A stretch of DNA of 32,000 bases from Candidatus Saccharimonadota bacterium (GTDB lineage: Bacteria; Pseudomonadota; Gammaproteobacteria; Burkholderiales; Burkholderiaceae). The notes below the pieces were generated by a model. It was given only the letters and a program-made list of their open reading frames with translations, ran no database searches and was not told the DNA's origin. Shown one piece after another: positions 1 to 32,000 of this stretch. The stretch lies in assembly GCA_000147015.1 (NCBI GenBank), contig CP002161.1, forward strand, positions 176,565-208,564, in the 5' to 3' direction. Within the stretch, counting starts at the first letter, position 1. Each line of letters opens with the position of its first letter. A program made the translations under genes and the position numbers.

Positions 1-472
1 TTTATGAAATAAAGTTTTTTTTTTTTAAACAAATAATAAATATATTAAAAAAAAAATATAAATTTAAAATATATTTTTTAAATTTTTATATATATAATTT
101 TTATAATAAATTATATAATATTTTTAAATTATTTTTTTTTATTAAAAATAAAAAAAAATATTTAAAAAAAATATTTATTTCAAATAAAAGAATAATTAAT
201 TTTATAAAAAAAAAAAATATATATAATTTATACTTTATTAAAAAAAAATATTTAAAAAATAAATATGAAAAATTATTATATAATATTTTAATTATAATAA
301 AAAAAAATATTTTTAAAAATAATATATATAAAATAAAAATTATATTTTTATACTATATATTGTTATCACAAATTATAAATATATTTTTTAATAAAATATT
401 AATTTTAAATAAAAATAAAATTAAATATAAAAATAGAATATTATTAATATATAAATCTTTTATAATATTAAA
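1..472. other. Non-coding, almost pure A+T spacer (window may start inside it)
   Basis: TAA/TAG are dense in all six frames even under table 4. Only about a dozen G/C bases are visible by eye. No protein similarity was recognised on either strand. Confidence 0.6.
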
Positions 473-1237
473 TTATAAATTTAATTTTTTTTCTAATAAA
501 TTTGTTAATTTTAAATAATTTTTTATAGATAAATCTTTAGCTTTAAAATTAAAATTTATATTTAAAAAATTAAAATTATTTAAATTAAATATTTTTTTCA
601 TAGAATTTTTAATAATTTTTTTTTTTTTAAAAAAAGAAATTTTTAATATTAAATTCAAAATACTTTTATTATAATATATATATTTTTTAGGTATCATTTT
701 TATAAAATAAGAATTTACTTTAGGAATTGGATAAAAATTTTTTTTAGAAATATTTAATAATATAATAATATTAAATTTTATTTGTGTTAAAATAGAAATT
801 TTACTAAATTTTTTATTGCCATAATTTGCATTTATTTTTTTTACAAATTCTTTTTGTAACATTACATATATATCTTTTATATTTTTATAAAATTTTATAA
901 AATATAATATTATCTTTTTTGATATATTATAAGGTAAATTACCTATAATTCTGAATTTTTTATTAAAAATTTTAATATTAAATTTTAATATATTATAATT
1001 AAATAAATTTATTTTATTTTTGTATTTAATTTTTAAATTTTTATATAGTTTTTTATCTATTTCTATTGCAAATAAAAATATTTTATATTTTATTAAATAT
1101 TTTGTTAAATTACCATTTCCAAAACCTATTTCTAATATAAAATCATTATTTTTTATATTTATTTTTTTTATTATTTTTTTTATTAAATTATTATTTATTA
1201 AAAATATTTGACTAAATTTATTTTTTTTAATTTTCAT
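473..1237 (-). CDS. rsmA: 16S rRNA (adenine1518/1519-N6)-dimethyltransferase RsmA/KsgA
   Basis: 254-aa ORF. FSQIFLIN...ILEIGFGNGNLT matches the KsgA GQNFL...EIGPGxGxLT SAM site. IIGNLPYNIS matches the GNLPYNIS motif. Ends in TAA at 473-475. Confidence 0.9.
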   Translation of the reverse strand: MKIKKNKFSQIFLINNNLIKKIIKKINIKNNDFILEIGFGNGNLTKYLIKYKIFLFAIEIDKKLYKNLKIKYKNKINLFNYNILKFNIKIFNKKFRIIGNLPYNISKKIILYFIKFYKNIKDIYVMLQKEFVKKINANYGNKKFSKISILTQIKFNIIILLNISKKNFYPIPKVNSYFIKMIPKKYIYYNKSILNLILKISFFKKKKIIKNSMKKIFNLNNFNFLNINFNFKAKDLSIKNYLKLTNLLEKKLNL

Positions 1238-1240
1238 AAA

Positions 1241-2338
1241 ATGAAAAAAAAAATTATATTAGCAATGTCTGGTGGTATAGATTCTTCAATTACAGCATGA
1301 TTATTAAAAAAAAAAGGTTATAAAGTTATAGGCATTTTTATGAAAAATTGACATTTTAATAATAATTCTATATTTGATTCAAATTGTAAAGAATTTTTAG
1401 ATGCTTTAAAAATTTCAGAATATCTTAAAATAAAAATAAAAATATTAGATTTTTCTAAAAAATATAGAAAATTTATTTTTAATAAATTTTTAAAAGAATA
1501 TAAAAAAAATAATATTCCAAATCCTGATATTTTATGTAATTCTATAATAAAATTCAAATTTTTTTTAAATTATTGTATAAAAAAATTTAAAATAAAATTA
1601 ATAGCTACAGGACATTATCTAAGAATAAAAAAATATAAAAATAAATTTTTCTTATTAAAAGCTTTAGATAAAAAAAAAGATCAAAGTTATTTTTTATATT
1701 CTTTAAATAAAAAAAATATATCAAATATTATATTTCCATTAGGAGATTTAAATAAAAAAGATATTAGAAGAATAGCAAAAAAAATTAAATTTTTTAATTA
1801 TAATAAAAAAGATTCAATTGGTATTTGTTTTATAGGTAAAAATAAAATTATAAAATTTTTAAGTTATTATATAATTTTTAATCCTGGTTACATAAAATTA
1901 TTAAATGAAAAAAAAATTAATAAACATTTAGGAATTAATTTTTATAATATAGGACAAAGAAAAGGTTTAAAAATAGGAGGTATAAAAAATAATAAAAAAA
2001 ATAAACCATGATATGTAATATTTAAAGATATAAAAAATAATATAATTTATATTTCAAATAAAAATAATAATTTTTTAAAAATAAAAAAAATATATATAAA
2101 AAAAATTAATTTTATTTTAAATAAAAAATTATCTAATAAAATATTATATAATTGTAAAATAAAACATGGAAAAAAAATTTCATTTTGTAAAATAAAAAAT
2201 ATAACTCCAAAAATAATATATATAAAATTTTTAAATTTACAAAAAAATATAAATAATGGTCAATCTATAATTATTTATTATAAAGAATTTTGTTTATTTG
2301 GCGGAATAATAAAATCATTTTTTTTTAAAAAATGTTAA
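1241..2338 (+). CDS. mnmA: tRNA-specific 2-thiouridylase MnmA
   Basis: 365 codons were hand-checked as open under table 4, with in-frame TGA at 1298, 1349 and 2009. Motifs: PP-loop LAMSGGIDSS, PNPDILCNSIIKF, IATGHY, KDQSYFL, KDSIGICFIG. Absent from the ORF track because TGA splits it. Confidence 0.93.
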
Positions 2339-3642
2339 AAAGTATAAATACAATATTACTTTTAGATAATAAATATAAATGAAAATTAAAAAATGAAATT
2401 ATTTATTAAATAAAAATTATTTTATATATAAAAGATTAAAAATAGAAATATTATGATTTAAAAATATAATATAAAATTTTTTAAAAAAGAAAATTTATAA
2501 AAAAATAATAAATTTTTAAATAATATATTTAAAAAACTTTAAAATTATGATTCAATAAAAATAAAAAGAAAATATAATAAAATATAACATAAAATAAATA
2601 GAATATTGAATTAAAAATAAAATAAAAAATAAAGAAATAAATAAATATTCTGAATTTATACATTTTGAATGTATATCAGATGATATAAATAATATAACTT
2701 ATATTAAAATAATAAAAGAAATAATAAAAAATAATATATCCTAGTTTAAAAATAATTATAAATAAATTAATAATTATATCATATAAATATTCAAAAATAA
2801 TTATGTTATAAATATTCATAAGTAAAAGACTACTCCTATTAGTTTAGATAAAGAATTTTCTATTTTTATTTATATAATAAAAATACAATTAAAAAAATTA
2901 TTAAATATAAAAATATTAGGAAAATTAAATAATTTTGGAAATTTTAATACAAAATATTTTATAAATAATAAATTTAAATGATTAAAATTTATTAAAAAAT
3001 TTATAGAAAAAAATTAAAATTAAAATATAATTATTATCAAATAAATTTGCATGATTATATATTAAAATATTTAATTTAATTCATTTTATTAATATAATAT
3101 TAATAAATTTAAATAAAAATATATGACATTATATATCAATAGAATATTTAAAACAAAAAAATATTTTAAAAATAGATTAATTATTAATTCTCAATAAAGT
3201 TAATTCAATAAATTTTGAAAACTTAAAAAGAAATTTACTTTTATTAAATTCATTATTTAAATTTTTTTTTGAAAAATTACCAATTTCTAAATTACAAAGA
3301 TATTTAAGTTATTCTACTATATTAAAAAATATAAATATTTCAATAAATTATAGTTATATTTTACTTTTAAATGGTTTAAAAAATATAATAAATAAAAAAA
3401 TAAATAAAAAATAAAAATCTTGAGCAATATTGTCTTAACCAATTCAAACTATAATGAAATATTATAAAATAAAAAATTCTTATGAAAAATTAAAAATTTT
3501 AGCAAGAGGAAAAAATTTTTAAAAAAGATATTAAAATAATTATAAATAATTTAAATAACCAAATATAATAAAAAATAAAATTTTAAAATTAAAACCTATA
3601 AATTATAAAGGAATATCAAATTTTTTATCTATTAATATATAA
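2332..3642 (+). pseudogene. purB: Adenylosuccinate lyase (purB) relic, colinear but full of stops and frame changes
   Basis: Colinear similarity to PurB:
- LLDNKY (cf PVDGRY).
- EFIHFECISDDINNITY at 2652-2702 (cf EFIHFACTSEDINNLSH).
- IKILGKLNNFGNFN at 2907-2948 (cf VEILGKINGAVGNYN).
- NKVNSINFEN...KLPISKLQRYLSYSTILKN at 3187-3411 (cf HKVNPIDFEN...KLPVSRWQRDLTDSTVLRN).
- YEKLKILARGK (cf YEKLKELTRGK).
The first in-frame TAA is at 2407-2409. The frame differs between 2332, 2430-2948 and 3187-3642. There are six in-frame TAA in the last 152 codons (3412, 3436, 3520, 3532, 3547, 3556). Confidence 0.88.
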
Positions 3643-3709
3643 AAAATAAATATTATTATATATTTTATAAAATATATATAACAACATTAATAAAATTTAA
3701 ATTATAAAA

Positions 3710-5197
3710 TTATTTAATATATGGAAATAATATAATATCTTTAATATTACTAATATTATTTAATATCATAACTAATCTATCTATACCTATACCACAACCA
3801 GAAGTAGGAGGCATTCCATATTCTAATGCTTTTATGTAATCATAATCATAATTATATTTTATATTTTTTTTATTTTTTTCTAATATTTGTTTATTAAATC
3901 TAATATCTTGATCTTCGGGATCATTTAATTCTGTAAAACCATTAGCTATTTCTAAATTAAAAATAAATAATTCAAAGCGTTCTGTAAAAAATTTATTTTT
4001 TTTTCTTAAAGATAAAGGAGAATTTAAAGAAGGATAATTAATTATAAAAGTAGGAAATATTATTTTAGGTATAATTTTTATTTCAAACAAAATATATTGT
4101 AATTCTAATATAGTATATTTAAATAATTTAATCTTATTTATTTTTTTTTTATTTTTTAATATTTTATTATATAAAAAATTAAAATTAAATAAATAATTTT
4201 TATATTTAGGTTTATATTTTATTATAGCTTGTAAAATAGAATATTTTTTAAATTTTTTTTTAAAGTTAATTTTAAAATTTTTATAATTTATTATATAATT
4301 TTTATTAGTTTTATAAATAATATTTTTTATAAATTTTTCAACAAATTTCATAATTCATTTATAATTAACATATGTAATATAAAATTCTAATATAGTAAAT
4401 TCAGGATTATGAGTACTAGAAATTCCTTCATTTCTAAAGCTTTTGTTTATTTCATATATTCTTTCAAAACCACCAATAATTAATTTTTTTAAATATAATT
4501 CTGGAGAAATTCTAAGAAACATTTTTTTATAAAATTTATTATGATAAGTAATAAATGGTATAGCTTCAGCACCACCAGGAATATTATGTAAAATAGGCGT
4601 TTCTACTTCTAAAAAATTATTTTTTTTAAAAAATGATCTTATTTTGTTAATAATCATTATTCTTTTAATAAAAATATTCATATTTTCAGAATTCATAATA
4701 AAATCTAAATATCTTTTATAATATTTTTTATAATTTAAATTATTATATATTTTATTTGGTAAAGGTCTTAAAGATTTAGTAATTAATTTTATTTTATTTA
4801 CATTAACTGATAATTCATTAGTATTTGTTTTAAATAAAATTCCAATTATGCCAATTATATCTCCTAAATCATAATTTTTAATTTCTATATATTTTTTATT
4901 TCCTATATTATTTAAATTTATATATAATTGTATTATACCTATTTTATTTTTTTTAGAAAAATCTCTTATATTAAAAAAAGAAATTTTTCCCATAATTCTT
5001 TTTAAAATTATTCTTCCTGATAAAGAAACTTTAATATTTAATAAATTTAAATAAATTTTATTTAAAATATTATATTTTTTAATAATATCATAAGATTTAT
5101 TTTTTACACAAAAATTATTTTTATATGAATAACCACTTAACCTTAAAATTTTAAGTTTTTTTCTTCTTTTTTTAATAATAATATTTTTTTTATTCAT
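3710..5197 (-). CDS. lysS: Lysine--tRNA ligase (class II)
   Basis: Two track ORFs (3710-4351 and 4355-5197) are in one frame, joined by TGA at 4355-4357 (FYITYVNYK-W-IMKF, cf E. coli ELYMAYADYKDLIELTE). Motifs: FLEVETPILHNIPGGAEAIPFITYHN, FRNEGISSTHNPEFT, GCGIGIDRLVM. Confidence 0.95.
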
Positions 5198-5217
5198 AAT
5201 TTTTAATTATTTTTATT

Positions 5218-6669
5218 TTATTTAAATAAAAAATTTAATTTAAAAATAGAAAAATTATAAAATATATTAAATTTTTTGTTAATTTTAAAATTATATTTAT
5301 AATTATAAAAATTATTTAAAAATAAATTATTATTTATATTTTTAATATTTCATAATTTTAAATATTTATTAATATTAAAATAATTTAATAAATATTTGTA
5401 ATAAAATAATATTGAATAATTTATATTATAATTATAGTTAAATATATTTATTACTAAAAGATTTAATTTATGAAAATAAAATTTATTATATATTTTTTTT
5501 TTTAAATATATATTTTTTGTTTTTTCTATAATAGTCTGAATATTATATTTTCAAGAAATTTTTATTAATTTAAATATTTTTTTTAATTCTAAATATTTTA
5601 ATTTATTTAAATTATAAAAATTATTTTTTTTAAATATATTTCCTAAAATTAAACTTACATTATATTTTTTAATTATTTTACAAATATTTTTAAATTTTTT
5701 AAATAAAAAAAATTCTTTATTATTTATAAAACATCATTTTAAAATTATAGAACCTTCTCTTGAAATATTATTATTATATTTCTTAATAAAATATGGAATA
5801 TATTTTAAAGTTAAACCAAAATAAAAAATGAAACAATCAATTCCATTAATTGATTGTTTTAATATTATTTTTTTAAATATTTTTCAATTTATTTTTTTTA
5901 TTTTTCAATTACATTTTTCTAAAGTTTCATAAATTGGTATAGTTACAATAGGTATATGATTATTTTTAATAATTAAATTTCTTATTTTTTTAATATTTTT
6001 ATTAAAATATAAAAAAATTATTAAATTATTATTTAATTTAATTGATATAATTAATTTTTCTAATTTTTTAAAAATATTATAATTTATATTATAATTTTGT
6101 ATATTAAAATTTATTTTAAATAAAAAATTTTTACCTATAATAATAGGTTGTATTTGATTATGATTAATATTACAAGGTATTATAGCTAAACCTTTATATA
6201 TTTTTTTTCTTATATATTCTGGATTTTTAATTAATATTTTTTTATTAGTAAAATTTTTTTTAATATTTATTATTTTTAATAAGTTTAAATATTTTATATA
6301 TTTTTTTTTATATATATTTTCTTTTATTGATATATATTCCATTTCACAACTTATAATTCCTAATTTAGCATAATAAATTTGCGTTATATTTTTTTTATAA
6401 TTAATATTTTTTCTGTTTAAAATTCAATTTTTTAATAATGGAGGTAAACCTAAATTAAAATTTATATTATAATCATTTTTAATGTAATATAATAAACTAT
6501 TATAAATATAAGGTATATAATTTTTTAAATTATAATTTAAAATTTTAATTATTGGAACATTTATATTATATAAATTTCCTTTTATATATCTTTTTATATA
6601 ACTAAAATTTTTAGATATTTTTTTTATTTTTTTTTTAAAATAAAAAATATCATTATTTATTAAAAACAT
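5218..6669 (-). CDS. thiC: ThiC-like protein (HMP-P synthase homolog); ORF intact, catalytic motifs eroded
   Basis: 483 codons were hand-checked as open under table 4, with TGA at 6424, 5905, 5884, 5725, 5551 and 5350. Clear ThiC colinearity: YYAKLGIISCEMEYISIKEN, GLAIIPCNINH, PIVTIPIYETLEK, GIDCFIFYFG, REGSIILKWC, YNVSLILG, ISWKYNIQTII. EGPGH is replaced by EKTKN (5512-5526). The last 100 codons (5221-5520) contain no Cys, so there is no CX2CX4C cluster motif. Confidence 0.75.
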
Positions 6670-6674
6670 TTAAC

Positions 6675-8972
6675 ATGAAAAAAATGAATTTTTGAATTAA
6701 ACAATGAAAATTTAGAAAAAATAAAAATAAAAAAAAAATTTTTATAACACAATTACCACCTCCTAATATAACAGGAAAATTACACATAGGACATAATTTA
6801 GAACATACAATAATGGATATTTTAATAAGATATAAATATTTTTTAGGTTATAAAACTATATTTATTCCTGGTATAGATCATGCAGGAATAGCTACTCAAT
6901 TAATAGTAAAAAATAATTTTATAAAGAAATATAATAAAAAAAATATAATAAAAAAAATTTTTATATGAAAAAATATAATAAGTAAAAAAATTATTAACCA
7001 AATATTAAAATTAGGATTATTATTAAATTGAAAATATAAATACTTTACATTAAATAAAAATATAAATTTAATAATAAAAAAAGTTTTTAAAAAATTATTT
7101 AAAAAAAAAATAATATATAAAAAATCTAAATTAGTAAATTGAGATTATAAATTTAAAACAGTTGTTTCTGATTTAGAAATAAAAAAAAAAAGAAAAAAAA
7201 TATTTGGATATTATATAAGATATTATTTTAATAAAAATAATAAAAAATATATAATAATATTTACTACAAAACCAGAAACTTTATTTGGAGATACTGCATT
7301 AGCAATTTCTTTTAAAAATAAAAAAAATTTAATTTTAAATAAAATAGAAATTATAATACCTATTTTAAATAAAAAAATAAGTATTATAAAAAGTAATTAT
7401 GTAAAAAATAATTTAGGTACAGGAATATTAAAAATAACACCATTTCATGATTTTAATGATTATAAAATTTATAAAAAAAATAATTTAAAAAAAATTTGTA
7501 TTTTTAAATATAATGGAAAATTAAATAAAAATAATCCTATAAAATATCAAAATATTAAAATTAAAAAATTTAAAAAAATAATAATAAAAGATTTAATAAA
7601 AAAAAAATATATACAAAAAAAAATAAAATATTTAACTAAAATTTCTTATATAGAAAAAACAGGAATTATACCATTAAAAATGTTAACTAAACAATGATTT
7701 TTAAAAATAAAAAAAAAATATAAAAAAAAAATATTTAAAATAATAAAAAATGGAGAAATAAAATTTATACCTAATTATTGAAAAAATACATTTTATTCAT
7801 GAATAAATAATATGAAAGAATGATGTATTTCTAGACAAATATTTTGAGGTCATAGAATACCTATATATTATAAAAAAAAATATAGAGATAAAAATGTATT
7901 AGATACATGATTTTCTTCTTCATTAATTCCTATATTTTTTTACAAAAATTTTAAAAAAAAGAAAATTTCTTTACCATTTAATATAATTATTTCTGGTTTT
8001 GATATAATTTTTTTTTGAATAATTAAAATGATAATTATGACTTTATATATAAAAAACAAAATACCATTTAAAAAAATTATAATACATGGTTTAATATGCG
8101 ATTCTAATAATAAAAAAATGTCTAAATCAAAAGGTAATATTATAAGTTATAATAATTTATTTAAAAATATAAATTTTAAAAATAAAATATATTTTACTGA
8201 CATATTAAGATTTACATTTTCTAATTTAAATATATATAAAAATAGCATTATATTTAAAAAAAAATACATAAATAAAAATTATAAATTTATAAATAAACTA
8301 TTAAACGGGATAAAATTTATCAAAATAAATCTTAAAAAAAATAATTTTAATTTTAATGATTATATTTTTTATAAAAAACTAAAAAATTTAAAAATTATAA
8401 AATATTCAATATTTGATATATATATAAATTCATTATTACAAAAATTAATTATAAATATAAAAAAAAATTTTAGTAATTATAAAATAAATAAAATTTCAAA
8501 AAAAATATATAATTTTATTTGAAATGAATTTTGTAATTTTTATATTCAAGTAGTAAAAAAAGATTTAAAAAATAGTAATTTATTAAAAAATAAAATAATT
8601 TTATTTAATTTAATAAATATTTTAAAAAATATAATAAAATTAATAAATCCAATAATGCCATTTTTTTCAGAAAAAATTTGAAAAAAAATTTCTTTCTTTT
8701 TTTTTAAAAAAAAAAGAAATAAATTTATATTTAATTATAAATATCCTATATTTAATTTTAATAATATAAATAATAAAAATGAAAATTTTATAAAAAAAAT
8801 AAAAATTATAAAAAAAAAATATATTAAATTTAAAAATAAAAATTTATTAATAAAAAATAATATAAATTTGTTATTTAATAATATCAAAAGTAATATATTT
8901 TATATAAATTTAAAATATATTAAAAAATATTATATTTATAATTTTAAAATAGAAAATATATTATTATATTAA
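6675..8972 (+). CDS. valS: Valine--tRNA ligase
   Basis: 765 codons were hand-checked as open under table 4, with many TGA. Motifs: PPPNITGKLHIGH (HIGH), TTKPETLFGDTALAIS, GTGILKITPFHDFNDY, WCISRQIFWGHRIP, LDTWFSS, KMSKSKGN (KMSKS), WNEFCNFY, INPIMPFFSEKIW. The track shows only the 8028-8522 fragment. Confidence 0.95.
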
Positions 8973-9329
8973 TTAACGATCTGTAAATTTAATTAATGCA
9001 ATATGAGCATTATCATTTTTTCTATATCCTAATTTTAATATTTTTATATAACCTCCATTTCTTTTATTATAAAAAGGAGATAATATTTTAAATATTTTTT
9101 TTGTATTTATTCTATTTCTTAATTTATTAAAAATATACCTTATATTTGATAAAGTATTTTTTTTTCCTTTAGTAATTATAGGTTCTATTAAACGTCGTAA
9201 AGCCTTAGCTTTTACTAAAGTAGTTTTAATAGTTTCATATTTAATTAAAGAATTAATCATATTACGAAACATTAAAATTCTATGAGAACTTTTTTTACTT
9301 ATTTTTGATAATTTATGATTATGTTTCAT
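8973..9329 (-). CDS. rplQ: 50S ribosomal protein L17
   Basis: SSHRILMFRNM...IKTTLVKAKALRRLIEPIIT...GGYIKILKLGYRKNDNAHIALIKFTDR is colinear with E. coli L17. Its stop abuts the valS stop with 0 bp between them. Confidence 0.95.
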   Translation of the reverse strand: MKHNHKLSKISKKSSHRILMFRNMINSLIKYETIKTTLVKAKALRRLIEPIITKGKKNTLSNIRYIFNKLRNRINTKKIFKILSPFYNKRNGGYIKILKLGYRKNDNAHIALIKFTDR

Positions 9330-9336
9330 TTTATAA

Positions 9337-10011
9337 TTAAATATTAATCTTTTTTATTTTTTTAATAAATATATTTAAAGATTTTTTAATAATTTTTTTT
9401 GGTTTTAAAATTCCATTTGTTTTTATATAAATTTTTAAATCTTCATATTTTTTTTTTATTATTTTTTTTTTAATTTTAAAAAAAAATTTTTTAACAGGTG
9501 TATAATTTGTATCTAAGTATATAACTATTTTTTTTTTTTCTTTATTATAATATTTAAATTTTTTTTTTTCATTATTATTAATATAACCCTTTCCTTTTTT
9601 AACTTTTATTAAAATATTTAATTTAGTTTTTATAATTGCATTAGCTATTAAATGACTAGGGTTTAAAATTTTAATATTTTTATTTAATGTTTTAATATTA
9701 TAAGCATATATTGGACCTAAAAAATAATTTTTTAAAAAAAAAGTAGTTTTATTATTTTTTATTTTAAATATTACATTTTTAATATTTAAAACAATATCAA
9801 TAATATCTTCTTTAATTCCTTTTATATATGAAATTTCATTTTTAATATTTTTAAATATTATTTTATAAACACAAAAACCTTTTATTTGATTTAAAGATAT
9901 TTTTTTAATAAAATTAGCAATAATATTTGCAATACCATTTTTTAAATTTTTTAAATAAAATAAAGAATAATTTATTCCTATTTTTTTTTCTATAAATTTA
10001 TTAATTTTCAT
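9337..10011 (-). CDS. rpoA: DNA-directed RNA polymerase alpha subunit, N-terminal domain only
   Basis: 224 aa. GIANIIANFIKKISL..., GIKEDIIDIVLNIKN and IKTNGILKPKKIIKKSLNIFIKK match the alpha NTD (cf [23 protein letters not shown]). A genuine TAA at 9337-9339 follows immediately. Position is between rpsD and rplQ. Confidence 0.85.
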   Translation of the reverse strand: MKINKFIEKKIGINYSLFYLKNLKNGIANIIANFIKKISLNQIKGFCVYKIIFKNIKNEISYIKGIKEDIIDIVLNIKNVIFKIKNNKTTFFLKNYFLGPIYAYNIKTLNKNIKILNPSHLIANAIIKTKLNILIKVKKGKGYINNNEKKKFKYYNKEKKKIVIYLDTNYTPVKKFFFKIKKKIIKKKYEDLKIYIKTNGILKPKKIIKKSLNIFIKKIKKINI

Positions 10012-10018
10012 AAAAATT

Positions 10019-10645
10019 TTATTTAGAAAAAAATTCTATAACAGAAAAAATATTAATTTTTTCATTTATATCTTTAATATTTGGTTTTCTTAAATAAATA
10101 CCTTCAAATTTTTTTATATTAACTTTAATTCAATTAGGAAAACCTATTTTTTTAAACAATTTTAAATAATTTTTAATATTATTTTTATTTTTAAATTTAT
10201 TTCTTAAAGTAACAATATCATTTTCTTTTAATAAATAAGAAGGAATATTAACTATAATGTTATTAACTTTTATAAATTTATGAGATACTATTTGTCTAGC
10301 TTCTGATCTTGTATTAGTAAATCCCATACGATAAACAATATTATCTAATCTAGATTCTAATAATTTTATAAAATTTTCTGCGGTATTACCCCTTTTTCTT
10401 ATTGATAAATTAAAATAATTTCTAAATTGTTTTTCTAAAATACCATAAATATATTTTATTTTTTGTTTTTCAAATAATTGTAATTTATAATTAGAAGAAT
10501 ATAAAAATGATTTTTTTTTAATATTAAATATTTTTTTTTTAAATATTTTTTTTTTATTTTTCTTTATTATTACAGAATTATTTAAAAATAATTCTGGTAT
10601 CCTTCTTCTATAAATTTTATTTTTTTTACCTATATATCTTGCCAT
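10019..10645 (-). CDS. rpsD: 30S ribosomal protein S4
   Basis: The track ORF 10130-10645 continues through TGA at 10130-10132 to TAA at 10019-10021. The tail FPNWIKVNIKKFEGIYLRKPNIKDINEKINIFSVIEFFSK matches the E. coli S4 C-terminus (...[24 protein letters not shown]...IVELYSK). Confidence 0.95.
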
Positions 10646-10650
10646 TTATT

Positions 10651-11070
10651 TTATATTCTTCTTTTCTTACTTTGTCTGCAACCATTATGTGGTACAGAAG
10701 TAATATCTTGTATTTGTATTATTCTAATACCTAAATTATTTAAAGTTCTTATACAAACTTCTCTTCCAATACCAGGACCCTTTATTTTTATTATTAATAT
10801 TTTTAAACCTCTTTCTACCAAAGACTTTCCTAATTTTTTAGTAGCAATTTGTGCAGCAAAAGATGTAGATTTTTTTGAACCTTTAAAACCAGATTCTCCA
10901 GATGAAGATCAAGAAATTGTATTTCCATTTTTATCTGTAATTGTAATAATAGTATTATTATAAGTAGTGTTTATATGTGCTATTCCAAAATATAAGTTTT
11001 TTTTTTTATTTTTTTTACTAAAATTTTTTTTTTTAACAACATATATTTTTTTATTTATTTTTTTTTTCAT
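10651..11070 (-). CDS. rpsK: 30S ribosomal protein S11
   Basis: Not in the track (TGA at 10909-10911). Translation: [41 protein letters not shown]...[18 protein letters not shown]. The ATG at 11068-11070 overlaps the rpsM 3' end by 20 nt, so the start is less certain than the body. Confidence 0.9.
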
Positions 11071-11458
11071 ATTTTTTATTTATATTTTTATTTAAAAATA
11101 TTTTTTTATTTTTTTTTCTTCTTCTTCTACATGTTTTAGCATTTGTTCTAGTTCTTTGACCTCTTACAGGTAATTTTAAAATATGTCTTATTCCTCTATA
11201 AGATTTAATATCAATAAGTCTTTTTATATTTATAAATATTTCTCTTTTTAATTCACCTTCTATAGAATATTTATATATTTCTTTTCTAATTTTAGATAAT
11301 TCATTATCATTTAAATTTTTAGTTTTTTTATTAATATCAATATTATTTACTTTGCAAATTTTTTTTGAAATATTTATTCCAATACCAAAAATTTTTGTTA
11401 AAGATATATATATATTTTTATTAATAGGTAAATTTATACCTGCTATTCTTATTATCAT
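11051..11458 (-). CDS. rpsM: 30S ribosomal protein S13
   Basis: [27 protein letters not shown]...[24 protein letters not shown] matches S13. Confidence 0.95.
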
Positions 11459-11459
11459 T

Positions 11460-11573
11460 TTATCCTTGCTTTTGTTTATGTTTTAATTTTTTACATATAA
11501 TTCTTACAATACCCTTTCTTTTAATAACTTTACAATCTTTACAAATTTTTTTTACAGAACTTAAAACTTTCAT
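11460..11573 (-). CDS. rpmJ: 50S ribosomal protein L36
   Basis: 37 aa, [37 protein letters not shown], near-identical in pattern to E. coli L36. Too short for the ORF track. Confidence 0.95.
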
Positions 11574-11574
11574 A

Positions 11575-12753
11575 TTATTTCATTTTAATATTATATTTTT
11601 TAAATATAAAAAATTTAAAAATTTTTTCAAAAATTTCAAAAATAAAATTAATAACAATAATTAAAGAAATTCCATTAAAATATATAGGAAATTTTAAAAA
11701 TATAAATAAAAAATGAGGTATCAAAATTAATAAATTTGTAAAAAATAAATTTAAAATAAAAAGATTATTTTGAATTTTATTAATATAATTTATCATATTT
11801 TTTCCTCTTTTTATACCTAAAATATAACCAGAATTTTTGTTTAAAATATTAAAAAGTTTTTTATTATTAAAAATTTTAAAATTAATAATAAAATTTAAAA
11901 AAGAAAATATTAAAGAAAATATTATTGTAAATAAAAAATTTTCTATATTTAATAAAATAATTTTATTTAAAATAAAATATAAAAAATATGAAAATATAAT
12001 ACTTAAATTATTTAAAGGATTTATTTTTAATATTATAAAATTATCATTTAATTTATAAATTTTGTTACCAATTTGTTTATCTAAATATTTTATTTTAATT
12101 TTTTGATATATTTTTTCAAAAAAAATTATTAAAGATATTATTATTAAAAGACAAATAAATATATAAAATATATAAAAAAAACAAATATTTTTATTATAAT
12201 ATAAATATATTATTTTTTTAATAAAGTTATAAAAATTATAAAAAATGTTAATAGATATTATGAAAGATATACTATTTATTAAACAAATATTTTTTATATT
12301 TTCAATAATTCATGATAAAATTAAATAAGAATTTAAAATAATAATGAAAATTATAAATTTATAATAAAAAAAATTATATTTTAATTTTATAAAAAGATTT
12401 TTATTAAAAAATAAAATAATTTGTAAAATTTGAATAATATAAAAAATATAATTTAAATATTTTATAAATTTATTTTTTTTATATTTTTTAAAATATAAAA
12501 AAAATAAATTTATAAAAAAAATAATTAATATATAAAAATTAATATTAAAAATAAATATATTAAATTTTAAAAAATTATTAATACAAAATATATTTAAAAA
12601 ACTAATTATATTATTTTTATAAAAAAAAGATAATTTTTTATAATCTAAAAATGGAATTTTAATATTTAAACCAAATATATAAATAAAAGTAAATATAAAA
12701 ATAAAAACAATGTTTTTAAAAGGTAAAAATAAAATATTTTTTATATTATTCAT
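11575..12753 (-). CDS. secY: Preprotein translocase subunit SecY (short, highly diverged)
   Basis: 392 codons were hand-checked as open, with one TGA at 12310-12312. The N-terminus resembles the SecY TM1-TM2 region. [24 protein letters not shown]...LILIPHF matches [25 protein letters not shown]...CLIPEF. Canonical position between rplO and rpmJ. Confidence 0.85.
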
Positions 12754-12758
12754 ATATT

Positions 12759-13052
12759 TTATAAATATTTATAAATTTTTTTTAAAATTTTAAATTTTTT
12801 AAAATTATAAATATTATTTATTTTAAAAGAATTATATATTTTTATTTTATTTTTTTTTTTTTTAAAACCTATTTTAGGTATTCTTTTATAAAGAGGAGTT
12901 TGTCCACCTTCAAAACCTTTTTTAATATTATAACCTGATCTAGATTTTTGTCCTTTATGACCTCTACCTGAAGTTTTACCAAAACCACTACCTATACCTC
13001 TTCCTAATCTTTTTTTTTTTTTTTTTAAATTTTTAATTTTATTTAAGTACAT
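12759..13052 (-). CDS. rplO: 50S ribosomal protein L15 (C-terminally shortened)
   Basis: [27 protein letters not shown]...[18 protein letters not shown] matches L15. It is 97 aa versus about 144 in E. coli. Confidence 0.93.
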
Positions 13053-13055
13053 ATA

Positions 13056-13235
13056 TTAGAAATAAATTTTTAATAAATAAAAAATTTTTTTTATTATTCC
13101 TATAATATAATTATTATAATTAAATATTAAAATAGAATTTAAATTATTTAATTTTAAACTATTTAAAATTAACCTATGTTTTTTATTTATACCTATTAAA
13201 CTTTTTATTAATTTAATTTTAATTTTTTTTTTCAT
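13056..13235 (-). CDS. rpmD: 50S ribosomal protein L30
   Basis: 59 aa, MKKKIKIKLIKSLIGINKKHRLILNSLKLNNLNSI... (cf [36 protein letters not shown]). Sits between rpsE and rplO. Too short for the track. Confidence 0.85.
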   Translation of the reverse strand: MKKKIKIKLIKSLIGINKKHRLILNSLKLNNLNSILIFNYNNYIIGIIKKIFYLLKIYF

Positions 13236-13237
13236 TT

Positions 13238-13699
13238 TTATTTTTTCTTATTAAAAATATAAGAGGGATTATTAATATTACATAAACCATTTAAAGTAGC
13301 TTTAACAATATTATAAGGATTAGTAGAGCCATATGATTTTGAAATAATATTTTTAATACCTAAAACATCAAAAACTGCTTTTGAAGATTTACCAGATATT
13401 ATTCCTGTTCCTTCTTTAGCTGGAGATATAAAAATAGAAGAAGCTCCATATTTACCTATAATTTCATGATATAAAGTTCCATTAATAATTTTTATATATA
13501 TTATTTTTTTTTTTGCTTTAAATATAGCCTTTTGAAACGCTAAAGAAATTTCCTTTGATTTACTTTTTGCTAATCCTATTTTACCATTTTTATTACCTAT
13601 TATTGCTAAAACTGAAAATGCCATTATTCTTCTACCTTTTATAACTTTAGTAACTCTTCTAATTGAAATTAATTTTTCAAATCATTTTTCTTTTTTCAT
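13238..13699 (-). CDS. rpsE: 30S ribosomal protein S5
   Basis: The track ORF starts at an internal Met. The true N-terminus MKKEKWFEKLISIRRVTKVIKGRRIMAF... (TGA at 13682-13684) matches [21 protein letters not shown]. The C-terminal part contains PAKEGTGIISG...YGSTNPYNIVKAT. Confidence 0.94.
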
Positions 13700-13706
13700 T
13701 ATTTAA

Positions 13707-14000
13707 TTAAAAAATTAATCCAAATTTTCTTAATAAATTAGATAAAAACTTTATTTTACCATGATATTTAAATTTATTTCTATCAAAAATTATTATTTTT
13801 ATTTTTCTTTTTAAAAGATCTTTAAAAATTTTTTTAGATAATAAAAAAATAGAATTTAATTTAAGTTTATTATTTAAAATTTTTATTTCTTTATTTAAAT
13901 TAGTATAAGAAGTAATAATTTTATTATTATAACAATTAATTAAAATAATATATAAATATTTATTACTTTTATGTATTTTTAATTTTATATTTCTTTTCAT
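13707..14000 (-). CDS. rplR: 50S ribosomal protein L18
   Basis: 97 aa. The C-terminus FDRNKFKYHGKIKFLSNLLRKFGLIF matches [26 protein letters not shown]. Operon position is between rplF and rpsE. Confidence 0.9.
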   Translation of the reverse strand: MKRNIKLKIHKSNKYLYIILINCYNNKIITSYTNLNKEIKILNNKLKLNSIFLLSKKIFKDLLKRKIKIIIFDRNKFKYHGKIKFLSNLLRKFGLIF

Positions 14001-14003
14001 AAT

Positions 14004-14534
14004 TTATTTTTTTTTTTTTTCTTTTAATATTATATTTTCATTAAAATATCTTATACCCTTACCCTTATAAACTTCTGGTAATTTATATTTTCTTAATTTA
14101 TCTGCTACTTCACCTATTTTATATTTATCTATACCTTTAATTGTAATTTTATTATTATTAATTAATAAGTTTATATTTTTAGGTATATTATAATATATTA
14201 TGTGAGAATAACCTAAATATAATTCTGCTATATTTTTATTAATATTAATTTTATAACCTATTCCATATATAATTAATTTTTTTTTAAAACCTTTTAGAAC
14301 ACCTATTACCATATTATTTATAATTGATCTTGTTGTACCATATAAAGATTTAGAAAATTTATTATTTAATTTAGTTTTAATAATTATATAATTTTTATTT
14401 TTTTTTATTAATATAAAACGAGAATAAAAAAAATTCAACTTTCCTAAAGGACCTTTTATTTTTATTTTATTTTTATTTATTTTTATTTTTATTAATTTAT
14501 TATAATATATATTTTTTTTGCCAATACGTGACAT
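14004..14534 (-). CDS. rplF: 50S ribosomal protein L6
   Basis: MSRIGKKNI...IKIKGPLGKLNF...GIGYKI...PEVYKGKGIRY matches L6. Confidence 0.94.
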   Translation of the reverse strand: MSRIGKKNIYYNKLIKIKINKNKIKIKGPLGKLNFFYSRFILIKKNKNYIIIKTKLNNKFSKSLYGTTRSIINNMVIGVLKGFKKKLIIYGIGYKININKNIAELYLGYSHIIYYNIPKNINLLINNNKITIKGIDKYKIGEVADKLRKYKLPEVYKGKGIRYFNENIILKEKKKK

Positions 14535-14538
14535 TTTT

Positions 14539-14922
14539 TTAATAAATATAACATATTAATTCACCTCCTATATTATTTTTTCTTGCTTGTTTATCTGTTA
14601 ATAATCCTTTTGAAGTTGATAAAATAACTGTTCCTAAACCATTTATAATATAAGGAATATTATTTTTTTTTTTATAAATTCTTAAACCTGGTTTAGAAAT
14701 TCTTTTTATCTTTTTAATTACAGGTTTATTAAAATAATATTTTAATTTAACTTCTAAAATATTTTTTATATGTTTAAAATTATATATATAACCTTCTTTT
14801 TTAAAAATAATTAATATATTTTTTTTTATTTTAGAATAAGGAATTCATACTATATTTTTTTTAACAATTTGAGCATTTCTTATTCTTGTAAACATATCAG
14901 CTATAGGATCACTTAAATTCAT
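14539..14922 (-). CDS. rpsH: 30S ribosomal protein S8
   Basis: 127 aa, hand-checked as open (TGA at 14845-14847). [18 protein letters not shown]...ISKPGLRIY...[33 protein letters not shown]. Not in the track. Confidence 0.95.
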
Positions 14923-14925
14923 ATT

Positions 14926-15228
14926 TTATCAACTAGCTTTAATTATTCCTGGAATTTCTCCTTTAATAGCCATTTCTCTTATTTTTATTCTACTTAAACC
15001 AAATCTTCTAAAATATCCTCTAGATCTTCCTGTCAAAAAACATCTATTTCTTTTTCTAGTAGGATTTGAATTTCTAGGTAAATTTTGTAACTTTTTAATA
15101 AGATTATACTTTTTTTTAATATTTTTTTCATTTTTTATGTTTTTTTTTAAATTATTTCTTATTTCTTTATATTTTAATATTAATAATTCTCTTTTTTTTT
15201 CTCTATTTATTATAGATAATTTAGACAT
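14926..15228 (-). CDS. rpsN: 30S ribosomal protein S14
   Basis: The track ORF plus one more codon: TGA at 14929-14931 encodes the conserved terminal Trp (...[11 protein letters not shown]), followed by TAA at 14926-14928. Confidence 0.95.
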
Positions 15229-15235
15229 ATTTATA

Positions 15236-15772
15236 TTATATAATTGGAAATTTAAAATTTAATAATAATAATTTTGAAATTTCTATATTATTAGAATTAA
15301 TAACAATATTTATATTCATTCCTTTATTATTAGTTAAATCCTCATAATTTATTTCAGGAAATATTATTTGCTCCTCTATACCTATATTTATATTTCCATT
15401 TTTATCAAAAGATTTATATGAAATACCTCTAAAGTCTCTTACTCTAGGTAAAACTAAACTAATTAATTTATCAAGAAAATTATACATATTTTTTTTTCTT
15501 AAAGTAACTTTTATTCCTACAATTTGATTTTTTTTTATTTTAAAATTAGAAATAGACTTTTTTGTTTTAATTAAAATTGGTTTTTGATTACTTATTTTTT
15601 TCAAATTTTTAAAAACTTTTTCAATATTAATTTTATTATTTTCATTACTAGATATTCTAATACTTAAAATTATTTTAATTATTTTTGGAACTTGCATTAT
15701 ACAATTTAAAGATCTATTTTTTATTATATTAAATATTATTTTTTTTTTATAAAGTTTTTCTAATCTAGACAT
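15236..15772 (-). CDS. rplE: 50S ribosomal protein L5
   Basis: [14 protein letters not shown]...[31 protein letters not shown] matches L5. Confidence 0.95.
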
Positions 15773-16081
15773 TTATATTATTTTATTGTTTAATTTATAA
15801 ATTCTTATTTTTTTATTATTTAATATACTAATATAACATTTATCTTTTTTTTTTATATTATTATTATATAAAGAAATATTAGAAATATGAATAGGCATAA
15901 TTTTATTTATAATTCCTCCTTTTTTTTTTTTATTTAAATTTAATTTTTGATTTTTTTTAAAAACATTTAAATTATATATTTTAACATAATTTTTATTTAC
16001 AATTTTTTTTATAAAACCAATTTTTCCTTTATCTTTACCACATATAATTATTACTTCATCATTTTTTCTTATTTTTTTCAT
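15773..16081 (-). CDS. rplX: 50S ribosomal protein L24
   Basis: MKKIRKNDEVIIICGKDKGKIGFIKKI matches [22 protein letters not shown]. It abuts rplE and rplN with 0 bp on each side. Confidence 0.93.
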   Translation of the reverse strand: MKKIRKNDEVIIICGKDKGKIGFIKKIVNKNYVKIYNLNVFKKNQKLNLNKKKKGGIINKIMPIHISNISLYNNNIKKKDKCYISILNNKKIRIYKLNNKII

Positions 16082-16450
16082 TTATAAAACTTCTTGTGCT
16101 AATGAAATTAATTTATCAAATTTTTTATTTTTTATTTCTCTAGTAATAGGACCAAAAATTCTAGTACCTAAAATTTCTAATTTATTATCTAATAATATTA
16201 TAGAATTATTATTAAATTTTATTAAAGAACCATCATTTCTTTTTATACCTTTAATAGTTCTTATAACTAAAGAATTATATATTTCACCTTTTTTTATTTT
16301 ACTTTTAGAATTACATTCTTTTATAGTTACTTTAATTAAATCTCCTATATTAGCATATCTTTTTTTAGAACCTCCTAAAACTTTAATACATAAAGCTATT
16401 TTAGCTCCAGTATTATCAGAAACATTTAATTTAGTTTGATTTTGTATCAT
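16082..16450 (-). CDS. rplN: 50S ribosomal protein L14
   Basis: [17 protein letters not shown]...[25 protein letters not shown]...[11 protein letters not shown] matches L14. Confidence 0.96.
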
Positions 16451-16697
16451 TATTTATTATATCTTTTAAAATTCAAAATTTTTTTTTAGAAATAGGTTTA
16501 CATGAAATAAAACTAACAATATTATTTAATTTAGCAATTTCATATTCGTCGTGAACTAAAATTTTTTTTTTTTTAAAAAAAAATTTTTTATATAAATAAT
16601 GTTTTTTAAGAATTTTTACTAAAACAATTATAGTTTTTTTATTTTTAATAGATAAAACTTTACCAAAAAAAATTTTTTTATTTTTATTTTTATTCAT
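16431..16697 (-). CDS. rpsQ: 30S ribosomal protein S17
   Basis: The track ORF continues through TGA at 16473-16475 (SKKKFWILKDII, cf SKTKSWTLVRVV) to TAA at 16431-16433, overlapping the rplN start by 20 nt. Confidence 0.9.
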
Positions 16698-17103
16698 TAT
16701 TTTTAATAAATATAGTAGACAAAGGTAATTTAGAAGAAGCTAATTTAAAAATTTTAAAAGCAATTTTTTCATTAACACCATCAAATTCATATAAAATTCT
16801 ACCTGGTTTTACTTCAAAAACATAAAATTCTATATTTCCTTTACCATTTCCCATTCTTACTTCAGGAGGTTTTTTTGTTATTGGTTTATCAGGAAAAATT
16901 CTAATTCATATTTTACCACCTTTTTTCATATTTCTTGTTATAACTTTTCTTGCTGATTCTATTTGTTTTGAATTTAAACGACCTCTACTTATTGATTTAA
17001 TTCCAAATTTACCAAAAGAAATATTTGTTCCTTTCTGATGAGAAATTCCTTTATTTCTTCCTTTTTGTTGTTTTCTATATTTTGTTTTTTTTGGTTGTAA
17101 CAT
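16690..17103 (-). CDS. rplP: 50S ribosomal protein L16
   Basis: [19 protein letters not shown]...[50 protein letters not shown]... was hand-checked as open, with TGA at 16906-16908. TAA at 16690-16692 overlaps the rpsQ start by 8 nt. Confidence 0.95.
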
Positions 17104-17113
17104 AAATAAATTA

Positions 17114-17719
17114 TTATTTTTTATATATTCAAACTTTAGAACTTATAATTCCATAATTAGTTTTAGCTTCACTAAAACCATAATCTATATTTGCAGATAA
17201 TTTATGTAAAGGAACTTTTCCTAAAGAATACCATTCTTTTCTTGCAATTTCTATTCCATTTAATCTACCAGAAAGCATTATTTTTATTCCTTTTATATTA
17301 TTATTTAATTTTAATATATATTTTTTCATAATTTTTCTAAATAAAATTCTTTTTTTTAATTTTAATGATATAGAATTTGCTATATATTGTGCATTTAATT
17401 TTGAAGATTTTATTTTTATTAAAAATATTTTTTTATTTATAAAAATATTTTTATTTATATTACTTTCTAATTTTTCAATATTATTTTTTTTAAATAATTT
17501 TTGAGAACAAGTAAATATTTTTGTTAATATTTTATTATTATAATGTTCTATTATTATATCATTTATTAAATACTTATCTAAATTATTTTTAATATAAGAA
17601 CGTATTAAAATATCTATTTTTAAAAATTTGGAAAAATTTTTTTTATTAGAACATCAAGAAGATTTTCAATTTTTATTTATAGATAAACGAAAACATATAG
17701 GATTAATTTTTTGTCCCAT
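17114..17719 (-). CDS. rpsC: 30S ribosomal protein S3
   Basis: 201 codons were hand-checked as open, with TGA at 17666, 17654 and 17129. [22 protein letters not shown]... and [58 protein letters not shown]. The track shows only a 66-aa piece. Confidence 0.95.
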
Positions 17720-18046
17720 TTATTTTAAATAAATAAAAATATTTGAAAATCTTTTATGTATAAAATCACTTCTTCCTTTAGCTCTATAAAAAATTTTTTT
17801 TATTATTTTACCTTTTTCAGCACTTATTTTATATATTTTTAATTTAATTAAATTTTTTAAATTTTTATTTTTTACATTATTAACAATATTTTTAAGTAAT
17901 TTTAATAATATATAAGAACCTTTTTTATTTATAAATTTTAAAATATTTATAGCATTTAATAAATATTCATTTCTTATTAAATTAATTAAAGATCTTATTT
18001 TAAAAGCAGAAATTCTTGCATTTAATAATTTAGTTTTTATTTCCAT
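17720..18046 (-). CDS. rplV: 50S ribosomal protein L22
   Basis: ARISAFKIRSLINLIR...ILKFINKKGSYILLKLLKN...RAKGRSDFIHKRFSNIFIYL matches L22. Confidence 0.93.
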   Translation of the reverse strand: MEIKTKLLNARISAFKIRSLINLIRNEYLLNAINILKFINKKGSYILLKLLKNIVNNVKNKNLKNLIKLKIYKISAEKGKIIKKIFYRAKGRSDFIHKRFSNIFIYLK

Positions 18047-18047
18047 T

Positions 18048-18329
18048 TTATTTTTTTATATTTTTTTTATCTTTTTTTTGTATTGAATGACCTCTAAAAA
18101 TACGAGTAGGAGAAAATTCTCCTAATTTATGTCCCACCATATTTTCTGTTATATAAACTGCTATATGTTTTTTACCATTATGTACTAAAAAAGTAACTCC
18201 TATAAAATCAGGAATTATAGTAGAACTTCTAGATCATGTTTTTATAATTACCTTTTCATTAAAATTATTTTTTACTTTTTTTATTAATTTATAATTACAA
18301 TAAATTCCTTTTTTAAAAGATTTTGTCAT
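18048..18329 (-). CDS. rpsS: 30S ribosomal protein S19
   Basis: 93 aa (TGA at 18234-18236). [53 protein letters not shown] matches S19. Not in the track. Confidence 0.95.
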
Positions 18330-19149
18330 TTTTATTATTTATAATCATATTATTAGAAATTTTTTTTTTATTTCTTGTTTTTTTACCTTTGGTTTTTTTT
18401 CCTCAAGGAGTTACTGGATGTCTACCACCAGATGTTCTACCTTCACCACCACCATGAGGATGATCAATAGGATTCATAGCAACACCTCTAACAGTAGGTC
18501 TTATTCCTAAATTTCTTTTTATTCCTGCTTTTCCAAGTTTTATTAAATTATGTTTTTCATTACCTATTTCACCTATAGTAGCAAAACAATTATTATTTAT
18601 TCTTCTTATTTCATTAGATTTTAAACGAACTTGAGTATATTTTTTTTCTCTAGATATTATTAAAGCACTAGAACCAGCACTTCTTGCTATTTGTGCTCCT
18701 TTAAATGGTAATAATTCTAAACAATGTATTAAAGTACCTAAGGGTATATTTTTTATTAATAAATTATTTCCTATTTTAATAGGAGTTTTATAATTACTAA
18801 TAATTTCATCATTTATATTTAAATTTTTAGGATGTAAAATATATTTTTTTTTTCCATTTAAATAATAAATTAAAGCTATATTACAATTTCTATTAGGATC
18901 ATATTCTATTCTTTTTACATAACCTTTTATTCCATATTCATTTCTTTTAAAATCTATAATTCTATAATATCTTTTATGTTGACCTCCTTTATGTCTTGTT
19001 GTTATTCTTCCCATATTATTTCTGCCAGATTTTTTTTTTTTTTTTTTTAATAAAATAGATAATGGTCTTCCTTTATATAAATTTTTATTTAAAATCTTAA
19101 TAACATTTCTTCTTCCTGGTGAAGTAGGTTTAGGTTTATAAATTATCAT
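18313..19149 (-). CDS. rplB: 50S ribosomal protein L2
   Basis: The track ORF continues through TGA at 18403-18405 ([19 protein letters not shown], cf [19 protein letters not shown]) to TAA at 18313-18315, overlapping rpsS by 17 nt. It contains an A19 tract (19030-19048). Confidence 0.95.
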
Positions 19150-19474
19150 ATTTTTTTAATATTTTTCAAAAAATTAAATATACTTTCATTATCTTTAAAA
19201 GTTAATATAACTTTTTTAAAATTTTTTTTTTTTATTAAATTATTTTTAAAATAATTTTTTTTAACTTTACCTTTTTTATTAATAATATTTATTGATTTTA
19301 TATTTATATTAAATTTAAATTTTAAAAATTCTTTTATTATTTTTTTATTATATTTTTTATTTATATTAAAAAAGTTATTTTTTTAAAATTTTCATTTAAA
19401 AAAGTTGTTTTTTCAGTTTTAATTTTTTTTTTAAAAATACTAATTAAATTATTATTTTTTAAAAAATTAATCAT
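19143..19474 (-). CDS. rplW: 50S ribosomal protein L23, reading frame broken by a 1-nt deficit in an A7 tract
   Basis: The N-terminal part [32 protein letters not shown] (from ATG 19472-19474) ends at TAA 19361-19363. The C-terminal part (K)[41 protein letters not shown]...[16 protein letters not shown] is in the other frame, from 19382 down to TAA 19143-19145. Both halves align to L23 (PHVSEKAS...[42 protein letters not shown]). The length is 332 nt, not a multiple of 3. Confidence 0.8.
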
Positions 19475-19475
19475 T

Positions 19476-20102
19476 TTAAATATTTAATCATTTTTGAATT
19501 TTATATAAAGTATTTTCCATTAAAATTATTTTTTGAAAATTTATTAAAGAAATAGGATTTATTTTATTAATATATATAAAAAAAATATTATATAAATTTT
19601 TAAAAGAATATAAAATATTAAAATTTAATTTATCTAAAATAAACAATGATGATTTTTTATATGTAATTTTATTTATTTTTTTTAAAATATTTTTTGTTTT
19701 AAAATTATCAATTAAAAAATTATTTAATATTAATAATCTATTTTCTCTATTTAATTGAGATAATATTGAACTTATAGAAATTTTATACATTTTTTTATTA
19801 ATTTTTTTTCTATAATTTTCATTAGAAGTATTAGGAAATATTTTACCACCTCCTCTTCATAAAGGAGAAGATATATTACCAACTCTTGCTCTACCTGTAC
19901 CTTTTTGTTTTCATAATTTTTTTTTATTATGTTTTACTTCTGATCTATTTTTTTGTTTACTAATAATTTTTCTATTATTTGATAAATAAGAAATTATAAC
20001 TTGATGTATTAAAGATAAATTATATGGATAATTAAATATATTATTTAATACTTTTATATTATATTTTTTTTTTTTTTTTATATTTAAAATTTTTAATTTC
20101 AT
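19476..20102 (-). CDS. rplD: 50S ribosomal protein L4
   Basis: Two track ORFs are in one frame, joined across TGA at 19911-19913 and 19857-19859 (hand-checked). [30 protein letters not shown]...KKMYKISISSILS matches L4. It reads through TGA at 19488 to TAA at 19476-19478. Confidence 0.95.
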
Positions 20103-20105
20103 TTT

Positions 20106-20714
20106 TTAATATATAAAAACAAAATTGTTTTTAAATCCCGGTATAGATCCTTTAATTCATAATAAATTATTTTTATTATCTATTTTTAATATTTCTAAAT
20201 TTCTAATAGTACAATTTTTATTTCCAAGTTGACCACACATTTTCTTTCCTTTAAAAACTCTACCAGGATCTTGACACATTCCAACTGAACCTGGAGATTT
20301 ATGAGATCTAGAATTACCATGACTTGCTCTTCCTGAAGAAAAATTATGCCTTTTAATAGTTCCTGAAAAACCTTTACCTATAGATTTTCCTTTTATACTT
20401 ACTTTTTGATTTAAATTAAATATATTAATTTTTATTCTTTCTCCTAAATTAAATTTAGAATATCTTTTATTTTTAAATTCTTTTATAATATAATTATATT
20501 TTGTTTTAGATTTATAAAAATGCCCTATTAAAGGTTTTTTCATATTAGAAGAAATTTTATTTTTTCCATATGAAATTTGTATAGAAAAATATTTATCTTT
20601 TTTAATATTTTTTATTTGAGTTACAAAATTATTTGAAACATCAATTATAGTAACTGGTATCATAGAACCATTTTTATTATATAAACAAGACATACCTATT
20701 TTTTTTCCTATCAT
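20106..20714 (-). CDS. rplC: 50S ribosomal protein L3
   Basis: MIGKKIGMS...GKGFSGTIKRHNFSSGRASHGNSRSHKSPGSVG..DPGRVFKGKKMCGQLG matches L3. It reads through TGA at 20157-20159 (LLWIKGSIPG) to TAA at 20106-20108. Confidence 0.95.
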
Positions 20715-20715
20715 T

Positions 20716-21039
20716 TTATATTAATTTTAATTTTATTTCTAAACCAGTAAAATTTAAATTTAAATTTTTAATGATATTTAAAATATTTATTTTTTTATTA
20801 TTTAATATATATAAAAATCTTTTATGAGTTCTAATTTCTAATTGATCTCTAGATTTTTTATCAATATGCGGTGACCTTAATAAATTAAATCTTTCTATTT
20901 TTGTAGGAAGGAATACTTCACTAATTAAAATTATATTATTAAATTTTAAAATTTTTTTTAATTCTATTATATATTTTTTTATTATTTTAAAATTAAAAGA
21001 TTTAATTTTTAATAAATATTTATTTTTTGAAAATAACAT
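20716..21039 (-). CDS. rpsJ: 30S ribosomal protein S10
   Basis: [26 protein letters not shown] matches [26 protein letters not shown]. Confidence 0.95.
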
Positions 21040-21040
21040 A

Positions 21041-22231
21041 TTATTCTATTATTTTAGTAACTATACCAGCTCCAACTGTTTTTCCTCCTTCTCTAATAGC
21101 AAATCTTAATCCTTCTTCCATAGCAATAGGAGAAATTAAAGTAGAATTAATAATAACATTATCTCCAGGTAATACCATTTCTTTATCTTTTTGTAATTCT
21201 ATTATACCTGTTACATCAGTAGTTCTAAAATAAAATTGAGGTCTATAATTATTAAAAAAAGGAGTATGTCTTCCTCCTTCTTCTTTTGATAAAACATATA
21301 TTTTTGCAGTAAATTTTTTATAAGGTTTAATAGAATTAGGTTTTACTAATACTTGTCCTCTTTCTACTTCTTCTCTTTTTATACCTCTTAATAAAATACC
21401 AACATTATCTCCTGCTTCTCCTTGATCTAATAGTTTTCTAAACATTTCTATACCAGTACAAATAGTTTTTTTTGTTTCTTTTATACCTACAATTTCTATT
21501 TCTTCACCTATTTTTATTAAACCTCTTTCTATTCTTCCTGTAACAACAGTACCTCTTCCAGAAATAGAAAATACATCTTCTACAGGCATTAAAAATGATC
21601 CTTCTGTTATTCTTTTTGGTGTAGGTATATAATTATCAATAGCTTTTGCTAATTTTAATATTGATTTTTCACCTAATTCATTTTTATTTCCTTCTACAGC
21701 TAATTTTGCTGAACCTCTTATTATAGGTATTTTATCACCTGGAAAATCATATTTTGTTAATAATTCTCTTATTTCCATTTCTACTAATTCTATTAATTCA
21801 TTATCATCAACTAAATCTGTTTTATTTAAATAAACTACTATATATGGTACACCAACTTGTCTAGATAATAATATATGTTCTCTAGTTTGAGGCATTGGAC
21901 CATCTACAGCAGAACAAACTAATATAGCACCATCCATTTGAGCAGCACCAGTTATCATATTTTTAATATAGTCCGCATGTCCTGGACAATCAACATGAGC
22001 ATAATGTCTTTTTTCTGTTTCATATTCAACATGTGCTGTATTTATTGTTATACCTCTAGCTTTTTCTTCTGGAGCAGCATCTATTTGATCATAAGCTTTA
22101 GCTTCACCTCCATATTTTTTAGATAATACCATTGTAATAGCAGATGTTAATGTAGTTTTACCATGATCAACATGCCCAATAGTACCTATATTTATATGAG
22201 GTTTGTTTCTTTCATATTTTATTTTAGACAT
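21041..22231 (-). CDS. tuf: Elongation factor Tu
   Basis: 396 aa, highly conserved. Motifs: [48 protein letters not shown]. It is visibly more G+C-rich than its surroundings. Confidence 0.99.
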
Positions 22232-22248
22232 TTTAATTTATTTTAAAA

Positions 22249-24348
22249 TTATTTTTTTATTTTTATAATTTTATCTAATATATTTTTAGGTAATTTAGAA
22301 TATTCTAAAAAATTCATTGTATAATTAGCTCTACCTTGAGTATTAGATCTTAATGAAGTAGAATAACCAAAAGTTTCTGATAAAGGTATTTTTATTTTTA
22401 TTAATTTACATAAATTATTAGATACTTCTTGCATATCTAAAATAATACCTCTTCTTGAAGAAATTTCTGATATTACATTACCAGCGTATATTTCTGGTGT
22501 TTCAACTTCCATATACATTATTGGTTCTAATACTATAGGTTTAGACATTAAACATCCTTTTTTAAAAGCAATAGATGCTGCTATTTTAAATGCATTTTCT
22601 GAAGAATCAACTTCATGATACGAACCATATATTAAATTTACTTTAATATCTACAACTTTATAACCTAATAATATTCCTGAATTTAAAGATTCTAAAATTC
22701 CTTTTTCTATAGGAGAAATAAATTCTTTAGGAATTGCTCCACCTTTTATAGAATTTACAAATTTAAATCCCATACCTTTTTTTAAAGGTTCTAATTTTAA
22801 TATAACATGACCATATTGTCCTCTTCCTCCTGATTGTTTAATAAATTTACCTTCAGCTTTTTCACATATTTTACTTATAGTTTCTCTATATGCAACTTGA
22901 GGTTTTCCTATTTTAACATTTATATTATATTCTCTTTTAATTCTATCTATTATAATTTCTAAATGCAATTCACCCATTCCAGAAATTATTGTTTGTCCTG
23001 ATTCATTATCAAATCTAGTATTAAAAGATGGATCTTCTTGTATTAATTTATTTAAAGCTATGTTTAATTTTTCTTGTTCTGATTTTGAAGAAACTTCTAT
23101 AGATTGAGAAATAACTGTTTCTGGAAATTTTATTTTTTCTAAAATTATTGGATTTTTAAAATCACATAAAGTATCACCTGTATTTATATCTTTTAAACCA
23201 ATTGCAGCGGCAATATCTCCTGCTTTAACTTTTTTTATTTCTTTTCTTTGATTTGCATGCATTTGTAATATTCTACCTAATTTTTCTTTTTTTTTTTTAA
23301 TAGAATTATATATTATATCACCGCTTTTTATTTTTCCAGAATATACTCTAAAAAAAATTAGTTGTCCAACAAAAGAATCATTCATTATTTTAAATGCTAA
23401 TGCTGAAAAGCTTTCATTTATATCTATTTTTCTTTTTATAATCTTATTATTTTCATTAACACCTTTTATATATTTAATATCTAATGGAGATGGTAAATAT
23501 TCTAATATTGCGTCTAATAAAGGTTGAATACATTTATTTTTAAAAGCAGAGCCACATAATAAAGGGATCATTTTTCCTTCTATTGTTTTTTTTCTAAGTT
23601 CTTTTTTTATTTCTTTTTCTGTAATTTTTTTTTTTTCTAAATATTTATTCAATAAATAATCAGAATCTTCTATAATTAATTCAATCATTTTTTTTCTTCA
23701 AATTTTTAATTTTTTATTATATTTCTTAGATACTTTTTTAACAGTATATTTCATACCATTAGTATTATTTTTTCATAAAATAATTTTTTTTTTAATTAAA
23801 TCTATTATACCTTTAAATTTATTTTCTTTTCCTATAGGTAATTGTATAGGAATTGGATTTGAATTTAATTTATTCTTTATTTGTTTATAAACTTTATAAA
23901 AATTAGCTCCTATTCTATCCATTTTATTAATAAATGCTATTCTAGGAATTTTATATTTATTTGCTTGTTTTCAAACAGTTTCCGATTGAGATTGTACACC
24001 TCCTACTGCACAATATAACATACATAATCCATCTAATACTCTCATAGATCTTTCAACTTCTATTGTAAAATCAACATGTCCTGGTGTATCTATAATATTT
24101 ATTCTATTTTTTTCAAAATTATTTTTCATACCACTTCAAAAACATGTTGTGCAAGCTGAAGTTATAGTTATTCCTCTTTCTTGTTCTTGTTTCATTCAAT
24201 CCATTGTAGTATTACCATCATGAACTTCTCCTAATTTATGATTTATACCTGTAAAATATAAAATTCTTTCAGTAAGAGTAGTTTTTCCAGCATCTATATG
24301 CGCAGAAATTCCTATATTTCTATAATTATTTATTTTTATATTATTCAT
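22249..24348 (-). CDS. fusA: Elongation factor G
   Basis: 699 codons. The region upstream of the track ORF was hand-checked as open under table 4. N-terminus: [34 protein letters not shown]...[16 protein letters not shown]...[17 protein letters not shown]...NKMDR. TGA at 24196-24198 is the conserved W. Confidence 0.98.
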
Positions 24349-24354
24349 AATAAA

Positions 24355-24822
24355 TTAAAAATTAAAATTTGAAAAAGCTTTATTTGATTCGGCCATTTTA
24401 TATATTTCTATTTTTTTATTTATTGAAGAACCTTTATTTTCGGAAGCATCTATTAATTCATTTGCTATTTTTATATATGTAAATCTTTCTTTTCTTTTTA
24501 AAGCAAATTTTTTAATTCATTTCATAGATAAACTGATTCTTCTATTTAAATTTACTTCTACTGGAATTTGATAATTAGAACCTCCTATTTTTTTATTTTT
24601 TATTTCTACTAATGGTTTACAATTTTCTATTGCTTTTAAAAATATTTTAATTGGATTTTTATTTTTTGATTTTATATAGTATAAAGCTTTATAAATTATT
24701 TTTTCTGATTTATTTTTTTTACCAGATAACATTAATATATTTATAAATTTAGATATTTCTAAATTATTAAATTTAATATCTGGTTTTATTTTTCTTTTAT
24801 TAAATTTTTTTTTTCTTGACAT
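24355..24822 (-). CDS. rpsG: 30S ribosomal protein S7
   Basis: [18 protein letters not shown]...[17 protein letters not shown]...[28 protein letters not shown]...[14 protein letters not shown]. It reads through TGA at 24517-24519 to TAA at 24355-24357. The start was chosen at ATG 24820-24822 by alignment; the track ORF starts 15 codons earlier. Confidence 0.92.
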
Positions 24823-25216
24823 CTTTATTATTTTTAATAATTTTATTTTTTTTTTTTTTAACTCCATATTTTGATCTTGATTTTTTTCTTTTTTTAACTC
24901 CTTTATTATCTAAAACACCTCTTATAATATGATATCTTACTCCTGGTAAATCTTTAACTCTTCCTCCTCTTATTAATACTATACTATGTTCTTGTAATTC
25001 ATGTCCTTCTCCTCCTATATAACATATTACTTCAAAACCATTATTTAATTTTACTTTTGCTACTTTTCTTAAAGCTGAATTAGGTTTTTTAGGTGTAGTT
25101 GTATATACTTTTGTACATATTCCTCTTTTTTGGGGATTTTTTTGTAATGCTGGAGTTTTAGTTTTAATTTTAATTTTTTTTCTAGGTTTTTTTATTAATT
25201 GATTTATAGTTGTCAT
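24800..25216 (-). CDS. rpsL: 30S ribosomal protein S12
   Basis: [12 protein letters not shown]...[62 protein letters not shown] matches S12. A Lys-rich C-terminal tail overlaps the rpsG start by 23 nt. Confidence 0.97.
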
Positions 25217-25387
25217 TTATTTTATATTTTCTTCAATATATTTTATATGTTTTTTTATTTTTGGATCAAATTTTTTTAAATTTAATTTTTTTAAATTTAA
25301 TTTTTTTGATTTAGTTGTTGTATAAAAATGTTTACTACCAGAAGTAGAAACTAATTTTATTATTTTTCTATTTTTTTTTTTTTTCAT
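25217..25387 (-). CDS. rpmG: 50S ribosomal protein L33
   Basis: 56 aa, MKKKKNRKIIKLVSTSGSKHFYTTTKSKKLNLKKLNLKKFDPKIKKHIKYIEENIK (cf [48 protein letters not shown]). It abuts the rpsL start and overlaps the rpmB 3' end by 20 nt. Confidence 0.9.
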   Translation of the reverse strand: MKKKKNRKIIKLVSTSGSKHFYTTTKSKKLNLKKLNLKKFDPKIKKHIKYIEENIK

Positions 25388-25577
25388 TTTTAATAATATT
25401 TTTTTTTATTAATTTTATTGCTTTAACTGATATTTTTATTTTTTTAATTTTATTTTTAATTTTTAATTTATATTTTTTAAAATTAACTAAAAATTTTTTT
25501 TTATTTTTTTTATTAGAGTGAGAAATCTTATTTCCAATTATTAATTTTTTTTTTGTTATTATACAAATATTTGACAT
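25368..25577 (-). CDS. rpmB: 50S ribosomal protein L28
   Basis: MSNICIITKKKLIIGNKISHSNKKNKKKFLVNF matches [33 protein letters not shown]. It ends in TAG at 25368-25370. Confidence 0.9.
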   Translation of the reverse strand: MSNICIITKKKLIIGNKISHSNKKNKKKFLVNFKKYKLKIKNKIKKIKISVKAIKLIKKNIIKNEKKKK

Positions 25578-25711
25578 TTATTTATTAAAATAATTTTTCA
25601 TTATTTTTATTATAAAATTTTTATTCTTATTTTTAATTAATTTTATTTTTTTTTCATTTATAATTATCATTTGAAATTTTAATCATTTTTTTCATATTTC
25701 TTGAAGAAGAA
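25578..25711. promoter_or_regulatory. Divergent intergenic region between rpmB and gyrA; the only non-coding space upstream of the 33-gene translation run
   Basis: This is positional logic only. It is the sole gap over 17 nt upstream of the run. A TATAAT is present on the minus strand (plus 25609-25614), 32 nt before the rpmB ATG, but such hexamers are ubiquitous at this composition. Part of the region (from 25664) may be gyrA coding sequence. Confidence 0.3.
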
Positions 25712-27247
25712 ATGAGTAATAGTTATATAAATTATGCAATAAATGTAATATCTAATAGAGCATTACCTGATATAATAGATGGTTTAAAACCAGTACATAG
25801 AAGAATATTATATACTATGTATAAAATAAAAAATAATTATAAAAATAATTTTATAAAATGTGCAAGAATTGTAGGAGAAGTAATGGGTAAATATCATCCT
25901 CATGGAGATAATTCTATATATGATGCTTTAGTAAGAATGGCTCAAAATTTTTCTTTAAAATATACATTAATTAAAGGACAAGGAAATTTTGGTTCTATAG
26001 ATGGAGATAATGCTGCTGCAATGAGATATACAGAATGTAAATTAAATAAAATATCCAATGAATTTTTTCATGATATAAATAAAAATACTGTTAAATTTAT
26101 AAATAATTATGATAATAAAGAAAAAGAACCATTAGTATTACCATGTAGAATACCCAATTTATTAATTAATGGTAGTTATGGAATAGCTGTAGGTATGTCA
26201 ACAAATATACCTCCACATAATTTTACAGATTCTATAAATACAGCTATATACTTATTATTATTTTCAGAATGTAAAATTAAAGATTTAATTAAAATTTTAA
26301 AAGCACCAGATTTTCCTACAGGAGGAAATATAATAAAAATATCAAAACTTCATAATGCATATTATTATGGAAAAGGAAGTGTTACAATAAATTCTAAATT
26401 TATTTTTGAAAAAATAAATAAAAAAACTAATATTATTATAACAGAAATACCTTATCAAATAAATAAAAAAAAAATATTAGAACAAATAATAAAATTAATA
26501 AAAAATAAAAAAATAAATTTTATTAATAATTTAAAAGATGAATCAAATAAATTAGGAATTAGAATAGTAATAGAATTAAAGAAAAATTTAAATAAAAATA
26601 AAATTTTAAAAATTTTATTTAAAAAAACTTCTTTACAACATACAATAAATATTAATATTATTGCCTTAATAAAAAATATTCCTAAAAAATTAAATTTAAA
26701 AAAAATATTAATATATTTTATAAAATATAGAAAAAAATTAATAATTAAAAAATTAAAATTTATATTAAAAAAATTAAAAAAAAAAAAATATTTATTAGAA
26801 GGTTTTGTAGTAGTAATAAATAATATAAATAAATTTATAAAAATAGTCAAAAAATCAAAAAATAATATTGAGGCTATAAAAAATATAACATCAAATAATT
26901 GAAAATTATTTATAAAATTAAAAATAATAAATTTTAATAAAAAAAATAAGAAATATATTAAAAATATAAAAAAGAAAATAAAAATACCTTATACAAAAAA
27001 ATACAAAATTTCAGTTATACAATCAAAATTAGTATTAAAATTAAGATTAAATAAAATAATAAAATTAGAAAGTTATAAAATTTTTAAAAAATATAAATTA
27101 ATAATAATTAAAATATTAATATATTTTATTATATTAAAAAAGAAAAATAAAATTTATGATGTAATATTTGAAGAATTAAATTATATAAAATATAATACAA
27201 AAATTAAAAATAAAGATATAAGATTAACAAATATAAATAAAAAATAA
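25712..27247 (+). CDS. gyrA: DNA gyrase subunit A, N-terminal (breakage-reunion plus coiled-coil) part only
   Basis: 511 codons were hand-checked as open, with TGA at 26900-26902. Motifs: SYINYAINVISNRALPDIIDGLKPVHRRILYTM, GKYHPHGDNSIYDALVRMAQ, GQGNFGSIDGDNAAAMRYTE (active-site Tyr). It ends ...IFEELNYIKYNTKIKNKDIRLTNINKK (cf VIREELELVREQFGDKRRTEI) followed by TAA at 27245-27247. The start may lie upstream at a non-ATG codon. Confidence 0.92.
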
Positions 27248-27366
27248 AATAATAAAAATTAAAATTCATATTAAAAAATTAAAAATATATAATTTTAAAA
27301 ATATAAATTAATAATTAATAAAATATTTACATATTAATATATAAAAATAATTTTCATATTTTTATA

Positions 27367-27392
27367 AGTAATACGATTTTATTCGTATTACT
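27367..27392. terminator. Stem-loop (10-bp stem, 6-nt loop) between convergent gyrA and metE
   Basis: AGTAATACGA (27367-27376) pairs perfectly with TCGTATTACT (27383-27392). The loop is TTTTAT. On the plus strand it is followed by ATTTTAATAAATTTTTT. There are three G:C pairs in an otherwise almost G/C-free spacer. The right arm overlaps the metE stop codon TAG (27391-27393). Confidence 0.5.
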
Positions 27393-29667
27393 ATTTTAAT
27401 AAATTTTTTCTAATAATTTTACATGCTATAACCATATTTTTTAAAGATTCAATTGTTTCTTTTCAATTTCTAGTTTTTAAACCACAATCTGGATTTATTC
27501 ATATTTTTTTATAATTTATAACTTTATATGTTTTTTTTATTAATTTTACAATATCTATAATATTAGGTATTTTAGGACTATGTATATCATAAATACCTGG
27601 GCCTATATCATTAGAATATTTAAATTTTTTAAAATTATTTAAAATATTCATATTTGAACGAGATGTTTCTATAGTTATAACATCAGCATTCATTTTTGAA
27701 ATATATTTTAATATATTATTAAATTTAGAATAACACATATGAGTATGAATCTGTATTTCATCTTCTATATTACCACAAGATATTTTAAAACATTTAACAG
27801 CAATTTTTAAATATTTTTTTCTCTCTCTTTTTTTAATAGGTAAACCTTCTTTAAAAGCAGGTTCATCAATTTGTATTATTTTAATTCCATTTTTTTTCAA
27901 ATCATAAACTTCTTTTTTTAAAGCAATAGACATTTGTATAGCAGTATATTTAATTTTTTGATCATTTCTTGTAAATGATCATTTAATCATAGTAATAGGA
28001 CCTGTTAACATTCCTTTAACAGGTTTTAAAGTTAAACTTTGTGAAAATTTAGAAATATTTTTTGTAATAGAATTAGGTCTATAAATATCTCCATATATAA
28101 TAGGTGGTTTCACACATCTTGTACCATAACTTTGCACCCAACCATTAGAAGTAAATTCAAACCCTCATAATTGTTCACCAAAATATTCTACCATATCGTT
28201 TCTTTCTGGTTCACCATGTACTAATACATCTAAATTTAATTTTTCTTGTAAATTTATATTTAATTTAATTTCATTTCTTATTTTATTTAAATAATTTAAA
28301 TAATTTATTTTTTTATTTTTAAATAAAAATCTTAAATTTCTTATTTCTTTTGTTTGTGGAAAAGATCCAATTAATGTAGTTGGAAATATAGGTAAATTAT
28401 ATTTTTTAAATTGTTTTTTTTTTCTATTTTTAAAACTAGAAAATCTATTATATTTTTTTTTTTTTATTATTTTAAATTCTTTTTCAACTAATTTATTTTT
28501 ATTTTTAAAAGATTTTTTTTTATTATTTATAGATATTAAATTTTTGTAAATATATTTATTAGATAATTTTATATTATTTTTTAAAAAGTCACTTATATAT
28601 TTAATTTCTTTTATTTTTTGTTTTGCAAAAGATAATCATTTTTTTATTTCATTATCAATTAAAAATTCATTTTTTAAATTTAAAGGAATATGTAAAAATG
28701 AACAACTTGAAGAAATTCATAAATTATTTTTATATTTAATACTTAATTTTTTTAATTTTAATATTTTTTTTATTATATTTGTTTTTCATATATTTCTACC
28801 ATTTATTATTCCTATAGAAATTATTTTTTTATTTGATCATATATTTAAAAATTTTCCAATATTTTTAAAATTATTATTTATAATATCTATATGTATTCCA
28901 TAAATAGGTAATTTTTTAATTAAATTATAATTTTTTAATTCTTCAAAATATGTTACTAATAAAATATTTATATTTATTTTTTTAAATTCTTTATATACTT
29001 TTTTAAAAGCAATTAATCATTCTTTTTTTAATTTTAAAGTTAAAATAGGTTCTTCAATTTGAATAATATTTATACCCTCTTTTTTTATTTTTAACAATAA
29101 TATTTTATAACCATTTATAATTTTTTTTAATAAAAATAACTTATTTTTTAAGTTTCCTTTTTTTTTTCCTAAATATAATAAAGTTAATGGACCTATAATT
29201 GTTACTTTTATATTTTTATATATTGATTTAGCTTTTCTTATATTATTTAATAATCAATTATATTTTCCATTTTTAAATTTAATATTTTTAGTTCATTCTG
29301 GTACTAAATAATGATAATTAGTATTAAATCATTTTGTCATTTCCATTGGTTTATTATTTTTATTACCTCTTGCCATTTGAAAATATTTTTTATAATTTAT
29401 ATTTTTAGTATTAAAATTAAATCTAGTTGGAATTGCACCTAATATTGTTAACATATTTAATACATGATCATATAAACAAAAATCTCCTACTGTAATATAC
29501 GAAATATTATAATAACTTTGTAAATTTCAATTTTTTAAACATATTTTATTAAATATATATTTTAAATCATTTTCGTTATATTTTTTATTTCAAAATGATT
29601 CAATTGCAAATTTAATTTCTCTATTTTCGCCAATTCTTGGCATTCCTATTATATGAGAAATTGACAT
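27391..29667 (-). CDS. metE: Cobalamin-independent methionine synthase MetE
   Basis: 758 codons were hand-checked as open under table 4, with many [29 protein letters not shown]..., [72 protein letters not shown] and [13 protein letters not shown]. Zn-ligand motifs are retained. The track shows only a 144-aa piece. Confidence 0.97.
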
Positions 29668-29746
29668 TAAATTAAATCTTTTATTATTCTTATTATCAAA
29701 TAAATTAAATTTAAGATATTTAAATAATTATAAATATTTAAAATAT

Positions 29747-30559
29747 TTATTTTAAATTTTTTATTATTTTATTTATTATTTTAAATTTATTTAAAGTATA
29801 AAAATGTAATTTTTTTATACCATTATTTATTAATATATTACATAAATTTATAGTATTATTTATATTAAATAAATTATACGATTTTTTATTATTTTTATAA
29901 TTATTTAAATTTAATAAATTGTTTTTATAAATTTCATTATTATATTCTTTAGAAAAATTAATTATTTTTTTGGAATTAAATATAGGCATTATACCAGGAA
30001 TTATTTCAATTTCTTTATTAAATTTATATATTTTATCTATATAACTTAAATAATTATTAATATTATAAAAATATTGTGTAATTAGAAATTTTGTATTATT
30101 TAAAATTTTTTTCATTCCATATTCTATATCTTCATTAAATGAATTAGAATTAAAATGTTTATTTAAATATGAAGAAGCAAATTTTATTATATTATTTTTA
30201 TTTTTTATAAATTTAAAAATATTTTTATTAATATTATTTTTATTAAAGAAACCAAAAGAAATATCCCCTCTTAAAATAATAAAATTTTTTATATTAATAA
30301 ATTTATAAATTTTTAATAAATTTAATAATAAATTTTTAGATTTAACAAAATTTATTAGATGAGGTATTAAATTATCACCTTCTCTAAATATTTTTAAAGA
30401 ATTATTTAATGAATAATTTTGACTTTTATTATAATTTTTAAATGTTAAAGAAATAAAAATAGGACTAAATTTTAATAATTTTATTTTATTTATTCTTAAT
30501 TTTTTATATCCTAATTTATTTTTAGGTGAAAAAAATTCAAAACTAATATTTTTAATCAT
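29747..30559 (-). CDS. metF: 5,10-methylenetetrahydrofolate reductase MetF
   Basis: 270 aa. ISFEFFSPKN (cf VSFEFFPPRT), IPHL, IILRGD, ITQYFYN (cf ITQFFFD), EIIPGIMPI and LHFYTLNK (cf FHFYTLNR). Confidence 0.88.
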   Translation of the reverse strand: MIKNISFEFFSPKNKLGYKKLRINKIKLLKFSPIFISLTFKNYNKSQNYSLNNSLKIFREGDNLIPHLINFVKSKNLLLNLLKIYKFINIKNFIILRGDISFGFFNKNNINKNIFKFIKNKNNIIKFASSYLNKHFNSNSFNEDIEYGMKKILNNTKFLITQYFYNINNYLSYIDKIYKFNKEIEIIPGIMPIFNSKKIINFSKEYNNEIYKNNLLNLNNYKNNKKSYNLFNINNTINLCNILINNGIKKLHFYTLNKFKIINKIIKNLK

Positions 30560-30564
30560 AAAAA

Positions 30565-31437
30565 ATGTATAAATTTTTTAAAAATATTCTAAATTTAATT
30601 AAATTTAAAATAAATATATTTATAATATTTTGCATATTATCTGTTATAATTTTAACAAATAATTATAATAAAAATTTTATAAAAATATTTTTTTCTATAA
30701 TAGGAATATTTTTTTTATCCAGTAGTTCTTTTATAATAAATAATATTTTAGAACGTAATATAGATAAAAAAATGAATAGAACAAAAAATAGAGTATTAGT
30801 CAAAAAAAAAATTAATATTAATATTATAATATTAATTTTAATAATATTTTTATTTTTAGGAATTATTATATTATATAAATTTGTTAATTTTAAAACAACT
30901 TTTTTAACATTTTTTATATTTATATTTTATTCAATAATATATACAAAATTTATTAAACCTTATACTATATATAATGTTGTTTTAGGAGGTATATCTGGTG
31001 CATTATTACCAATTTTATCATGTTTTATTGTTTCTAGTAAAATAAATTTAAAAATAATTTTTTTTTGTATAATAATATTCTTATGAACTCCACCTCATTT
31101 CTGAAGTTTATCTTTATATTTTTATAAAGATTACAAAAATTCTAATCTTTATATGTTACCTAAAATATATGGAAAAAAAATAACAAGAAAATATATATTA
31201 TTTTATTCTATTTTATTAATATTATTTACTTTTTTAATTTTTATTTTTAATTTTGCAAATAAAATTTATTTTTTTTTAATTTTTATTTTAAATATTGTAT
31301 TTTTTTTTATTATTTATAAATTATGTTTTTATTATAAAAAATATATTTATTATTTAAATTTTATTTTTTCTATAAAATATTTATTTTTTTTTTTTTTATT
31401 TTTAATAATAGATAATTTTTATTATTTTAAAAATTAA
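30565..31437 (+). CDS. cyoE: Protoheme IX farnesyltransferase (heme O synthase)
   Basis: Two track ORFs are in one frame, joined across TGA at 31084-31086 and 31102-31104. Motifs: NNILERNIDKKMNRTKNR (N..D..ID..M.RT..R), LGGISGALLP, WTPPHFWSLSL, YMLP. Multi-pass hydrophobic profile. Confidence 0.9.
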
Positions 31438-31753
31438 TTTTTTTTTTAATTAAATAATATAATTTTGATTTTTTTTTTTTTTTTAATTTTTTTAAAATTT
31501 TAATATTATTTATTGTATAAGAATATAATTTAAATATTCTTTTTATTCATGTTCCATAAGAAAATTTAATTAAAGTAAAACTTGTATTTATTCCTTTATT
31601 TTTTCTTGATATTACTAAACCTTGAAATATTTGATTTTTTTTTTTAAAATTTTCAAAAATATTTAAATTAATTGAAATTATATCACCAGAATCAAAATAT
31701 GGAAATTTTTTTTTTAAAATTTTTTTTTTTTCAATTTTATTTATTAAATTCAT
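31427..31753 (-). CDS. rplS: 50S ribosomal protein L19
   Basis: FDSGDIISINLNI...FQGLVISRKNKGINTSFTLIKFSYGT-W-IKRIF...SKLYYLIKK matches L19 (FRPGDTVEV...FEGVVIAIRNRGL...KAKLYYLRE). It reads through TGA at 31547-31549 to TAA at 31427-31429, overlapping the convergent cyoE end by 11 nt. Confidence 0.92.
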
Positions 31754-31988
31754 TTTTTTTAATAATAAATTTTATTATTTTTTTTGTACTTTTTGTAGTT
31801 TTTGCTCCTAATTTTATTCAAAAATCTAATCTATTTTTTAATAAATTAAATTTTTTTTTATTTATAGGATCATAATATCCTATTTTTTCTATATATTTAC
31901 CATTTCTAGAATTTCTAGAATTTATTATAATTATATTAAAAAATGGTAATTTTTTTTTTCCTTTTCTTGATAATCTTATTTTTAACAT
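31737..31988 (-). CDS. rpsP: 30S ribosomal protein S16
   Basis: 83 aa, [45 protein letters not shown]...[13 protein letters not shown] (cf [41 protein letters not shown]...RIAHWVGQGATIS). It overlaps the rplS start by 17 nt. Not in the track. Confidence 0.93.
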
Positions 31989-32000
31989 TTTAAATTTAAT

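Follow-up and report, generated by a model that had tools for sequence, protein, structure and literature searches.

An eroded ThiC-derived reading frame is kept free of stop codons in the spittlebug symbiont Candidatus Zinderia insecticola CARI

Introduction

Eroded and shortened genes are typical of the extremely reduced genomes of insect symbionts such as Carsonella, Nasuia, and Hodgkinia. Some proteins were described in the Nasuia paper as so eroded toward AT that they “may be pseudogenes.” The question whether heavily eroded genes in such tiny genomes still act has long been asked and can mostly not be put to a test. Reading frames without catalytic activity are also found among pseudoenzymes, which are defined as catalytically dead homologues that are kept for non-catalytic roles.

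Two further groups of proteins are related to the thiamine biosynthesis protein ThiC. BzaA, BzaB, and BzaF are ThiC paralogues involved in the synthesis of the B12 lower ligand, which have the ThiC fold and keep both its cluster and its catalytic residues. In addition, database matches include six cluster-less ThiC-like proteins of 467-565 aa, which are ThiC-derived, lack the CX2CX4C motif, and show altered versions of the NANIGNS, DLSTG, HAG, and EGPGH motifs. These proteins score 353-626 bits and thereby fall below the cutoff of the ThiC model NF006763.

Candidatus Zinderia insecticola CARI is a symbiont of a spittlebug with a genome that ranks among the smallest known from bacteria, and the paper describing this genome reported the genes for vitamin/cofactor and nucleotide (AIR) synthesis to be absent. 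Here, we describe a ThiC-like open reading frame (ORF) of this organism. Eroded symbiont genes of this kind are known, and the present case comes with good controls. It resembles other such genes in its intact ORF, its lost domains and conserved residues, and its location in a genome of ~200 genes. It differs from them in that the loss of function can be read residue by residue. The locus provides an unusually clean test, as it combines a solved enzyme mechanism, a deleted pathway, a purB relic as a control in the same window at a distance of 1.5 kb, and an intact operon in a sister genome.

Results

The ThiC-derived ORF is located on the minus strand at positions 5218..6669 of the window, i.e., the whole 32,000-nt stretch of DNA that was analyzed. 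It consists of 1452 nt, comprising 483 sense codons and a TAA stop codon, with the ATG at 6669-6667 and the TAA at 5220-5218. Six in-frame TGA triplets (6424-6426, 5905-5907, 5884-5886, 5734-5736, 5551-5553, and 5350-5352) specify Trp under genetic code 4, while table 11 splits the ORF into pieces; the adjacent lysS gene likewise requires code 4. The protein is identical to the database entry [quoted passage not shown] The initial annotation was made without knowledge of this entry and of the gene's place in a deleted thi cluster; Zinderia thiC is discussed nowhere in the literature searched. A sequencing artefact is excluded because a Logan assembly obtained independently (SRR29904085) shows 100% identity across 15.7 kb. 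Eleven A/T homopolymers of 8-11 nt are present inside the ORF and none of them shifts the frame. The GC content of the ORF is 8.2%, and its distribution over the three codon positions (10.1/12.0/2.5%) is coding-like, with similar values in the presumed-functional genes ksgA, metF, valS, and secY. Erosion is also visible in other genes of the window: SecY scores 54 bits at a cutoff of 254, rpoA is missing its C-terminal domain, and gyrA has only 511 aa left.

The initial annotation had described the product as unmistakably ThiC-derived, and profile searches confirm this ancestry. PF01964 (ThiC_Rad_SAM) matches aa 96-383 over positions 1-263 of the 420-position profile (E = 1.1e-47, 163 bits versus a cutoff of 25), and the Caulobacter crescentus ThiC 3EPM matches aa 93-391 (E = 2.5e-62). 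The equivalog cutoffs are not reached, as the product scores 261.9 bits versus 650 for NF006763 and 189.5 versus 460 for TIGR00190. In comparison, 890 and 631 bits are obtained for the ThiC of the sister genome OZ026462.1 (Zinderia of Aphrophora alni), a 600-aa protein in which every motif is present. Identity to this sister ThiC amounts to 41% overall and 47% in the core (codons 93-391), where just one small indel is found over ~290 codons. The BzaA/BzaB/BzaF profile TIGR04386 yields 71.2 bits, far from its cutoff of 700, and the ORF product is closer to true ThiC than to these paralogues. The cluster-less ThiC-like proteins mentioned above are not AT-driven and are far less eroded than the Zinderia ORF.

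A word-index protein search returned only the ORF product itself, and one further contig was found to carry the protein with 100% identity. Two GTDB genome scans retrieved nothing or only the Aphrophora-alni genome, and when 1.84 billion representatives were searched exhaustively with HMMER, the next best matches were ordinary ThiCs with 34-37% identity; a symbiont-like composition was found for none of the fetched hits. The dN/dS ratios against the sister genome (0.72 for lysS, 1.1 for rpoA, and 0.56-1.1 for presumed-functional genes) are meaningless because synonymous sites are saturated with respect to this sole available relative (pS 0.36-0.45 in every gene).

Loss of conserved residues was quantified for those family-invariant residues that no codon of A and T alone can encode, with LysS as a functional control for residue retention. 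Of such residues, 155 of 202 are lost from the ThiC-like ORF and 15 of 97 from LysS. Neither His ligand of the second metal remains: C. crescentus His417 corresponds to Asn386 or a gap and His481 to Tyr436. Similarly, the Glu contacting the SAM ribose (C. crescentus Glu480) is replaced by Lys435. The CX2CX4C [4Fe-4S] motif is absent as the ORF ends ~75 codons before it. The whole protein contains only three His and six Cys residues, with no CxxC, no His beyond residue 400, and no Cys beyond residue 330. These counts and positions rule out that the catalytic ligands are retained at shifted positions.

The picture at the substrate site is mixed. Among the residues corresponding to the AIR-binding reference positions (At N228, Y286, H322, S342, R343, G344, D383, R386, E422, and Y449), five are identical (N189, Y247, S303, R304, and E382), two differ by a single G-to-A step (D344N and R347K), and three are lost (H283Y, G305E, and Y to H400). 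L220 of the core is also kept, and G191Q is a further change. Catalytic residues were not spared relative to other invariant residues, as 3 of 8 and 25 of 62, respectively, are kept, which corresponds to the same rate of loss. Most replacements are single G/C-to-A/T steps (D>N, R>K, E>K, V>I, and H>Y), a pattern that suggests simple decay by mutation and not a remodelled protein. Comparison of the CARI branch with that of the sister gave 0.97 versus 0.10 for ThiC and 0.39 versus 0.26 for LysS.

The motif losses proposed in the initial annotation are largely borne out by the alignment, which reproduces the changes of NANIGNS to NFNIQNY, HAG to YFG, and EGPGH to EKTKN (5512-5526) and, by comparison with profile and published active site, the loss of the ligands. 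Two replacements hold in a different register. MDLSTG aligns with IFLYFN, one residue off the string given originally. LGDG(F/L)RPG pairs with LGNIFKKN, so that the substrate Asp is changed to Asn and the “absolutely conserved” Arg to Lys, and not to Leu and Ile. Likewise, the absence of Cys from the last part of the protein was correctly noted, although the cluster motif has not been substituted but lies beyond the end of the ORF.

As judged from this residue-by-residue comparison with the published active site of ThiC, the ORF product, which has lost both metal His ligands, the SAM-ribose Glu, and the CX2CX4C motif, is unable to act as an HMP-P synthase. A degenerate enzyme that still acts as HMP-P synthase or catalyzes another radical-SAM reaction would agree with the database annotation as putative ThiC, with the five persisting AIR-site residues, and with the conservative nature of D344N and R347K. 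However, it is hardly conceivable in view of the missing ligands, the scores far under the equivalog cutoffs, and the deletion of thiS, thiG, and thiE at the locus in a genome reported to lack AIR and cofactor synthesis.

The initial annotation had further pointed out that not one TAA or TAG occurs in the 1452 nt of the ORF. This observation stands and is not explained by chance: the base composition gives a stop probability of 0.116 per codon and P = 1.3e-26 for 483 open codons, and the remaining five frames over the ORF contain 26-80 stops each. When sequences were simulated 2000 times with a first-order Markov model, their longest open runs had a mean of 37 codons and never exceeded 101. 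Neutral AT-biased decay was also simulated from the intact sister thiC, with the loss of invariant core residues seen in the ORF as the end point of each run. These simulations produced 19-26 in-frame stops; every one of the 900 runs contained stops, 7 being the fewest.

An internal neutral control is provided by the purB pseudogene at 2339..3709 on the plus strand (PF08328, E = 6e-15), two frames of which match PurB from the PDB (E = 1e-16 and 7e-31). Its similarity to its family is comparable to that of the ThiC-like ORF and it was found to contain 16 in-frame stops and one frameshift across 378 aligned codons, in line with the earlier description of a relic full of stops. Like this ordinary pseudogene, the ThiC-like ORF is an orphaned pathway gene with relaxed constraint, AT-ward decay, and low GC content (8.2% versus 8.5% in purB). 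The relaxation expected of a neutral pseudogene is evident from its retention of only 47 of 202 invariant residues, as compared to 82 of 97 in LysS. Unlike the purB relic, it has no stops in 483 codons and far higher GC at the first and second codon positions than at the third. The probability of ~1e-26, the 19-26 simulated stops, and the purB control support the view that selection, not chance, holds the frame open, and that nonsense and frameshift mutations are purged along all 483 codons. The reason for this purging lies outside catalysis. As in pseudoenzymes, the catalytic residues are lost and the ORF is kept beyond neutral expectation.

The same data bear on the possibility that the gene is a young pseudogene, inactivated too recently for a stop or frameshift to have arisen. 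The pathway partners are gone, constraint is clearly relaxed, and deletion seems to be slow in this genome, as the purB relic has kept its full length. Such a scenario is nevertheless very improbable: 60-77% of the formerly invariant residues are replaced, a degree of change at which neutral decay leaves no frame intact; the purB relic is disrupted; 209 of 483 codons are only one substitution away from a stop; and all 11 slippage-prone homopolymers are intact. The original preference for selection on an open frame over recent inactivation is consequently upheld.

Along the ORF, three regions can be distinguished. Codons 1-92 (6394..6669, minus strand) form a remnant of the N-terminal ThiC-associated domain that is colinear with the sister ortholog. 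PF13667 matches this region weakly (E = 0.011), and its local alignment to the N-terminus of the sister ThiC scores 115, whereas shuffled sequences give 50.7 +/- 8.3 (z = 7.8) and none of 2000 shuffles attains 115; control pieces of 92 aa from the core gave z = 17-24. Seven of 15 invariant G/C-requiring residues are kept. Codons 93-391 (5497..6393, minus strand) represent the eroded ThiC core with the first part of the (beta-alpha)8 barrel and the AIR site. This core has a coding-type composition, with G+C counts of 37/43/6 by codon position (p = 1e-6), and 78% of its residues have AT-only codons, the same share as in rpoA, metF, cyoE, and valS. Decay is only marginally heterogeneous within the core (p ~0.05).

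The tail at codons 392-483 (5221..5496, minus strand) replaces barrel strands 7-8 and the linker, and the [4Fe-4S] domain is absent. It is compositionally neutral, with 3.3% GC and G+C counts of 3/3/3 by codon position, but remains open over 92 codons (P = 1.4e-5), whereas the other five frames contain 10-22 stops in this interval. This openness further argues against a young pseudogene. None of the 38 invariant G/C-requiring residues are kept in the tail versus 47 of 164 (29%) in codons 1-390 (p = 1.7e-6); thus, decay differs sharply between codons 1-390 and 391-483. No significant similarity was detected between the tail and the C-terminus of the sister ThiC, ThiS, ThiG, ThiE, PrfB, or the three frames of the sister thiC-lysS interval (z -2.0 to 1.6), and a profile test was marginal and colinear (p ~0.04). 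The tail may be an in-frame remnant or fused foreign DNA. An AF2 model built with a 30-sequence alignment has a mean pLDDT of 54, with values of 70-90 for aa 240-380 and below 35 in the tail. A fold search with this model retrieved ThiC structures as best matches (TM ~0.5) and gave no functional insight.

For codons 1-391, the excess of GC1 and GC2 over GC3, the contrast between 29% and 0/38 retention, the 78% share of AT-only residues, and the single indel may reflect some degree of constraint at the amino acid level. The openness of the ORF could also reflect selection against truncated products if the relic is expressed and nonsense fragments are harmful through misfolding, aggregation, or chaperone load. 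Such selection would account for an open frame without any conserved function or role for lysS and would fit a tail in which sequence does not matter. Yet misfolding is to be expected of the eroded full-length protein at least as much as of a fragment, and a silencing mutation or deletion would lift the cost, which makes this explanation improbable.

The genomic context of the ORF is syntenic with the sister genome in the order valS, thiC, and lysS. In the sister, thiC-thiS-thiG-orf48-thiE-prfB-lysS are located on one strand, and the wider thiC context (valS-...-lysS-mnmA-ksgA) identifies the same position as that of the CARI ORF. In CARI, thiS, thiG, thiE, and prfB are deleted and the truncated thiC is kept 20 nt upstream of lysS. 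The junction at 5198..5220 on the minus strand, the site of this deletion, consists of the TAA of the ThiC-like ORF and the 20-nt spacer to the lysS ATG (5197). Downstream follows lysS (3710..5197, minus strand), the essential gene for lysyl-tRNA synthetase (NCBIfam 537 bits, cutoff 468). On the other side, the divergent valS (6675..8972, plus strand) starts with an ATG 5 nt from that of the ThiC-like ORF. On this comparison, an ancestral thiC-thiS-thiG-thiE-prfB-lysS cluster appears to have occupied the locus, with the ORF as its last remnant.

This arrangement raises the alternative that translation alone matters. The ORF would then be kept open in cis so that ribosomes reach within 20 nt of the lysS start, either by termination-reinitiation coupling or by protection of the lysS message, as part of a unit inherited from thiC...prfB-lysS, and its sequence would drift while stops are avoided. 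In agreement with such a role, both genes are on the same strand, no Shine-Dalgarno-like sequence was found between them, and the sister genes from thiC through lysS all share one strand. The tail is open despite its neutral composition and its lack of conservation, single AT-ward steps have eroded catalytic residues to the same degree as other invariant ones, and the purB relic, which has no downstream gene on the same strand, is full of stops. However, the region's best candidate sigma-70-like site (TTAACA-17-TATAAT, 11/12 matches; 5254..5282, minus strand) lies inside the tail, with ~57 nt between it and the lysS ATG downstream; the lysS transcript may therefore exclude the ORF. A role of this site as lysS promoter is a lead only, as the number of such sites in the region is at chance level (65 versus 56 +/- 8.5 expected). 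A promoter/terminator scan returned no terminators, and Rfam detected no riboswitch or other RNA in the window segment 5000-7000 or upstream of the sister thiC. Furthermore, initiation has to work without a preceding ORF for many genes of this genome, and uniform drift would not produce the step from 29% to 0% retention, which would require a different origin of the tail. To our knowledge, the retention of a dead gene for translational coupling is without established precedent. Taken together, a cis role for lysS is conceivable but doubtful.

Discussion

The ThiC-like ORF shares with ThiC (PF01964 and NF006763; C. crescentus 3EPM and 4S2A; the sister protein) its colinear N-terminal domain and barrel core as well as its position between valS and lysS, and it departs from ThiC in its early end without the CX2CX4C domain, the metal His, the SAM-ribose Glu, and the accompanying thiS, thiG, and thiE. 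In the history that we propose, thiS, thiG, thiE, and prfB would have been deleted on the lineage to Zinderia CARI. The thiC gene would have been left without its C-terminal [4Fe-4S] domain, both second-metal ligands, and most invariant residues, and the relic would persist as a translated, non-catalytic ORF. The N-terminal domain and barrel core (codons 1-391) would serve as a pseudoenzyme, in a structural or binding capacity that is weak, depends on the sequence, and involves no catalysis, and the decayed tail would be needed merely as an uninterrupted C-terminal extension. We infer that the product is made and that this protein, and not its translation as such, is the target of selection.

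This non-catalytic protein role is preferred over a cis role for lysS, tentatively and at somewhat less than even odds. Several observations speak against it. Catalytic and non-catalytic residues are lost alike, and the changes are single AT-ward steps, so that, unlike in pseudoenzymes, whose catalytic residues are likewise gone from a frame under selection, the decay looks mutational and not remodelled, and expression, ongoing purifying selection on the protein, and a function are putative here. Heterogeneity of decay inside the core is marginal at best. The tail has no detectable conservation, lacks a confidently predicted fold, and fits poorly to a closed barrel. In addition, the contrast between core and tail could also arise if a deletion fused the core to unrelated, already decayed DNA.

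Stops are purged from a gene that is unable to run its ancestral reaction. The 1.45-kb frame might be held open for a reason unrelated to the enzyme, either as an exapted, non-catalytic radical-SAM TIM-barrel or as a “runway” that delivers ribosomes to lysS, a proposal that we regard as speculative. If the latter were true, selection on translation itself would preserve an ORF with a freely drifting sequence. If either the new protein role or the cis role for lysS is true, intact ORFs in such genomes do not equal retained metabolic capacity. For metabolic reconstructions, this ORF is not to be counted as ThiC.

Reading Frame of the ThiC-Like ORF

The genome under study, that of Candidatus Zinderia insecticola CARI, a betaproteobacterium and symbiont of the spittlebug Clastoptera arizonana, measures 208,564 bp, and GC content along the window ranges from 6 to 27%. 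Intact genes are obtained in the window only with TGA decoded as Trp, in agreement with the published Zinderia code. The product of the ORF at 5218-6669 (-) is identical to the GenBank entry “putative thiamine biosynthesis protein ThiC” of Zinderia CARI. Under code 4, this ORF contains 483 sense codons with six in-frame TGA and one terminal TAA, at a GC content of 8.2%. Since the window agrees at 100% identity with an independent Logan assembly across 15.7 kb, the frame is no sequencing artefact. The initial annotation had described 483 codons without internal TAA or TAG, which was confirmed under code 4: base composition predicts a stop once per 8.6 codons and a probability of 1.3e-26 for 483 open codons, and each of the remaining five frames contains 26-80 stops. 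The longest open run in a first-order Markov simulation (2000 trials) had a mean of 37 and a maximum of 101 codons. One substitution separates 209 of the 483 codons from TAA or TAG, and the ORF harbors 11 A or T homopolymers of 8-11 nt, none of which shifts the frame. The open frame exceeds chance.

Loss of Catalytic Residues

The ORF matches PF01964 (E = 1.1e-47), its residues 93-391 match Caulobacter ThiC (3EPM; E = 2.5e-62), and its N-terminal domain is colinear with the ortholog of a sister genome (z = 7.8). Judged by these alignments, ThiC homology is unambiguous. The score, however, is 262 bits against an NCBIfam equivalog cutoff of 650. The ThiC active site (PMC4389238) was mapped onto the ORF via alignments. 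N189, L220, Y247, S303, R304, E382, and L439 are retained, whereas G191Q, H283Y, G305E, D344N, R347K, Y-to-H400, E-to-K435, and P-to-W440 are replacements. The metal ligand His417 corresponds to N386 or a gap and His481 to Y436. Because the ORF stops about 75 codons early, it lacks the adenine-stacking Met and all three cluster cysteines. Retention of the catalytic ligands at shifted positions was ruled out, as the whole protein has six Cys (the last at 330), three His, and no CxxC, and the motif loss reported initially therefore stands. The accompanying list of replacements was right overall, with MDLSTG off by one residue and SLGDGLRPG mis-registered by two; the pairing of the latter with SLILGNIFK has to be replaced by a register that gives Asp to Asn and Arg to Lys. 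Among residues invariant in 16 ThiCs whose codons require G or C, 47 of 202 survive, compared with 82 of 97 such invariant residues in LysS of the same genome (3710-5197, -). The ORF appears to fail every test of a working ThiC that was applied, and an enzyme that is still active, to which the retained residues could be ascribed, is ranked last among the explanations for the open frame and is extremely improbable.

A Deleted Thiamine Cluster

A search with the neighboring LysS identified a sister Zinderia genome from Aphrophora alni (OZ026462.1; 336,619 bp, GC about 16%). Its syntenic locus reads rpsD-rpoA-rplQ-valS(-)-thiC-thiS-thiG-orf48-thiE-prfB-lysS-ftn(-)-mnmA(-)-ksgA, and its ThiC (600 aa, 890 bits, 61% identity with Herbaspirillum ThiC) has all motifs, including CSMCGPNFC. 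In CARI, the flanks are the same and only the ThiC-like ORF lies between valS and lysS; therefore, the CARI lineage deleted thiS, thiG, thiE, and prfB. The stop of the ORF and the lysS ATG are now separated by 20 nt, and the start of the ORF and the divergent valS ATG by 5 nt. Three-way distances gave ThiC branch lengths of 0.97 for CARI vs. 0.10 for the sister, and LysS branch lengths of 0.39 and 0.26; nearly all ThiC change falls on the CARI branch.

In the sister genome, the divergent starts of the two corresponding genes are 153 nt apart; with the ORF (6669) and valS (6675; window 6667-6677) starting 5 nt apart, the promoter of each must lie inside the coding sequence of the other or further off. 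The prfB deletion scar is the junction of the thiC relic and lysS (5198-5217). Since the sister genome keeps prfB (8837-9943 of sister locus L003) and none of 14 genes examined there has an in-frame TGA, UGA-to-Trp reassignment and prfB loss seem to be specific to the CARI lineage, between the two available Zinderia genomes. The sister assembly (loci L002 and L003, about 65.7-95.1 kb) also carries a 7.9-kb unit with partial prfB, lysS, ferritin, mnmA, ksgA, glyS, and glyQ in about three tandem copies, which reflect either a real amplification within a very small genome or an artefact of assembly.

Neutral Decay Versus Selection

Neutral AT-biased substitution was simulated on the sister thiC codons (equilibrium GC 3%, kappa 1-4) until the loss of invariant core residues matched that in the ORF. 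This took 0.22-0.32 substitutions per site and introduced 19-26 in-frame stops; every one of the 900 runs acquired at least seven. In the purB relic (2339-3709, +), which has a full-length PurB match split between two frames (E = 1e-16 and 7e-31), 16 in-frame stops and one frameshift have accumulated across 378 codons at an overall GC of 8.5%, the same level as in the ORF. Based on these two independent controls, recent inactivation of a young pseudogene was rejected; it ranks fourth among the explanations and is very unlikely, and selection is concluded to remove stops and frameshifts from the ORF, as the initial annotation had favored. Such selection might act against harmful truncated products, an explanation ranked third and considered unlikely.

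The N- and C-terminal halves of the purB relic occupy different frames; the relic lies where the sister has its ferritin gene, between lysS and mnmA. A 96-aa antisense ORF (2529-2819, -), predicted as a gene by the Logan annotation, has a GC3 of 12%, above GC1 and GC2 (6-7%), and no family match; it is most likely a chance ORF. Downstream of ksgA, window 1-472 (472 bp) contains no ORF and has the lowest GC content of the window (2.8%), which may approximate neutral equilibrium.

Possible Constraint on the Protein, and Its Tail

The evidence for amino-acid-level constraint in codons 1-391 is mixed. In favor, G+C counts by codon position (49/58/12) follow the coding pattern of ksgA, metF, valS, and secY; 78% of core residues have AT-only codons, equal to rpoA, metF, cyoE, and valS; and codons 1-390 retain 47 of 164 invariant G/C-requiring residues, whereas codons 391-483 retain none of 38 (p = 1.7e-6). 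Against it, loss is equal at catalytic (3 of 8 kept) and other invariant residues (25 of 62), the commonest replacements (D>N, R>K, E>K, V>I, H>Y) are single-step and AT-ward, and decay heterogeneity inside the core is marginal (p about 0.05). Saturation of synonymous sites makes dN/dS against the sole relative uninformative. A non-catalytic role of the protein, carried by the N-terminal domain and core, is ranked first, albeit tentatively.

The tail (codons 392-483) has a GC content of 3.3% without positional bias and an AF2 pLDDT below 35. Pairwise comparison with everything between sister thiC and lysS revealed no significant similarity (z ≤ 1.6); a profile test gave p about 0.04 with colinear pieces. 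Its 92 codons are nevertheless open (P = 1.4e-5), vs. 10-22 stops in its other frames. Translation of the ORF might serve lysS in cis, by termination-reinitiation or message protection, in a unit derived from the ancestral cluster. This second-ranked explanation is somewhat doubtful and is weakened by a near-consensus promoter-like site that lies in the tail and precedes the lysS ATG by about 57 nt. The sigma-70-like site (5254-5282, -; TTAACA-17-TATAAT) is the sole 11/12 consensus match in 3.4 kb; of the nine G/C bases in the decayed tail, it includes one.

Discussion

It is very probable that the ORF is dead as an HMP-P synthase and that its frame is protected by selection. Cluster motif, metal ligands, and equivalog score place it outside the functional ThiC family, and it is not a Bza paralogue (71 bits vs. 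a cutoff of 700). It formally resembles pseudoenzymes and behaves like the eroded, shortened genes of the smallest symbiont genomes, which have long been known from Carsonella and Hodgkinia. Extreme erosion is also seen in the window in rpoA (9337-10011; 224 aa, C-terminal domain absent, 129 bits vs. a cutoff of 277), secY (11575-12753; 54 bits vs. a cutoff of 254), and gyrA (25712-27247; truncated to 511 aa, 591 bits vs. a cutoff of 902), which are presumed to be essential. Six ThiC-like database proteins (P0029, P0045, P0095, P0062, P0120, and P0005; 467-565 aa) lack CX2CX4C, have altered catalytic motifs, and score 353-626 bits, below the ThiC equivalog cutoff; they may be recurrent non-catalytic ThiC derivatives or decaying genes.

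The ThiC-like gene is already annotated. The Zinderia genome paper states that vitamin cofactors are not made by the symbiont and contains no discussion of the gene; none of the papers searched mentions it. New are the residue-by-residue account of its catalytic death, the reconstruction of a deleted thiCSGE-prfB cluster via the sister genome, and quantitative evidence of frame-preserving selection.

Follow-up and report, generated by a model that had tools for sequence, protein, structure and literature searches.

The closest described cases of frame breaks that are tolerated in bacterial genes come from insect symbionts. In Buchnera and Blochmannia, 12-50% of the transcripts of frameshifted genes are corrected (PMC5009743; PMC3017870). 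In E. coli, frameshifting indels in homonucleotide repeats of 3-8 nt were also bypassed, and functional protein was obtained (Rockah-Shmuel et al. 2013, PMC3812077); unprogrammed slippage, either transcriptional or translational, is the bypass route, and such indels have been proposed as bridging intermediates in evolution (PMC3812077). Programmed -1 frameshifting takes place at sites of the form X_XXY_YYZ, as in dnaX, in the A_AAA_AAG of the IS3 family and in retroviral U_UUU_UUA (PMC5009743, PMC5737442).

Here we describe a frame break in rplW, the gene of ribosomal protein uL23 (L23), in Candidatus Zinderia insecticola CARI. This betaproteobacterium, which lives in symbiosis with the spittlebug Clastoptera arizonana, has a G+C content of 13.5% and has recoded UGA to Trp (PMC2953269). 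Together with uL24 and uL29, uL23 rings the tunnel exit of the ribosome and the trigger-factor site, which uL23 contacts with its partner uL29. The break had been pointed out in an earlier note on this DNA, made from its letters, which considered a sequencing or assembly error, a rescue by slippage and a dying gene; these proved to be the relevant scenarios, and they are weighed below together with two others.

Results

Source, genetic code and operon setting

The stretch of DNA analysed, a window of 32,000 nucleotides, is part of the CARI genome, as its rplB product matches, with 100% identity, the protein that NCBI lists for CARI from a contig of 208,564 bp. The G+C content of the window is 14.1%, and the CARI genome as a whole (208 kb) is 86% A+T. 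UGA is read as Trp here: rplB runs through TGA as ...HPVTPWG and, with TGA as Trp, reads ...HPVTPWGKKTKG..., and rplD, rplC, rpsS and rpsC reach full length once the same reading is applied. Many ribosomal protein genes seem broken in the standard bacterial code, and all of these are whole with TGA as Trp. Among the ~40 genes that the window holds under code 4, rplW is the sole broken one. Rfam and tRNA scans across the window gave no matches.

The genes on the minus strand follow the order rpsL-rpsG-fusA-tuf, and then the S10, spc and alpha operons. Within the S10 operon, rplW occupies the rplD-rplB interval, as it does in five relatives, and the features around it are collected in Table 1. 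Tracts of A12-A19 sit in frame in rplB, rplO, rplD, rpsL and other essential genes. The longest, the A19 of rplB (a plus-strand T19 that begins at 19030), is real and in frame.

Table 1. Features of the rplW locus and its surroundings, in positions of the window
Feature	Position	Strand	Remarks
rplP stop / rpsQ start overlap	16690-16697	-	no room for rpmC (uL29)
rplB (uL2)	18313-19149	-	intact; in-frame A19; start ATG 19149-19147 overlapped by rplW 3' segment
rplW 3' segment	19146-19382	-	-1 frame, 79 codons, then TAA 19143-19145
Join zone	19364-19382	-	sole 19-nt stretch able to connect both frames
T6 run (19368-19373) and next A	19367-19373	-	in-frame U_UUU_UUA, then AUA UAA
A7 run (plus-strand T7)	19378-19384	-	A8 repair gives ...FKKNNFFNI...
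rplW 5' segment	19364-19474	-	37 codons from ATG 19474-19472; 0-frame stop TAA 19361-19363
rplD (uL4)	19476-20102	-	intact; stop one base ahead of rplW ATG

A single break divides an otherwise open rplW

The gene is split into two segments that lie in different frames. The 5' segment holds the conserved (S/T)EK motif in the form KTEK. The 3' segment ends in ...FLKNIKKIW, and its last codon is TGA (19148-19146); its 3' end at the TAA holds only if this TGA is Trp, as it is in CARI. The two frames can be connected only in the join zone, which is limited on its 5' side by a TAA of the -1 frame (19385-19383) and on its 3' side by the TAA of frame 0. On the coding strand this zone reads AAAAA-TAAC-TTTTTT-AATA, and 13 of its 19 bases belong to the A7 or the T6 run. 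The net change within these limits is minus one base or plus two. A single indel in an A/T homopolymer zone is what is found, although the exact base cannot be fixed.

Once repaired, the protein (~110 residues) scores 41-48 bits against Pfam PF00276 (Ribosomal_L23), for which the curated cut-off is 30.8 bits, and its match extends from position 2 to position 84 of the 86 in the profile. Taken alone, the 3' part still reaches 32.6 bits over profile positions 22-84, and the 37-residue stub has no Pfam match. Moreover, an open stretch of 79 codons arose in none of 20,000 shuffles of the segment and in none of 4,796 windows taken off frame from genes nearby. What the locus lacks as a uL23 gene is one continuous frame; its profile match and its place in the S10 operon are those of uL23. 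Only one lesion is seen in 116 codons, though 50 of the 1,044 possible single substitutions would make a stop. The gene is also rich in indel-prone runs, yet it carries no second lesion.

These results bear out much of what the earlier note had said of the gene. Its naming as rplW is confirmed by the Pfam match and by the rplD and rplB flanks, and the coordinates of the ATG, of both TAA stops and of the single break were reproduced, with both halves otherwise open. The two halves are indeed colinear with L23 over almost the whole profile, the plus-strand T7 stands exactly at 19378-19384, and the break falls inside the short zone that had been named, for which our limits are 19364-19382.

The frame break is unlikely to be an artefact

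Miscounted homopolymers are the classic error of 454 sequencing. If one had occurred here, the true genome would have one more A or T and rplW would be intact. The history of the assembly offers some room for this: multiple displacement amplification had been applied to the DNA behind the 2010 genome, and phrap merged 454 with Illumina contigs (PMC2953269). The core of the assembly, however, consists of eight Illumina/velvet contigs at high coverage (exp_cov 255), which were joined with the 454 Titanium contigs before Sanger sequencing completed the closure (PMC2953269).

Stronger evidence comes from a read set accessioned ~14 years after that genome (SRR29904085), whose independence from the 2010 libraries is an assumption. 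Its Logan contig SRR29904085_6378 (6,972 bp) is 100% identical to positions 18120-25091 of the window; it agrees at all long runs, including T19, T16 and T14, and carries the identical 37-aa stub. We also examined the other coding runs of the window. The 39 other genes, with 29.6 kb of coding sequence between them, hold 238 A runs of at least 7 bases, 79 of them of at least 9 and the longest A19, as well as 79 T runs of at least 6 bases, and all of them are in frame. The earlier remark that longer A tracts nearby keep their frame, with the A19 of rplB as its example, is therefore correct for A runs up to A19. None of these 317 runs of similar or greater length breaks a frame, and it would be strange for a miscall to have struck only here, at one of the shortest.

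A collection of 15 billion proteins points the same way, as no contig in it has the repaired frame. Exact look-up of eight candidate products (the A8 and T7 repairs, and C-terminal fragments with alternative starts) returned the 37-aa stub only, which is present there as UniParc UPI00031A3B57. The repaired 110-aa L23, which is too diverged and too low in complexity for such a search, had no match at E <= 0.001 in a set of 5.8 billion proteins. No CARI L23, either full-length or C-terminal, is deposited in public annotation. The one-base frame error is thus very probably genuine in CARI DNA. The sequencing or assembly error that the earlier note had listed among its options is very improbable, given that a second read set is identical and that all 317 other runs are in frame.

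Position of the lesion within the join zone

Several repairs restore a continuous frame, and they were compared by their scores against Pfam and against a local profile built from the L23 of the five relatives. The A8 repair gives 41.2 and 21.7 bits, respectively. At the T run, a T7 repair (...FKKITFFNIN...) gives 42.2 and 25.2 bits, the product of a tandem -1 slip at T6 (...KKITFLNIN...) 41.1 and 24.5 bits, and a T4 repair (...KKITFNIN...) 47.8 and 28.9 bits; an A5 repair gives 43.0 and 25.1 bits. The ranking of the repairs on Pfam and the local HMM is T4 first, T7 and A5 about equal, and A8 last. The claim that one extra A restores rplW therefore stands in so far as A8 does restore the gene, but other repairs exist and A8 is the lowest on the relatives' profile.

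If frame 0 is read up to the T run, the segment ...KKITF... aligns with ...NKIIVF... and ...NKKIIF... of relatives and with ...SNTIVL... of E. coli. The A8 reading sets NN at this site, whose residues form the first beta-strand of the L23 fold, judging by the aligned E. coli L23 and its structure. The use of bases agrees: the only C of the zone, at 19374, stands in the second codon position in frame 0 (ACT, Thr) and in the third in the A8 reading (AAC), and C makes up 1.2% of third positions versus 11% of second positions, with AAC accounting for 2.9% of Asn codons. Codon usage adds 1.9 bits in favour of staying in frame 0 as far as the T run. The lesion thus lies more probably in the T run (19368-19373) than in A7, by about tenfold on these scores, which is suggestive and falls short of decisive, since the readings are distinct in just three or four codons. 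It should be noted that the T4 repair abolishes a one-residue difference in length from all relatives; therefore, a gain of two bases in this run is as good a history as the loss of one.

No other sampled lineage shares the CARI break

In the loci of all five relatives, L23 is intact (105-111 aa) in the rplD-rplB interval. The closest rplB homologues, with 68-70% identity, are those of the Zinderia of Aphrophora alni (OZ026462.1) and of Logan contigs of other runs. Two contig scans added no closer Zinderia: one with rplD had no match, and one with an L23 alignment gave, among the matches listed, unrelated bacteria such as Vibrio and Bacteroidales. The earlier note had asked for a comparison with sister strains; at the distance of the present relatives, all five are in frame. 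The frameshift is identical in two CARI read sets and absent in all five relatives (the closest at 70% rplB identity, with no nearer lineage in the collections); it is therefore specific to the CARI lineage at this depth of sampling.

We also compared divergence. The ratio of CARI-to-relative to relative-to-relative divergence is 1.6-1.7 for rplW versus 1.57-4.3 for 12 neighbouring ribosomal protein genes. Neither the several lesions nor the faster divergence of an eroding pseudogene are seen. With no extra lesion and ordinary divergence, the usual constraint acted on rplW until a short time ago, or acts on it to this day. Moreover, since the gene is otherwise intact in a tightly packed S10 operon, its break is either young or leaky.

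Possible rescue by error-prone decoding

The reading that we favour, with a probability of roughly 0.45, is that functional uL23 is still produced through unprogrammed, low-level, error-prone decoding; it is inferred, as are the routes by which this would happen. Errors of decoding would supply the -1 shift and so give some full-length uL23. RNA polymerase may insert one base at A7 or U6. Alternatively, the ribosome may slip by -1, either in tandem on U_UUU_UUA or at the P site, where tRNA-Lys at the A run would move from AAA back onto A_AA. Most ribosomes would end after 37 codons, and a minority would finish the ~110-residue protein. The routes can be told apart by their junction peptides, which are NNFFNINK for the A run, ITFFNINK for an extra U and ITFLNINK for the tandem ribosomal slip.

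Several features of the site weaken this reading. A7 and T6 fall short of the long tracts (at least 9 bases) at which the polymerase slips frequently, and they reach, at best, the length at which E. coli RNA polymerase begins to slip, namely 7 T or a longer run of A (PMC6260861). No stimulatory structure was found in the 98 nt 3' of the site (-1.2 kcal/mol, z = +1.45, with 191 of 200 shuffles folding equally well or better), and no G-rich SD-like sequence is visible 5' of it. The coding sequence of the other genes (29.6 kb) contains 30 in-frame T_TTT_TTA and 200 in-frame A_AAA_AAA heptamers. Because such heptamers abound in the genome, the U_UUU_UUA at the join zone means little. With runs shorter than the proven tracts and no stimulatory structure, rescue is plausible but unproven, and any rescue would be weak unless the Zinderia machinery slips unusually readily. 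Ribosomes need their proteins stoichiometrically, a demand that a few per cent of product might fail to supply. The frameshift is present in no other sampled lineage, and thus there is no sign of its maintenance over time. That uL23, a near-universal protein that binds rRNA, is kept in service solely by error-prone decoding at so short a run (A7 or U6) appears rather unlikely to us.

Discussion

Gene death as a serious rival

Recent pseudogenisation is a serious rival of leaky rescue, and only somewhat less probable. No functional uL23 would then be made, and the ribosomes would work without it or with a substitute supplied by the host, as part of an ongoing erosion of the tunnel exit. The operon itself holds signs of such erosion: rpmC (uL29) is missing from its CARI slot and present there in two relatives, and uL24 (rplX) is missing from its slot in a Zinderia-like lineage (L003). 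The empty uL29 slot fits a relaxed selection on this region of the ribosome. Elsewhere, the ribosomal components that tiny genomes lose most often include uL24, uL29 and trigger factor (PMC7782861), and the loss of ribosomal proteins is reported to start at ~200 kb (PMC11020763), close to the 208 kb of CARI. B. subtilis also survives the deletion of L23, although it grows less well (bioRxiv 10.1101/300103). Calling rplW essential, as the earlier note had done, was therefore too strong, all the more since the uL29 gene is gone from the CARI slot. The shortness of the runs for efficient slippage, the missing stimulator after the site and a public annotation without a full-length or C-terminal CARI L23 speak for gene death as well. 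Against it, the 116 codons hold no second lesion, rplW has not diverged more than its neighbours, and uL23 is not among the ribosomal proteins frequently lost in 214 small genomes (PMC7782861). These points are equally compatible with a very recent event.

Two further explanations would keep uL23 in the cell by other means, and both are far less probable. Distinct genome lineages that complement each other exist in Hodgkinia, another insect symbiont. In polyploid Zinderia cells, a minority of genome copies with an intact rplW could in the same manner supply uL23 while the majority allele is frameshifted; a consensus assembly would show the majority allele, and length variants of homopolymers would be expected to arise readily. 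However, no repaired variant is called on any contig in the protein collection, and we consider such a mixed population improbable, if slightly less so than a miscall in the assembly. The least probable of all explanations is a split gene, in which ribosomes would reinitiate in the -1 frame at AUA (19364-19362) after UAA (19363-19361) and the two fragments would assemble on the ribosome. The AUAUAA overlap does resemble stop-start overlaps used for coupling elsewhere in the operon, but in the -1 frame ATG, GTG and TTG are all missing until shortly before its end, whereas all other genes of the window have an ATG near the start of their open frame. Judging by the aligned E. coli L23 and its structure, the cut would also fall inside the first beta-strand. 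The 3' part was likewise considered as a separate short gene and rejected, as it has no usable start codon.

Significance of the locus

We found no mention of the CARI rplW lesion in the searchable literature, and the main text of the genome paper mentions neither frameshifts nor pseudogenes (PMC2953269). Both of the leading explanations would give the locus a use. If uL23 is still made, it would be a simple read-out of the sloppiness of expression in an extremely AT-rich cellular genome, and if uL23 is made only through slips at A7 or U6, the Zinderia machinery would slip far more readily than that of E. coli. If uL23 is not made, CARI would offer a natural example of a bacterial ribosome deprived of uL29 as well as uL23 where the nascent chain emerges; such a double loss, if true, bears on the erosion of the ribosome at the ~200-kb 'tipping point'. 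Meanwhile, the public CARI proteome is without L23, and surveys of presence and absence will score a loss and overlook an almost intact gene.

Comparison with known systems

The CARI locus shares single features with several described systems. Its runs lie within the 3-8-base range of the indels that are bypassed in E. coli. That system, however, is a laboratory drift of an overexpressed methyltransferase needed in catalytic amounts (PMC3812077), whereas uL23 is structural and required stoichiometrically. As in programmed -1 frameshifting, there is an in-frame U_UUU_UUA (19373-19367) from which a -1 shift enters the correct frame. Unlike programmed sites, the CARI site is without a stimulator and is not conserved in homologues, and its heptamer is common; programmed frameshifting was rejected on these three grounds. 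The locus also recalls the tiny genomes whose ribosomes have lost proteins of the tunnel exit, as described by Nikolaeva et al. (PMC7782861), with its genome of ~200 kb and its empty uL29 slot. It differs in that uL23 is not frequently lost and in that rplW of CARI is broken and not eroded.

There is also a likeness to the rescue by slippage in Buchnera and Blochmannia (Tamas et al. 2008, reviewed in PMC5009743; PMC3017870), which are, like CARI, AT-rich obligate insect symbionts. In both cases a single indel lies in a homopolymer zone, the rest of the gene is intact (here rplW) and divergence is not accelerated, and, as with dnaX, dnaG and pth of B. vafer (PMC3017870), a gene of information processing is hit. 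The earlier note was right to invoke this precedent, which is real and concerns genes in the same condition, but the parallel is imperfect in length: the tracts there have ~9-12 bases, as against A7/T6 here. Corrected transcripts were measured in those symbionts, and some of their frameshifts are also conserved across populations or species, in contrast to the five CARI relatives with an intact gene. An indel in a homopolymer zone of an otherwise intact gene in an AT-rich insect symbiont is thus an already well-described phenomenon, and ordinary gene loss or an already described mechanism of rescue are the most likely outcomes. What is moderately notable in CARI is the gene affected, uL23, together with the shortness of its runs.

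Tunnel-exit protein genes

Among the genes for the tunnel-exit proteins, we found that rpmC (uL29) is absent from its conserved slot in CARI, where the stop codon of rplP and the start codon of rpsQ overlap (AATAATGAATAA). An L29 of 67–70 aa occupies this slot in both of the relatives checked (loci L002 and L003). Moreover, the rplN-rplE spacer is only 68 nt long in L003, which comes from a Zinderia-like symbiont (run SRR21069056), and rplX (uL24) is therefore missing there. L24 is retained in CARI (102 aa, Pfam 49.3 bits) and in the A. alni symbiont (80 aa). The lineages differ in which tunnel-exit proteins they are losing.

Shortened proteins and a long intergenic stretch

Several products encoded in the window are shortened or are recognisable only in part. 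The rpoA product has just 224 residues, with matches to two N-terminal domains, dimerisation (PF01193) and insert (PF01000), and its C-terminal domain is absent. The gyrA product (511 residues) consists of the N-terminal DNA_topoisoIV domain only (PF00521, profile positions 1–431 of 432) and lacks the C-terminal beta-pinwheel repeats, with ~140 nt left ahead of metE. A ThiC-like protein of 483 residues covers only positions 1–263 of the 420-position radical-SAM ThiC profile, and its C-terminal third is unrecognisable.

The gap between mnmA and lysS extends over 1.37 kb at a G+C content of ~9–10%. No open frame longer than ~100 codons was found in it when all six frames were read with code 4, and it gave no Rfam or tRNA matches. 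Within a genome of 208 kb such a non-coding region is large, and it may be a gene that has decayed completely.

Repeats and poly(A) tracts

The 5' part of rplW contains the 11-nt string AACTTTTTTAA twice, at a spacing of 30 nt, and the T6 run of the zone in which the two rplW frames can be joined falls inside the second copy. This recurrence may be due to chance, the sequence being of very low complexity.

Coordinates of the features described (window positions unless a locus is named)
Feature	Gene or region	Position	Strand
Slot lacking rpmC (slot only)	rplP/rpsQ	16690-16697	-
L29	rpmC, L002	6654-6866	
L29	rpmC, L003	4883-5086	
Spacer	rplN-rplE, L003	5717-5784	
Shortened product	rpoA	9337-10011	-
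Shortened product	gyrA	25712-27247	+
ThiC-like protein		5218-6669	-
Intergenic gap	mnmA-lysS	2339-3709	
AACTTTTTTAA, first copy	rplW	19396-19406	-
AACTTTTTTAA, second copy	rplW	19366-19376	-
A19	rplB	19030-19048	
A16	rplD	20064-20079	
Long coding poly(A)		24846-24859	
A17 and A14	rplO		
A16	rplS		
A14	rpsL		
A14	rpsG		
A14	rplF		

Essential genes of CARI carry very long coding poly(A) tracts, all of which are in frame. Their lengths are identical in the second assembly (Logan contig SRR29904085_6378) for the tracts within its coverage. In E. coli, such tracts should provoke heavy RNA polymerase slippage as well as ribosome sliding.

What the first reader, a model, noticed from the sequence alone, without database searches (positions are those of the whole stretch)
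25712..27247. GyrA stops at the end of the N-terminal domain; the DNA-wrapping C-terminal domain is absent
The ORF is 511 codons (hand-checked), whereas E. coli GyrA has 875 aa. It retains the winged-helix and active-site Tyr region (AAAMRYTE) and the tower and coiled-coil region. It ends at ...KNKDIRLTNINKK, which aligns to the ...GDKRRTEI boundary. A TAA at 27245-27247 and an almost G/C-free spacer follow. The beta-pinwheel CTD with the GyrA box is what lets gyrase wrap DNA and introduce negative supercoils. Enzymes lacking it behave as conventional relaxing and decatenating type II topoisomerases. If no CTD is encoded elsewhere, this organism may lack active negative supercoiling. That is notable for a genome whose extreme A+T content already lowers duplex stability.
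Basis: partly seen in the sequence, partly recalled or inferred. Interest (0 to 1): 0.65.

Follow-up and report, generated by a model that had tools for sequence, protein, structure and literature searches.

The report
Gyrase A subunit missing DNA-wrapping domain
In the tiny genome of the spittlebug symbiont Zinderia insecticola, the gyrase A gene has cleanly lost the whole domain that lets gyrase wrap and negatively supercoil DNA but keeps an intact DNA-cutting core, so this bacterium probably has only a plain relaxing and untangling topoisomerase.

Summary
The window comes from Candidatus Zinderia insecticola CARI (208,564-bp genome, about 14% G+C, UGA = Trp). ORF 25712-27247 encodes a 511-aa GyrA. 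Its one in-frame TGA falls on a Trp that is invariant in relatives. The protein covers the whole N-terminal cleavage core (Pfam PF00521, profile positions 1-431 of 432; catalytic R105-Y106). It ends four residues after the RRSEI-type junction, at about E. coli residue 524, which makes it a natural "GyrA59". No beta-pinwheel (PF03989) or GyrA box is present. Only 143 nt, with stops in every frame, separate it from the convergent metE gene. A second, independent assembly is 100% identical across the gene and spacer. The sister Zinderia from Aphrophora alni has an 836-aa GyrA with the CTD at the same syntenic position, so the domain was deleted in place. The retained core is conserved about as well as MetE. 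Other 0.2-Mb symbionts keep the CTD. One Nardonella strain shows an intermediate state, with an intact NTD and a frameshifted CTD. Not shown here: that no stand-alone CTD exists elsewhere in the genome (searched only partly), that gyrB is present, and what the enzyme actually does. This is a new natural variant of a known kind and is moderately interesting.

The parts
25712..27247 (+). gyrA, 511 codons plus TAA, encoding only the N-terminal cleavage-reunion core (WHD, tower, coiled coil, C-gate)
   Evidence: Code-4 translation. PF00521 residues 16-489, profile 1-431/432. GyrA models NF004043 and TIGR01063 match only their positions 10-479 of about 800. Aligns to E. coli GyrA 18-512. Same syntenic position as the 836-aa gyrA of the sister Zinderia.
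26024..26029 (+). Codons for R105-Y106, the catalytic Arg-Tyr pair (E. coli R121-Y122) within AAAMRYTE
   Evidence: Pairwise map to E. coli GyrA. Invariant columns in alignments A1 and A2.
26900..26902 (+). In-frame TGA read as Trp397 under genetic code 4
   Evidence: W in all aligned relatives, equal to E. coli W415. TGA:TGG is 35:1 in six large ORFs. PMC2953269 reports UGA = Trp.
27221..27247 (+). End of the protein, R504-L-T-N-I-N-K-K-stop. RLTNI corresponds to the conserved RRSEI/RRTEI motif at the NTD/CTD junction.
   Evidence: Alignment A1. Sequence read directly.
27248..27366 (.). Non-coding spacer of 119 nt (0 G, 3 C). At most a remnant of the deleted CTD-coding DNA.
   Evidence: Stops in all frames. 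No CTD signal by HMM or tblastn.
27367..27392 (+). 10-bp hairpin followed by a T-rich tail, terminator-like, lying between the convergent gyrA and metE genes
   Evidence: The only terminator-like site in 25400-27600, against 0.0 expected from shuffles. Folding energy -16.5 kcal/mol for 27340-27400, z = -6.5.
27391..29727 (-). metE, the convergent neighbour that bounds the space available downstream of gyrA and anchors the synteny
   Evidence: Code-4 ORF. The Logan gene call carries Meth_synt_1 and Meth_synt_2. Same order gyrA-metE-metF-ubiA in the sister genome.

Best explanation
This is the orthologue of gyrA in Candidatus Zinderia insecticola CARI. About 325 codons encoding the six-bladed beta-pinwheel C-terminal domain, including the GyrA box, were deleted in place. 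What is left is a 511-aa protein equivalent to the laboratory fragment GyrA59. The remaining protein keeps the catalytic Arg-Tyr, the winged-helix DNA gate, the tower, the coiled coil and the C-gate, and it is still under purifying selection. Inferred: paired with GyrB, it forms an A2B2 enzyme that cannot wrap DNA in a positive node and so cannot introduce negative supercoils. Such an enzyme would act as a conventional ATP-dependent type IIA topoisomerase, relaxing positive and negative supercoils and decatenating daughter chromosomes. Those are the activities a 208-kb genome with no evident Topo IV still needs for replication. Shown here: the domain architecture, the boundary, the in-place loss, the sequence conservation and the independent sequence confirmation. 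Inferred: the GyrB partner, the enzymatic activity, and the lack of gyrase-driven negative supercoiling in the cell.
For: Architecture: only PF00521, full length, and no PF03989. GyrA equivalog models match only their N-terminal 60%. PDB alignments cover E. coli GyrA 18-512. Fold search returns only GyrA N-terminal-domain structures. It is GyrA rather than ParC: GyrA models score 579-591 bits against 419-438 for ParC models, and it occupies the gyrA position (rpmB ... gyrA, metE, metF, ubiA) of the sister genome, whose GyrA has 836 aa, five detectable PF03989 blades and a GyrA box QKKGGKG. No CTD in the window: a CTD HMM built from 60 relatives, searched against the six-frame code-4 translation, gives a best E of 0.12, and tblastn finds nothing. 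No CTD seen elsewhere: the sister CTD used as query found no protein on a 208,564-bp contig among its listed top 120 hits. Real sequence: an independent assembly is 100% identical. Constraint: 61% identity to the sister over the NTD (65% for residues 1-391), with crude dN/dS about 0.4-0.5, similar to MetE (57%, 0.49). At columns invariant in 21 free-living relatives, 82% are kept in the catalytic region 1-166. All other syntenic proteins have the same length in both Zinderia genomes. Biochemistry: removing the CTDs gives simple ATP-dependent relaxing topoisomerases (PMC8216471, citing Kampranis & Maxwell 1996). Parallel case: Nardonella of Metamasius keeps an intact 520-aa NTD ORF ending at the same junction, while its CTD is broken into at least four frame-shifted pieces.
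Against: gyrB could not be checked for this genome. It is not in the window, the text of the papers available here does not list it, and no tool gave access to the other 176 kb. The search for a stand-alone CTD showed only the top 120 of 614 hits, so a strongly degenerate CTD ORF elsewhere could have been missed. Residues 331-511 are heavily eroded: only 29-44% of otherwise invariant positions are kept, and crude dN/dS is about 1 for residues 392-511. C-gate function is therefore not certain. dS is unreliable at 14% G+C. The AlphaFold model is poor for residues 1-166, which I attribute to a shallow alignment. No activity data exist.
Confidence: 0.7

Rival explanations
1. The NTD-only gyrA is a decaying relic with no function, a step on the way to the complete loss of gyrAB already seen in other tiny symbionts.
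For: gyrA and gyrB are entirely lost in Sulcia-ALF and several Karelsulcia lineages (PMC3787670; PMC12016543). The coiled-coil and C-gate part of the CARI protein is strongly eroded, with crude dN/dS about 1 for residues 392-511. The presence of gyrB is unverified.
Against: The 1,536-nt frame is uninterrupted in a genome that deletes unused DNA precisely. All catalytic and DNA-gate motifs are intact, and 82% of invariant positions are kept in residues 1-166. Conservation equals that of MetE, which the symbiosis depends on. In Nardonella of Metamasius the NTD has no frameshift over 1,560 nt, while about 900 nt of CTD has at least three. That argues the NTD is selectively kept.
Confidence: 0.15
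2. Gyrase is split. The beta-pinwheel is encoded as a separate ORF elsewhere in the 208-kb genome and works in trans or as a DNA-bending protein, so supercoiling may persist.
For: Only 32 kb of the 208 kb could be scanned directly. From my own memory, Borrelia burgdorferi naturally makes a stand-alone GyrA-CTD protein (Knight & Samuels 1999); this was not checked here.
Against: The sister CTD as query returned no hit on a 208,564-bp contig among its 120 best hits, although the CARI NTD ranked the sister's GyrA (P0003) third, after itself and a Profftella GyrA, in the reverse type of search. There is no CTD signal in the window. Gene relocation is very rare in these static, recombination-poor genomes, and synteny with the sister is otherwise exact.
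Confidence: 0.07
3. The short gene is a sequencing or assembly artefact, such as a collapsed or deleted region or a false stop codon, and the real gene is full length.
For: The 2010 genome was hard to assemble because of its 13.5% G+C (PMC2953269).
Against: A Logan assembly of a much later SRA run is 100% identical over 6,203 bp covering gyrA, the spacer and metE. Only 143 nt lie between the stop codon and metE, so a point error cannot restore a 325-aa domain.
Confidence: 0.02
4. The enzyme still supercoils DNA without a CTD, through some substitute wrapping surface such as the very lysine-rich NTD or an accessory DNA-bending protein.
For: The protein is 19% lysine. Nothing else supports this.
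Against: In every gyrase tested, deleting the CTD or mutating the GyrA box abolishes supercoiling (PMC8216471). The lysine richness is a genome-wide effect of A+T bias.
Confidence: 0.03

Closest known systems
E. coli GyrA59 (engineered residues 1-523) with GyrB; Kampranis & Maxwell 1996, as summarised in PMC8216471
   Same: Same domain content and almost the same C-terminal end (about E. coli residue 524). Orthologous protein with catalytic R-Y, tower, coiled coil and C-gate.
   Different: GyrA59 is a laboratory truncation. The Zinderia protein is a natural gene product fixed in a lineage. It is 41% identical to E. coli GyrA, very K/N/I-rich, and its activity is untested.
Full-length GyrA of Zinderia endosymbiont of Aphrophora alni (P0003, 836 aa) and of Profftella (P0002 and P0004, 866-869 aa)
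   Same: Closest relatives (53-66% identity in the NTD). The Zinderia sister has the same genomic position.
   Different: They keep the beta-pinwheel with a GyrA box. The window protein lacks all of it.
Chlamydial ParC (Topo IV A subunit with zero CTD blades; PMC8216471)
   Same: A natural bacterial type IIA A subunit with no CTD.
   Different: It is a ParC paralogue that coexists with a complete gyrase. The window protein is the GyrA orthologue and probably belongs to the only type IIA enzyme in the cell. By sequence it does not fit the short-ParC model NF007208 (157 bits against a cut-off of 598).
Aquifex aeolicus 'GyrA' (phylogenetically gyrase, functionally Topo IV; Tretter et al. 2010, via PMC8216471)
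   Same: A GyrA-lineage protein in an organism thought to lack negative supercoiling by gyrase.
   Different: Aquifex keeps a CTD without a functional GyrA box. Zinderia has no CTD at all and is a mesophilic insect symbiont.
gyrA of Candidatus Nardonella dryophthoridicola from Metamasius (P0336, locus L007)
   Same: A tiny, A+T-rich insect-symbiont genome. An intact NTD ORF of 520 aa ends just after RLTKI at the same junction.
   Different: The CTD DNA is still there, with the GyrA box recognisable, but it is split by frameshifts into at least four pieces. In Zinderia it has been removed completely.
Phage T4 topoisomerase II medium subunit gp52 (PDB 8yo3, 8ylu)
   Same: A CTD-less A-subunit homologue of an ATP-dependent relaxing type IIA enzyme.
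   Different: Only distantly related (E 3.5e-28 against about 1e-126 for GyrA), and it is part of a three-subunit phage enzyme.

Membership tests
DNA gyrase subunit A (TIGR01063 / NF004043) | Winged-helix DNA gate with the catalytic Tyr (E. coli Y122) and the preceding Arg | tested here: met
   AAAMRYTE at residues 101-108. R105/Y106 match R121/Y122.
DNA gyrase subunit A (TIGR01063 / NF004043) | Complete cleavage-reunion core: tower, coiled coil and C-gate (PF00521 end to end) | tested here: met
   PF00521 profile positions 1-431 of 432, 460 bits. The model is confident for residues 167-403 and 428-508. Fold hits are GyrA NTD structures.
DNA gyrase subunit A (TIGR01063 / NF004043) | C-terminal six-bladed beta-pinwheel (PF03989 repeats) | tested here: not met
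   No PF03989 match at E <= 1. The protein ends at the junction. No CTD coding in the window.
DNA gyrase subunit A (TIGR01063 / NF004043) | GyrA box Q(R/K)RGG(R/K)G | tested here: not met
   Absent. The motif lies in the missing region. It is present in the sister (QKKGGKG) and in Profftella.
DNA gyrase subunit A (TIGR01063 / NF004043) | Score above the curated equivalog cut-off | tested here: not met
   591 bits against a cut-off of 902 (NF004043) and 579 against 877 (TIGR01063). Only model positions 10-479 are matched.
DNA gyrase subunit A (TIGR01063 / NF004043) | Orthology to gyrA by descent (best hits and conserved position) | tested here: met
   Top hits are GyrA of Zinderia, Profftella and Oxalobacteraceae. 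The position matches the sister genome's gyrA.
DNA gyrase subunit A (TIGR01063 / NF004043) | Partner subunit GyrB encoded in the genome | not testable with these tools
   Not in the window.
DNA gyrase subunit A (TIGR01063 / NF004043) | ATP-dependent negative supercoiling activity | not testable with these tools
   Needs biochemistry. Predicted absent from the CTD-deletion literature (PMC8216471).
Topoisomerase IV subunit A (ParC; TIGR01062 / TIGR01061 / NF007208) | Better fit to ParC models than to GyrA models, and above their cut-offs | tested here: not met
   parC_Gneg 419 bits (cut-off 629), parC_Gpos 438 (cut-off 813), short ParC model NF007208 157 (cut-off 598). All are below the GyrA scores.
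CTD-less type IIA topoisomerase A subunits (an architectural class: GyrA59, chlamydial ParC, T4 gp52) | Complete cleavage core with no beta-pinwheel, encoded as a complete gene rather than a fragment | tested here: met
   The stop codon is followed by a non-coding spacer, a hairpin and a convergent gene, and is confirmed in an independent assembly.

The most novel reading that the evidence does not exclude
Zinderia insecticola CARI is a mesophilic cellular organism whose only type IIA topoisomerase descends from gyrase but can no longer supercoil DNA, so its chromosome is maintained without enzymatically introduced negative supercoiling. Shedding the CTD while keeping the cleavage core as a relaxase and decatenase would then be a recurrent, selectable step in extreme genome reduction, seen complete in Zinderia CARI and in progress in Nardonella of Metamasius.
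Probability: 0.45. Interest if true: 0.6.

Novelty: new variant of a known kind. Interest (0 to 1): 0.45.

Why it matters
Gyrase is usually treated as universal and essential in bacteria. The 2021 review PMC8216471 names Aquifex as the only organism known to lack a functional gyrase. A natural GyrA orthologue cut at almost the same point as the laboratory GyrA59 construct, yet conserved at its active site, suggests something specific. In a 208-kb, 14% G+C symbiont genome, the indispensable job of the enzyme would be strand passage (relaxing replication-generated positive supercoils and decatenating chromosomes), not negative supercoiling. That gives topoisomerase researchers a natural experiment on what the CTD is for. 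It gives symbiosis researchers a clear case of erosion at the level of a domain rather than a whole gene, with an intermediate stage available in Nardonella. The finding is limited in three ways. Complete loss of gyrAB is already known in even smaller symbionts. The organism cannot be cultured. The physiological conclusion still depends on gyrB being present and on an assay.

Tried and rejected
1. The genome-contig scan for relatives returned only Firmicute and Mollicute loci, because the back-translated patterns were A+T-rich low-complexity words.
2. Looking for gyrB, topA or parCE of Zinderia CARI led nowhere. They are not in the window. Paper texts do not list them. No supplements are held. 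The McCutcheon & Moran 2012 review and Kampranis & Maxwell 1996 are not held. A GyrB query close enough to rank the CARI protein among the 120 listed hits was not obtainable.
3. The CTD query lists only 120 of 614 hits, so it is strong but not conclusive evidence against a stand-alone CTD.
4. The AlphaFold2 model is unreliable for residues 1-166, which I attribute to a shallow, low-diversity alignment. I used it only for the tower, coiled coil and C-gate.
5. dN/dS values are crude (Nei-Gojobori method with extreme composition bias). I treat them only as a comparison among genes at the same locus.
6. I tested the idea that extreme A+T content explains the CTD loss. In each clade the CTD-less lineage has the lowest G+C (14.1 against 18.3; 12.3 against 15.0 and 17.0). 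But a 15.0% G+C Nardonella locus keeps an intact CTD, and the trend is confounded with overall genome decay. This is not established.
7. I considered ParC identity and rejected it on model scores and synteny.
8. I considered frameshifting or read-through into a downstream CTD and rejected it. Only 143 nt are available and all frames contain stops.

Full report
**Origin of the window**

The window is about 14% G+C. Under table 11 the EF-G gene is broken into four ORFs and gyrA stops after 396 codons. Under table 4 (UGA = Trp), EF-G (701 aa), MetE (778 codons stop to stop) and a 511-codon gyrA are intact. Six large ORFs use TGA 35 times and TGG once. The window's GyrA (P0001) lies on a contig of 208,564 bp. 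That is exactly the genome size published for Candidatus Zinderia insecticola from the spittlebug Clastoptera arizonana, which has 13.5% G+C, UGA = Trp and 202 protein genes (PMC2953269; accession CP002161.1 per PMC4465658).

**Checking the observation**

ORF 25712-27247 is 1,536 nt, or 511 codons plus TAA.
- Its single in-frame TGA (26900) encodes W397. That column is Trp in all aligned relatives and corresponds to E. coli W415.
- Pfam finds one domain, PF00521, at residues 16-489, covering profile positions 1-431 of 432 (E 7.9e-138). There is no PF03989.
- The NCBIfam GyrA equivalogs match only their positions 10-479 of about 800. They score 579-591 bits, below their cut-offs of 877-902, as expected for a protein lacking 40% of the family's length. 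ParC models score lower, at 419-438.
- PDB sequence search aligns the protein to E. coli GyrA 18-512. A fold search with the predicted model returns only GyrA N-terminal-domain structures.
- R105-Y106 are the catalytic R121-Y122.
- In the multiple alignment, the tail KNKDIRLTNINKK lies on NKDVRRSEITHN, or GDKRRTEITAN in E. coli. The chain therefore ends at about E. coli residue 524, almost exactly where the classical GyrA59 fragment ends.

Downstream there are 119 nt with 0 G and 3 C. These are followed by a 10-bp hairpin with a T-rich tail (27367-27392). It is the only terminator-like site in the region, with 0.0 expected from shuffles and a folding z-score of -6.5. The hairpin abuts the stop codon of the convergent metE gene. 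All three frames of the 143-nt gap contain stops. A Logan assembly of SRA run SRR29904085 is 100% identical over 6,203 bp spanning rpmG to ubiA.

**What happened**

The closest named relative is GyrA of the Zinderia endosymbiont of Aphrophora alni (336,619-bp genome). It has 836 aa, five detectable PF03989 blades and a GyrA box QKKGGKG.

Its locus has the same gene order: S7, S12, L33, L28, three extra genes, then gyrA(+), metE(-), metF(-), ubiA(+) ... L19. The window has the same order. All other syntenic proteins have essentially the same length in the two genomes, while GyrA alone is 325 aa shorter. The CTD was therefore removed in place in the CARI lineage after the two Zinderia lineages split.

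No remnant can be detected. A CTD HMM built from 60 full-length relatives, searched against the six-frame code-4 translation of all 32 kb, gives a best E of 0.12, and tblastn finds nothing.

**Is the CTD encoded elsewhere?**

The sister's CTD (322 aa), used as a query against the 5.8-billion-protein collection, returned 614 hits. None of the 120 listed lies on a 208,564-bp contig. In the converse type of search, the CARI NTD ranked the sister's GyrA (P0003) third, after itself and a Profftella GyrA. So a CARI CTD of ordinary divergence should have been listed. A very degenerate one could have been missed. The other 176 kb of the genome could not be read with the tools, so this remains the main gap.

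**Is the remaining gene functional?**

The NTD is 61% identical to the sister (65% for residues 1-391), with a crude dN/dS of 0.4-0.5. For comparison, MetE is 57% and 0.49, EF-G 68%, MetF 41% and UbiA 45%.

At columns invariant among 21 free-living relatives, CARI keeps:
- 82% in the catalytic region 1-166
- 59% in the tower
- 29% in the first coiled-coil helix
- 44% in residues 392-511

The sister shows the same gradient at 89, 73, 55 and 51%. The active-site half is thus clearly constrained, and the coiled-coil and C-gate half is strongly eroded. The AlphaFold model is confident for residues 167-403 and 428-508 and poor for 1-166, which I attribute to a shallow alignment. I conclude the gene is maintained, not a pseudogene. 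The integrity of the C-gate is less certain.

**How it most likely works**

Deleting the CTDs turns gyrase into a simple topoisomerase that relaxes DNA with ATP, without preference for the sign of the supercoils. Mutating the GyrA box alone abolishes wrapping and supercoiling (review PMC8216471, citing Kampranis & Maxwell 1996 and others).

The inference is that Zinderia CARI GyrA(511) with GyrB is a Topo II/IV-like relaxase and decatenase, and that the cell lacks gyrase-driven negative supercoiling. gyrB is not in the window and could not be verified. My own unverified recollection of published gene-content tables is that Zinderia is scored as retaining both gyrA and gyrB.

**Comparison with other reduced genomes**

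An exhaustive phmmer search of 1.84 billion cluster representatives found 22,116 relatives. Among the best 150, only two proteins of NTD-only length cover the whole query.

- P0336 (520 aa) is GyrA of Candidatus Nardonella dryophthoridicola from the weevil Metamasius. At its locus (L007, 12.3% G+C) the NTD ORF is intact and stops at an A10 run just after RLTKI. The CTD continues in other frames, with the GyrA box QKRGGRG still readable, and is split into at least four pieces. Neighbouring genes (mrcB, tyrS) are also fragmented relative to other Nardonella strains. This looks like the intermediate stage of the same process, although homopolymer errors or transcriptional slippage were not excluded.
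- P0318 (521 aa) sits among phage-like genes on a 100-kb metagenomic contig, with no CTD in the following 1.9 kb.

All other Nardonella (200-230-kb genomes, 828-838 aa), many Buchnera, Wigglesworthia, Annandia, Purcelliella and others keep PF03989. Loss of the CTD is therefore rare even at about 0.2 Mb.

At the other extreme, several Sulcia/Karelsulcia lineages have lost gyrA and gyrB completely (PMC3787670; PMC12016543). Natural CTD-less ParC exists in Chlamydia (PMC8216471), but there it coexists with a full gyrase.

**The A+T idea**

In each clade the CTD-less lineage has the lowest local G+C: 14.1 against 18.3% in Zinderia, and 12.3 against 15.0 and 17.0% in Nardonella. However, a 15.0% G+C locus keeps an intact CTD, and G+C is confounded with general decay. 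The link is possible but unsupported.

**Literature**

The searches available here found no mention of a truncated GyrA in Zinderia.

**Verdict**

The finding is real and correctly interpreted at the structural level. It is a natural, in-place domain deletion that turns a GyrA orthologue into a GyrA59-like protein, which is a new variant of a known kind. The physiological corollary, that there is no negative supercoiling, is plausible but unproven. Interest is moderate (0.45).

Noticed in passing
window 9337-10035 (-): rpoA encodes only about 224 aa. Pfam finds the alpha N-terminal domains (PF01193, PF01000) but no alpha-CTD (PF03118). This is a second protein in the window that has lost a C-terminal DNA-binding domain.
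   Followed up: partly
Only PF00133 and the anticodon-binding domain are detected, which suggests the C-terminal coiled-coil extension is missing.
   Followed up: no
window 5218-6669 (-): A 483-aa ThiC-like ORF matches only profile positions 1-263 of 420 of PF01964. It may be a degenerate or truncated thiC in a genome said to lack vitamin cofactor synthesis (PMC2953269).
   Followed up: no
window 25664-25711 (+): The 16 in-frame codons upstream of the gyrA ATG (LSFEILIIFFIFLEEE) still resemble the N-terminal segment of relatives (...ISL/LLEEEM), but no ATG precedes them and a TAA lies at 25661. Either the start shifted to the conserved internal Met, losing about 16 N-terminal residues, or a non-ATG start codon is used.
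   Followed up: partly
window 27367-27392: A 10-bp hairpin (AGTAATACGA/TCGTATTACT) lies between the convergent gyrA and metE genes. It holds five of the eight G/C bases in the 143-nt gap and is terminator-like. The sister genome has a different hairpin (AATGAATT/AATTCATT) at the same place.
   Followed up: partly
L007 6001-8450 (Nardonella endosymbiont of Metamasius, JAKMAI010000001.1): gyrA is split at the NTD/CTD junction by an A10 run, and the CTD is broken into at least four pieces in two frames. Neighbouring mrcB and tyrS are also fragmented, and mreB and ssb are missing compared with L009 and L010.
   Followed up: partly
L008 6001-9500 (ENA contig ctg493363, 100 kb, 33% G+C): A 521-aa GyrA-like protein, 43% identical to the window protein and covering the full NTD, sits among phage-like genes (T7-type kinase, N6/N4 methyltransferases). 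It is followed by about 1.9 kb with no called genes and no CTD signal, so it may be a phage-encoded CTD-less GyrA homologue.
   Followed up: partly
window 3-518 (+): A 171-codon open frame at the window edge has no Pfam match. It may be a fast-evolving orphan or non-coding A+T-rich sequence.
   Followed up: no
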